In this document: positions 1 through 64,000 of the stretch, one piece after another
How the letters are laid out: each line of letters opens with the position of its first letter
How positions within the stretch are numbered: position 1 is the first letter of the stretch
Notes under the pieces: model-generated
What the model was told of the DNA's origin: nothing
Databases searched by the model: none
The model's input: the letters and a program-made list of their open reading frames with translations, nothing else
Assembly: GCA_963663765.2 (NCBI GenBank)
Contig: CAXXUA010000004.1
Span: forward strand, 928,001-992,000
Direction: 5' to 3'
DNA: 64,000 nucleotides
Source of the DNA: Candidatus Poribacteria bacterium
GTDB lineage: Bacteria; Poribacteria; WGA-4E; WGA-3G
Translations under genes and position numbers: made by a program

Positions 1-13
1 AAAGGATATTCAG

Positions 14-1108
14 ATGAGTATCAGCATCGGTATGGTGGGGTTAGGGATGTTCGGTCCCTCATTCATTCAATCGTATAAAGCACATCCAGACGTGCATCGA
101 CTTGCACTCTGCGATTTGCGGGAAGAACGTTTGTCAAAATGGGCAAAGCAATTTGAGATTTCGGAGACTTATACAAGTCTTGATGACATCTGCAAATCGG
201 ATTTGGATGCGCTTGTCATCATCACGCAACATTGGATGCACGCACCGCAGGCAATACAAGCAATGCAGTCGGGTAAGCACGTTTATACTGCTGTACCTGC
301 TGCTGTGTCGTTAGATGAATGTGAACAGTTGGTACAAACAGCGCAACGGACTGGGATGATCTACATGAACGGTGAAACAAGTTATTTTCGTCCAGAGGCT
401 GTTTTTTGTCGTCAGAAAGCGGCGGAAGGTGCGTTCGGTGAGTTTGTTCATTGTCGAGCTGAGTATTTCCACGATATGGAACATGGTCTATACGATGTAT
501 ATAAAAACCGATGGGGTGATCAGTTTGGTCGTGACAAAACTGGCAGTATTCCTATGTATTATCCAACACATTCAACATGTTTTCCCATTTCTGTAATGAA
601 CGCTTATGCAACATCCGTTTCGGCACAGGGTTATATCTATCCTGACGATGATTGGTATCGGTTGGACACAATCCACAAAAACCCATATTCTAATGAAGTT
701 GGACTTTTCTCAATGAGCAACGGGGCAACAATGCAAATCTGTGAGTTTCGCAGAATAGGTCATCCGGGTTGTGAACGTGCAAGTGGGATATATGGTACTA
801 AAGGCAGTTATGAACAGAGTCTTGCTGGAACCGTATGGGCAACGAAACACGGAAGGGAGGCTGTCCAACCTACCCAAATGCATGAATACCTACCAGAAGA
901 ACTTGTGGATAATTTGGGGGGACACGGTGGATCTCATGCGTATCTGGTGCATGAATTTGTGGATTCTGTCAATCAGGAACGGTTACCACGCGTCAACGTA
1001 TGGGAAGCGGTTCGATATTGTGCTCCTGGACTTGTAGCACATGAATCGGCACTTAAGGATGGTGAGCTGCTCCAAATTCCTGATTGGGGTGATGCTCCGA
1101 CTGACTAA
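14..1108 (+). CDS. Gfo/Idh/MocA family oxidoreductase
   Basis: N-terminal Rossmann motif IGMVGLGMFG; 'HAPQAIQAMQSGKHV' segment typical of the family; AAAGGA upstream. Confidence 0.9.
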   Translation: MSISIGMVGLGMFGPSFIQSYKAHPDVHRLALCDLREERLSKWAKQFEISETYTSLDDICKSDLDALVIITQHWMHAPQAIQAMQSGKHVYTAVPAAVSLDECEQLVQTAQRTGMIYMNGETSYFRPEAVFCRQKAAEGAFGEFVHCRAEYFHDMEHGLYDVYKNRWGDQFGRDKTGSIPMYYPTHSTCFPISVMNAYATSVSAQGYIYPDDDWYRLDTIHKNPYSNEVGLFSMSNGATMQICEFRRIGHPGCERASGIYGTKGSYEQSLAGTVWATKHGREAVQPTQMHEYLPEELVDNLGGHGGSHAYLVHEFVDSVNQERLPRVNVWEAVRYCAPGLVAHESALKDGELLQIPDWGDAPTD

Positions 1109-1178
1109 ATTTACCTCATCCTCGTAGTTTGTGTAGCGTTTGCCACAACTTCAGATTTGTCTCTAAAACAGGATTTGC

Positions 1179-1316
1179 ATGTGTCTGAACCAGGATTTCC
1201 AGGATTTTCAGATTTTCAGGATTTACCTAATAAATGTTTATTACTGAAATTCAGTTTAATGGATACAAAATATCATGGATGAGAATAACCCTATAAATCT
1301 GATAATCCTGGTTCAT
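1179..1316. repeat. Inverted-repeat unit of the 'GTCTGAACCAGGATTT..CAGGATT' family, copy 1
   Basis: CATGTGTCTGAACCAGGATTTCCAGGATTTTCAGATTTTCAGGATT (1179-1223) faces AAATCTGATAATCCTGGTTCA (~1295-1315). Confidence 0.65.
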
Positions 1317-1333
1317 CCGCTATACTGACAACA

Positions 1334-2398
1334 TCACTTTGTCATATCCCACATACGCACTGTATTGTCAAAGCTCCCACTCGCCAAAGATCGACCATCC
1401 GGACTAAACGCTACGCAGTTGACAGCATTCGTATGATCTCTTATCGTACGGATAGGTGTACCATCGCTTACTTTCCACAAACGAATCGTGTCGTCCCAAC
1501 TGGCAGCAGCAACGGTGCGTCCATCCGGACTGAATGCAATCATGATAATATATGACGTATGTCCCTTCAACGTACGGAAATGGGTGCCGCCGCTTGCGTT
1601 CCACAAACGTACCGTCATATCACTACTCCCACTCGCAAGGAAGCGACTATCCGGACTAAACGCAACACTATTCACAGTATCCGTATGTCCTGTGAGCGTG
1701 TGGATACGGTGTCCAAACTTTAAGTTCCACAGACGGATATTATTGTCATAACTGCCGCAGGCGAGTGTGTTACCATCGGGACTAAACGCAACACTTCTGG
1801 CAGGATCCGTTTGTCCAGTGAAAGTGCGTATCTCTGTGCCATCGCTTGCGTTCCACAAACGGATAGTATTATCCCAACCGCCACTTGCGAGTGTGCTACC
1901 ATCCGGACTAAACGCAACGTTCGCTACCCAACCTATATGCTCTGTGAATGTGACAGTATTGGTTCCATTATTTGTGTCCCACAATCGGGCAGTTCCGTCA
2001 AAACTGGAACTGGCGATCGTGTTACCATCAGGACTGAACACCACATTTCTGACAATACCCGTATGTCCACTAAATACACGTATCAATGTTCCGTTGCTTG
2101 TATCCCACAAACGGAGAGTCAAGTCATAACTGCCACTGACAAGTTTGCTACCATCAGGACTGAATGCGACACCGTAGACACTCCTGGTATGTCCTGTGAG
2201 TGTACCGATAAAATATGTTCTTTCAGGAATCATTTCCGTTTCTTCAGTGTCATTATCCGTTGGGTCTACAAAGGTTGTGTCAATATTTGTTCGTTTGCCA
2301 ATCTGTGATGTGGTGTCTTCGTCGCCACCACACCCTACTATCATTATGCAGAGGAGAATGCTCAATATCAAAATACTTCTTTTCATAATAAACCCCAT
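1334..2398 (-). CDS. WD40-repeat (7-bladed propeller) lipoprotein; likely start 2386
   Basis: Seven GH...AFSPDG..LASGS.D.T.RLW repeats; signal peptide with lipobox IVG|C. Confidence 0.93.
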   Translation of the reverse strand: MGFIMKRSILILSILLCIMIVGCGGDEDTTSQIGKRTNIDTTFVDPTDNDTEETEMIPERTYFIGTLTGHTRSVYGVAFSPDGSKLVSGSYDLTLRLWDTSNGTLIRVFSGHTGIVRNVVFSPDGNTIASSSFDGTARLWDTNNGTNTVTFTEHIGWVANVAFSPDGSTLASGGWDNTIRLWNASDGTEIRTFTGQTDPARSVAFSPDGNTLACGSYDNNIRLWNLKFGHRIHTLTGHTDTVNSVAFSPDSRFLASGSSDMTVRLWNASGGTHFRTLKGHTSYIIMIAFSPDGRTVAAASWDDTIRLWKVSDGTPIRTIRDHTNAVNCVAFSPDGRSLASGSFDNTVRMWDMTK

Positions 2399-2416
2399 TA
2401 CCTATTAATATCAGAC

Positions 2417-2445
2417 AGAATACATCATATATGAAAAGAAGTCAA
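2417..2445 (-). promoter_or_regulatory. Putative sigma70 promoter of the WD40 lipoprotein gene
   Basis: Minus strand TTGACT-N17-TATTCT. Confidence 0.5.
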
Positions 2446-2458
2446 TTATTTTATCTTT

Positions 2459-2608
2459 ACCAGGATTTTCAGGATTATCAGATTAACAGGATTGGACTTT
2501 ATGAGACGATTATGCCATACGCAAAAGTCAATTTTATCTGTTGATGTGATGGGAAACGCATCTAATCCTGGAAATCTGTAAATCCTGAAAACCTGGTTCA
2601 GACACATG
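2459..2608. repeat. Inverted-repeat unit of the CAGGATT family, copy 2
   Basis: ACCAGGATTTTCAGGATTATCAGATTAACAGGATT faces AATCCTGGAAATCTGTAAATCCTGAAAACCTGGTTCAGACACATG; the latter is approximately the reverse complement of 1179-1223. Confidence 0.65.
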
Positions 2609-2634
2609 GAAAAAACTTTACACACCCCATTGAG

Positions 2635-2881
2635 CTTACTATTACCCATAAGTCGAATTGGAGGGACAAAGGCTCGACATGCTGCTGTAGGAGGAGTTTC
2701 TAACCCGGATAGAGGACAGAAAACTGGTCATAAGAACTAAAAAACCTTGTGAAATTAGTCTAAAAGGCCTATAAAGGTATCCTACATCTAAAATATTGGT
2801 CAGTTTTCAGGCGTTTTTGAGCAACAGGCACCTACAAAAGACTTAACGGACTATACCCAAAAACTTATGGGTAATAGTAAG
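2635..2881. mobile_element. MITE family A, copy 1 (247 bp)
   Basis: Perfect 19-bp TIR CTTACTATTACCCATAAGT / ACTTATGGGTAATAGTAAG; 9-bp TSD CCCATTGAG at 2626-2634 and 2882-2890; no coding capacity; second copy at 20158-20405. Confidence 0.9.
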
Positions 2882-2942
2882 CCCATTGAGAAGGGTGTGT
2901 AAAGTTTTGGTTGCTGTGCGTAGGGGCGGGGTTTCCCCGCCC

Positions 2943-3085
2943 CATAGACGTCAATTTAAGAAAATATTGTTGTCATTTTTCTTGTGGGAGGGGTTTTCAA
3001 CCTCGATTTGAGCGGAAATGCACTAAAAAATCGGGGTTGAAAACCCCTCCCACAAGAGGTGAAAATCCTTAAATTGACGTCTATG
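2943..3085. mobile_element. MITE family B, copy 1 (143 bp)
   Basis: Perfect 18-bp TIR CATAGACGTCAATTTAAG / CTTAAATTGACGTCTATG; flanked by the 19-bp palindrome GGGCGGGGT(T/C)TCCCCGCCC on both sides; internal inverted pair CTTGTGGGAGGGGTTTTCAACC. Confidence 0.88.
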
Positions 3086-3104
3086 GGGCGGGGTCTCCCC
3101 GCCC

Positions 3105-3246
3105 CATAGACGTCAATTTATGAAAAAAGTGTTGGTGTTTCTCTTGTGTGAGTTTTTTTCAACCTCGATATGACAGAAGATGAACATAAAATCGGGGTTG
3201 AAAACTTCTCCCACAAGAGGTTAAAATCCTTAAGTTGACGCTTATG
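3105..3246. mobile_element. MITE family B, copy 2 (tandem with copy 1)
   Basis: CATAGACGTCAATTTA ... CTTAAGTTGACGCTTATG; same internal inverted pair. Confidence 0.85.
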
Positions 3247-3265
3247 GGGTGCGCTTACAAAACAC

Positions 3266-3309
3266 CAAATCAAGAAATCAACGGTATGAATGCCATTTAG
3301 GCATTCCCC
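3266..3309 (+). mobile_element. 44-bp element D inserted in a REP, copy 1
   Basis: CAAATCAAGAAATCAACGGTATGAATGCCATTTAGGCATTCCCC splits GCGCTTACAAA(G/A)CAC|G(C/T)CTACC; other copies at 8214, 55052 and 55398. Confidence 0.75.
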
Positions 3310-3322
3310 GTCTACCATCGGA

Positions 3323-4230
3323 GCGCGCTTACAAAGCACGCCTGCAGTGGGGCACGCCAGCAGGTGAGGGCGGGGATGGCGCGCTTACAAAGCACGCCTG
3401 CAGTTTATGGGAGTATGGAGCGCGCTTACAAAGCACCCAGCAGTGGGGCACGCCAGCAGGTGAGGGCAGGGATGGCGCGCTTACAAAGCACGCCTGCAGT
3501 TTATGGGAGTATGGAGCGCGCTTACAAAGCACGCCTGCAGTGGGGCACGCCAGCAGGTGAGGGCGGGGATGGCGCGCTTACAAAGCACGCCTGCAGTTTA
3601 TGGGAGTATGGAACGAGCTTACAAAGCACGCCTGCAGTGGGGCACGCCAGCAGGTGAGGCCGGGGATGGCGCGCTTACAAAGCACGCCTGCAGTTTATGG
3701 GAGTATGGAGCGCGCTTACAAAGCACGCCTGCAGTGGGGCACGCCAGCAGGTGAGGCCGGGGATGGCGCGCTTAAAAAGCACGCCTGCAGTTTTTGGGAG
3801 TATGGAGCGCGCTTACAAAGCACCCAGCAGTGGGGCACGCCAGCAGGTGAGGCCGGGGATGGCGCGCTTACAAAGCACGCCTGCAGTTTATGGGAGTATG
3901 GAGCGCGCTTACAAAGCACCCAGCAGTGGGGCACGCCAGCAGGTGAGGGCAGGGATGGCGCGCTTAAAAAGCACGCCTGCAGTTTATGGGAGTATGGAGC
4001 GCGCTTACAAAGCACGCCTGCAGTGGGGCACGCCAGCAGGTGAGGCCGGGGATGGCGCGCTTACAAAGCACGCCTGCAGTTTATGGGAGTATGGAGCGCG
4101 CTTACAAAGCACGCCTGCAGTGGGGCACGCCAGCAGGTGAGGCCGGGGATGGCGCGCTTACAAAGCACGCCTGCAGTGGGGCACGCCAGCAGGTGAGGCC
4201 GGGGATGGCGCGCTTACAAAGCACGCCTAC
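3323..4230. repeat. Tandem array of 96-97-bp units; 19 copies of the REP core GCGCGCTTACAAAGCACGCCTGCAG with two alternating fixed linkers
   Basis: Unit starts at 3323, 3420, 3516, 3613, 3710, 3807, 3903, 3999 and 4096; linkers TGGGGCACGCCAGCAGGTGAGGCCGGGGATG and TTTATGGGAGTATGGA recur almost unchanged. Confidence 0.95.
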
Positions 4231-4267
4231 CGTTGGAGAAATATTTTATTACCGAATTAATCTTCAT

Positions 4268-4412
4268 TAGGGACGATATGTTTATAGAAAACGAATACCC
4301 TCTCAGTTCTTTAGTCCCATAGGGACGACATGTTTATTCTTCTATGTCGTTCCTACGGAACTCAATTGGGGTGGAAAACATTTATCTATAAACATATCGT
4401 TCCTACGGAACT
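4268..4412. repeat. REP cluster of the (C)GTAGGGACG / CGTCCCTACG family
   Basis: Approximate reverse complement of the interior of the element at 12126-12475. Confidence 0.75.
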
Positions 4413-4643
4413 ATAGTGAAATATACAATTAAGTTTACACTTGTTCTGTAGGAGCGATCTCCGAATCGCGACTGGACGTCTTGATAGTCGGGAATCGGAG
4501 TTCCCGCCTACCCCTGAAAGTGAACGTTTTGATAGTCGGGAATCGGAGTTACCGCCTACCCCTGAAACTGGACGTCTTGATAGTCGGGAATCGGAGTTAC
4601 CGCCTACCCTGAAAGTGTAAAAATAATTCTAAAATGCACTATA
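4412..4643. mobile_element. MITE family E (TATAGTG...CACTATA) carrying three tandem REP units
   Basis: Imperfect ~30-bp TIR TATAGTGAAATATACAATTAAGTTTACACT / AGTGTAAAAATAATTCTAAAATGCACTATA; possible TA duplication; three copies of TTGATAGTCGGGAATCGGAGTT(C/A)CCGCCTACCC inside. Confidence 0.65.
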
Positions 4644-4692
4644 ATGTCAGGGTTTCTACAAAAACTTTACACACCCCATTGAGAAAATGTGT

Positions 4693-4721
4693 TTGATTTA
4701 ACTTACATTTTAGTGTATACT
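4693..4721 (+). promoter_or_regulatory. Putative sigma70 promoter
   Basis: TTGATT-N17-TATACT upstream of the reductase gene. Confidence 0.5.
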
Positions 4722-4852
4722 ATGCAAATTAATGAAAGGTTTATGAAGTTTGTAATCATGGCAGCACGGTTTTTTACAAGTAACATGGACGATGAAAGCA
4801 GTTGGATAACGATTAACCTACACTGAATAAACGAGGTAACAAGGAGTATAGA

Positions 4853-7303
4853 ATGGCTATTGAATACGCGGGAGCTTATGACACATCAGCAATTCCCGAA
4901 GATGTTGCCCGCGAAATTGAAATTTATGAGATACAACTCAACAGGGTACAAGCTGGTCAAGTTGAAGAATCTCTTTTTACTGAATTTAGACTACGGCACG
5001 GGGTTTACGGGCAACGTGATGATAGATCACAGATGATCCGTGTCAAAATTCCATTTGGCGGACTTACAGCCGCGCAGCTTGAAATGTTGGCGGATGTGGC
5101 AGAGGAATTCTCAGACAACATCATACACATTACCACACGACAAGATGTACAATATCACTACGTTGACATCAATAATACACCTGAACTGATGCGACGTCTA
5201 GCGAGTGTTGACATCACGACAAAAGAAGCGTGTGGCAATGTTGTGCGAAACGTAACAGCATGTCCACTTAGCGGTGTGTGCAATGACGAAACCTTTGATG
5301 TAACCCCATATTCAAAGGCGTTGTCTGCATTCCTATTGGGACACCCAGATGCACAAGATTTTGGTCGAAAATTCAAAATCGCATTTTCGGGTTGTGAGGA
5401 GCACGCTTGCGGCTTAGCAAACATGCACGACATCGGTGCGGTCGCTGCCGTTAAAGATGTGGATGGAGAAACCAAACGTGGATTTAGACTCTATGTCGGA
5501 GGTGGACTCGGGGCGGTACCACATCAAGCAAAAATCTTTGATGACTTCGTTCCCGCTGAAGAACTCCTGCCAATTTCACAGTCAATCTGCAGAGTTTTCT
5601 CCCGGTTAGGAGAGAGAAAAAACCGGAACAAAGCTCGACTAAAGTTTGTTGTTGCAAAATACGGTATTGAAGAATTCCGAAAGTTGGTGCTTGAAGATCG
5701 AGAAACACTACGGCATGATCCTGAATGGACAGCTTATCTTGACAGTCTTGATGCTTACGATGAATTTCCACTTAAGCCACCTACGCAGCTCAACGGTGCA
5801 ACACGACCCGATGGGTTTGAGGTATGGTATAAATCAAATGTACGGCTACAGAGTCAACCTGGGTATGCTTATGTGACGTTAACATTGCCACTTGGCGACA
5901 TCACCGCTGATCAAACCCGTGCATTAGCAGATATTTCTCGGAAATACGTCAAAGACACTATCCGCGCTACAGTGGAGCAAAACATTGTTCTACGCTGGGT
6001 AACAATGACCGATTTACCCGCATTGTATCGCGATCTGAAAGCAGTGGGGTTAGGTGACCCTGGTGCAGAATCTTTAGTAGATATTACCGCTTGTCCAGGG
6101 ACAGACTCATGTAAGTTAGGAGTCTCTTCGTCACGAGGACTGGCAGCACACCTTCGAAACTATTTCATTGAAGCAGGTGTGCAGAATGAAATCAAAGACT
6201 TCCGGATTAAGATTAGTGGATGTCCCAACTCATGTGGACAACACCACGTCGCAAATATTGGTTTCTTCGGTTCTTCAAAACGGCATCGAATTGGGGGACA
6301 TATCGCTCCCGTATACTTGGTTCTACTTGGTGGACACATGATTGAAAATGCCAGTTCTTACGGACTCGCTACAGGTAAAATCCATGCAAACTATATTCCA
6401 GCGTTCATTGAAGAATTGACCGGGAAATATGTAAATGAAAAGCAAAATTGTGAAACCTTCACCGATTACGTTGAACGACTCGGAAAAGTGGAGATCAAAG
6501 AAATATTATCTAATTATGATAATATCCCTCCTTATGAAGAAGCACCAGAATTTTACATAGACACTGGTGACACAAAAGACTATCAACTCAAAACCGGTGT
6601 CGGTGAATGTGCTGGTATGTTGGTTGAACTTGTCTCTATGAAGTTGGAGGAATCAGATCGTCTTATATATGAATCCGGACTAAGTTTGGAAGCTAGTACT
6701 TACCAAGAATGTGCAGATAAAGCATTTAATGCAATGATCAAAGCAGCAGATGGACTCTTGACGACTGTTGGGTTGCAATATATTGACGATGATACCACTG
6801 TCAATGAATTCCGCAAACACTTCTTTGATGCTGGTAACTTCTTTGCTGGATTTGGTGCACATCTATTCAAGGCTACGGAGGAAGATAGCTCTACTTTTGA
6901 CCACGAATTAGCACACCGACGCGTGGAAGAAGCAACCCTCTTCGTAGAAGAATCGCATAACGTGTATAATCGTATGCGTATCAAGCAGGAGGAAGAAGAG
7001 GCGAGTAAACGTAAGACACGTAGGTCGCGTCCTGCACCGAAGCCAAAGGTTGTTAAAGAAAAGAAACCTGTTGTGGAAATCACTGATAGCCTTGACCTGA
7101 AAGGTGTCGCATGCCCGTTCAACTACGTGCAAGCGAAGGTTCGGTTAGAAACGATGGATACCGGTCAACTTTTGGAGATTACCATTGATGACGGTGAACC
7201 GTTTGAGAACGTGCCGAAAAGCCTTACAAACGATGGGCATGACATTGTTGACACAAAGAAGATAGGGCAACACTACCGCTTGACAATAAAGAAGGGCAAG
7301 TAG
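4853..7303 (+). CDS. Siroheme ferredoxin-type sulfite/nitrite reductase with a helical linker domain and a C-terminal TusA/SirA-like domain
   Basis: ITTRQ, ACGNVVRNV, RKFKIAFSGC, ACPGTDSCKLG and ISGCPNSC (Fe-S/siroheme ligands); C-terminal LDLKGVACPFN TusA motif; RBS AAGGAG. Confidence 0.88.
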   Translation: MAIEYAGAYDTSAIPEDVAREIEIYEIQLNRVQAGQVEESLFTEFRLRHGVYGQRDDRSQMIRVKIPFGGLTAAQLEMLADVAEEFSDNIIHITTRQDVQYHYVDINNTPELMRRLASVDITTKEACGNVVRNVTACPLSGVCNDETFDVTPYSKALSAFLLGHPDAQDFGRKFKIAFSGCEEHACGLANMHDIGAVAAVKDVDGETKRGFRLYVGGGLGAVPHQAKIFDDFVPAEELLPISQSICRVFSRLGERKNRNKARLKFVVAKYGIEEFRKLVLEDRETLRHDPEWTAYLDSLDAYDEFPLKPPTQLNGATRPDGFEVWYKSNVRLQSQPGYAYVTLTLPLGDITADQTRALADISRKYVKDTIRATVEQNIVLRWVTMTDLPALYRDLKAVGLGDPGAESLVDITACPGTDSCKLGVSSSRGLAAHLRNYFIEAGVQNEIKDFRIKISGCPNSCGQHHVANIGFFGSSKRHRIGGHIAPVYLVLLGGHMIENASSYGLATGKIHANYIPAFIEELTGKYVNEKQNCETFTDYVERLGKVEIKEILSNYDNIPPYEEAPEFYIDTGDTKDYQLKTGVGECAGMLVELVSMKLEESDRLIYESGLSLEASTYQECADKAFNAMIKAADGLLTTVGLQYIDDDTTVNEFRKHFFDAGNFFAGFGAHLFKATEEDSSTFDHELAHRRVEEATLFVEESHNVYNRMRIKQEEEEASKRKTRRSRPAPKPKVVKEKKPVVEITDSLDLKGVACPFNYVQAKVRLETMDTGQLLEITIDDGEPFENVPKSLTNDGHDIVDTKKIGQHYRLTIKKGK

Positions 7304-7312
7304 GATTTCAGT

Positions 7313-7346
7313 GTGTGTAGAGAGGAATTGAAACCTCTCTACACAC
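7313..7346 (+). terminator. Hairpin, putative terminator
   Basis: GTGTGTAGAGAGG-8 nt-CCTCTCTACACAC (13-bp stem) right after the stop codon. Confidence 0.6.
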
Positions 7347-7364
7347 GTTATTATTACAGAGTCA

Positions 7365-7853
7365 GTGTGTGCAAATCCCGAAAAAAACTTGAAAGTCTAT
7401 CTTGATACTTGTTGTTTAAGTCGCCTTTTTAACGATCAGACACAAGTGAGAATTCGTCAAGAAACAGATGCTGTTAAGACGATCCTTGCACGTTTCTTCA
7501 CAAAACAATGGGAATGGATTAGTAGCACGGTCGTACTGAACGAAATCCGTAAAACACCTAATGAGATACTGTGTGTTGAAATGGAAACCTTGTTAGGGTT
7601 GACAAACCGTAATATTGACGGTGGAGAAAAGGAAACCATACGGGCAACACAACTTGAAGTATTAGGATTTAAATGGTTGGATGCTTTACATATCGCTTGT
7701 GCAGAAAGCGGAAACGCAGATGTACTGCTAACTACAGATGATCGTATGCTGAGAAGAGCAAAAAGGTTCAATTTACGACTTCGTGTTCGTGTTGAAAACC
7801 CGTATACATGGTTAGAGGAGGTCGTCGAAAATGAACGTACAAACCTTGCTTAA
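7365..7853 (+). CDS. PIN-domain protein (VapC-like toxin)
   Basis: VYLDTCC, DALHIACAE and LLTTDD PIN acidic motifs. Confidence 0.88.
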   Translation: MCANPEKNLKVYLDTCCLSRLFNDQTQVRIRQETDAVKTILARFFTKQWEWISSTVVLNEIRKTPNEILCVEMETLLGLTNRNIDGGEKETIRATQLEVLGFKWLDALHIACAESGNADVLLTTDDRMLRRAKRFNLRLRVRVENPYTWLEEVVENERTNLA

Positions 7854-8037
7854 AAATGAGATGAAAATGCTACGTCACCAAAATCTAGACGTTCATGCAC
7901 TATTAAAAAAAATCTTTCAGTATCAAGATGGGAAAGGCGACTATTCAATTGAACGACATAAATGGATGGAAACGCTTGATAAAGAGACATTCTTAAATGA
8001 AATCCGATTAATACAAGCACGCGAAGAACAGCAATAA
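7831..8037 (+). CDS. Small putative antitoxin partner of the PIN protein
   Basis: Overlaps the PIN stop; GKGDYSIERHKW resembles the GxGDYTxER motif of small PIN-associated proteins (recalled, not searched). Confidence 0.6.
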   Translation: MNVQTLLKNEMKMLRHQNLDVHALLKKIFQYQDGKGDYSIERHKWMETLDKETFLNEIRLIQAREEQQ

Positions 8038-8090
8038 TTAATCTTCTCAAATCGGAAGTTTGAAAATCCGTTAATCATGTTTTTTATATA

Positions 8091-8133
8091 TTGGCGTTTG
8101 CCGCCGCGCCCAAAACGGGTCGGCAAACGCCAA
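8091..8133. terminator. GC-rich hairpin (terminator or small palindromic element)
   Basis: TTGGCGTTTGCCG / CGGCAAACGCCAA perfect 13-bp stem followed by ATTTTT. Confidence 0.55.
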
Positions 8134-8187
8134 ATTTTTGTCCAGTTAGGATGCACAACTGCATCGTATTCCTTGATTTGGTTATGG

Positions 8188-8351
8188 TAGGACTTACACA
8201 CCCAACGGTAGGCGGGGAATGCCTAAACGGCATTCATACCGTTGATTTCTTGATTTGGTGCTTTGTAAGCGCGCTGGAACATAATAATGCTGAAAATTAC
8301 ATCATTTTCAGCACAATTCTAGATTAAATCATGAAAACTGCGTAAGTCCTG
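8188..8351. mobile_element. MITE family H carrying a REP interrupted by element D (8214-8257)
   Basis: TIR TAGGACTTACACA / TGCGTAAGTCCTG; TSD TATGG at 8183-8187 and 8352-8356. Confidence 0.75.
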
Positions 8352-8382
8352 TATGGTTATAATTTGAGTAAGGAAATGTTTT

Positions 8383-8883
8383 ATGCGCCACAACCTATTT
8401 GTCCCTAACAAACTGCCCTATGCAAAAGGAAAAAATAGACCAGATGTTGCATGTATCCTATGTGCAATTGTAGAAAAAGATGAAAAAGTAGAACGGCTTG
8501 AGGTGCATCGGACAGAACAATTTACTATTTCGCTCAATCTTTATCCTTACAGTCCCGGACACCTGCTTGTTTTTCCAAATCGACACATCATTGATATGCG
8601 AGACTTGAGTTCTGAAGAAGTTTTGCACCTGCACAACCTTCAGTGTCTCAGTTTTGAGGTATTGACACAAGCATATCAACCACTTGGTTTTAATGTAGGA
8701 TATAATATGGGGGAATCCTCTGGCGCCAGTATTCCACATCTACATCTGCATGTTGTTCCGCGCTATCCACGGGAGTTGGGTTTCATGGACGTAATTGGTG
8801 GTGCAAGGATTATCATTGAAGACCCAAATGCTACACAGCAAAAACTTACACAGATATTTCAGGAAAAGGCAGTTGACGTTTAA
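8383..8883 (+). CDS. HIT family hydrolase (Ap4A phosphorylase-like)
   Basis: CILC, LNLYPYSPGH and the HLHLHVVPR histidine triad. Confidence 0.92.
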   Translation: MRHNLFVPNKLPYAKGKNRPDVACILCAIVEKDEKVERLEVHRTEQFTISLNLYPYSPGHLLVFPNRHIIDMRDLSSEEVLHLHNLQCLSFEVLTQAYQPLGFNVGYNMGESSGASIPHLHLHVVPRYPRELGFMDVIGGARIIIEDPNATQQKLTQIFQEKAVDV

Positions 8884-19711: not shown

Positions 19712-19751
19712 TTTGAGTAAAGCTTAGAGGCATTGAATTGTCAAAATATAC

Positions 19752-19861
19752 TCTTGTGGGAGGGGTTTTCAACGCCTATTTTATGTTCTTTCGTCTAAAA
19801 TCGGGGTTGAAAACCCCTCCCACAAGAGAAACACCAACAATATTTTATATTGACGCCTATG
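19752..19861. repeat. Degenerate family B element
   Basis: CTCTTGTGGGAGGGGTTTTCAAC / GTTGAAAACCCCTCCCACAAGAG pair; right end ATTGACGCCTATG. Confidence 0.7.
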
Positions 19862-20120
19862 GCTGCGTTGTAAAAGTCTCCTACAGATGTATCACTGATT
19901 AGAGTTTAGAGTATAACAGAAATTGGGATTTATCAAAAGGTTAATTCGCAGGGTTTCAGCTCGCAGGGGGGTGTGTAAAGTTTTTGTAGAAACCCTGATA
20001 TTAAAAGAAGTACGTCCAGTTTCTATTAATGGTTACTTGACGTTAGGGAACTGTGGACATCGTAGAGGCGAGGTTTCCTCGCTCGCGTAAAACTTCTGTT
20101 CGGGCAGGGAGACCCAGCCC

Positions 20121-20517
20121 CATTGGCGTCTATTTAAGGATTTTGACCTCTTGTGGGCTTTCTTTTACCCATAAGTTTTTGGGTATTGTCCGTTAAGTCT
20201 TTTGTGGGTGCCTATTGCTCAAAAACACCTGAAAACTGACCAATATTTTAGATGGTAGAATACCGTTATAGGCTTTTTAGACAAGTTTCACAAGATTTTT
20301 TAGTTCTTATGACCAGTTTTCTGTAATCTATCGGGGTTAGAAACCCCTCCTACAGCAGCATGGCGTGCCTTTGTACCTCCAATTTGACTTATGGGTAAAA
20401 GTAAGCTTGTGGGAGGGGTTTTCAACCCCGATTTGACAGAAAATAATCATAAAATCGGGGTTGAAAACCCCTCCCACAAGAGAATATACAACACTACTTC
20501 TTAAATTGACGTCTATA
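20121..20517. mobile_element. MITE family B copy interrupted by family A
   Basis: CATTGGCGTCTATTTAAG ... CTTAAATTGACGTCTATA; flanked by GGGCAGGGAGACCCAGCCC and GGGTGGGGAGACCCCGTCC. Confidence 0.82.
20158..20405. mobile_element. MITE family A, copy 2 (inverted)
   Basis: TIR CTTTCTTTTACCCATAAGT / ACTTATGGGTAAAAGTAAG; 8-bp TSD CTTGTGGG (20150-20157, 20406-20413). Confidence 0.88.
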
Positions 20518-20785
20518 GGGTGGGGAGACCCCGTCCCTACGTCCTGTAACCAAAACTTTACACACCCGCAGGGTTCAGGTGTATTCAGTATTAAGAATCT
20601 ATCGTAATAGCAGTTAACTTTGGGTTAAGATTAGTGAAGTGTATAGTGATTTTTGCAGTGGTATTTAGTTTTAGGTATTTTAGCTGTTTCCTGAGAAAAT
20701 CGCGATTGGGATGTCGCTCCTACTGCGGGGTTATTTTTGGAATAATCCAAAAATAGGAAAACTGAATAACCTTAGCCTTTTTTGG

Positions 20786-20814
20786 TTGACAATCACACAC
20801 AAATTGAGTATCCT
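20786..20814 (+). promoter_or_regulatory. Putative promoter of the molybdoenzyme operon
   Basis: TTGACA-N17-TATCCT. Confidence 0.6.
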
Positions 20815-20873
20815 TATAACAAGGAATTAATCAGTACAGCAGTGGAAAAACAGATAGAAATGGAGGAACAGAT

Positions 20874-21728
20874 GTGAAAAATTTTGAGTTTTTTGAACCG
20901 ACCACCCTTCCTGAAGCGTCCCGCTTGTTTGCACAAGAACATGCACAGTTGCTCGCAGGTGGGACTGACCTTGTAATCGGTATGAAGGCATATTCGGAAA
21001 CACCGCAAACAGTCATTAGCCTGCAGAAAATTCCAGGATTAGACGGTATCAACACTGATACAGACAATAGCATCACTATTGGCGCTATGACAAATGTACG
21101 GGAAGTTGAACTATCAGAGGATATAAAGAAACTCCACACCGCATTATCAGAAGGAGCATTGGAAATCGGTTCTATTCAGATACGCAACCTTGCAACTATC
21201 GGAGGAAACATTGCACATGCATCCCCCGCAGCAGATACAGTCGCAGGTTTGCTCGTAGCTGACGCACAGGTTGACATCGCAAGTGCTGATGGAGGACGAT
21301 CAGTACCAATAAATGAACTTTTCACAGGACCAGGACAGACCGTCCTAAAACCAGGAGAGATTATTACGCAATTTCGTCTACCAAAGCCTGCTTCAGGTTC
21401 ACACTATATCAAACATAAAATCCGTGAAGTGATGGATTTAGCATTTATCGGTGTTGCATCTGCTGTCAACTTAGACAACGGAACAATTACAGATGCAAAA
21501 ATAGGTCTTGCAGCTGTCGCACCAACACCTATCCGCGCAACTGCAGCAGAAAACTTACTGAAAGGAAAAGAAATCACGACTGAACTCATAGAACAAGCAG
21601 GTGAAGCAGCTGCCGCCGAAACAAGTCCAATATCCGATTTACGATGTTCCGCTGAACACCGAAGAGAAATGGTTAATGTTCTTACAAAACGAACACTGCA
21701 ACGCGCTTTGGAACGTGCAAGTGAATAA
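20874..21728 (+). CDS. Xanthine dehydrogenase/CoxM family FAD-binding subunit
   Basis: AGGTDL, QIRNLATIGGN..ASPAAD and PISDLR. Confidence 0.93.
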   Translation: MKNFEFFEPTTLPEASRLFAQEHAQLLAGGTDLVIGMKAYSETPQTVISLQKIPGLDGINTDTDNSITIGAMTNVREVELSEDIKKLHTALSEGALEIGSIQIRNLATIGGNIAHASPAADTVAGLLVADAQVDIASADGGRSVPINELFTGPGQTVLKPGEIITQFRLPKPASGSHYIKHKIREVMDLAFIGVASAVNLDNGTITDAKIGLAAVAPTPIRATAAENLLKGKEITTELIEQAGEAAAAETSPISDLRCSAEHRREMVNVLTKRTLQRALERASE

Positions 21729-21799
21729 AGATTGAAAAAGAATTCGCAAGCAACGACTTTCAGACTTCACTACGAAAATCTCAGTCAAGGAGAACAAAT

Positions 21800-22279
21800 A
21801 TGGCAAAACACCCTGTCAATCTTAAAGTCAACGGAGATGAACACGATTTACTCATTGAACCCCGCAAAACCCTACTGGCAGTACTACGCGATACAATCGG
21901 TTTGACAGGTACCAAAGAAGGTTGCAGCACAGGGGATTGCGGTGCATGCACCGTCATTGTAGGCGGGAAAGCTGTCACATCTTGTATGGTACTCGGTGTT
22001 ACCGCATCAGGTAAGGAAATAACTACTATAGAGGGATTAGCCACTGATGGCGAACTCCACCCAATTCAACAAGCATTTATTGATACTGGCGGATACCAAT
22101 GCGGTTTTTGTACTCCCGGTTTCATCATGGCATCAAAGGTTCTTGTAGATGAGAATCCGAAGCGGACAGAAGAAGAATTCCGATTTGCACTCGGTGGAAA
22201 TATCTGCCGATGTACAGGATACACGAAAATTCTTGAGGCAGTTCTACAAGCAGCCGAAGAAATACAAGCAAATTCATAG
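21800..22279 (+). CDS. CoxS/XdhC-type 2x[2Fe-2S] subunit
   Basis: GTKEGCSTGDCGACTV, QCGFCTPG and GNICRCTGY. Confidence 0.95.
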   Translation: MAKHPVNLKVNGDEHDLLIEPRKTLLAVLRDTIGLTGTKEGCSTGDCGACTVIVGGKAVTSCMVLGVTASGKEITTIEGLATDGELHPIQQAFIDTGGYQCGFCTPGFIMASKVLVDENPKRTEEEFRFALGGNICRCTGYTKILEAVLQAAEEIQANS

Positions 22280-22325
22280 AAAACTGACAGATTTAGTTCT
22301 TTCCAACAATTAAAAGGAGAAATAG

Positions 22326-22577
22326 ATGGGAAAAACAAAACGAGGAAAAGGTATTAGACATCTTTACATTGACCCTAACGGAACAGTTCATCAAGGTCTA
22401 TACAATAATGGACGCGGTACTTGTCCCGCATGCAATCGGACCGGTGTCAAAGTACTGTCTGACCATTATAGTGTAGAGGTAGGTGAGGATACCGTAGTCG
22501 TCTGCAAAAGATGTTATACCGCAATAGAACGTGGAAAAATAGAACTCCCAGCTGCAACGAACGCCGCTGCGGAATAG
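22326..22577 (+). CDS. Small basic zinc-ribbon protein
   Basis: RBS AAAGGAG; CPAC...CKRC; K/R-rich N-terminus. Confidence 0.75.
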   Translation: MGKTKRGKGIRHLYIDPNGTVHQGLYNNGRGTCPACNRTGVKVLSDHYSVEVGEDTVVVCKRCYTAIERGKIELPAATNAAAE

Positions 22578-22714
22578 CATGTTTTACCTACATAAGAATG
22601 ATATATAATTGCATTAATTATATACATACCTGGTAGGAGGAACCTATCGGTCGCGTCCGGGAGGTCCCCCCTACCATATATATATATAACTTGCTATAGA
22701 GAAAGGAGAACTGC

Positions 22715-25018
22715 ATGTCAGAATATAATGTTGTCGGTCAAAAACTACCACGTGTTGATGCTGTTGAAAAAGTTACGGGTGCCGCACAATACGGCGCAGA
22801 TATCCATCCAGCTGGAATGCTATACGGTAAGGTCGTTAGAAGCGCACACGCACACGCAAACATAATCAGAATTGACACTACCGAAGCAGAAAAACTTCCC
22901 GGTGTCAGAGCAATCGTCACACAGGAAGACGTACCCAGTGGAAGTAGAATCTTTGCAACGGACAAAGTACTATACTTGGGAGAACCGATAGCCGCAGTCG
23001 CAGCAACGGATCCAGATATTGCCGAAGAAGCAGCCAAACTCATCAACATCGAATACGAAGTACTGCCCACCGTTCAAGATGTAATGCAAGCCATAAAACA
23101 GGACGCACCACGTCTGCACGGAGATGCAACAAAAGACGGACCAAATCGCAGAGACATCATCGCAAAAATAAAGCAACTCTCTGAAAATCAGGAAGTGGAT
23201 AACAACGAGGAAATTCGAAGACTTGAGACTGAATTAGAGAAATATTCCGATGAAATCTATTACAATATTTCTGCTGAAACACATAACGCTGCAGGAGATG
23301 TTGAAAAAGGTTTTGCAGAGTCAGACATCGTTGTTGAGGATACTTATGTGATACCGCGTGTGCATCAAACATACATGGAACCACATGTATCTGTCGCAAG
23401 CGCAGATTCATCAGGAAAGGTCACCGTTTGGGCTTCAACGCAAGGTCCATTTGCTATCCGTTCCGGTATTGCAGGAAGACTCGGCATCCCATTGACAAAA
23501 ATAAACGTCATCGGAACAACGATGGGAGGCGGTTTTGGTGGACGATTCGGTGTAATTATCACCCACGTCCCCGCTGTGCTGCTTTCACAAAAAGCCGGTC
23601 GTCCGGTGCGTGTTCAAATGACACGTGAAGAGGAATTCCTTGATGGCAGACCCGCACCCGGTTGTGTTATCAAACTCAAAACTGGCGCAACTAAAGACGG
23701 GCATATCCTCGCACGGCAAGCACTTGCATTCTGGGATTCTGGTTCAGTCTCCGGCGCATCTATCGGAAGTACCATCCGTGTTCGCGGTGTCTACAAAATT
23801 CCAAATATCAAAATAGACGCTTACGGTGTACATACCAACAAATCTGGCACTGCTGCCTATAGAGCACCCGGTGCACCCCAAGCCATTTTTGCTGGGGAAT
23901 CGCAGCTGGACGAAATCGCAGAAAAAATCGGTATGGATCCTGTCAAATTCCGATTGATGAATATGCGCGAAGAGGGAGACTCTGTCCCCGCAGGTGGTAG
24001 CGAACCAAGAGTCGGTTACAAAGAAACGTTGGAAGCAGTTGCAGATGCTGCTGGATGGTGGGATCGTGATGCAAATGAAAACCAAGGGTGGGGAGTCGCT
24101 GTCGGTGATTGGACAAACGGTTGTGGTCCCGGTGGTGTATATGTGTCTGTCCACGAAGATGGAAGTGCACGTATCTTCCACGGATCTATGGACATCACTG
24201 GTACAGATACCGCTATCACACAAATCATCGCTGAAATCTTGACCGTTCCCTATAAAAATGTCACTATCCGACGAGGTGACACAGATTCAGCCCCGTATTC
24301 AACTGGTTCAGGTGGTAGTGTTGTCACCTTCACAATGGGGAACACTGCAAAATTGGCAGCTGAAGATGCACGTAGACGTATAATTGAACTCGCATCTGAA
24401 AGACTCAATACAAACGCTGATAACCTTGAACTTAAGGAAGGTGCTGTTCATACAATCACAGCGGATCCGCCGAAATCTATATCATTAGGTGAACTGGCAG
24501 CGTATAGTCTCTCAACAACTGGTGGTCCAATTGTAGGTAAAGGCTCTTTTGCGAGGAAACCGAGTACGCCTGCACTTGCAGCACAAATCGCGAAAGTGGA
24601 AGTTGATCCTGATACCGGTAAAACGAGAGTGTTGAAACTTGTCGCTTCACAAGATGTCGGTTTTGCTATAAACCCAATGGCTGTTGAAGGGCAAATTGAG
24701 GGTGGCGTTGTGCAAGGATACGCATGGGCTATGATGGAAGAGATGCAATACGGTGAAAACGGAAACATCAATCCCGGTTTCGTTGATTACCGCGTACCTA
24801 CATCTGCTGACCTACCGACAGTTGAATCGGTGATCGTTGAAGTACCAGCTCCCAACGGTCCTTATGGAGCCAAAGGTGTAGGGGAACCACCCATCACACC
24901 AACATTAGCAACAATGGCTAATGCTGTCAAAGACGCTATCGGAGTTCGGATAACCGAACTTCCAATCAAACCCGAAAAGGTTGTTGAAGCACTGAAGAAT
25001 AACGGACACAAAACGTAG
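22715..25018 (+). CDS. Xanthine dehydrogenase family molybdopterin-binding large subunit
   Basis: RVDAVEKVTG, GGGFGG, AYRAPG, GQIEGG and GAKGVGE. Confidence 0.93.
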   Translation: MSEYNVVGQKLPRVDAVEKVTGAAQYGADIHPAGMLYGKVVRSAHAHANIIRIDTTEAEKLPGVRAIVTQEDVPSGSRIFATDKVLYLGEPIAAVAATDPDIAEEAAKLINIEYEVLPTVQDVMQAIKQDAPRLHGDATKDGPNRRDIIAKIKQLSENQEVDNNEEIRRLETELEKYSDEIYYNISAETHNAAGDVEKGFAESDIVVEDTYVIPRVHQTYMEPHVSVASADSSGKVTVWASTQGPFAIRSGIAGRLGIPLTKINVIGTTMGGGFGGRFGVIITHVPAVLLSQKAGRPVRVQMTREEEFLDGRPAPGCVIKLKTGATKDGHILARQALAFWDSGSVSGASIGSTIRVRGVYKIPNIKIDAYGVHTNKSGTAAYRAPGAPQAIFAGESQLDEIAEKIGMDPVKFRLMNMREEGDSVPAGGSEPRVGYKETLEAVADAAGWWDRDANENQGWGVAVGDWTNGCGPGGVYVSVHEDGSARIFHGSMDITGTDTAITQIIAEILTVPYKNVTIRRGDTDSAPYSTGSGGSVVTFTMGNTAKLAAEDARRRIIELASERLNTNADNLELKEGAVHTITADPPKSISLGELAAYSLSTTGGPIVGKGSFARKPSTPALAAQIAKVEVDPDTGKTRVLKLVASQDVGFAINPMAVEGQIEGGVVQGYAWAMMEEMQYGENGNINPGFVDYRVPTSADLPTVESVIVEVPAPNGPYGAKGVGEPPITPTLATMANAVKDAIGVRITELPIKPEKVVEALKNNGHKT

Positions 25019-25076
25019 TTTTTCTTACAAAGGTTTTGTGATGCATTCGTGTTTTGCAAAACCTTAACTACAAGAA

Positions 25077-26129
25077 CTAAAATTCGTTAAACACTTTCAC
25101 TGGTCTACCAGTTTCAATAGATTCCCATGCAGCAACCCCTACAGCTATAGACTTTGCACCGTCGATGACATTCGGAGATGGTTCCAAATCTTCTTCAAGA
25201 CACTCCTGAAAATGACGCATATATCGGATAACGGTTTGACCGTGTCCATAGACACTGCTATCAACTTCAGGTGGACATGTCATTTCAAATGGTTCCCTCG
25301 CAGACATCTTATCCAACATAAGCTTTACATGTCCCTCTTTGTTATCCGTAAAATCTCCAATCATAGTGCCTTTAGTGCCATAAACAGACACTTGCATCAT
25401 CGGCATCGGTGGGTGAACAACATCATATAAACCCATGGCACGAGCAATTTGTCCGCTCTTAAACTTCAAATTCAAAAAGAAATTGTTCTTTATCGGATAC
25501 TCATGTGTAAGTTTACCTTTAGTCCCATAAGCGTGCACCTCTTCAACATCACCAAGGAAACTGCGAAGAATGTCAACAGGATGAACAACTCCCCCAAACA
25601 TTAAGTCCTGCGGTACATGCAACCGCCATGGTGTGAAATCATAAACATCCCGTAAATCATGCACATAATACGCATCCGCGACCATAATTTCACCCAGATC
25701 GCCATCGTCATATAGACGTTTCATCGTCAGAAACTGAAGATCAAAACGCATCGTCTGTCCAACAAGAAACTTGACCTTGTGCTTTCTGACTAAATCCACC
25801 AACCGTTGTGCATCTACTAACGTCGTCACCATCGGTTTAGTGCAAACCACATGCTTGCCTGCCTCAATCGCTGCAATACAATGTTCCGCATGTAAATGGT
25901 CAGGAGAATAAACCGCAACAACTGATATATCCTCACGATGAAGCAATTCCCTGTAATCTGTCGTCCAAAAACCAACACCAAGTTGCTTCGCGTAGTTTTC
26001 AAGCACATCCTCCCTTTTTGCACAGATACCGCGTAGGTCATATTTTAGGTCGAGTACATCCTTTAGCAGTGCCGCAGTCGAACCCATATTTGTGGGATTT
26101 ATTCCAATTACACCCAATCCTATTTCCAT
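25077..26129 (-). CDS. Gfo/Idh/MocA family oxidoreductase
   Basis: SPDHLHAEHCIAAIEAGKHVVCTKP; GGVVHPVD. Confidence 0.9.
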   Translation of the reverse strand: MEIGLGVIGINPTNMGSTAALLKDVLDLKYDLRGICAKREDVLENYAKQLGVGFWTTDYRELLHREDISVVAVYSPDHLHAEHCIAAIEAGKHVVCTKPMVTTLVDAQRLVDLVRKHKVKFLVGQTMRFDLQFLTMKRLYDDGDLGEIMVADAYYVHDLRDVYDFTPWRLHVPQDLMFGGVVHPVDILRSFLGDVEEVHAYGTKGKLTHEYPIKNNFFLNLKFKSGQIARAMGLYDVVHPPMPMMQVSVYGTKGTMIGDFTDNKEGHVKLMLDKMSAREPFEMTCPPEVDSSVYGHGQTVIRYMRHFQECLEEDLEPSPNVIDGAKSIAVGVAAWESIETGRPVKVFNEF

Positions 26130-26236
26130 ATTCTTACTCCTTTATTATTACTATTCATCGTATCACATCTAAAACTGTATCATAAGAATTATGTTGTGTT
26201 CAGATATACAAAACCAATTGTAGGATATGCCTAATT

Positions 26237-28003
26237 ATGCTATACTATTCCCCACATTCATTCAACATTAAACACACTATGAATTACGACCAAAGACCAC
26301 AATTAAATATACAACACAATGAAATGGTATCACATACCTTAGACCGTGCCATAGCATTTCTACTTACACATCAACAACCCGATGGCAACTTTGAAGGACT
26401 ACTCTCCTCAAGCACTTTTCCATCCTGTGCTTATGCATGGGTACAACTGATACAAGGATCCACACCCGACACCAAACTGATTGACTGGTTCATAAACTCG
26501 CAAAAGAACGATGGTGCATGGGGATTAGACACTGCAAATCAATCTAATCCCGCCGCAACCCAATTTGTCCAATTGATATTAGAACAGATAGATAAAGAAA
26601 CACCTGACCCTCGACTCAAAAATACTATATCCCAAATTCCGCATAACCCACATGATTTAGCATTGGTCAAGCTTGCTTACGCGACCTTCAATCGTTTTGA
26701 CTGGCAGAAATTAACAATGTCCAAAAACGCGTTACCGTTGATGAAAATAGTGAAATTCTTAACCAGAATTCCCATATTGCGCGCAAAGTTGAAACCCCCA
26801 AGAAACATACTTCCCCCAGTAGACCTATTCAATACATCTCTCTTTGATGACCTATTCATCGCGGAACAACATACGTTAGTTCCTGTTTTTCTCCTAATTG
26901 AACTGAACACAGCAAAACGTCCTGACATCTTAAAGTCATTGGTTGCGTGGTTAACAGCACGTGTACTAACTGATGGTAGTTGGTTTCGTGTGAATTATAT
27001 CACTGCATTATCGGTTTTAGCTTTGATAGAATATAACAAATACTCTGGCAATGATTCTGACATATCCCATTTTATTGAGAAAGGCATAAAATGGTTACAA
27101 TCTACTCAAAACCCTGATGGTGGTTGTAGGGAAGCAATAAATCTCAATGTGTGGGATACTGCACTCAGCGTTATCGCAATGACTGAGGTAAACAGAGAAA
27201 ACATAGTAACCACAAATTCAATCCAAAAAGCAGCACAATGGCTTGTGGAACATCAAAATGACGACGGTGGATGGGCATTTTCCGGATTGACTGAAAGCAC
27301 GCTTCCCAGCGATGCCGATGATTCTGCTTTAGCAACACTCGCAATAATTCGCGCAAATCTATCATCCGATAGTGCAAAGAACGCTATAAACAGGGGTATT
27401 CAATGGTTGATACACAACCAAAGTTCAGACGGAAGTTGGAGCACATACCAACCCGGACAAGGTGATGTCGGATGTGTCAGTATTACTTCACATGCGATTG
27501 AAACGTTATTAGCAAACGATAGCAATGAGGTGTCAATAAATCGTGCAATACAATGGCTACGCACAAACATTCAAAACGACGGTTATTGGGACGATTTGTG
27601 GTTAGCAAAACGCACTTACGGTACTGCGTGCGCACTTGTCGCACTGGTAAAAGCAGGTTTCGCAGACGTTCCAGAAATCACAAAAGCGGTACATTGGTTG
27701 GATCAGATACAAAACTCCGATGGGGGATGGGGAGAAGATATGTTCGGTAATCCTACTAAAAGCACTATTGAACAGACTGCATGGTGCACCTACGCTTTAC
27801 TACTTGTCAATGCAGAACATATTGCAGCACAGAAAGGGATTGAATTCCTAATTGGACATCAAAGAGAAAACGGTTCATGGCAAGAGAGTTGTGTCGGTAT
27901 CTATTGGGAAATCATTGGCGGATACAGCGATCCAATATATGCCTCTGTCTTCCCAATCTTAGCACTAAACCAATATGTCAATAATACCATGAAGTCAGTT
28001 TAA
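26237..28003 (+). CDS. Squalene-hopene cyclase-like class II terpene cyclase (true start probably 26279 or 26324)
   Basis: Multiple QW repeats (QNDDGGW, QSSDGSW, QNSDGGWGE, QRENGSW), VWDTAL and the catalytic-type SDADDSA motif. Confidence 0.8.
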   Translation: MLYYSPHSFNIKHTMNYDQRPQLNIQHNEMVSHTLDRAIAFLLTHQQPDGNFEGLLSSSTFPSCAYAWVQLIQGSTPDTKLIDWFINSQKNDGAWGLDTANQSNPAATQFVQLILEQIDKETPDPRLKNTISQIPHNPHDLALVKLAYATFNRFDWQKLTMSKNALPLMKIVKFLTRIPILRAKLKPPRNILPPVDLFNTSLFDDLFIAEQHTLVPVFLLIELNTAKRPDILKSLVAWLTARVLTDGSWFRVNYITALSVLALIEYNKYSGNDSDISHFIEKGIKWLQSTQNPDGGCREAINLNVWDTALSVIAMTEVNRENIVTTNSIQKAAQWLVEHQNDDGGWAFSGLTESTLPSDADDSALATLAIIRANLSSDSAKNAINRGIQWLIHNQSSDGSWSTYQPGQGDVGCVSITSHAIETLLANDSNEVSINRAIQWLRTNIQNDGYWDDLWLAKRTYGTACALVALVKAGFADVPEITKAVHWLDQIQNSDGGWGEDMFGNPTKSTIEQTAWCTYALLLVNAEHIAAQKGIEFLIGHQRENGSWQESCVGIYWEIIGGYSDPIYASVFPILALNQYVNNTMKSV

Positions 28004-28011
28004 AACCTATT

Positions 28012-28698
28012 GTGGTAGAATTAAAAATGATCTCTGTCATCATACCAATTCTGAACGAAGCAAAAATATTGAATCAAACGCTCTCAAGACTAAAACCAGA
28101 ATTGGCAGACCACGAACTTATTATTGTTGATGGTGGAAGCACGGACGAATCTGTAATTATCGCAGAAAAGTACGGAAAGGTCGTTGCGTCTCAGCGCGGA
28201 CGCGCAAAACAACTGAATGTTGGGGCTTCGGCTGCTTCGGGTGATATTCTACTCTTTTTACACGCTGATGTCTGGCTTGAACCGGGGGCATTGAATGCTG
28301 TTGAAACTACACTATCATCGGGTTATGTAGGTGGTGGATTTTGTCAAAAGATTGATGCAAAAAACTTACTATATCGCCTAATTGAGAAAACTGCAGATAT
28401 GCGAGGAAAGTATCAAAAGGTCTTCTATGGAGACAGTGGTATTTTCGTAAGAAAAGACATATTTGAACGCATCGGAGGATTTCCAGACGTTCCAATTATG
28501 GAAGAATTGAGATTTTCTAAGCAATTACGTCGGTTAGGCAAAACAAGTATGGTCAAACCACATATCCATATCTCTGCACGACGATGGGAGACCAATGGAA
28601 TCATACGAACAACACTTAAGAACTGGTATATCACAGCATTATATCACTGCGGTTTCTCATTGGAACAACTGGCAAAAATATATCAAGATATTCGATAA
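28012..28698 (+). CDS. GT2 glycosyltransferase, TIGR04283-like (likely ATG start at 28027)
   Basis: ISVIIP.LNEA, VDGGSTD, GRAKQLN.GA, LLFLHAD, YGD, GGFPDVPIMEE and SARRW. Confidence 0.85.
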   Translation: MVELKMISVIIPILNEAKILNQTLSRLKPELADHELIIVDGGSTDESVIIAEKYGKVVASQRGRAKQLNVGASAASGDILLFLHADVWLEPGALNAVETTLSSGYVGGGFCQKIDAKNLLYRLIEKTADMRGKYQKVFYGDSGIFVRKDIFERIGGFPDVPIMEELRFSKQLRRLGKTSMVKPHIHISARRWETNGIIRTTLKNWYITALYHCGFSLEQLAKIYQDIR

Positions 28699-28757
28699 GA
28701 AAAACCTAACGCAGCAATAATATATCCGCTACCACTACGTTAGGCTAATAGATACTA

Positions 28758-29633
28758 TTAACGTGACTTTTTAACTTCTCCCCAAGTTGTTGCTAATTTA
28801 TTCTGTGCATGGACTTCTAAAGAAGCATTGACAATTAACCAATTCTCAATGAATTCAGCAACACCGATTCCACGTGGATCAGTTCCAATCCAAGTAGGTG
28901 TAGCTGATTGCCACATTGCAGCAATAATACCAAAACCATCTTTGCCTTCATCTTTACTGATAGCAACAGCCGGATCACCGTTATTATCACCTGATCGTGC
29001 AAATACTACAACATCATAGTTTGTGTTAGCAAACTGTTCTAAATGCCATGGACGATGAGAAGTGAATACCTTCAATGATGGGATATACATCATACCTTCA
29101 TCGGTAGGAGTCATACTAAAACTTCCCGCTCCGCGATCACCAAAGTCTAAACCAGAAATATCAAAGACGTTAGCTGCGCCAGCTCCAGCATTTTCTGCAC
29201 TTCTAGCTCCACCTTCATAACTCATGTAGAAAATCCAATCAGCAACGTTAATGACAATGTTCCCAGCTTCAATGAAGTTCTCTATAATTGAACCGTCCGG
29301 TTTTAAGTTGGGAAATGGATATAGTCCGCTTGGTGTTGTCCCACAAGCAAGAATTATTACATCTTGTCGACCATTGTCTGTATGTCTAACACACCACTGC
29401 GCTAACGGAGATTCTTCTCCTACTTCATCACCATCACCGAAGTTTTCTATATTATCAAACGCTTTAATGACCCCTGCATGGTTCATGATTGTTTCTGTAT
29501 TGTTTTTAACAGCATCAGCTGTAATCCAGTCCGGATTAGAGGGACCAGAGTAAATTGCTAAGTCACCCGCAAATACTATGCATGCACCTAACAATATGCC
29601 AAATATGGCATAACATATAGAACTCTTGATCAT
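28758..29633 (-). CDS. Secreted hypothetical protein with a C-terminal 'VxxxxKLATTWGxxK' tail
   Basis: N-terminal signal peptide; ends LEVHAQNKLATTWGEVKKSR; RBS AAAGGAG. Confidence 0.8.
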   Translation of the reverse strand: MIKSSICYAIFGILLGACIVFAGDLAIYSGPSNPDWITADAVKNNTETIMNHAGVIKAFDNIENFGDGDEVGEESPLAQWCVRHTDNGRQDVIILACGTTPSGLYPFPNLKPDGSIIENFIEAGNIVINVADWIFYMSYEGGARSAENAGAGAANVFDISGLDFGDRGAGSFSMTPTDEGMMYIPSLKVFTSHRPWHLEQFANTNYDVVVFARSGDNNGDPAVAISKDEGKDGFGIIAAMWQSATPTWIGTDPRGIGVAEFIENWLIVNASLEVHAQNKLATTWGEVKKSR

Positions 29634-29879
29634 AAAAAAAATTCTCCTTTAAAATAGTAAGATACTAATAGAATCTATTTGCTCAGTTTTCTGCAAAACT
29701 TCACAATAGAGACACATCAGAATTGCCAATTTATTACTCCATTCATAGAGCAAAATTCAATACATATATACAGTAAAGCATATAATTATTTGGACTTTTT
29801 TGTAGTACAACACCCGCAGTCCGTTAGGGTGCAAAAACCATAGAACAAAGTGTTTAGGTTAAACCAAACAAACTAAAAA

Positions 29880-32800
29880 CTACTCTATGGACTCTTGTAG
29901 ATTTGACTTTCCACTTTTTAACCAGTCCTCATCCTTCTGTCTTAATTTCTCCATATCATCCGGATTCTTAATATCTATAATATGTGGAGTGATGATGAAA
30001 ACAATCTCAGTGTCTTGAACTTCGGTCTGCGTGCTTTTGAATAGTCTACCAAGTAATGGAATATCACCCAAAATGGGAACCTTATTTTCTACCTCTTTCT
30101 GAGTCTTCCGAATGATACCACCAACCACAATTTGCTGTCCGTCTTCTATGTCAATATAGACACTGAGGGAGTTATCGTCCGTAATCGGCGCATTAAATTC
30201 AGTAAACTCAATAAAACTACTTGCACTAATATTCGTTATATCTAAACCGATTGTCCGTTTCCCATCTTCTCCCGCTTGAGATTTTGCAATAAAAGGTGTT
30301 AACGCAATGTTAATACCAACGGGTGGGTCAATAAAATCGTAGTTGAAAAGCGGTTGTGTCGCAGACTCTCCGAGAATGCTGTTCGTGTCTACACTCTGTA
30401 GGTAAGGAATACGCCGACCACTACTCCAAGTCGCAGGACGACTATCACGCGTCATAATTGTCGGTGAAGAAAGAGTCCTGACTTTATTTTCACGTATCAA
30501 CGTATGCAACAGTGCCATATACTCTTGGGTTGCTAAACTGTAGTTAAAACCTGATATTTCTTGTTCCAATCCAAGTTCTGAGTTCGCTTCACCAATAAGC
30601 GGATTTTCCGGCCCTAATTCTAACCCGCCAAGTTTCCTCTCAAACAGTGCTGTCTCTATCCCTTGTTTCGTCGTTTCATCAAGCGTAATTTCCAAAATCT
30701 TGATATCTATGCGTACTTGTCCACGTACAAAATCCAGCTGTTTGATGAGAGCTCGCACCTGATCCATATAACGGCTACGTGTCGTAACTATGAGTGAATT
30801 CGTATCCGGATCCGAATAGACTGTAACTTTCCCAAACAATGAATTTACATCAACAGGTTCTTCACCGGTGAAGGAATCCCTGAAAAAGCGTCCGAAACCA
30901 AAACCTCCTCCTTGGTTCTCTGCTTGTGGGTCTTGCCACACTTGTGCTAATAGTTGTGCAATAGATTCTGCTATAGCATACTCTAATCGAATTGTCTCTG
31001 TAATCTCTCGCTGTTCTTCTGGGGTCGGTACGTCAATCTGTTTGATAAAGTCTTCGACCATTTCAAAATTGCGTTGAGTACCAGTAGAAATAATTACTGC
31101 ATTCAGATTAGCGAAAGGTGCAGCTGTTACGTTACCAGCTAAAGATCCTTGTGTCTGAGCTGAGGAAGATGTGCCTCTATTACGGAGCCACCAGAAATCG
31201 TCTCCACGGAATCCACCGCCACTAGTTCCAGCATTACCTCCAAAATGTGAATTCAGCAGGTTCGCAACGTTATCAGCATCAGCATATTTCAGATAGAATA
31301 TCTTAGTTCCCCACTCTTGCTCTGGCATGCTAACATCAAGCTTTTTGATAAGGTCGTCAATCAACGCAAAATTTTGCGTTGAGGTTGAGATAAGGAGAGC
31401 ATTCAACCGAATGTCATGTACAATATGCACCGCACCTTGAACACCAAAGCCGCTGCCATCAGAAGAATTATTACCTCTGTCCCAGTCCCACCAAGGACGT
31501 TCCCTATCATTCCCTCCTGAGCCGCCTTCAAATAGATCTCGCAAGAGTGTAGCAAGCGTTTCAGCATTAGCAAATTCTAAGAAATACATCTTAATTTCTT
31601 CCTGAGTCTTTGCTTGATCCAGTATTTCAATAAGTTCTTCAATGGTAGGGAAATTACGGGGATCCGACGAAACAACAACAATGTTCAAGCGATCATTACG
31701 TGAAATGTTAACTAAACCAACAAAACCGTGAAAGATGTCATCAACATTTACTTCATTGCGCCGATAGGTTAGTAACTCCAAAATGTCTTCTCTGTCAACG
31801 CTTCTTCTCCCATCACTGCGCAATCCTTCACCTGTGATAATCTCTTCAAGTGTATTCACCACTTCCTCTGCTGAAGCATATTGCAGCCGGTAGGTTCTGA
31901 TTTCTGTTTGAAGTGTTGATCCTATATCAAGATGACGTATGATTTCTCTTAGTATAATCAGGTTCTCTTCGGAAGCTTTCAATATAAGCGAGTTTGAGTT
32001 TTCATCAGCAATGATTTTTACCGTTCCATCAATCAGGTCAACGCCTAATCCTTGTTCCAACGCTTCCTTAACCTGTTCTGCATTAATTTCTGTAGTGCCT
32101 TCTTGCGTTTTCTTTTCATCCTCGTCATCCCTTCCATCAAATACGTCTGAAAGTGTATCCTCCAAATCTGAAGCGTTTGCGTAAGTTAATGGGACTATTG
32201 CAATCTTTAGTGGAAATCGTTCACCTTCATCAGCAAACTGTAGAATAGAAGCAATTCGACGGATATTGGATGACACATCCGTAATCACCAATGCATTCGT
32301 AATCGCATCCGCAAAGATATTAGCTTGACTATTCAACAGCGGTCTCAGCACATTTGCCTGTTCGGTAGCAGAGGCATTTAACAACTGGATGATATACGTC
32401 TGAATTTCATCTGTCATTTCAACCAGTTCAGGATTCGCTTCTATAATCTTGACTGGTACATTCATCACTTTCGCTTTTTCAAAGGTTGTGACAAGCAGGG
32501 TACTATCCACTCTAACAAATGTAAGGTTATACTGTGCAAGCACGGTTTTCACTTTCTCAATGACTTCATCCAATGTGACGTTGTTCAAGTTAATCAGTGA
32601 AAACCTTTTACCTTGAATGTCGTTCTCACTTGCAATAATGGTGAGATCAGTTTCCCGTGACAACCATTCAAACAAGTTCTTCAGTTCCTGACTGGTAAAG
32701 TTGAAGTTGAAACGTACGGGTCTACCAGTTTCCTCATCTGTCTCCGCAACTTCCATCGTTCCTTCACCACGTTGCGCATACAGATCCCCCTGAATTAGAA

Positions 32801-32897
32801 CGAATAATCCGAGGCTAAGCAAAGCAATCATACATAACTTGCTACGGTGTCGTGAAAATGTATTCAAAAAATCAAAAAACCTACTTATCATTAACAA
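29880..32897 (-). CDS. gspD: Type II secretion secretin (GspD-like), paralogue 2
   Basis: N0 plus repeated N domains; secretin motifs QVRIDIKILE, LSSPTIMT and KVPILGDIPLLGRLFKS...EIVFIITPHII. Confidence 0.88.
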   Translation of the reverse strand: MLMISRFFDFLNTFSRHRSKLCMIALLSLGLFVLIQGDLYAQRGEGTMEVAETDEETGRPVRFNFNFTSQELKNLFEWLSRETDLTIIASENDIQGKRFSLINLNNVTLDEVIEKVKTVLAQYNLTFVRVDSTLLVTTFEKAKVMNVPVKIIEANPELVEMTDEIQTYIIQLLNASATEQANVLRPLLNSQANIFADAITNALVITDVSSNIRRIASILQFADEGERFPLKIAIVPLTYANASDLEDTLSDVFDGRDDEDEKKTQEGTTEINAEQVKEALEQGLGVDLIDGTVKIIADENSNSLILKASEENLIILREIIRHLDIGSTLQTEIRTYRLQYASAEEVVNTLEEIITGEGLRSDGRRSVDREDILELLTYRRNEVNVDDIFHGFVGLVNISRNDRLNIVVVSSDPRNFPTIEELIEILDQAKTQEEIKMYFLEFANAETLATLLRDLFEGGSGGNDRERPWWDWDRGNNSSDGSGFGVQGAVHIVHDIRLNALLISTSTQNFALIDDLIKKLDVSMPEQEWGTKIFYLKYADADNVANLLNSHFGGNAGTSGGGFRGDDFWWLRNRGTSSSAQTQGSLAGNVTAAPFANLNAVIISTGTQRNFEMVEDFIKQIDVPTPEEQREITETIRLEYAIAESIAQLLAQVWQDPQAENQGGGFGFGRFFRDSFTGEEPVDVNSLFGKVTVYSDPDTNSLIVTTRSRYMDQVRALIKQLDFVRGQVRIDIKILEITLDETTKQGIETALFERKLGGLELGPENPLIGEANSELGLEQEISGFNYSLATQEYMALLHTLIRENKVRTLSSPTIMTRDSRPATWSSGRRIPYLQSVDTNSILGESATQPLFNYDFIDPPVGINIALTPFIAKSQAGEDGKRTIGLDITNISASSFIEFTEFNAPITDDNSLSVYIDIEDGQQIVVGGIIRKTQKEVENKVPILGDIPLLGRLFKSTQTEVQDTEIVFIITPHIIDIKNPDDMEKLRQKDEDWLKSGKSNLQESIE

Positions 32898-32946
32898 TTC
32901 CTCGTTTTCGTTCTAAGCTAATAGTAGCCTCAACTATATTATTTAA

Positions 32947-35900
32947 TTATTTCATGGATTCTTGTAAATTTGATTTCCCATTTCTAAACCATTTCTCATC
33001 AGTTTTCTTCAACTTTTCAAGGTCATCAGGATTCTTAATATCTATTATGTGTGGGGTAATAATAAAGACTATTTCTGTATCTTGGATTTCTGTTTCTGTG
33101 CTTTTGAATAGTCTACCGAGTAATGGTATATCACCAAGTATCGGAACTTTGTTTTCGACCTCTTTCTGTTTTTTTCGAATGATACCACCAACGATGATTT
33201 GTTGTCCATCTTCTACGTCAATATATACACTCAATGAGTTGTCATCCGTAATCGGTGCATTAAAATCGGTAAACTCAATGAAGTTACTAGCACTGATACT
33301 CGTAATATCCAAACCGATAGTACGCTTGCCATCTTCACTAATTTGCGACTTTGCTATAAAGGGTGTAAGTTGTATATTGATACCAACAGGTGGGTCAATA
33401 AAATCATAGTTAAACAATGGTTGTGTAGCAGTATCACCAAGAATGCTGTTTGTATCAACACTTTGCAGGTATGGAATGCGCCGACCACTGCTCCATGTTG
33501 CAGGTCGACTGTCACGCGTCATAATAGTTGGTGTTGAAAGCGTCCTGACCTTATTCTCACGCATGAGCGTATGAAGCAACAACATATATTCTCGGGTCAC
33601 TAAACTATAGTTGAAGCCAGAAATTTCTTGCACAAGACCAAGTTCCGCATTCGCATCACCAATAAGTGGATTCGTTGGACTTAGTTCTATCCCTCCAAGT
33701 TTACGTTCATTCAGAGTCGCTTCTATCCCCAGTTTTGTCGCTTCATCAAGTGTCACTTCAAGAATCTTTATATCAATCCGAACTTGTCCACGCACAAAAT
33801 CCAACTTTTTGATCAATGCTTTTACTTGTTCCATATACCGACGACGGGTCGTTACAACCAAAGAATTGGTATCTGGATCCGCAAAAATTGTAACCTTACC
33901 GAACAACGAATTTATATCTACCGGTTCATCACCAGCGAAAACACTACTAATAAACCGTTCAAAACCGCCACCGCCACCGCCACCTTCTTGCTGTGCATCT
34001 TGCCATACTTGTGCAAGCACTTGTGAAATGGCATCTGCAGTTGCATATTCAAGCCGAATTGTCTCGGTGATCTCTCGCTGCTCATCTGGAGTCGGCACAT
34101 CAATCTGTTTAATAAATTCCTCGATCATATCAAAGTTGCGTTTAGTACCTGTTGACACGATCACTGCATTCAGATTCGCAAAAGGTTCAGCCGCAATATT
34201 CCCTGCTAAAGACCCCTGAGTCTGTGATGTAGAACCTCTACTCCGATCCCACCAATCATCATTCCAACCGCGACGACTACTACTGCTGCTGCTGCTTGCG
34301 TTCCCACCGAAATGTGAATTCAGAAGATTCGCAACATTTTCGGCATCAGCATATTTAAGGTAGATTATTTTTGTTCCCCATTCCTGTTCAGGCATGCTAA
34401 CATCAAGCTTCTTGATCAACTCATCAATCATAGGAAAATTCTGGGAAGCCGTTGAGATTAACAAAGCATTCAGACGAATATCGTACACAATATGTACATC
34501 ACCTTGAACTCCGAAACCGCCACCTGCTGACGCTTCACGGTTACTCTGTTCCCACCAGGGCCTATCACGGTCCGCTCCAGCACTACCACCCTCAAAAAGG
34601 TCCTGTAAATTAGCAGAAAGTGCCTCTGCATTCGCAAACTTCAACAGGTACATCTTGATCTCTTCCTGAGTCTCCGCCTGATCCAGTTCATCGATTATTT
34701 TTTCAATAATCGTAAAATTGCGTGGATCTGATGAAATGACAATAATATTGAGACGATCATTACGAGAGATGTTGACTAGTCCAACAATACCTTGAAAAAT
34801 GTCCTCTGTTATTCCCCGCTCGCGACGCTCTCTAATCAATCTCAGAATATCCTCTCTATCAAAACTCCTACTACCATTTTGGATATTTTCACCAGTGATT
34901 ATCTCTTCAAGCGTCGTTGCAACATCCTCCGCAGACGCAAATTTTAGTCGATACGTCCTTATCTCTGTCTGACTCGTCGGACCAGAATCGAGATGACTAA
35001 CAATCTCTTTTAGGATAATCAGGTTGTCTTCAGTCGCTTTGATGATGAGTGTGTTTGAGTTCTCATCGGCATATACCTTAACCGTACCTTCAATCAGTTC
35101 AACACCTAATCCCTGTTCAATCGCTTCCCTAATCTGTTCAGCATCAATACCTATTAAACCTTCCTGTGTTTTCTTCTCACCATCTTCTTCTTGAAAAACT
35201 TCGGAAAGTGTATCCTCTAATGAAGATGCTTCCGCAAACTTTAATGGAATAATTGCGATTTGTAATGGAAACTGTTCACCTGCATCAGCAAATTGTAGAA
35301 TTGATACGATTCTTCTCACATTTGACGAAATATCAGTGATTACAAGTGCGTTAGTCATCGCATCGGCAAATATGTTGGCTTGACTGTTCAACAAAGGTCT
35401 TAGCATATTCGCTTGTTCAGACGCATCCGTATTTTCTAACTGGATGATATACGTCCGAATCTCATCCGTCATTTCTACCTGTTCCGGCACCGCTTGGATA
35501 ATATTCACCGGAACGTTCATCACCGTAGCTTTTTCAAACGTAGTCACAAGGAGGGTACTATCAATTTTAACAAAGGTTAGGTTATACTGTGCAAGCACTG
35601 TCTTGATTTTTTCAATGACTTCATCAAGTGTTACGTTATTCAGGTTAATCAGAGAAAACCGCTTACCCGATATATCACTTTCACTCGCAATAATCGTTAG
35701 GTCAGTTTCTCGTGACAACCATTCAAACAAGTTTTTCAACTCTTGGCTTGTAAAGTTGAAGTTAAATCTTATGGGCCTGCCAGTTTCTTCATCCGTTTCT
35801 GCAACTTCCATCGTTCCTCCATCACCACGTTGCGCATACAAATCGCTTGGTGACACAGTCAGCAAACAGATGCTGAACAAGATAAATAAGATTAAACTCA

Positions 35901-35949
35901 GTTTTTGTGTCCTCTTCGGACATACTACGTTAACACAGGATAATATCAT
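32947..35949 (-). CDS. gspD: Type II secretion secretin (GspD-like), paralogue 1
   Basis: Same architecture and motifs as 29880-32897; start overlaps the upstream stop (ATGA). Confidence 0.88.
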   Translation of the reverse strand: MILSCVNVVCPKRTQKLSLILFILFSICLLTVSPSDLYAQRGDGGTMEVAETDEETGRPIRFNFNFTSQELKNLFEWLSRETDLTIIASESDISGKRFSLINLNNVTLDEVIEKIKTVLAQYNLTFVKIDSTLLVTTFEKATVMNVPVNIIQAVPEQVEMTDEIRTYIIQLENTDASEQANMLRPLLNSQANIFADAMTNALVITDISSNVRRIVSILQFADAGEQFPLQIAIIPLKFAEASSLEDTLSEVFQEEDGEKKTQEGLIGIDAEQIREAIEQGLGVELIEGTVKVYADENSNTLIIKATEDNLIILKEIVSHLDSGPTSQTEIRTYRLKFASAEDVATTLEEIITGENIQNGSRSFDREDILRLIRERRERGITEDIFQGIVGLVNISRNDRLNIIVISSDPRNFTIIEKIIDELDQAETQEEIKMYLLKFANAEALSANLQDLFEGGSAGADRDRPWWEQSNREASAGGGFGVQGDVHIVYDIRLNALLISTASQNFPMIDELIKKLDVSMPEQEWGTKIIYLKYADAENVANLLNSHFGGNASSSSSSSRRGWNDDWWDRSRGSTSQTQGSLAGNIAAEPFANLNAVIVSTGTKRNFDMIEEFIKQIDVPTPDEQREITETIRLEYATADAISQVLAQVWQDAQQEGGGGGGGFERFISSVFAGDEPVDINSLFGKVTIFADPDTNSLVVTTRRRYMEQVKALIKKLDFVRGQVRIDIKILEVTLDEATKLGIEATLNERKLGGIELSPTNPLIGDANAELGLVQEISGFNYSLVTREYMLLLHTLMRENKVRTLSTPTIMTRDSRPATWSSGRRIPYLQSVDTNSILGDTATQPLFNYDFIDPPVGINIQLTPFIAKSQISEDGKRTIGLDITSISASNFIEFTDFNAPITDDNSLSVYIDVEDGQQIIVGGIIRKKQKEVENKVPILGDIPLLGRLFKSTETEIQDTEIVFIITPHIIDIKNPDDLEKLKKTDEKWFRNGKSNLQESMK

Positions 35950-37250
35950 TGATAAACCCTCGCAATTAAAAGGACTTCCACAAGTATTTTGTTATCTTTG
36001 CTATCAGCGGACATTTGCAAGTCTCTCACTAATAACCATTTTGATTTCGTTTCAATCAACCGATTCAAGTTAACAACTTTATCTAATTCCGTTGTGAACT
36101 TTATTTTTATCGTGAAACTTTCTGGTGTATATGTTGTTTGTGCCAACTCTAACTTATCGGTAAGTTCCGATACTTGCTTCTGAATCATGCTAAAGTATTC
36201 CAGTAAGCCGGAAACCAAATTCTTCTTGTTCAGCACTTCACTATGGTTGTCAAGTAGATTAGTAAATTTCGCCAATATTTTGCTATCTCGTTGAAAATTA
36301 TACTTAGTTGTTGCTTCTTTTGCACCGATACCAAAAAATCCAGAAGACGGTTCCGTCTGTGTCTTGAAGAATTCGTTTTCAAAAAGAACTTTTTCTGCTC
36401 CAATAATATGTTGCTGTGATAAGGACAAAATAAGATCAATAAGTTCTATCCGAATAGAACCCGGGATTGATTCAGGCAAAGAAACGTAAGTCCATTCTTC
36501 AGGTTTCTGTTCCTTAGATTCCTTCTCCTTTTTATTGTCGTCAGAGTCTTGCGATGCATTCTCTTTGTCCGTATCCTCTTTTTCCTCATCAACAGATGGT
36601 TTCTCGGATTCGTCTTTGTTCTCATCAGGTTTTTCATTATCTTTTTCTTCTTTATCTTCACCTACATCTTCATCTTCATCTTCATCTTCATCTTCATCTT
36701 CTAACCACGCATTCAACAACATATCCATCGTATCATCTTCAATTTCAGATTCATCTTGTGCTTGTGTATCCTGTTTTGCCGATTCTAACTCAGCTTTGAT
36801 AGCATCACGTTCTGCTTCCAAATGTCTCTGATACAAGAACACCACTAAATTCCGTCGAGCTTGCGGAGAAATCTTCTCCGATCTTCGTCCAGGAACAGGT
36901 TCCATATTCATCTGGTAGTTCTGTGGAATTCCCGCCTGTTTGATGATTCCATTGATTTTTTCGCGGATCACCGTTTCAGGAAAATTTTCTGCAAAAATAG
37001 ATGTCGTTTTCCCACCATCAGCAATACCCATCTTCTGGTATAAATCCGATTCTATCGGTTTCAGAATCTTTGAAGCATTCACCAAGTCTTCTGACTTTTG
37101 CAATTCCAACTGTTTAGTCTTTATGTCCGAATTGGCAATCATACCATAGATACCCGGACCCAATTGCGTAACAACGGCTATGATAAGCACAAGCAGAAGC
37201 ACGCCGATTAATAACTTAGATTGTGTTGTGAGTTGCAGATCTAATTTCAC
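35946..37250 (-). CDS. Bitopic membrane protein, putative GspM/PilO-like, with a long acidic insertion
   Basis: N-terminal TM helix; C-terminal ferredoxin-like pattern (TIKIKF...LLVRDLQM); position between the PilM/N-like gene and the secretins. Confidence 0.55.
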   Translation of the reverse strand: MKLDLQLTTQSKLLIGVLLLVLIIAVVTQLGPGIYGMIANSDIKTKQLELQKSEDLVNASKILKPIESDLYQKMGIADGGKTTSIFAENFPETVIREKINGIIKQAGIPQNYQMNMEPVPGRRSEKISPQARRNLVVFLYQRHLEAERDAIKAELESAKQDTQAQDESEIEDDTMDMLLNAWLEDEDEDEDEDEDVGEDKEEKDNEKPDENKDESEKPSVDEEKEDTDKENASQDSDDNKKEKESKEQKPEEWTYVSLPESIPGSIRIELIDLILSLSQQHIIGAEKVLFENEFFKTQTEPSSGFFGIGAKEATTKYNFQRDSKILAKFTNLLDNHSEVLNKKNLVSGLLEYFSMIQKQVSELTDKLELAQTTYTPESFTIKIKFTTELDKVVNLNRLIETKSKWLLVRDLQMSADSKDNKILVEVLLIARVYQ

Positions 37251-37318
37251 TGTATTTTTTCCTTATCTAAATAAACTTATTGATAGATACTCTTAGAAAA
37301 ATAAAACACTATCAACTC

Positions 37319-39046
37319 TTATCTATCCTCTTCATTGTCTTCATTTGAGAATTCTATATTCCGAGGTGGCGGTATGTTCACATCATCCAAATTTGCTTCT
37401 TCATTCTCCGGTTCTGGCATAATAAATTCAATTTCAGGTTTGGGATGGCGTTTTTGAGCAAACTTCTGGATAGATGCATTATCAATTTGGCAACTTATCT
37501 TAACCTCAAATGTCGGTCTACGTTGATCACCCGTCGTTGTCGTCTCACCCGTCTCAATTTTGCTGAACAACTTTGAGTTACGTAGCGAACGATCCATCGC
37601 AATTATAGATTCGTTAGAATTCGCTTGTATATTAAACGTAATACGAGTCTTTGTTAGATCATCTAAATTCTTAACATCAAACGTCTTCCAAGCAACCTTA
37701 GTCCTATCATTAAAAAGCGTACTGAGTGTATGTAAAATATCTATCGGAGAAATCTGATGCGTCAATTTATCCGCAACTATAAGGTCAAGTGCAAGATTCT
37801 TGTTTGCTTGCGTTTGTTCCTGTGTCAAATTGGCTATTCTCCTATCCAACTCATCAACTTTTGAACCTTGAGTTCTACTCCAAGTCAGACTACCAAATAC
37901 AATAAATAGTATAACGATTCCACCAACTGTAGCGGCGAGTACTTGTTGACGTTTGCGACTAAATTCCGCACGTTTTTCACCGACCTCTTTCGGTATCAAA
38001 GAGACAGGTACTTCAGTTTCCAGAAGGTGAATACCGACACCTAAAGGTATCGCTAAACTATTACTATAAGATTCAATGGACGACAATGATGGTGATGTTG
38101 TATCCAATGTACCCGCTAAAAGTGGATTCCAAACCCGGGTGGGGATCTGCAGCTGCTGTTGACACGTCTGTGCTAATTCAGGAACCTCTGCGCCACCTCC
38201 GCATAAACGTATCTCAGAGATTTCCATCGGTCCGCCACCATTCACCTCACGTTCAGCCGCCGCTATAGAACGTACAAGTTCAGCAATGAAACGTCTTGAC
38301 CACGTACGCGTTGGGGGTTGACCAGCAGGAACTTGGCGCTTTTCCAGTTCAGCTGCTTCCTCATCCAACTCCAGCTCCGATTCAAAGAGCTCAGTTAACT
38401 GATCACCATTCACTGAAATTCTACGGGAAAACTGCAACGTATTACCATACATCAGACAGAATTCAGTGTTACCAGCACCAATATCTACAATAATTGTCCG
38501 TTCTGCATTACTTGACAAAGAACTCTGTGCAACTGACGATATCGCATACATAGATGGAATCACCGCTGTAGGTGAAATACCAACTTCTTTCAAAATATCA
38601 ATGTAACGTTCAACTGTTTCGCGTCTTGTTGATACCAATTCTACAGATAATGCATCCGGTGACCTTTGAATATCGTGATAAGTATATATCGCATCTTGAA
38701 CAGGAAATGGCAACTCCGTTTCGGCTGCCATTCCCACCATGGAGGGTAATTGTTCCTCCTGGGTCGCGGAGGGAAGGTTAGATAAACGTTTCGTTACCAC
38801 AAAACCACGAGGAATTGATATGCCAATCTCAATACGATGTTTGTTGAATAGGTTATACTTGATACCCAGTTGATTCCACAACTGTTTCACCGCACCAGCA
38901 ACTTGCTGAGGATCGTCCGGGTCAGGATTAGGTGTTACACCACCATCTATTAAACGTAATACACCTGCAACCTTTTCTATGTACAGTATCTTTATGGACG
39001 CATTACCGATGTCTATTGATATGACCTGATCTTTTGTCATTTGCAA
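37319..39046 (-). CDS. PilM-PilN fusion (GspL-like assembly platform protein)
   Basis: ISIDIGNASIK, IVDIGAGNT and LCGGGA actin-like motifs, then VSLIP, a TM helix and a PilN-like periplasmic domain. Confidence 0.8.
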   Translation of the reverse strand: MQMTKDQVISIDIGNASIKILYIEKVAGVLRLIDGGVTPNPDPDDPQQVAGAVKQLWNQLGIKYNLFNKHRIEIGISIPRGFVVTKRLSNLPSATQEEQLPSMVGMAAETELPFPVQDAIYTYHDIQRSPDALSVELVSTRRETVERYIDILKEVGISPTAVIPSMYAISSVAQSSLSSNAERTIIVDIGAGNTEFCLMYGNTLQFSRRISVNGDQLTELFESELELDEEAAELEKRQVPAGQPPTRTWSRRFIAELVRSIAAAEREVNGGGPMEISEIRLCGGGAEVPELAQTCQQQLQIPTRVWNPLLAGTLDTTSPSLSSIESYSNSLAIPLGVGIHLLETEVPVSLIPKEVGEKRAEFSRKRQQVLAATVGGIVILFIVFGSLTWSRTQGSKVDELDRRIANLTQEQTQANKNLALDLIVADKLTHQISPIDILHTLSTLFNDRTKVAWKTFDVKNLDDLTKTRITFNIQANSNESIIAMDRSLRNSKLFSKIETGETTTTGDQRRPTFEVKISCQIDNASIQKFAQKRHPKPEIEFIMPEPENEEANLDDVNIPPPRNIEFSNEDNEEDR

Positions 39047-39079
39047 TTTCCTGTTTAAATTTCTTGTTCAAATCCTTAT

Positions 39080-40609
39080 TTAATCTTGGCGCCAATACGG
39101 AACACTCAACTGAGTATCACTTCGTTCAATTATGCCAAGACAAGTTGCAATCACCTTACCATTAAGATCTATTCCATTGGATTGAATACGGTACCCATTA
39201 GAACGGTAAGTAACCCAATCAATAACTTGACGGAACGTCTGATCGTCAATTTCCTCAATATCCAGTAGTTGTCCAATATCACTGAACGGGTTTCCTGTGA
39301 TAGGTACCTGTAACGAATTTTGCAATTCCTCATTTTCCTCTTCGCGACGTGTAATAATAGCTTGTGCCTTTGTCTGATCCATCCCAGGCAATAACTGAAG
39401 GACTTCCAACGGTGCTGTATTAACGTTAATTAACCCTTCTATCCTTTGATCCGACTTAATGGATATTTTATCAACAATTCCAGCCAGTTCATTTACTGTA
39501 ATAACTTTTACATCTTTTATGGCATCTACGTTTTGAAACTGACCAACAGAATCTCGGTGTGATATAATCCGATCAGCAATCCCTCCATCAATTCCTTGTA
39601 AATCCTCAAGCTCATCATCATCCGCAGTATTTATATTGGTTAATGTAGGTCCTTCTTGATTACGGCCACCGCCAGTATTTTGAACAGTGATCCGATTTCT
39701 GATGCTATTGAATACGTTATCAGATACAGCTTGAGCATCTAACAATGCTGATAGTTGATTGAATGTCCGTTGCTGAATGATAGCGTTGGCTTCACCTTGT
39801 GAAAACACTGTCTGATTATTGTTAGAACGAATTTGACTGATCTGCTGAGCATTTGCTGAGTTTAAATCCACACGTTGTTGTCCATTGGTATCTGTGTTAA
39901 CATCAACTGAATACACCGTCGCTATATTCACTAACCCGCCTATACTCGTTGCTGTGAGAGTTGGGGGTAGAACTTCCTCTGTTTCCTCCATCTCCTCTTC
40001 TACTGCTGCCTGTTGCTGCAAGCCATAGAGAATCTCATAAGTCATCCCTTCAACACGTGAAATATCGCGCACCGTTCTATAAGGTCGACCTTCCACGATA
40101 CGTGTCGCAAGATCACCAGTGGGATTGTTCTCAGGTTCAACACCTAACGCTGTCAACACATTTCGAAGTATCGTCTCATCAACCGTGTTGATATTTATTC
40201 TTGCACCTTCATCCGTGATGGTCACCTGATAGTTTAATATATTACCAACCTGCATCAAATCGTCAATTTGTTGTTCAATTGGTTGAGCCCACGTCTCTCC
40301 AAGCGAGTCAAAATTGGTCTCATCTGTACGCAATTTCGCAAGCGACCATTCAAATCCCGATTTTGCCGCATAGTGATACTTCGTCCTATCAATGAAGTTA
40401 CCTTGTGCTTTGTTTTCAAGATTAAATGAATATAGTATTTGCATCGCCAATACAGAAAGAATCGTCAGAATCCAAAGTGTTGAAATTAATGACAAACCTG
40501 ATGGGTCGCTCATGTCAAACTTACCTGATGACATGACAACTTTTCTTTTGACAAGTTGTTTATTCTGATTGAATAGAAAACTTTTGACGTTTCTCATCTG
40601 TTTTACCAA
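39080..40609 (-). CDS. gspK: GspK-like minor pseudopilin with expanded HhH-type repeats
   Basis: G|LSLISTLWIL; DSLGETWA; ITDEGARININT; repeated NINTA/NVNTA units. Confidence 0.8.
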   Translation of the reverse strand: MVKQMRNVKSFLFNQNKQLVKRKVVMSSGKFDMSDPSGLSLISTLWILTILSVLAMQILYSFNLENKAQGNFIDRTKYHYAAKSGFEWSLAKLRTDETNFDSLGETWAQPIEQQIDDLMQVGNILNYQVTITDEGARININTVDETILRNVLTALGVEPENNPTGDLATRIVEGRPYRTVRDISRVEGMTYEILYGLQQQAAVEEEMEETEEVLPPTLTATSIGGLVNIATVYSVDVNTDTNGQQRVDLNSANAQQISQIRSNNNQTVFSQGEANAIIQQRTFNQLSALLDAQAVSDNVFNSIRNRITVQNTGGGRNQEGPTLTNINTADDDELEDLQGIDGGIADRIISHRDSVGQFQNVDAIKDVKVITVNELAGIVDKISIKSDQRIEGLINVNTAPLEVLQLLPGMDQTKAQAIITRREEENEELQNSLQVPITGNPFSDIGQLLDIEEIDDQTFRQVIDWVTYRSNGYRIQSNGIDLNGKVIATCLGIIERSDTQLSVPYWRQD

Positions 40610-40620
40610 AGCTAATTCGA

Positions 40621-41517
40621 CTATTGAGCGTTATTTGTACTCGCAGGTAAATACACCATTGTTGATTGCGTTAACACACCTTGCATTAATCCAGCAGTGT
40701 CATCTACAGTAGATTGGTTCGCTGGAGATGCTTGTCTTTCTTCATCAATAACTGAAACCACCACCTGCACTGCTGTCGGAATAACGTCAGTCTGATCCCA
40801 CGTGTCGTAAACTTGTGCTTCTTCATCAAGATACTTCAAATCAAAATTGACTATCCCATCTATTAACACATCAGGTTTATAGTAAATCTCTATTCCATTT
40901 TCATCAACCGTTGGAATTGATCCAGAATGCATTGATTCTATAACAAGTTCTGGATTAAGCCCTGTTGTTACAATACGATATAGCGCGAGTTCTTCATTTT
41001 CCGCAGATGGTGTTTGTCCAGGTTGTTGTGCCCCTGTAGCAGGAGGCGGAACACCAACACCGCTTTGCAGCATCTCTATCGGCACTTTCGGACCGACATA
41101 GTAAGCAACACGTCTAACATCACTCCACGGGGGTGTGTTTGTCACCCTCCCTTCCTTCAATGCGTCCAACTGTGCTGTAAACACATCAATATCTGTCTTA
41201 ACTAAGGTTACAATACTGAGTATGTCTCGGTCACCCGACATCGTTGGAACATCTTCCGAGTAAAGTGTCAACAACTCATCTGAAGTGTCTGCCTGCATCT
41301 GACTCAAATCGGTACTAATCGTGTCCAGAGCAACACGACAACGTTGTGCTTGAAGCACTTTAGATTGACTCTTTTGGTAGGAATTTATCGCTGAGTTAAA
41401 TACTGCGTAAGTGGAACCACCCATAATTACTATTATACTCACCGCGGTTATCATCTCAACAAGTGTTAGACCGCTTTCACTTTGCAAAAATAGTTTTCTC
41501 ATAATATTAGTGACCAC
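40621..41517 (-). CDS. Minor pseudopilin, GspJ-like
   Basis: G|LTLVE prepilin motif; RRVAYY; W...IPTAVQV tail. Confidence 0.75.
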   Translation of the reverse strand: MVTNIMRKLFLQSESGLTLVEMITAVSIIVIMGGSTYAVFNSAINSYQKSQSKVLQAQRCRVALDTISTDLSQMQADTSDELLTLYSEDVPTMSGDRDILSIVTLVKTDIDVFTAQLDALKEGRVTNTPPWSDVRRVAYYVGPKVPIEMLQSGVGVPPPATGAQQPGQTPSAENEELALYRIVTTGLNPELVIESMHSGSIPTVDENGIEIYYKPDVLIDGIVNFDLKYLDEEAQVYDTWDQTDVIPTAVQVVVSVIDEERQASPANQSTVDDTAGLMQGVLTQSTMVYLPASTNNAQ

Positions 41518-41545
41518 TTCTATTTAGTTCATTGTAAGATTAATT

Positions 41546-41956
41546 CTATTGTCCTTGACCCTGTTGCATTTCACGATCCGCTATATATGTCATCATACTA
41601 ATTGACCGCGGTTTTCCCAAATGTTCCCAAAGCACCGTCAACTCAATCATCCGTAATCCCTCTATTTCATCCGATTCTAATTCTGTTACTGACGACTGCC
41701 ATTGGAATAGCGAATTCTCACCAAATTCACCACCATATTGACCGGGTTCCGGATAACCTTCCATCTCAATTTGTGCCATCTGATATTTAAGCAAGTAGAG
41801 TGCTGTTACGCGATTATCTGATAGTGCAACATTCCGTGAGGTATCACTAAAAACCTTCAACAATGCAGGAAAAATCGCTGCCATAACCGCTATAGTAACA
41901 AGGATTTCAGCAAGTGTAAAACCCTCTTCACTTGAGGAAATATTTCGCCGCTTCAT
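41546..41956 (-). CDS. Minor pseudopilin, GspI-like
   Basis: G|FTLAE motif; FQWQSSV...LRMIELTVLW. Confidence 0.78.
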   Translation of the reverse strand: MKRRNISSSEEGFTLAEILVTIAVMAAIFPALLKVFSDTSRNVALSDNRVTALYLLKYQMAQIEMEGYPEPGQYGGEFGENSLFQWQSSVTELESDEIEGLRMIELTVLWEHLGKPRSISMMTYIADREMQQGQGQ

Positions 41957-41957
41957 C

Positions 41958-42599
41958 TTACAAGTTGTTCCCTAAACCTAAGGTTTGAATCTCATCTGAC
42001 GATAACTTTTGAATACTGTTACGACCTGTTGATGCTTCAACATTAACCGCAATAAAGTGTTCCCTTACGTTCTGTAAATACACAACAGTATTCACTGAGG
42101 TCGCTGTCGGTGTGAAATATACGTAATCCACACCAGTCGATAAATTTTGTATAACGCCGTTATTCGTTGTAGAAAATGCCGTGATGGTTATGCCATCGTT
42201 CAGGGGTTTAGCAATACCCATGACTCCACCTGTGCGTGATACCGTAGGTTGACCTCCTTGTGTGGTTGTTGCTGCCGCAACCCTTCCCGCAGATGCAATC
42301 GGATTCTGCGCATCAAATGTTTCACTGGATGCCAACCAATACCTATTATTGCCAATATCAAAAACAACCAAATACGTAGTCCGTTCAGTAATTGCCATGT
42401 CACGTGCATAAGAAAAAGTATCAGCAATGGATTGTGCAGATGATTTTAACCGACGAGACGCAGCAAAACCACGCATCGCTGGCATGGAGATAGTTGACAA
42501 TACCGCAATAATTGACAAGACTATCATGATCTCCATTAGACTGAAACCATGTTCCGTACTTTTTCCAAAAGGCACTCGCATATACCTTAACATACACAT
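41958..42599 (-). CDS. Minor pseudopilin, GspH/FimT-like
   Basis: G|FSLME motif; ARDMAITE. Confidence 0.78.
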   Translation of the reverse strand: MCMLRYMRVPFGKSTEHGFSLMEIMIVLSIIAVLSTISMPAMRGFAASRRLKSSAQSIADTFSYARDMAITERTTYLVVFDIGNNRYWLASSETFDAQNPIASAGRVAAATTTQGGQPTVSRTGGVMGIAKPLNDGITITAFSTTNNGVIQNLSTGVDYVYFTPTATSVNTVVYLQNVREHFIAVNVEASTGRNSIQKLSSDEIQTLGLGNNL

Positions 42600-42629
42600 A
42601 CCCTCAACAGTAACATATATCTCAATAAA

Positions 42630-43070
42630 TTACATGCCACTTTCTATCATGTTTCCAATGTCTGCATCCATACCCAATCCACCAAGTTTCCCATCTTTAC
42701 CATAGGTGGATAGTTCATAGTCATAACCAGTTTTTTTGCTGGGATACCTATATTGATAATCGTTACTCCACGGATCTTTCGTTATTGGACTTACAAGATA
42801 TGGTCCTTTCCAGTTAGTAACATCCTGAGGGACTTGCCACAACGCATCTAATCCCTGTTCTGTTGACGGATAGGTGCCAACATCAAGATTATACTGAGAT
42901 AACGCAACACCAAGATTCGCAATTTCGTGACGTGCCTTGCCAACTCTCACATCATCCATGGAAACTAATGTTTTTGTAATACTCTTGTAAAGTCTTGGAC
43001 TAAATTGGACTACTACAGCTATAATTAGTACAATAAGGATACCAAGTAGAATTTTGTTTTGTGTTTTCAT
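42630..43070 (-). CDS. GspG-like pseudopilin domain on a non-prepilin membrane anchor
   Basis: YNLDVGTYPSTEQGLDAL, WKGPY, DPW and YGKDGKLGG present, but no G|FxxxE site; start MKTQNK at 43070. Confidence 0.85.
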   Translation of the reverse strand: MKTQNKILLGILIVLIIAVVVQFSPRLYKSITKTLVSMDDVRVGKARHEIANLGVALSQYNLDVGTYPSTEQGLDALWQVPQDVTNWKGPYLVSPITKDPWSNDYQYRYPSKKTGYDYELSTYGKDGKLGGLGMDADIGNMIESGM

Positions 43071-43119
43071 TTGTAAATCTTTGTTCCTTTTTGGCACCTT
43101 AAAACAGAAAAACGATAAC

Positions 43120-43575
43120 TCAATTAAACTCCGCTTCCTCATCAACCCAATTAGTTATATCTGCATTTAAATCTTCTCCACCCAATTTGCCATCTTTACC
43201 ATAAGAGAATAGGTCATAGTCATAACCGTAATGCGTACCGGGAAATCTATATTCGTAAGCAGTTCCCCAAGGATCGTTGGTTACAGGACTTTGGATATAG
43301 GGACCATCCCAGTTTGCAACATCCTGACTCGGTGCTCGCCACAACGCATCTAATCCCTGTTCTGTTGACGGATAGGTGCCAACATCAAGATTATACTGAG
43401 ATAATGCAACACCAAGATTCGCAATTTCGGTACGTGCTTTGCCAACTCTCGCATCGTCTATAGCCGTTATCACACGTGGTGCAATAAACGCAGCCAAAAT
43501 ACCTAAAATCGCAATAACAATCGTCAATTCTATCAGTGTCAAACCTGATTCATCGTTTTTCAACTGTTTAAACAT
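43120..43575 (-). CDS. gspG: Major pseudopilin GspG
   Basis: G|LTLIE; YPSTEQGL.AL; W.GPY; DPWG; SYGKDG..GGE...ADI.NW. Confidence 0.95.
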   Translation of the reverse strand: MFKQLKNDESGLTLIELTIVIAILGILAAFIAPRVITAIDDARVGKARTEIANLGVALSQYNLDVGTYPSTEQGLDALWRAPSQDVANWDGPYIQSPVTNDPWGTAYEYRFPGTHYGYDYDLFSYGKDGKLGGEDLNADITNWVDEEAEFN

Positions 43576-43715
43576 TTTTTACTCCTTCTGTTTATACATA
43601 AACCAACTTTATCAATATGTTTATTTTGTGCTCAGAACTCATATCTATTTAGATTAGACATATAATCTACATGATAGTTTATAAAAATCTGAATAGAACA
43701 CTCCTTAATATGTAC

Positions 43716-44939
43716 CTAACCACCTATCAATTTGTTCGCTTCAAATATCGGTAAAATCATCGCCACAGCGATAAAACCAATCAGTAAACCCATAAACAGA
43801 ATAACCATCGGACCGATAGAACCCGTCACACGTTCCAAATTCTTCCTAATCTCCATGTCAAAATAATCTGACAATTTTTTTAGCATTGTCACAGGTTCAC
43901 CAGACTCTTCACCCACAGCGATCATGTGTGTCACGAGTGTCGGAAAATCAGAACTTTTTTCAAGCTCACGTGATAACGTAGAACCTTGTTCTACCTCTCT
44001 CTCTGCTTCAGCGACAATATTACTGTACACCTTATTACCAATCGTATCTTTGACTACTTGCAGTGCAGGAAGCAACCGAACACCGTTCTCCAGAAGTGTC
44101 GCCATAGTGCGCGTAAAACGCACAATAGCAAACGTGCTAAATATTGACCCAAGCAGCGGAAGCTTAAGTTTAAACTTGTCAAATTGCAACTGACCAGATT
44201 CCGTCTGCAAATAATTCCTTAGCAAAATACTTATAGGAACAATTATCAATAAGCCTAACCACCAATAAGTACTCAGTACGTCCGAAATCCCAATGAGAAT
44301 TCTGGTCGGTACGGGTAAATCTCCACCAAGGTCTTCAAACATCGTCGTAAATTTGGGTATCACGAATATCATCAACACTGTAACCGAAAATATCATCAAC
44401 GAAAACAGTATAGCAGGATAGAAAAGAGCTGAAATAACTTGGTTTTTCAACAAACGCTGCCGTTCTGCAAAATCAGCAAGCCGTTCTAACACTTCACCCA
44501 ACACACCCCCGGTTTCTCCAGCCTTCACCATGTTCACATATAGATCTGAGAATACTTTTGGGTGTTGGTTCAGTGAATCATTAAAAGTTGCACCTTGCTC
44601 AACATTCTGCTTCACATCAGAAATAATCTTGTGGAATTCTGGATTGGCGATCTGATCCAACGTCACTTCTATCGCACGGGGAAGTGCAACGTGCGCATTT
44701 ATCAAGGCAGCTAACTGGTAGGTGAAAAACTCTACTTCTGCAGGTTTAATCTTACGAGAACCTATACTAAACAAACGTTTTGCTTGTGATTCAAGGACTT
44801 CTCCCTCCTCAACTATATTTGTCGGCCAATACCCCATCTGTTGCAGCTGAGCAATCAGGTCTGCACGAGAGTCTGCTTCTAAGGTATTACTTACTGTCGT
44901 CCCTGTATTCGTGATAGCTTCAAATTGATATCTTGGCAT
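43716..44939 (-). CDS. gspF: Type II secretion inner-membrane protein GspF/PilC
   Basis: LYVNMVKAGETGG.L, ALFYP, MIAVGEESG and MILPIF. Confidence 0.93.
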   Translation of the reverse strand: MPRYQFEAITNTGTTVSNTLEADSRADLIAQLQQMGYWPTNIVEEGEVLESQAKRLFSIGSRKIKPAEVEFFTYQLAALINAHVALPRAIEVTLDQIANPEFHKIISDVKQNVEQGATFNDSLNQHPKVFSDLYVNMVKAGETGGVLGEVLERLADFAERQRLLKNQVISALFYPAILFSLMIFSVTVLMIFVIPKFTTMFEDLGGDLPVPTRILIGISDVLSTYWWLGLLIIVPISILLRNYLQTESGQLQFDKFKLKLPLLGSIFSTFAIVRFTRTMATLLENGVRLLPALQVVKDTIGNKVYSNIVAEAEREVEQGSTLSRELEKSSDFPTLVTHMIAVGEESGEPVTMLKKLSDYFDMEIRKNLERVTGSIGPMVILFMGLLIGFIAVAMILPIFEANKLIGG

Positions 44940-45044
44940 GGCAATCTCTTTTCAAAATGTTATATGATAGTTTATATCGTAGGGCGGAGTCTCTGTTCCC
45001 GTCAGGTTTTACCTACTATTTACACGTATTTCCTTGAAAATACA

Positions 45045-46919
45045 CTACTCAGCTTCATCAAACTCATGTGCATCTTCTTGTGTCAGACGAAGTACCTCAT
45101 CAACCGTTGTTTGTCCAGCAGTGACCTTTTGCCAACCATCTTCACGTAGACTCTTCATCCCCATTTTAATTGCAAGCTTACGAAGTTCAGATGTAGATGT
45201 TTGTTGAAGAGACATATTACGTATTTCTTCCGACATAAATATCACTTCAAAGATACCGATTCGTCCTCGGTAGCCTCTTCCACGGCATTCCTTACAACCC
45301 CCCTCTTTCGCACGTGGTATCTCAAGATCCTCATCTACATGCACACCATTGTTCCTAAAGATTACTGCAATTTCATCAGCACTGGGACGATACATTTCAC
45401 GGCAAGATTTGCAAACACGTCTCGCTAAACGTTGCGCAATAATACCTTCAACCGTTGACGCAACCAAATAAGGTTCAACCTTCATATCAATCAAACGCGT
45501 GATAGCACCCGGCGCATCATTGGTGTGAAGCGTACTGAACACAAGGTGACCTGTCAACGACGTATGTATTGCCATCTCCGCTGTTTCATAGTCACGAATT
45601 TCACCAACCAATACCTTGTCAGGGTCCTGACGAAGGATATGCCGCAAACCTTCCGCAAATGAAAACTCAATATCAGGATTGACCTGAATCTGGTTGATCC
45701 CCTCTAACTCATATTCAACGGGGTCTTCAAGCGTTATTATCTTCACTTCAGGAGTATTGATCTCTTTCAAGCATGCATAGAGTGATGTCGTTTTACCACT
45801 ACCAGTCGGACCTGTGGCAAGTATAATGCCGTGCGGTTTATGAATCATGCGTTCGAACAGTGTATAATTCTCATTGGTAAGTCCCAATTCGGCTAATCCA
45901 AATTCAATTGATTGTCTGTCAAGGATACGAAGCACTACACTTTCACTATGCTGCGTTGCAACTGTCGGAACAGTTGAAACACGAAGGTCAATCTGACGAT
46001 CTCCCAAACTTCCAATCTCTTTGTTGATTTTACCATCTTGAGGACGACGACGCTCAGCAACATCCATGCCTGCCATGATCTTAATACGTGATGTAATTGC
46101 TGACTGCAAATACGCAGGCGGTTGCGGTTGGTCTTCTAACACGCCATCAACACGAAAACGAATCTTCAACTCACCCGGATACGGCTCAATGTGAATATCA
46201 CTCGCACCCGCACGCACCGCATCAATAATCATCTGGTCAACAGCATTCATCACCGTCGGATCCTGACTCAGATCCTTTTCGTCTATACCAAAGTCAACAA
46301 GTTGACCACGTTCAAATGTCGCAGCCGCACCGACCGGTCCCTTGATACCTCCACTCAAAAGCGAGGCAGCATCCTTACCATAGCAACGGATAATCGCTTC
46401 AGAAATTTCATCTTCATCTGCAATGGTCGTCTTTATATCACATTCTGTCAAAAACTCTATTTCGTCTATTAACATTACATCCTGAACATCCGCCATCGCT
46501 ATCGTAAGAACTTTACCCACAAGACGTAACGGTACAATCTTATTGCGATTTGCAAAACTTGGTGGTATTTTTTCAAGCGCGTTCTCTTCAGGTGATACCT
46601 CATCTAACCGAATGATCGGTGAACCCGTATCACGTCCTTTTTTCGCAAGTTCAAGCACTCGCTCAGATACATACTCAGTTATGATTGCTTCTTCCGAATC
46701 TCCCGCTTTCTCAATCTCATTCAAAATTTGTCTATACTTCTGAGACTCAGACTCTGGCGATTCCTCCGTCTCAATATCAGAATACACAGGCTTATTTACC
46801 CACCCTTCAAGTATCTTCTCATGTATTTCTTGATAGGCCTGCTCCGATATCAAATTCCCTTCTTTTAATACTTCAACAAGTGATTTTTGGGTAGATGTAC
46901 TACTAATCATAATAATCAA
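45045..46919 (-). CDS. gspE: Type II secretion ATPase GspE/PilB
   Basis: ASDIHIEP, RRPQDG, GPTGSGKTT, EDPVE, LRQDPD, GEIRD, STLHTND and CxxC..CxxC. Confidence 0.95.
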   Translation of the reverse strand: MIIMISSTSTQKSLVEVLKEGNLISEQAYQEIHEKILEGWVNKPVYSDIETEESPESESQKYRQILNEIEKAGDSEEAIITEYVSERVLELAKKGRDTGSPIIRLDEVSPEENALEKIPPSFANRNKIVPLRLVGKVLTIAMADVQDVMLIDEIEFLTECDIKTTIADEDEISEAIIRCYGKDAASLLSGGIKGPVGAAATFERGQLVDFGIDEKDLSQDPTVMNAVDQMIIDAVRAGASDIHIEPYPGELKIRFRVDGVLEDQPQPPAYLQSAITSRIKIMAGMDVAERRRPQDGKINKEIGSLGDRQIDLRVSTVPTVATQHSESVVLRILDRQSIEFGLAELGLTNENYTLFERMIHKPHGIILATGPTGSGKTTSLYACLKEINTPEVKIITLEDPVEYELEGINQIQVNPDIEFSFAEGLRHILRQDPDKVLVGEIRDYETAEMAIHTSLTGHLVFSTLHTNDAPGAITRLIDMKVEPYLVASTVEGIIAQRLARRVCKSCREMYRPSADEIAVIFRNNGVHVDEDLEIPRAKEGGCKECRGRGYRGRIGIFEVIFMSEEIRNMSLQQTSTSELRKLAIKMGMKSLREDGWQKVTAGQTTVDEVLRLTQEDAHEFDEAE

Positions 46920-47437
46920 GTTCCTTATAAATAATACTGATAAACCAACATCTTAACCAATCGGTTTAAACAACTTTAATGCTACTCCCAACATACATTA
47001 CTTGAAAAGGCGAACTTTCTTTGAGGGATTGTCGTTTCCACAATCGCCTTTTTTAGACGAAAAATCCTACAAATAAGTTTAATCACTTTCCACGCACCAT
47101 TAAGTTTTAAATGCAATAACTCATTGCTTATTGACACAGAAACTAATACTATTGCAAATCACATTGGGGTTGAAAATAATCTTGGTAATCCGATAATGCT
47201 TGTTCAGAACAATTAACAATTTTGTATCCAAAAACAGAAAAATTACGTATAATGCTATTTTGACAATAGTTCATTAAACGCCAATGACTATCCTATATAT
47301 GTTCTATTAGACTATAAAATAGGGTATAAGTTCGGAATTTAAAGGATTTCAACTGAATACAAAAAGCATAAATCTATCGTTTTTTACCGATATTTCAAGA
47401 AAATATCAAAAATTATACTTTTTATTAAACAATTTGC

Positions 47438-47467
47438 TTGACAGAACGTTATAGTATACTGTATTAT
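47438..47467 (+). promoter_or_regulatory. Putative promoter of the sigma factor gene
   Basis: TTGACA-N18-TATTAT. Confidence 0.5.
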
Positions 47468-47524
47468 ATATCTTCGGCAGATTTTGCATATAATTTTTAC
47501 ATTTACATTAAGGAGAGGAGAAGA

Positions 47525-48493
47525 ATGGAAACCGAGTTTTTCGGTGACACACAAAACATTGAAGGTGTTGACACTTTCATAAATGAAGTTTATCCGTCGG
47601 AAGAAACTGAGAATGTGAACGAATACAAAGGGAGTGATAGAAGCGCACTAACAAGTTGGTTACGCAGCGTCGCTGGACACCGTTTATTAACGCGAGAAGA
47701 GGAAGTTGAATTAGCAAAAAGAATTGAAGCTGGTGATACTACTGCACGTGATGAACTCGTTCAAGCAAATCTAAGACTGGTTATCTCAATCGCAGTCAGG
47801 TATCAAGGAAATAAAGTCCCGCTTGAAGACCTAATTCAGGAAGGAAACATCGGACTAATCAAAGCAGCAAGCAAATTTGATTACCGGAAAGGATTTAAAT
47901 TCAGTACCTATGCTATTTGGTGGATTAAGCAATCTATAATGCGCACTCTTGATAACTTCGCACGATCTATACGTTTACCTGCATATATCGTCGCAAAGAT
48001 GAACAAGTTTGATGCGACCTACGCAGCACTATGCCAAGAACTACAACGAGAACCTACACGGGCTGAAATCGCTAACGCTCTTGAACTAACGTTACAACAG
48101 GTAGAGGAAATCCTTACTTTTAACGCAGATACCATCTCTATGGATTTACCACTCGGGGATGACCCCGGATCACGGTCGGCTGCTACTTTAGGTGATTTAA
48201 TTGAAGACCCCGCAACCGCAGCTGAAGACGGACCTATCGCAAAACTGATCACACAGGACCTTGTAAAACAATTCCTTAGCAAACTACCAGAACGCGAGCA
48301 ACAAGTCCTAACAATGAGATTCGGCCTTGATGATGGAGAACGCAAAACACTTAGAGAAATCGGAGACGCACTTGATGTTACGAGAGAACGCATCCGACAA
48401 CTTGAGATATACGCTATCTCTCAATTAAGCAGCCTATACAACGAAATGGGAGAATTCCGGACTGAATACACTGCGGATCAAACCGCAGCATAA
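47525..48493 (+). CDS. Sigma-70 family RNA polymerase sigma factor (RpoD/RpoS-type, no region 1.1)
   Basis: LLTREEE, ANLRLVISIA, DLIQEGNIGL, FSTYAIWWIKQ and VTRERIRQLE; RBS GAGGAG before the ATG at 47525. Confidence 0.92.
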   Translation: METEFFGDTQNIEGVDTFINEVYPSEETENVNEYKGSDRSALTSWLRSVAGHRLLTREEEVELAKRIEAGDTTARDELVQANLRLVISIAVRYQGNKVPLEDLIQEGNIGLIKAASKFDYRKGFKFSTYAIWWIKQSIMRTLDNFARSIRLPAYIVAKMNKFDATYAALCQELQREPTRAEIANALELTLQQVEEILTFNADTISMDLPLGDDPGSRSAATLGDLIEDPATAAEDGPIAKLITQDLVKQFLSKLPEREQQVLTMRFGLDDGERKTLREIGDALDVTRERIRQLEIYAISQLSSLYNEMGEFRTEYTADQTAA

Positions 48494-48515
48494 CACGGAA
48501 TCCAAGAGGACACTT

Positions 48516-49127
48516 ATGAAAAATCTAATAAAAAAACTCGCGGGAAGTGAAAATCCTTTAGTGGAAGTAACAAAAACCGCAAAAGAGAAAATTCAGGGTG
48601 TTATTGAAAACGAAGAAGTTGAAGTGGAAGGACTGCGAATCAGCATTGAAGGTCGCAGTGCTTCCGCTTTTCAATACAGCCTCGGCTTAGCTACAGAAAC
48701 AGAAGACGATGACATCATCATTGACATGGGTCCCTTTAAAGTATTCGTTGACCCAAACAGCGCTGATGACCTTCAAGGGGCTGTCATTGATTATGTTGAA
48801 GACCTAAACTCAAGCGGCTTCAAAATTGACAACCCAAATACACCAACATGGGATAATCCGAAAGCACAGAAAATACAAGAACTAATTGATGAACGAATCA
48901 ATCCTGCTGTCGCTGCACACGGTGGACAGATTGAACTCCTCAACGTTGAGGACGAAGCAATCTATATCCACATGGGCGGTGGATGTCAAGGCTGCGGCAT
49001 GGCAAATGCTACTCTCAAACACGGCATTGAAGCTATGATACAAGAGGTATTCCCTGAAATCAAGCAGGTCATTGATACAACCGACCATGCTGCAGGAACA
49101 AATCCATACTACGAAGGCGGAAATTAG
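48516..49127 (+). CDS. nfuA: NfuA-like Fe-S biogenesis protein (degenerate IscA domain plus NifU domain)
   Basis: GFKIDNPN; INPAVAAHGG; GGGCQGCG; DTTDHAAGTNPYY. Confidence 0.88.
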   Translation: MKNLIKKLAGSENPLVEVTKTAKEKIQGVIENEEVEVEGLRISIEGRSASAFQYSLGLATETEDDDIIIDMGPFKVFVDPNSADDLQGAVIDYVEDLNSSGFKIDNPNTPTWDNPKAQKIQELIDERINPAVAAHGGQIELLNVEDEAIYIHMGGGCQGCGMANATLKHGIEAMIQEVFPEIKQVIDTTDHAAGTNPYYEGGN

Positions 49128-49194
49128 TAGAATTATCCTCCCATTCAAAAAATATTATACACCCAACCCAATAGGTGCGGTTTCCTAACCGCAC

Positions 49195-49615
49195 CAAAGG
49201 TGTCAACTTAGCGATTCATATTATTGTAGGAGGGAAACCTTGAAATCCCGATTTTCTCACTCAAGGTAGGCGTGCTTTGTAAGCGCGCCCCCCAACTGCA
49301 GGCGTGCTTTGTAAGCGCGCCCCCCAACTGCACTCCCCTGCAGGCGTGCTTTGTAAGCGCGCCCCCCAACTGCAGGCGTGCTTTGTAAGCGCGCCCCCAA
49401 CTGCAGGCGTGCTTTGTAAGCGCGCCCCCCAACTGCAGGCGTGCTTTGTAAGCGCGCCCCCCAAAGGTAGGCGTGCTTTGTAAGCGCGCCCCCCAACTGC
49501 AGGCGTGCTTTGTAAGCGCGCCATTGCCAATCTTGTGTTTATCGGTGCACTTACAAAGCACGCCTACCGGGATGGGGTATTTAGCACTTGGCTTTTTCTA
49601 AAGTTGACACCTATG
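49195..49615. mobile_element. Family B-related MITE enclosing a REP tandem array
   Basis: CAAAGGTGTCAACTT / AAGTTGACACCTATG ends; flanked on both sides by GGTTTCCTAACC-centred hairpins. Confidence 0.7.
49266..49567. repeat. Tandem array of ~32-bp units, eight direct copies plus one inverted copy of the G(T/C)AGGCGTGCTTTGTAAGCGCGC REP
   Basis: Same core as the 3323-4230 array, with a CCCCCAA linker. Confidence 0.93.
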
Positions 49616-49722
49616 TGGTTAGGTTTCCTAACCCCAACGAGTCTAAAAATCTGACCTATCAAACTCACCTAATCCTTAGCAAAACATGCAATTGCACAAG
49701 TCTTATCCGCGCAATCCGAGAT

Positions 49723-50715
49723 TCAGATTATTTTAATTTCAACCCCTTCATTGTTCGGATATGTAACAAAACAACTCCCTCCATTTGGCAACCCCTTCAA
49801 ATATGCTTCAGTCTTCTCTTTCAGTCCCACAACATCCTCAGCCACAGCACAAATCGCTGGTCCCCAGCTACTTACACCCGCTCCCAATGCCCCGTTAGCT
49901 TGCAAGAAATCAAGCGTTTGTCTCAACTCATCACCTTGCGCATCAATCTCAACTTTTTTCCATCCAAATGTCTGTATCTCGTTGATCACTTCACCAAAAT
50001 TTTGCATGTCGTTTTCAAGAATTGCTGGTAGTATCCGTAGCAGCAGCAGATGACACAACCTCGGTGCAACTGATGCAGGTTGTGGACACAGTGTACGAAA
50101 AAGATCCAATTCCGCATCACCAAAAATACGCGTACAATTGGGTATCACAATAAGTATAGGTACATTTGGAAAGTCATATCGGAGTAAGATCGGTGGAGGA
50201 GAAACATCATCGGTCGCAGCGGATGGGAGAAAAGAGGGTTTCTGATCAGGATACCGATGACCGCCATCAACAATGAAACCACCATTTTCAAAAGCAGCAA
50301 TTCCAATACCAGATGTCCCACCACGTCCTACAACATTCGCAAGTTCTAAGACACTCAACTTAAGGTCAAACAAAACGTTAACAGCAGCAGCGATACCAAG
50401 AGAAAGTTGAGTCCCAGAACCAAATCCGCTATGCATTGGAATTTCAGATTTGAATTTTAGGTTAATGCCAGGGAACTGATACGTACTATGAAGTAGTGAA
50501 AGAACAGCACAAGCACGCGCACGGTAGGATTCAGATTCAACCTGAATATCTTCGGCTGGTTCAGCAATAATCTGGAAATTCGGCTCAGTTATGGCTAATC
50601 CAAACCCACCATCAATGCGTCCGAGTTGTCCATTCAAGTCTATCAGCGAAAAATGAAGCCGGGATGGGGTGGTAATAATGACTTTACTTATTGGGGTATT
50701 AGTCGCGTCGTTCAT
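49723..50715 (-). CDS. Beta-ribofuranosylaminobenzene 5'-phosphate synthase family (GHMP kinase fold)
   Basis: TPSRLHFSLIDLNG..GRIDGG.G, H.GFGSGTQL, GRGGTSGIG..AF..GGFIVDGGH and SSWGP; ATG at 50715 overlaps the upstream stop. Confidence 0.88.
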   Translation of the reverse strand: MNDATNTPISKVIITTPSRLHFSLIDLNGQLGRIDGGFGLAITEPNFQIIAEPAEDIQVESESYRARACAVLSLLHSTYQFPGINLKFKSEIPMHSGFGSGTQLSLGIAAAVNVLFDLKLSVLELANVVGRGGTSGIGIAAFENGGFIVDGGHRYPDQKPSFLPSAATDDVSPPPILLRYDFPNVPILIVIPNCTRIFGDAELDLFRTLCPQPASVAPRLCHLLLLRILPAILENDMQNFGEVINEIQTFGWKKVEIDAQGDELRQTLDFLQANGALGAGVSSWGPAICAVAEDVVGLKEKTEAYLKGLPNGGSCFVTYPNNEGVEIKII

Positions 50716-51379
50716 CTCGCTCAATGAGGCCGTCCCGAATATGAAGGACGCGTCTGGCATGTTCTGCGACTTCCGGTTCATGCGTCACCATGATAATTGT
50801 ATTTCCTTCCTCATTAAGTCGGTCAAAAATAGCCAAAATCTCAGCACCAGAACGTGTATCAAGGTTCCCAGTCGGTTCGTCAGCAAAAAGTAGTGAGGGT
50901 TTGTTCACAAGCGCACGCGCAATCGCTACACGCTGCACCTGACCCCCAGATAATTCCGTCGATTTGTGATCAACCCGATCCGCTAAACCAACTGCTTCCA
51001 ACGATTCAAACGCTCTCCGCTTACGTTCTTTCCTACCTAAACCTGAATAGATTAACGGAAGCTCAACATTGTGAAGTGCGCTTGTTCGCGGCAGTAGGTT
51101 AAATGACTGAAATACAAATCCTATCTTCTTATTCCGAATATCTGCCAGACGGTTATCCGACAGTTGACCTACCTCTTCACCCTCAAGAAAATACTCACCA
51201 TCTGTTGGAGTCGCAAGGCATCCGAGAATATCCATCATCGTGGACTTACCAGAACCAGAAGGTCCCATAATCGCAATAAACTCACCCGGATCCACAGTGA
51301 AACTCACACCTCGCAGCGCATGAACCTGCACATCACCCATCTCATAGATTTTTGTTATGTCTTTAACATCAATTAACAT
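50699..51379 (-). CDS. MacB/LolD-type ABC transporter ATP-binding protein
   Basis: GPSGSGKST, IGFVFQSFNLL, LSGGQVQRVAIARAL and ADEPTGNLD. Confidence 0.95.
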   Translation of the reverse strand: MLIDVKDITKIYEMGDVQVHALRGVSFTVDPGEFIAIMGPSGSGKSTMMDILGCLATPTDGEYFLEGEEVGQLSDNRLADIRNKKIGFVFQSFNLLPRTSALHNVELPLIYSGLGRKERKRRAFESLEAVGLADRVDHKSTELSGGQVQRVAIARALVNKPSLLFADEPTGNLDTRSGAEILAIFDRLNEEGNTIIMVTHEPEVAEHARRVLHIRDGLIERDERRD

Positions 51380-51398
51380 CTATAAATATCTTCCTTTG

Positions 51399-53363
51399 TT
51401 ATTTCTTATCTTTGTTCTCTTCACCCTTCGTCAATTCCATCATAGACGGCACAAACACGCGATCCCCCTCTTTCAATCCATGGACAACTTCAAAGTGAGT
51501 TTTGTTCCGCCGACCTACCTTCAAATGCGTCTTAACCCCTTTTTCATCGTCCTTTTTCTTCGGTTCTTCACCAGTATCAAGCTTAACAAAATGATGGCGC
51601 TCACTCTTAATTTCTGCCTCAACACCTGTCATCATGTTGTTTTCAGATATGATTATCGTTATTTCTGTCGGACCTGGTCGCATACCTGTAGGAGTCTCAT
51701 CAAACAGTATTTCAAGATTGCCACGGGTTTCCGTTGGTGAAATCTTAGATACCTGACCATCATAGTGTTTGCCAATAAGGTTTTGGATCTTCAATCTCTG
51801 TCCCTGCTGAAATCTACCGAGGGCATCTGAGTCCAAGGTAGCTTTTGCTGAATATACTTCCGGACTTAATACTGCGGGTATCGGAATCTGAAGAATATCG
51901 GTCTTCTCAAATACAACAATGTCAATGTCCGCAGACATACCTGGTAAAAGTTTCGGACCTTCTTCCGGGATATCTACCTCTATATCCACCTCAAACGTGA
52001 TGACTGCATTCCCACCACTCTGATTACGTTGCGTGGAACTGGGGGATATTTCACTCACAAACCCATCAAATGTCTTGTTACGAAAACTATCTACACGAAT
52101 CTCAACCCGCTGCCTCTCTTTTATCCTACCAATTTCTACCTGATTGATCTGAGTTTTCACAATCATCTGCGATAAGTCAGCAATACGCATTATCGCTTCA
52201 CCGCGCGAAAAAGCTGAACGACCTGATGTAATAATCTCACCTTCCTCTACTGAAAGACGCGTTATCGTTCCTGTCATCGGTGCTTTCACTGTCGTCCATT
52301 CATGCCTCTCCTGTTGTGATTTCAGACGACTCTCCGCCTGCATAAAGTTCGCTTTTGCACTCACTTTAGCATGTTTAGTCAAGGCTTTCTCATCTTCAAT
52401 GGTCTCTTCATTCTGTGTGAGTCTTGTGCGTGCGTTTTCCAAATCCGCCTCCAGTTGTTTTTCCTGTGCCTTCTGAGATTCTTTCACTGTTTCAACGTTC
52501 TTCTTATTTAAAGCAAGGGTCGCCTCGCGACTCTGAATCGCCTCCTTCATTGCATTGACACTCTCTTCTTGCGACTTAATCGTTTCCTCTTGAGATTCTA
52601 CAACTTTCTGCGCCGTTTCGTACTGAGATTGATTCAATACAAGCTGTTTCTGAGATTGTTCCAACGTTTGTTCGGAAATTAATTCCTTTTTATACAAGTC
52701 TTGATTTCGCTTATGTTCTGCCTGAGTTGTCTCAAACGTAATCTTGGCAGACTCAACATTAACTTTAGCACGATCAAGAGTTAGTTTGTCTTGCGTTAAT
52801 TTGATTTCTGCCTGCTTCAGTGAAATCTTATCACGATTCAGCAAGTTGGTTGTCGTCAGCACAAGCGTTAGTGCTTCATTTATTCGCTGCTGTCTGTTCA
52901 CCGCAAATGAAGCAAGAGATGCTTCTAACTTTGCTACTATATTTTTAGATTGAAGATACTCACTCGTTTCGCGCTTTTCAGCAATCTGAATTCTCAAGTC
53001 TGATTGCTCCAATTCCGCTTTACGCGCATCACGATTCGCCTCCGCCTGCTTCATCTCCTCTAAAATCTGTTCATCATCTATTTTTAGCAAGGGAGCACCT
53101 GCCTGAACAAAATCTCCTTCTTCAACATAGAGTGCTACAATCTCTCCTTCAACATTAGAACGCACATCCACCTCTATAAATGAACGAATCGTACCAGATT
53201 CCTGAACCTTCACAACGAACTTCCCACGACGCACAACTTCCCTTTTATCCTCTTCTTCATCCTTCTTATCACCGAAGTTGATGCGCGTCGCTCCAATGAC
53301 AACCAACGCAATCACAACTATACCAATCGCACCGAAAATATAAAACCTTCTACCAAATTTCAT
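51399..53363 (-). CDS. MacA-like periplasmic adaptor with a very long coiled coil
   Basis: N-terminal TM helix; lipoyl halves (VEEGDFV.AG, KAPMTGTI); LLPGMSA; GLKEGDRV. Confidence 0.88.
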   Translation of the reverse strand: MKFGRRFYIFGAIGIVVIALVVIGATRINFGDKKDEEEDKREVVRRGKFVVKVQESGTIRSFIEVDVRSNVEGEIVALYVEEGDFVQAGAPLLKIDDEQILEEMKQAEANRDARKAELEQSDLRIQIAEKRETSEYLQSKNIVAKLEASLASFAVNRQQRINEALTLVLTTTNLLNRDKISLKQAEIKLTQDKLTLDRAKVNVESAKITFETTQAEHKRNQDLYKKELISEQTLEQSQKQLVLNQSQYETAQKVVESQEETIKSQEESVNAMKEAIQSREATLALNKKNVETVKESQKAQEKQLEADLENARTRLTQNEETIEDEKALTKHAKVSAKANFMQAESRLKSQQERHEWTTVKAPMTGTITRLSVEEGEIITSGRSAFSRGEAIMRIADLSQMIVKTQINQVEIGRIKERQRVEIRVDSFRNKTFDGFVSEISPSSTQRNQSGGNAVITFEVDIEVDIPEEGPKLLPGMSADIDIVVFEKTDILQIPIPAVLSPEVYSAKATLDSDALGRFQQGQRLKIQNLIGKHYDGQVSKISPTETRGNLEILFDETPTGMRPGPTEITIIISENNMMTGVEAEIKSERHHFVKLDTGEEPKKKDDEKGVKTHLKVGRRNKTHFEVVHGLKEGDRVFVPSMMELTKGEENKDKK

Positions 53364-53365
53364 GG

Positions 53366-54700
53366 CTATTCAAGAACTCCCATAGCATCACGCAACCGCG
53401 CCCATGCTATCTTGTAGTCATAAAAAGCATTCACCTGATTTGTCAAGGCTTGAGCATAACTCGTTTGCGCATCAAGCACCTCAAGCAAAATCGCCTTTCC
53501 AACTTTATACCTCTCCTGAATTATATCTAAACTCAGTTGCGCATTGACAACCTGAGTATCAGATATTTCTACCGCGGTTTCACTCTGTTTCAAATTGAGA
53601 TAATTTTGACGAACTCCAAGCGCAACTGAACGTTCCAAATCAGTCGCATTCTCGCGCGCTTGTTCCAATTGCATACTGCGCTCTTTAACACGATTACCCA
53701 ATACACCTCCATCATACAAAGTAAAATTAAGCGAAGCACCCACATTCCAACTTCGGAAATCTGAAAAATTCTGACGCACACGCAAGTAATCATCCAAATT
53801 TACAGCATAATCAACATTCGCATTCAAACGTGGCCAACGCTGCAACTTTGATAGTGTTAAACTCCATTCCTGTTGCTTTAACTGCGCATCAGTCTCCAAA
53901 AACTCAGGACGATTATCAAGCGCTGTCTGAATCGCTTCCTCAACTGTTATCTCTATCTTCTCGATCGTACCACGTTCCAAATACAACTGATACGATTCAT
54001 CTACCGCTACAGTTATTAACAGACCCGGATCCAATCCCATCAAACGAGGTAAAGTCGCTTGTGAAACCTGCAGTGAATTCTGATTATTCAGCAAACTCAA
54101 TTGACTGTTCGCCTCACGCACCCTTGCAGTCGCAACATCCGCCGGAATCAGAACACCCGCATCTTTCAAAGCAACCGTCTGTTCGGTGTTTTCTACTGCA
54201 CGCGCCAAGACATCTTCACTCACCTTAACAAGCTCAGCATCCTTAAGCACATTGTAGTAGGCTTGCGTAATCTGTAAAATCAAACCCTGTTTGATACTTT
54301 CATTCCGACTAGAAGTAGCAATCAAAGACTCTTTTGACTGAGCATAACTGACTTCACGTTGACCATTGTCCCAAAGTGTATAACTCCCTCTTAGTCCAAC
54401 ATTGTAGTTCTCTTCTTCAAAACCAAAATCCAAACGATCATTAAAATTGTAATTCCCTGTAGATGAAATGGTTGGAAAATAACCTGCACGCGCATTCTTC
54501 ACACGTAACTCCTGTATTGCTAAACTCAAACGCGCATTCCGCATACGTGTTGCATTTTCCAGTCCCAATTGTATACACTGTTCAAGCGTCAACGGCTGCG
54601 ATAAATCAATTTCTTCCTGCTGTTGTGCATCTCCATTAAATATAAATAATAACTGAATAACAACCAGAATTAGCGTTAACCCAATTCTCCTTTGAACCAT
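53366..54700 (-). CDS. TolC family outer-membrane efflux protein
   Basis: LTLEQCIQLGLENA, ARAGYFP, AYYNVL and LEVLDAQ; RBS AAGGAG before the ATG at 54700. Confidence 0.9.
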   Translation of the reverse strand: MVQRRIGLTLILVVIQLLFIFNGDAQQQEEIDLSQPLTLEQCIQLGLENATRMRNARLSLAIQELRVKNARAGYFPTISSTGNYNFNDRLDFGFEEENYNVGLRGSYTLWDNGQREVSYAQSKESLIATSSRNESIKQGLILQITQAYYNVLKDAELVKVSEDVLARAVENTEQTVALKDAGVLIPADVATARVREANSQLSLLNNQNSLQVSQATLPRLMGLDPGLLITVAVDESYQLYLERGTIEKIEITVEEAIQTALDNRPEFLETDAQLKQQEWSLTLSKLQRWPRLNANVDYAVNLDDYLRVRQNFSDFRSWNVGASLNFTLYDGGVLGNRVKERSMQLEQARENATDLERSVALGVRQNYLNLKQSETAVEISDTQVVNAQLSLDIIQERYKVGKAILLEVLDAQTSYAQALTNQVNAFYDYKIAWARLRDAMGVLE

Positions 54701-54887
54701 TTGCATCTCCTTAAACACATAAGACATTATGTTATATTTTTGATAAAAAATAATATTCAAAAGTTCAGAGTCTTTAATAAAATAAATTGCTAATTATGAC
54801 GCAAAACAAGCATAATAGTTTAATTGTCATTATGTCAGATTTATTATATCTAAATTGAAAAAAAATATCAAGTTCCGTGATTTAAAT

Positions 54888-55495
54888 GGGTGTGAAAAGT
54901 GTTTGCACAGAGGTACTAACTTTTGTTCTCTTTAGTCCCGTAGGGACGCAATGTTTATAGAAAGACGTTATCACATCCCCTATCTTTAGTTCCGTAGGAA
55001 CGACATAGAAGGATAAACATATCGTCCCTACCAAATCAACGCCAAATGCGCCAAATCAACGGTATGAATGCCATTAAGGCATTCCCCGTATTGCATTTGG
55101 CGGGACTAAAAAGACGTGGCGATATGTATTTCTATAAACATATCGTCCCTACGGGACTGAAGAATATGGTTAATATTAACAATATTTCTTTATATTGACA
55201 CCTAATGAAGTTTGACAATCAAAATCGGTAGTTGAATTCGTAGGGGTTGGGTTCCCCAACCCGTTTCGTTTTTGAGTTTGCGTAGATCAGGTGTGGAAGC
55301 CACGTCCCTACGAATACACAACTTGAACGTCAAAACTCATTAGGACTCTGTGTCCGCAATCTCTCATTTAATCAGTTGCGGCGGGGCACAGAGACCCGGG
55401 GAATGCCAAAAGGCATTCATACCGTCGATTTCTTGATTTCTTGATTTCGCCCTACAATGGAGAGTGGGATGTTTGTGCAAAAACTTTACACACCC
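54888..55495. mobile_element. MITE family C subtype 2 with three secondary insertions
   Basis: Colinear with 12126-12475 except for inserts at 55031-55100, 55201-55344 and 55398-55447; left TIR degenerate; no TSD. Confidence 0.85.
55201..55344. mobile_element. MITE family F with a REP doublet
   Basis: TIR CCTAATGAAGTTTGAC / GTCAAAACTCATTAGG (14/16); contains GTAGGGGTTGGGTTCCCCAACCC; absent from the 12126 copy. Confidence 0.7.
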
Positions 55496-55508
55496 TAACC
55501 AATACAAT

Positions 55509-55537
55509 TTGCATTTTATCACAACAGATGCTATAAT
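55509..55537 (+). promoter_or_regulatory. Putative extended -10 promoter
   Basis: TTGCAT-N17-TATAAT with TG extension. Confidence 0.6.
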
Positions 55538-55577
55538 AGACATATCACAGAAACTACCAAATTGATAGGAGGCATAA

Positions 55578-56723
55578 ATGAAAGATTTTGCATTCACAGG
55601 CGGTAGACCCGACCCATACACATTCCCAACAGACGCTCTAATAAAGGCAAGTGAAAAAGCTCTCAAAAAATTAGGTGGACAACTCGTTAATTACCCTGGA
55701 GAAGCTGGTTACAGAGGTTTACGTGAACTCGCATCTATGCGATTTGAACGCAGGGAAGGTGTTCCACTCCCTGTAGATAATACCTCTATCACATCAGGAT
55801 CGATGCAAGCACTTGACCTTGTACTAGGTACTTTCATCAAACCGGGGGATACGGTCTTAACAGAGGAATTTACATACAGCGGTACGCTTGGGATAATGCG
55901 TCACCTAAACGCAAATATAGTCGGTATACCGATGGATTATGAAGATGGCATGAATATGGACGCATTGGAAGTGCAGCTAAAAGAACTTAAGCGGAAAAAC
56001 GTCACGCCTTCACTCATCTACACCACATCAAATCACCAAAACCCAACAGGTGCGATCCTATCGCTTGAACGTAGACACAGAATGTTAGAACTTGCCGAAA
56101 AATACGACACACTCATTGTTGAAGACGATTGCTACGGTGATATTGACTTCGTACCCAATCCGACCCCTGCATCGTTGTTTACGTTGGACACAACAAACCG
56201 TGTGATCTTCATCGCAACGTTCTCAAAAATACTCGGTGCGGGTGTCCGTCAAGGTTACTTCGTCGCAAGACAACCCTATTACGGAATGATACACAACAAT
56301 AGATGGGACGGTGGGACAAGTGCACTTGCAAGTGCGATTGTATCAGAGTTTTTCAAGGAACATCTTGAAGCACATCTTGAAAAAACAAATGCTGCGGTCG
56401 GTGCAAAATGCAAAGCTGTTACGGATACACTTGAAAAGCATGTCAGCGACCTATGTACGTGGACAAAACCGCGGGGTGGACTTTTCCTATGGATAGACCT
56501 TCCTGAAACAACCGATATGAATAAACTAAAATCGTTAGCATCAGCAAAAGGTGTCGGTTTTAGCAATGGCAGTGCATTCCATTATGCTGGTAATCCAGTG
56601 AAAGCAATACGGTTAGCCTACGCATACTGCCATGTTGACGACATTCCAGAGGGAATAACCTATTTATCAGAAGCAATCCGCACCGCACAAATCGCAGCTG
56701 TTGATGCCACCGCAGCAGATTAA
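55578..56723 (+). CDS. PLP-dependent aminotransferase, class I/II (ARO8/LysN-like)
   Basis: ITSGSMQAL, HQNPTG, IVEDDCY, TFSKILG.GVR.G and P.GGLFLW. Confidence 0.92.
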   Translation: MKDFAFTGGRPDPYTFPTDALIKASEKALKKLGGQLVNYPGEAGYRGLRELASMRFERREGVPLPVDNTSITSGSMQALDLVLGTFIKPGDTVLTEEFTYSGTLGIMRHLNANIVGIPMDYEDGMNMDALEVQLKELKRKNVTPSLIYTTSNHQNPTGAILSLERRHRMLELAEKYDTLIVEDDCYGDIDFVPNPTPASLFTLDTTNRVIFIATFSKILGAGVRQGYFVARQPYYGMIHNNRWDGGTSALASAIVSEFFKEHLEAHLEKTNAAVGAKCKAVTDTLEKHVSDLCTWTKPRGGLFLWIDLPETTDMNKLKSLASAKGVGFSNGSAFHYAGNPVKAIRLAYAYCHVDDIPEGITYLSEAIRTAQIAAVDATAAD

Positions 56724-56794
56724 CAGACCTTTGAGCAAACCTTAAACATAAATAGTGTGACCCGCTAATATATAGATAAGCCACGGAGGAGACC

Positions 56795-58165
56795 TTGCGT
56801 AATATTATCCTATTCTCTTTAGATACACTCCGCGCGTCAAGTATGAGTTGTTACGGACATTCCAATCTAACAACGCCACACATTGACGCACTCGCAGCAA
56901 ACGCCACATTGTTTGAAAGCTGCATCAGTCCACATATACCTACGCATCCTGCACATACAACGATGTTCACGGGGAAAGATGTACTGACCCACCAAATCAT
57001 AACACAAGGCGGACAGATTAACCTATGTGAGAACAATAAGACGTTACCAGAACTGCTAAATGAAGCGGGTTACTTTACAGTTGCAGCTGACAATTTGGGA
57101 CGTTGGTTCCAACGCGGATTTCCAGAGAAACAGTACCGTGGATATAAATGGGAAACACGGTATCAAAATGCACGCAAAGCTGAAGCAGTCAACAAAACTG
57201 CAATTGAATTGTTGGAACTTGCACAATCGCAAGACAAACCTTGGTTTGCGTTCCTGCATTACTGGGACCCACACACACCATACCTACCGCCGACACCCTT
57301 TGAACGCATGTTCTATAGTGGTAACGAATGTGACCCCAACAATCGCAGTATGGATGAAGTTTATGCGTGTGAACCCTTTACAGATTATTTTCGACAGTGG
57401 ATGTGCAAACCGGACGCAAATGACCCAGACAATATAGAGAAAAAACAGCTCTGGACAGATCGAAAATATGTCAACGCACAATACGACGCTTCTATTGCAT
57501 ATATGGACGCTACTTTGGCACAACTATTCCAATATCTGTCCGACTGCAAACTGATGGAAGAGACACTCTTAGTTATCACCGCAGACCACGGAGAAGAACT
57601 CGACGAACACCAACTCTGGTATGATCACCATGGACTATATCAGACAAATTGCCATATTCCTTTGATACTACACTGTCCAGAACTAATTCCGAAAGGACAA
57701 CAGCTTGAAGGAATAGTTACCTTGAAAGACATTGCTCCAACTATTCTGGATTATGCTGCAAAAACAAATCTCTCTGAACGTGAAAATATGGAAGGTGCAA
57801 GCCTACGTACCATAATTGAAAATGGAGAAGAGAGCGGATCCTGTGATGCAATATACCTTACAGAATGTGGTTGGATGAAAAAGCGGGGATGGCAAACAAG
57901 AAAATGGAAACTGATTGTTGAAACAGGTGGTACTCCTGCAGTCTACAACACACCGGATATTGAACTCTATGATCTGGAAGAAGACCCGAATGAAATATAC
58001 AACCTCGCTGAAGAAGCAGATGACATTGTGCGACAATTGAAAAACGATATGGACAGTTTCCTAACAAAACGGTTGGCTGAAACTGGATTACCAGACCCAA
58101 CAGAAGAACAGGATATTACAATGCGTAAAATCGGAGATAAAACAAGAGCAGTCCCACTACCATAA
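56795..58165 (+). CDS. Sulfatase-like hydrolase
   Basis: NIILFSLDTLRA, PTHPAHTTMFTG, HYWDPHTPY, ITADHGE and ELYDL..DP.E. Confidence 0.88.
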   Translation: MRNIILFSLDTLRASSMSCYGHSNLTTPHIDALAANATLFESCISPHIPTHPAHTTMFTGKDVLTHQIITQGGQINLCENNKTLPELLNEAGYFTVAADNLGRWFQRGFPEKQYRGYKWETRYQNARKAEAVNKTAIELLELAQSQDKPWFAFLHYWDPHTPYLPPTPFERMFYSGNECDPNNRSMDEVYACEPFTDYFRQWMCKPDANDPDNIEKKQLWTDRKYVNAQYDASIAYMDATLAQLFQYLSDCKLMEETLLVITADHGEELDEHQLWYDHHGLYQTNCHIPLILHCPELIPKGQQLEGIVTLKDIAPTILDYAAKTNLSERENMEGASLRTIIENGEESGSCDAIYLTECGWMKKRGWQTRKWKLIVETGGTPAVYNTPDIELYDLEEDPNEIYNLAEEADDIVRQLKNDMDSFLTKRLAETGLPDPTEEQDITMRKIGDKTRAVPLP

Positions 58166-58220
58166 ATCAAATTTTAGCAGATTGCTGTGGGAGGGATCTT
58201 CGTTTCCTGACTGAAAAAAA

Positions 58221-59270
58221 ATGAAATCAAAAAACAATTCTTATTCCTCTAATCACACTATAATCACTTGCATTCTAATTCTCGTAGCGGTCGGTTTGAT
58301 CTTTAACGGTTGTGCTTCACTGCAAGAAGCACAACAGCGTAGAGACCAACGCTTAAAGGAAAGACGCAATACGGATCAACTCCTATTGAAACCGACTGAT
58401 GCAACCATCACTGTAAATCCAAAACCACCTCATGGCAAACCCCATGGAGAAAGTGATCACTATTCATTCACTTTCGTTGAGAACTTGCATATACACCAGG
58501 ACTTTGACGAAATTGAGGAACGTAATGCATTCGCAAAGAGTTCACTTGCATACATGGAAAGTCTTTATAGTGCTATGTATGACATTTTCGGATTTAAACC
58601 AAAGCAAAAAATTCATATAAAATTGCACAACTTGTATAAAGGTGGTAGCATGATAGCTGAGACCGGTTCATATTCCAGTTATATCATCCGCAATGGAGAT
58701 GTAACGAAGAACATTACTGACATAGAGATGGATTTTCCATTAGCCATGTTTCGATCACATGGAACACGCGTCCATGAATTGACACATGCCTTTACCAACA
58801 TCTATTATTTCCCTGTCTGGTTCTCTGAAGGCATTGCGGTCCTGATGCAGACTGAATATGCAAATGACAACTCACACCCAAAATTTGACGGCATTGACAG
58901 AAACTTAAGAGTTGGTCCCAACGGCATAAACTTATTAGAAGGCTGGCGTGGACACGGCGATCATCAGGCTGGAGCAAATATCACACAATGGCGATATAGA
59001 TATGCATATACAGTCGTGTCTGAACTTAGAAAACTGTATGGAAAGGATTTTTACATGCGGGTTTTCAAATTAATGGACGAAGATCAACTCTATAAGAAAC
59101 TTGTTGGAAGAATGTCAACAAGTTTTGTCGTCTACTATTTCAGCCAAGCCGCTGGAGAAGACCTTGTTCCATTTTTTAAAAAATTGCAGTTTGATGTCCG
59201 CAAGTTAGAGAAGGACGATATCCTACAACAAATTGAAAAGCAGAAGGAACTGATACGGAGGCAACTATGA
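58221..59270 (+). CDS. Lipoprotein with a gluzincin-like metallopeptidase motif
   Basis: Lipobox FNG|C; HELTH...PVWFSEGIA. Confidence 0.7.
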   Translation: MKSKNNSYSSNHTIITCILILVAVGLIFNGCASLQEAQQRRDQRLKERRNTDQLLLKPTDATITVNPKPPHGKPHGESDHYSFTFVENLHIHQDFDEIEERNAFAKSSLAYMESLYSAMYDIFGFKPKQKIHIKLHNLYKGGSMIAETGSYSSYIIRNGDVTKNITDIEMDFPLAMFRSHGTRVHELTHAFTNIYYFPVWFSEGIAVLMQTEYANDNSHPKFDGIDRNLRVGPNGINLLEGWRGHGDHQAGANITQWRYRYAYTVVSELRKLYGKDFYMRVFKLMDEDQLYKKLVGRMSTSFVVYYFSQAAGEDLVPFFKKLQFDVRKLEKDDILQQIEKQKELIRRQL

Positions 59271-59887
59271 TTCTTACACAACAGAACGCACGTTCTCGCT
59301 ACGAACTCTTGCTACCGATTTTTGCATTGATATTCATTTCGGCTTGTGCTGTCGGGCAGCAATGGAGCGAAAACTACGCTCGTATAGCTGGCACACGGTC
59401 AACTGACCCACTCATCATTGATGGTAACTACAATACTGTAGGTCAAACACAGTTTGTTAACATCTTAGGAATTTATAACCTTGATGCACATCCACCATCG
59501 GAAGTTTCTGTCAAGTTACCTGAGGAAAAAAAGATCTACCGTGTTGTAATCCATACTACGAACATGCAAGAATTTAAGCTCATGGCACGTAATAAAGAGG
59601 GGAAATGGAAGCAAATCCATGACCAACGCAGCAACAAAGATAAAAAAATTGATATACGTTTTAATCCTCCTCCTACTACCGATGCTATCAAATTAGTCGT
59701 CCATAAAACTTCAGATGACGCAGCACAAAAGCGAAAAAACCTAAAGATCGAAAGAGAAAACCGTGTTGCGCCAGACGGTACAGTTCGCCGTGGACAGATG
59801 GTCTACAAAATATTAGGTCCCTTAAAAGCTACTGCAAAAATCGCAGAAATGGAACTTTACGGTTTCGCAGAAACGACTAAAAACTAA
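59267..59887 (+). CDS. Hypothetical lipoprotein, possibly discoidin/F5-8-like
   Basis: Lipobox ISA|C; ENYA...IDG...IAEMELYG pattern; translationally coupled to the upstream gene. Confidence 0.6.
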   Translation: MILTQQNARSRYELLLPIFALIFISACAVGQQWSENYARIAGTRSTDPLIIDGNYNTVGQTQFVNILGIYNLDAHPPSEVSVKLPEEKKIYRVVIHTTNMQEFKLMARNKEGKWKQIHDQRSNKDKKIDIRFNPPPTTDAIKLVVHKTSDDAAQKRKNLKIERENRVAPDGTVRRGQMVYKILGPLKATAKIAEMELYGFAETTKN

Positions 59888-60181
59888 ATGATACCCAAAA
59901 TTTAATGCAACGATTACGAATCATAAGAACGGTCATAAACTTTCACCCCAAGGTAGCTGCGGTTTCCTAAAGCCACTGTAACCTTTGATATAACGCGAGT
60001 GATTCTGACATGCAAGAACACCTTAAATAGACGTTTACAATTACCCAAATTGTTATACCCAACTCACCTTTAATTTAACAATTAGTTGTATTTAATATAC
60101 GTAATTCTGCGTTAATACTCTTATAAAACACGGAAATTTGGCATAATTCCTCTTTTTTCTTCAAAATTAATGAAAAAAAGT

Positions 60182-60210
60182 TTGCATTTAATTAATTTTT
60201 GTGTTAAACT
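60182..60210 (+). promoter_or_regulatory. Putative promoter upstream of the XRE gene
   Basis: TTGCAT-N17-TAAACT with TG extension. Confidence 0.5.
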
Positions 60211-60528
60211 ATATTTCACGTTTTTATTGTTTTGCGTTTCTTGTAATGGTTAGGTAATTCTACTTTTCGGAGAAACTCGGTATTCAATTTCTGTCATTTT
60301 AGACGGAGAGAGAACAAGATATCAGTCCTTATATAAGAAACAGACAATGTTGAAATGCAAAGTAACTGTTGTATCAGAGGTTCTAAAATCTGGTTTTTAT
60401 TTTCAAATTATCTATTATAGTATAAACAAATATACATTTTCGTCCTTCGGATGGTACGGTTTCCTAACCCCACTGAAACAGAATGTATAATTATTTCTAT
60501 AATCTACCATAGATGAAAGGAATTACAA

Positions 60529-60867
60529 ATGAGTGATGAAGTTATTTCCCGCATAAAACAACGGCGACGTGAACTTAAGATGACGCAAACTGAATTGGCA
60601 AAAGCCGCGAACCTAACACCCGCAGCTATCTCCCAATTTGAGTCGGGTACCAGAAAACCTTCTTTTAATACGCTTTCCAGTCTGTCAGATGCATTGAAGG
60701 TAACAACGGATTATCTACTTGGGAAGAAAGAAAGAGGCTACGAAGACCTAATGGCAGACCCAAGGCTTAATGTCATGTTCAGAGGAATGATGAATTTTAA
60801 AGAGAGGGATAAAGAAACACTCTATGAGTTCTACAAATTTCTCAAAACACAAGCGGATTCAGAATAG
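60529..60867 (+). CDS. XRE family HTH transcriptional regulator
   Basis: MTQTELA...AISQFESG.RKP...L.VTTDYLLG. Confidence 0.93.
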   Translation: MSDEVISRIKQRRRELKMTQTELAKAANLTPAAISQFESGTRKPSFNTLSSLSDALKVTTDYLLGKKERGYEDLMADPRLNVMFRGMMNFKERDKETLYEFYKFLKTQADSE

Positions 60868-60877
60868 AAAGATTTCG

Positions 60878-61747
60878 ATGATTCTGAATAGGCGTTTGCG
60901 CAAGGCGAAGGGTAGCCCCGCCGCCGTGGCATGGGGTATCCTTCGCGACTTGCGTGTACAAGATTTTCCAATAGACCCTCGACGAATCGCATCTGAACTC
61001 GGAATTGCACTCTGGGAAAAAGAACTCCCTGGCACCTATGATGGATGTCTGATGCAGGTAGGCAACGCATGGGGTATCCTCATCAATGCAAGCATACGTT
61101 CAGAAGCACGGCGAAAATTTACTATCGCACACGAAATTGGACATTACCTGTTAGAGCGCAATACATCACGTCCCTGTTCGCTTGATGAACAATTAAATAC
61201 TATGCTGTCTGAGCAGGAACAGAATACAGAACAAACGCGGTCACAGAAACAGGCATACCTTTTGAGTGAACAGCGAGCAAACCGATTTGCCGTTGAACTG
61301 TTGATGCCCTCCCCCATCTTTATGGCTGACGCATCCGCACTAACACAAGTCGGCTTACCAGCAATTTCATCGCTTGCTACACAATACGACACCTCTTTGA
61401 CAAGCACCGGTATCCACTACACAAGGTTGTCCGAACATGTATGTGCCATCGTGTTTTCTGAAGGAGGAATCATCCGCTATTTCGCATATTCTGATGGATT
61501 CCGAGAGAATAAGCATTGCTTTCTGGTAAACGGACAACCCCTACATCCGAATGCATTAGCAACCCAGTTTACCAATACCACACGCATTGGTGAGTTAATA
61601 GATGAAGTACCGCTACATTATTGGTGCAAACCAAACGAAAATCAAACCAATGTAGACAATCCAGAGGACACAGACAACACCATTATTGAACATTCAAGAC
61701 GAACTTCCCGCACAAAACAGGTCATCACCTTCCTCCACCTACCCTGA
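60878..61747 (+). CDS. ImmA/IrrE family metallo-endopeptidase
   Basis: RRKFTIAHEIGH; EQRANRFAVELLMP; follows the XRE gene. Confidence 0.9.
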   Translation: MILNRRLRKAKGSPAAVAWGILRDLRVQDFPIDPRRIASELGIALWEKELPGTYDGCLMQVGNAWGILINASIRSEARRKFTIAHEIGHYLLERNTSRPCSLDEQLNTMLSEQEQNTEQTRSQKQAYLLSEQRANRFAVELLMPSPIFMADASALTQVGLPAISSLATQYDTSLTSTGIHYTRLSEHVCAIVFSEGGIIRYFAYSDGFRENKHCFLVNGQPLHPNALATQFTNTTRIGELIDEVPLHYWCKPNENQTNVDNPEDTDNTIIEHSRRTSRTKQVITFLHLP

Positions 61748-61749
61748 TA

Positions 61750-61843
61750 TATAGTAGACTTGAGGATTGATTGGACAATATGTTTGGTTGGGTTAGGAAA
61801 CCGAACCAAACATATTGCCTAAGTAATTATGGATTTCACTATA
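61750..61843. repeat. Family E-like palindromic element between convergent genes
   Basis: TATAGTAG...TTCACTATA ends; internal hairpin CAATATGTTTGGTT...AACCAAACATATTG. Confidence 0.6.
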
Positions 61844-61955
61844 AAACCTATTGCATTAGACCCAAAATACCTATTCTCTTAACACCGTATTCTGAAGCGA
61901 GATATTCCGATTTTTTCCCGATAAAATCTATGTGGTTTTCTCTTTAGTAATATCA

Positions 61956-63998
<2,043 letters not shown>

Positions 63999-64000
63999 AT

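Follow-up and report, generated by a model that had tools for sequence, protein, structure and literature searches.

The minus strand of the window, a 64,000-nucleotide stretch of a Candidatus Poribacteria genome (G000), carries a type II secretion system (T2SS) gene cluster in the order gspE, gspF, gspG, G2, gspH, gspI, gspJ and gspK, which continues after gspK with a gene for a PilM-like domain fused to a transmembrane (TM) helix, ORF434 and a secretin gene (Table 1). The PilM fusion matches PilM_2 at 104.7 bits and TIGR01175 at 124.8 bits, under the latter's cut-off of 133, and a Peptidase_A24 gene is present elsewhere in the same genome, outside the cluster. The host of the operon is a sponge symbiont, in which G2 is strain-variable. 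G2 is a second gspG-like gene that follows gspG (hereafter G1), and the sequence comparisons presented below give good support to the view that it is chimeric, a GspG head having been combined with a membrane anchor taken from the protein that occupies the GspM position.

Table 1. Genes and sequence features of the T2SS cluster
Feature	Coordinates	Strand	Support
gspE	45045-46919	minus	
gspF	43716-44939	minus	
gspG (G1), canonical major pseudopilin with prepilin motif	43120..43575	minus	T2SSG 131.3 bits and N_methyl 29.5 bits; TIGR01710 141.7 bits
Counterpart of the conversion tract in G1, residues 40-79	43339..43458	minus	
5-nt direct repeat CTGTT (minus-strand reading), left copy	43103..43107	minus	Single copy in empty sites
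497-nt insert, as compared with related genomes in which the site is empty	42606..43102	minus	Alignment with G052 and G016
Segment probably grafted from the 5' end of the gspM/pilO-like gene	42966..43093	minus	
G2, second gspG-like gene; 146-aa chimera of a GspM/PilO-type N-terminal anchor and a GspG head	42630..43070	minus	
Probable gene-conversion tract in G2, residues 39-78, including the 92-nt stretch 42836-42927	42837..42956	minus	
5-nt direct repeat CTGTT, right copy	42606..42610	minus	
gspH-like minor pseudopilin gene, directly downstream of the insert	41958..42599	minus	N_methyl 27.2 bits
PilM-like domain, TM helix and periplasmic part (GspL-like fusion), expected partner of ORF434	37319..39046	minus	
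ORF434, GspM/PilO-like platform protein, probable source family of the G2 anchor	35946..37250	minus	
Secretin	32947-35949	minus	

G2 encodes a GspG head without a prepilin signal

The open frame of G2 extends from 42630 to 43145, so that its start is uncertain; the likely start is the ATG at 43070, and the start methionine of an orthologue from metagenomes, P0002, is the same residue. A preliminary description of this DNA had assigned a GspG globular domain to the gene after gspG, and this is borne out by a Pfam T2SSG match of 110.6 bits and by the AF2 model (pLDDT 90), which contains one continuous helix from residue 3 to residue 64 and superposes on EpsG (4lw9_A; E 9.9e-10) with an rmsd of 1.1 Å over 105 columns at 42% identity. 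All ten of the invariant columns in a 48-sequence GspG alignment are kept.

The absence of the prepilin site and of Glu5, reported in the same description, is likewise confirmed. Neither the G|FxxxE site nor Glu5 can be read in the G2 sequence, and the protein matches neither Pfam N_methyl nor NCBIfam TIGR02532, both of which are matched by G1. The hydrophobic N-terminal helix common to pilins and pseudopilins is also absent, residues 1-35 matching the ORF434 family instead, and in the N-terminal region a BLASTP alignment of G2 with G1 contains a 7-residue gap and little identity. An SLIEL string in the long upstream frame was rejected as a chance occurrence; it overlaps the gspG stop region and no hydrophobic stretch follows it. 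G2 nevertheless scores 91.9 bits against TIGR01710 (cut-off 88.85; for G1 see Table 1), so annotation pipelines would name it GspG, and would in this way label as a major pseudopilin a protein that lacks every feature required of one.

The G2 anchor resembles the N-terminus of a GspM/PilO-like protein

ORF434 occupies the GspM position, after the GspL/PilMN gene, and its family is present in 38 of the 39 other genomes of the genus. It matched no Pfam or NCBIfam family, a sequence search of the PDB returned nothing under E 0.2, and Foldseek gave no match at E ≤0.001, only weak rows for PilO and Amuc_1100. Its AF2 model, which is of middling quality (mean pLDDT 64.7), shows a TM helix and a coiled coil together with a ferredoxin-like domain that is interrupted by an acidic insert. 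VIA-align places this model nearest to PilO, with two matches at Z 9.9, followed by EpsM (Z 8.3; rmsd 1.9 over 72) and a PilO core (Z 8.2); the structures matched include 3jc8_Oa and 2rjz_B (rmsd 2.8 over 92), as well as PulM (Z 7.5). ORF434 thus has a PilO/GspM fold as well as the GspM position, in agreement with the earlier assignment of the anchor donor to the GspM/PilO type.

The alignment of the G2 N-terminus with that of ORF434, also proposed earlier, lies far beyond chance. A profile of 29 orthologue N-termini, that of G000 itself excluded, was run against 41,528 sequences and scored G2 at 40.8 bits (E 2.9e-10), the next unrelated match reaching 12.3 bits. When all 41,526 six-frame ORFs of the genome with 50 aa or more are searched, the two N-termini are reciprocal best matches: G2 residues 1-36 found ORF434 as the best non-self match (21.4 bits, E 3.4e-4; next 11.8 bits), and ORF434 residues 1-45 found G2 (29.3 bits, E 1.2e-6; next 9.2 bits). 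A plain, composition-adjusted BLASTP comparison of G2 and ORF434 gave only E 0.30, with the alignment in another register. The best ORF434 orthologue agrees with the G2 anchor at 74 of 105 nucleotides and 22 of 35 residues. As read from the alignments, G2 keeps 10 of the 14 anchor positions that are invariant or nearly invariant in the ORF434 family; the family-invariant Thr8, Thr28 and Gly31 (ORF434 numbering) are lost and one residue of the TM helix is deleted. Counted from the ATG at 43070, the cytoplasmic peptide has 6 residues, as against 12 in ORF434.

The profile match begins three codons upstream of this ATG, and the sequences AAGGAACAAA and GATTTACAA, upstream of G2, match the ribosome-binding site and first codons of ORF434 orthologues. 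Since the homology continues into the ribosome-binding site, the graft occurred at the DNA level. In the grafted segment a Shine-Dalgarno-like AAGGAA and what remains of the first codons precede codons 1-35, which encode the short cytoplasmic peptide and the TM helix. The Shine-Dalgarno-like element stands about 14 nt from the G2 ATG, a long spacing that suggests low production of the protein.

Such an N-terminus might also be read as a cleavable Sec signal peptide, the product then being a soluble periplasmic GspG head. A basic n-region is followed by a hydrophobic stretch of 15-17 residues, and P0002 has A-x-G where this stretch ends; read by eye, however, G2 shows no small-x-small site with a polar c-region behind it, and a proline comes after the only serine candidate. 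Moreover, the stretch homologous to it in ORF434 anchors a bitopic PilO-like protein in the membrane, and the model has a single unbroken helix from residue 3 to residue 64. We consider cleavage very unlikely.

G2 lies on an insert of variable presence

The 497-nt insert is cleanly bounded by the 5-nt direct repeat and carries G2, its own ribosome-binding site and a 3' flank homologous to that of gspG, the 3' ends of G1 and G2 aligning as far as the CTGTT repeat. Inspected by eye, the ends of the insert gave no sign of a terminal inverted repeat or a transposon origin. No second copy was found beside gspG in any of the 111 other genomes of the family, and in the nine relatives in which the gene order could be read directly gspH comes straight after gspG. 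Exactly the 497-nt insert is missing from a strain whose flanks are about 99% identical, and in run X7 a 10,147-nt contig joins 42554 to 43103 with 51 other letters between. Its absence from the family genomes and from the ~99% identical strain indicates that G2 is dispensable.

The G1/G2 repeat, 120 nt of which are nearly identical, might have misled the assembler into a false join. This explanation is scarcely credible, because both ends of G2 are bridged by an independent DNA run (X6), whose contigs link gspH with the G2 3' end (41900-42741) and, without a single difference, the 5' end of G2 with the 3' end of gspG (42988-43211); furthermore, an orthologue occurs in other assemblies and the contig is 1.19 Mb long. 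RNA contigs from libraries X10 and X13 cover parts of gspH, G2 and gspG. One X10 contig (42773-42927, one difference) includes 63 G2-specific nucleotides, although it is the sole contig of its kind, short, and possibly due to DNA carry-over. No promoter-like or terminator-like site was found on the minus strand between G1 and G2.

The head of G2 bears a recent gene-conversion tract in an older gene

The preliminary description had noted that 42836-42927 matches 43338-43429 at 91 of 92 nucleotides and had taken this as a sign of recent duplication of, or gene conversion with, gspG. The match is real, with one mismatch in alignment columns 219-310, and is not due to chance, since the G2 and G1 heads are only about 65% identical in nucleotides outside the tract. 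The near-identical tract is wider than 92 nt, comprising 40 codons at 95% nucleotide identity (dS 0.11, dN 0.033), and its dS compares with 0.30 between the G1 orthologues of G000 and the nearest species. Gene conversion accounts for these values: residues 39-78 have been homogenised with G1 in G000, the exchange ending short of the anchor. Recent duplication does not, as dS between G2 and G1 outside the tract is 1.33 and only 12 of 35 third codon positions in the anchor match those of ORF434. These results support a recent conversion event in a gene that is itself old. In a tree computed without the tract, the two G2 forms make up one clade (support 87/82) within the local G1 subclade. The G2 branches are very long, 0.58 as compared with 0.02-0.03 for G1.

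Over the C-terminal 68 codons, omega on the G2 branch was estimated at 0.65, with a bootstrap median of 0.63 and 82% of replicates below 1. The 95% interval, 0.25-2.11, includes 1, so that neutrality of the head is not rejected. Within this part G2 and G1 share 36 of 68 residues, as compared with 69 of 72 between the G1 proteins of different species, and in G000 a 2-nt indel has altered the last residues of G2. Selection on the head appears relaxed, and this, together with the dispensability of the gene, argues for caution with regard to function.

An intact orthologue persists in another lineage

One intact metagenomic orthologue of G2, P0002, was found in another lineage; it is 58% identical and has the same anchor. 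The anchor is the best-kept part of the two proteins (25 of 34 residues identical, as against 24 of 44 and 35 of 68 elsewhere), and G2 forms one cluster only among 1.84 billion representatives. JGI metagenomes yielded no relative in two scans, one that used P0002 as the query and one that used the G2 alignment. A search of GTDB species representatives yielded 31 loci, none of them with a match starting before query residue 6, which means that none has the anchor. The longest contig is 74,911 for both P0058 (G2-type) and P0059 (G1-type), by which synteny is suggested only. P0063, a Poribacteria-like head with another non-prepilin N-terminus, may have a miscalled start; that N-terminus occurs in none of 159 genomes of the order.

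The preliminary description had left it to sister genomes to tell whether G2 is a dead duplicate, and these speak on both sides: the gene is missing from the close relatives, as described above, yet the occurrence of an intact orthologue with the same anchor in another lineage indicates that it is not simply dead. G2 could still be a near-neutral passenger, an accident of replication or recombination that is poorly translated, has no role and is lost lineage by lineage. Its patchy distribution fits this account, as do an omega interval that spans 1, the C-terminal frameshift, the poor Shine-Dalgarno spacing and the very long G2 branches. However, the frame is open in two lineages that differ by 42% in protein sequence, whereas in a crude substitution-only simulation at 35% divergence a frame of that length stayed open in 0.4% of 20,000 trials. 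The ten family-invariant head residues are retained, and a dS of 0.66-1.33 implies that the gene has survived for a long time. A passenger would also leave the conservation of the anchor to be explained as a mere reflection of the narrow composition of TM helices. The anchor is better conserved than the head, however, and this extends to its polar flanks, TQNK and PRLYKSITKT, for which TM composition offers no explanation. We regard the passenger account, the composition argument included, as unlikely. In G2, gene conversion and selection can be seen to bear on separate halves of a single small gene.

Discussion

We hold the origin and architecture of G2, that is, a chimeric gene on an insert within a T2SS operon, with high confidence. 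It is largely shown that a copy of gspG running from about codon 36 through the 3' flank became fused to a segment of the operon's own gspM/pilO-like gene, made up of the ribosome-binding site, the start region and the first ~35 codons, and that the insert was placed between gspG and gspH, apparently at a 5-nt microhomology. It is shown to a similar extent that G2 is an old accessory gene of the operon which persists as a presence/absence polymorphism, and that its head has probably been patched repeatedly by gene conversion from the neighbouring gspG, the anchor not being overwritten.

For the mode of action, we tentatively propose that an unprocessed, membrane-tethered head modulates pseudopilus assembly at the platform, which is plausible but falls somewhat short of being probable. 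The preliminary description had suggested an uncleavable pilin head that could act as a primer, brake or decoy, which may hold for G2. As a signal-anchor protein that is not cleaved, the product would sit N-in in the inner membrane, and it would not be a substrate of prepilin peptidase. Lacking Phe1, Glu5 and the pilin N-terminal helix, it could presumably not be extracted into the pseudopilus. The GspM-derived juxtamembrane peptide and TM helix would put the GspG head at the GspL/GspM platform or in the membrane pool of GspG, where it would modulate pseudopilus assembly, most likely by damping or capping it, and would build no filament. If G2 docks at the platform, it provides a simple plan for building a dominant modulator and a means of testing which residues of GspM are important.

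A narrower form of this proposal, possible but unlikely, is that G2 acts as a naturally occurring "stopper": as a cap that cannot be extracted, it would limit the length of the pseudopilus or the rate of secretion. The GspM-derived peptide and helix would dock in the GspL/GspM platform or on the N-terminus of membrane GspG, replacing GspM, and the head would imitate the next subunit at the base of the filament. As near-identical symbiont strains differ in whether they carry G2, such a stopper would tune secretion between populations of a sponge symbiont; it would also be a natural probe for the part of GspM that recognises pseudopilins. The selection of pseudopilins from the membrane pool and their handover to the growing filament are an open point in both T2SS and type IV pili.

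Alternatively, G2 could be a free-standing, membrane-tethered GspG-head protein that acts outside the T2SS, for example in periplasmic binding or scaffolding, and that falls in with the numerous leaderless GspG heads of other phyla, the origin of its anchor being merely history. By a crude motif test rather than a curated model, a prepilin motif is missing from 71 of the best 149 non-self representatives matching the G2 profile; of these 71, 33 have a hydrophobic N-terminus of another kind, 9 are lipobox-like, 25 are neither and 4 are truncated. The nearest ESM Atlas clusters contain T2SSG only. Nevertheless, G2 is flanked by gspG and gspH in the operon and lacks a promoter-like site of its own; it has exchanged sequence with gspG and retains most of the conserved platform-protein positions in its anchor. 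A role outside the T2SS seems to us quite improbable.

In the Klebsiella Pul system, according to a preprint (10.1101/2022.09.21.508927), the C-terminal domains and TM segments of PulL and PulM mediate their interaction, and PulM is described as a targeting factor for PulG and PulH. Its N-terminal part is reported to contact PulG and, together with the C-terminal domain, PulL; deletion of its cytoplasmic N-terminal peptide nearly abolished PulG binding (10.1101/2022.09.21.508927). The PulM peptide needed for PulG binding in that preprint is the part that is shortened to 6 residues in G2, which weighs against the proposed mode of action. What laboratory work credits with pseudopilin targeting, the N-terminal peptide and TM helix of GspM (PulM), here has a GspM/PilO-type equivalent fused to a GspG head and kept in the operon. 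G2 is like GspM, PulM, EpsM and PilO in its short cytoplasmic peptide and single TM helix, which are homologous to those of the operon's own platform protein, but it has neither the periplasmic coiled coil nor the ferredoxin-like domain, the helix being followed by a GspG head. It departs from the ORF434 family in its halved peptide, the deleted TM residue and the four changed positions of the 14 conserved ones.

With GspG, PulG, EpsG and XcpT, G2 shares the globular head and its site beside gspG, and, as for the major pseudopilin, its gene belongs to a T2SS operon that includes gspE, F, H-K and D. Unlike these proteins, it has no class III signal, no Gly-1, Phe+1 or Glu+5 and no pilin N-terminal helix; its N-terminal 35 residues are homologous to another family, and the linker before the head helix is 7 residues longer. 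As the preliminary description had supposed, such a chimera is not known from described T2SS, in that no report of one was found in the literature searched. Mitochondrial GspG, of a eukaryotic T2SS-derived system, is described as maturing without GspO and as having a different N-terminal extension (PMC8134430); by that account it keeps the polar anchor, the TM segment and Glu+5, all of which are lost in G2. Leaderless GspG heads, which may be TM-anchored, lipoprotein-type, secreted or multi-head, are common as a class in metagenomes, and G2 resembles them in that its T2SSG head, lacking a prepilin motif, is borne on a different N-terminal anchor. It differs from them in that none of the best 149 representatives has its anchor, the source of which is a named partner protein belonging to the same machine, and in that the gene lies inside the core operon. 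The new part of G2 is its GspM-derived anchor.

Results

A second gspG-like gene within the T2SS cluster

The T2SS cluster of this 6.35 Mb genome (G000) occupies the minus strand of the window, G000:C4:928001-992000, and the sequencing runs that contain the stretch are sponge-associated. The second gspG-like gene, G2, probably starts at the ATG at 43070 (146 aa) and follows canonical gspG, G1. Further along the window, a 32-nt unit is repeated in tandem at 49268-49522 (7.7 copies, 88% matches), resulting in repetitive ORFs on both strands there. Outside any secretion cluster, the genome also has an orphan third GspG-like gene (L003 1459-1911; G000:C3, ~542.9 kb) whose prepilin motif has Gln, not Glu, at +5; such an orphan copy was found in nearly all family genomes searched.

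Features of the T2SS cluster and its G2 gene
Feature	Position	Strand
gspE	45045-46919	-
gspF	43716-44939	-
gspG (G1)	43120-43575	-
G2 open frame	42630-43145	-
gspH	41958-42599	-
gspI, gspJ, gspK (following gspH)		
PilM-domain + TM + periplasmic fusion	37319-39046	-
ORF434	35946-37250	-
secretin	32947-35949	-

The preliminary description held that G2 combines a GspG globular domain with an N-terminus devoid of a prepilin site, and family searches bear this out. The G2 head scored 110.6 bits on Pfam T2SSG and 91.9 bits on NCBIfam TIGR01710 (cut-off 88.85; G1, 141.7 bits). In the same searches G1 matched T2SSG, N_methyl and TIGR02532, whereas neither N_methyl nor TIGR02532 matched G2. The two proteins are 59% identical, and the claimed 91/92-nt match between the genes was reproduced exactly by alignment. 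A structural model of G2 from a 48-sequence alignment (pLDDT 90) predicts a single helix (residues 3-64, with lower confidence at 21-40) followed by the GspG head, and matches EpsG (4lw9_A) with E 9.9e-10 and rmsd 1.1 Å over 105 columns. Reading the G2 sequence by eye, we saw no plausible signal-peptidase I site.

The G2 anchor is related to a GspM/PilO-type protein

The proposed alignment of the G2 anchor (residues ~1-35) with the N-terminus of ORF434 was unsupported by BLASTP alone (E 0.30), and real TM helices were therefore taken as the null, in the form of every six-frame ORF of 50 aa or more from the G000 genome (41,526 ORFs). Against this set the relationship was confirmed: G2(1-36) and ORF434(1-45) were reciprocal best non-self hits (21.4 bits, next hit 11.8, from G2; 29.3 bits, next 9.2, from ORF434). 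When the N-termini of 29 orthologues of ORF434 within the genus, G000's own excluded, were combined into a profile, it scored 40.8 bits (E 2.9e-10) on the G2 frame and 27 bits (E 6e-6) on the metagenomic G2 orthologues P0002 and P0058, with only 12.3 bits (E 0.24) for the best unrelated ORF.

ORF434 is kept in 38 of the 39 other genomes of the genus, the single miss being a 73%-complete genome, and by sequence it matched nothing in Pfam, NCBIfam or PDB. Its AF2 model, of middling quality (mean pLDDT 64.7), has a TM helix (9-29), a long helix (41-73) and an alpha/beta (ferredoxin-like) domain split by a disordered acidic, Asp/Glu/Lys-rich insert (residues 171-251). This insert varies in length among orthologues, whose full proteins span 415-461 aa. 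Foldseek with this model gave no match at E <=0.001. A Foldseek-independent structure search placed PilO on top (3jc8_Oa, Z 9.9; 2rjz_B, Z 9.9, rmsd 2.8 over 92), with EpsM at Z 8.3 (rmsd 1.9 over 72 of 74), the PilO core at Z 8.2 and PulM at Z 7.5; only four of 48,161 chains reached Z >=8, all of PilO/EpsM type. Because of these structural matches and the place of the gene after the PilM fusion, we label ORF434 GspM/PilO type, and the modelled fold supports its being the probable equivalent of these proteins. The PilM fusion and ORF434 also resemble the Akkermansia Amuc_1100/1101 pilus-like cluster (the fusion scores 98 bits on the Amuc_1101 family model, whose cut-off is 650; ORF434 matches Amuc_1100 with VIA Z 7.5 and a Foldseek probability of 0.95).

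Origin of the graft

The profile alignment begins 3 codons upstream of the G2 ATG, and the 19 nt preceding this codon correspond to the Shine-Dalgarno stretch and opening codons in orthologues of ORF434, including a 9-nt run identical to the L068 orthologue. These matches indicate that the graft took the ribosome-binding site, start region and ~35 codons of a gspM-like gene. The ancestral GTG start is gone, with the ATG now at the former Leu7 position; an SD-like element lies ~14 nt from it. Anchor DNA agrees with G000's own ORF434 at 63/105 nt (third positions 12/35), and with any orthologue at 74/105 at most; the graft event is therefore old.

Comparison with genomes G052 and G016 shows a clean insert of 497 nt in G000 (42606-43102), flanked by a 5-nt direct repeat, CTGTT, which is single-copy in the empty sites. 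The alignment of G2 with gspG continues through the 3' end and flank as far as CTGTT; in G000 a 2-nt indel has changed the last residues, whereas P0058 retains a gspG-like C-terminus. Such an arrangement would result if gspG had been duplicated in tandem, with CTGTT as the right breakpoint, and the 5' part replaced from the gspM-like gene, whether in one step or two.

History and selection

In the head tree, G2 forms are nested in a subclade with G1 of G000, G052 and G016 and the G1-type proteins P0059 and P0005 (support 97/97), with end branches of 0.58 for G2 versus 0.02-0.03 for G1. Without the conversion tract (G2 42837-42956, G1 43339-43458), the remaining 73 columns place the G2 forms in one clade (87/82). 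Within the tract, G1 and G2 differ by dS 0.11 and dN 0.033 (NG86), and the same 40 codons give dS 0.30 between G1 of G000 and G052; the conversion is therefore younger than the split of these species. In protein, the tract gspG of G000 and G052 is closer to G019/G010 than to G016 (dN 0.09 versus 0.20), whereas flanking genes put G016 closest, which hints that gspG may be a mosaic through recombination between lineages.

Over the C-terminal 68 codons, NG86 gave dN 0.357 and dS 1.33 between G1 and G2, and dS 0.66 between G2 and G016 G1. Omega on the G2 branch (three-taxon split) was 0.65, with a bootstrap median of 0.63 (95% 0.25-2.11) and values below 1 in 82% of 971 usable replicates. The G2 head is relaxed, and neutrality of the head half is not rejected. 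The co-resident G1-type P0059 and G000 G1 are identical at 143/151 residues (hand count), so G2 evolves several-fold faster than G1. Three observations speak against pure decay of G2: the reading frame is open in both G2 and its orthologue, none of the 10 family-invariant head columns has been lost, and conservation between the orthologues is highest in the anchor (25/34 identical, compared with 24/44 and 35/68 in the other parts).

Distribution and expression

Searches with G2 on 40 relatives and with P0002 on 111 other family genomes found one operon gspG per genome, and a match starting at residue 1 only in G000's own G2. Where gene order was read, gspH directly followed gspG in 9/9 genomes (G019, G010, G024, G001, G016, G005, G052, G011 and G054); absence of G2 from the remaining family genomes rests on match tables. 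Among 1.84 billion representatives, only P0002 matched over its full length (E 3.6e-91; next 1.8e-42, head only). Beyond G000, the anchor occurred in a single 90% cluster, P0002 and P0058 (both 151 aa, ENA; 58% identical to G2), with no anchor-bearing relative in JGI metagenomes or GTDB representatives.

A 10,147-nt contig from sequencing run X7 has flanks ~99% identical to the window (7 differences/655 nt; 10/898 nt) and joins 42554 to 43103 through 51 other letters. The diverged gspH leader (42555-42605) is equally long, and the X7 strain is therefore without exactly the 497-nt insert. The filled site is not confined to the source assembly, since contigs of X6, an independent DNA run from a sponge metagenome, span 41900-42741 and 42988-43211. 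Two X6 variant contigs, one at 43071-43120 joining the G2 start region straight to the gspG stop (48 nt skipped) and one at 42742-43218 whose alignment is split between G1 and G2, may derive from relatives in which the locus takes another form. Since the gene is old yet empty sites are clean in close relatives, the pattern suggests exchange of filled and empty alleles by recombination, not repeated precise loss.

The G1-G2 interval showed no promoter-like or terminator-like site on the minus strand. A contig from RNA library X10 covers 42773-42927 with one difference, including 63 nt specific to G2, and gspG and gspH are represented in part by other RNA contigs; all are assembled contigs from RNA libraries, in which DNA carry-over is possible.

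Discussion

In the Klebsiella Pul system, PulL and PulM are described as interacting via their C-terminal domains and TM segments, loss of the cytoplasmic N-terminal peptide of PulM almost abolishes its binding to PulG, and PulM is regarded as the targeting factor for PulG and PulH (10.1101/2022.09.21.508927). G2 carries such a module from its own GspM/PilO-type protein, joined to a GspG head. This head would be non-extractable and associated with the platform or with GspG, and, so tethered, could damp or cap assembly, which is our best reading of the analysis. The main points against this reading are the dispensability of G2, its relaxed head, halved cytoplasmic peptide and altered TM register, and its weak translation signals. 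The origin of G2 is well resolved, and its function is testable.

GspG heads without a leader are not rare. Judged by a crude motif test, 78 of the best 149 non-self representatives match the prepilin pattern and 71 do not, the latter including some truncated proteins and some degenerate motifs. Several metagenomic proteins (P0061, P0064, P0065, P0068, P0070, P0073, P0078, P0081, P0088, P0122 and P0144) have 2-3 tandem GspG heads and no prepilin motif; in some the N-terminus is of lipoprotein or secretory type, and P0064 has C-terminal leucine-rich repeats as well. P0063 (145 aa) bears a Poribacteria-type head, 60-70% identical to family gspG, on a hydrophobic, non-prepilin N-terminus of yet another kind, absent from the 159 genomes of the order searched. 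A literature search, mostly at record level, yielded no account of a GspG head joined to a GspM-type anchor. Compared with the known components, G2 passes the TIGR01710 cut-off but is without the defining N-terminal features of GspG, and of GspM it has only the anchor.
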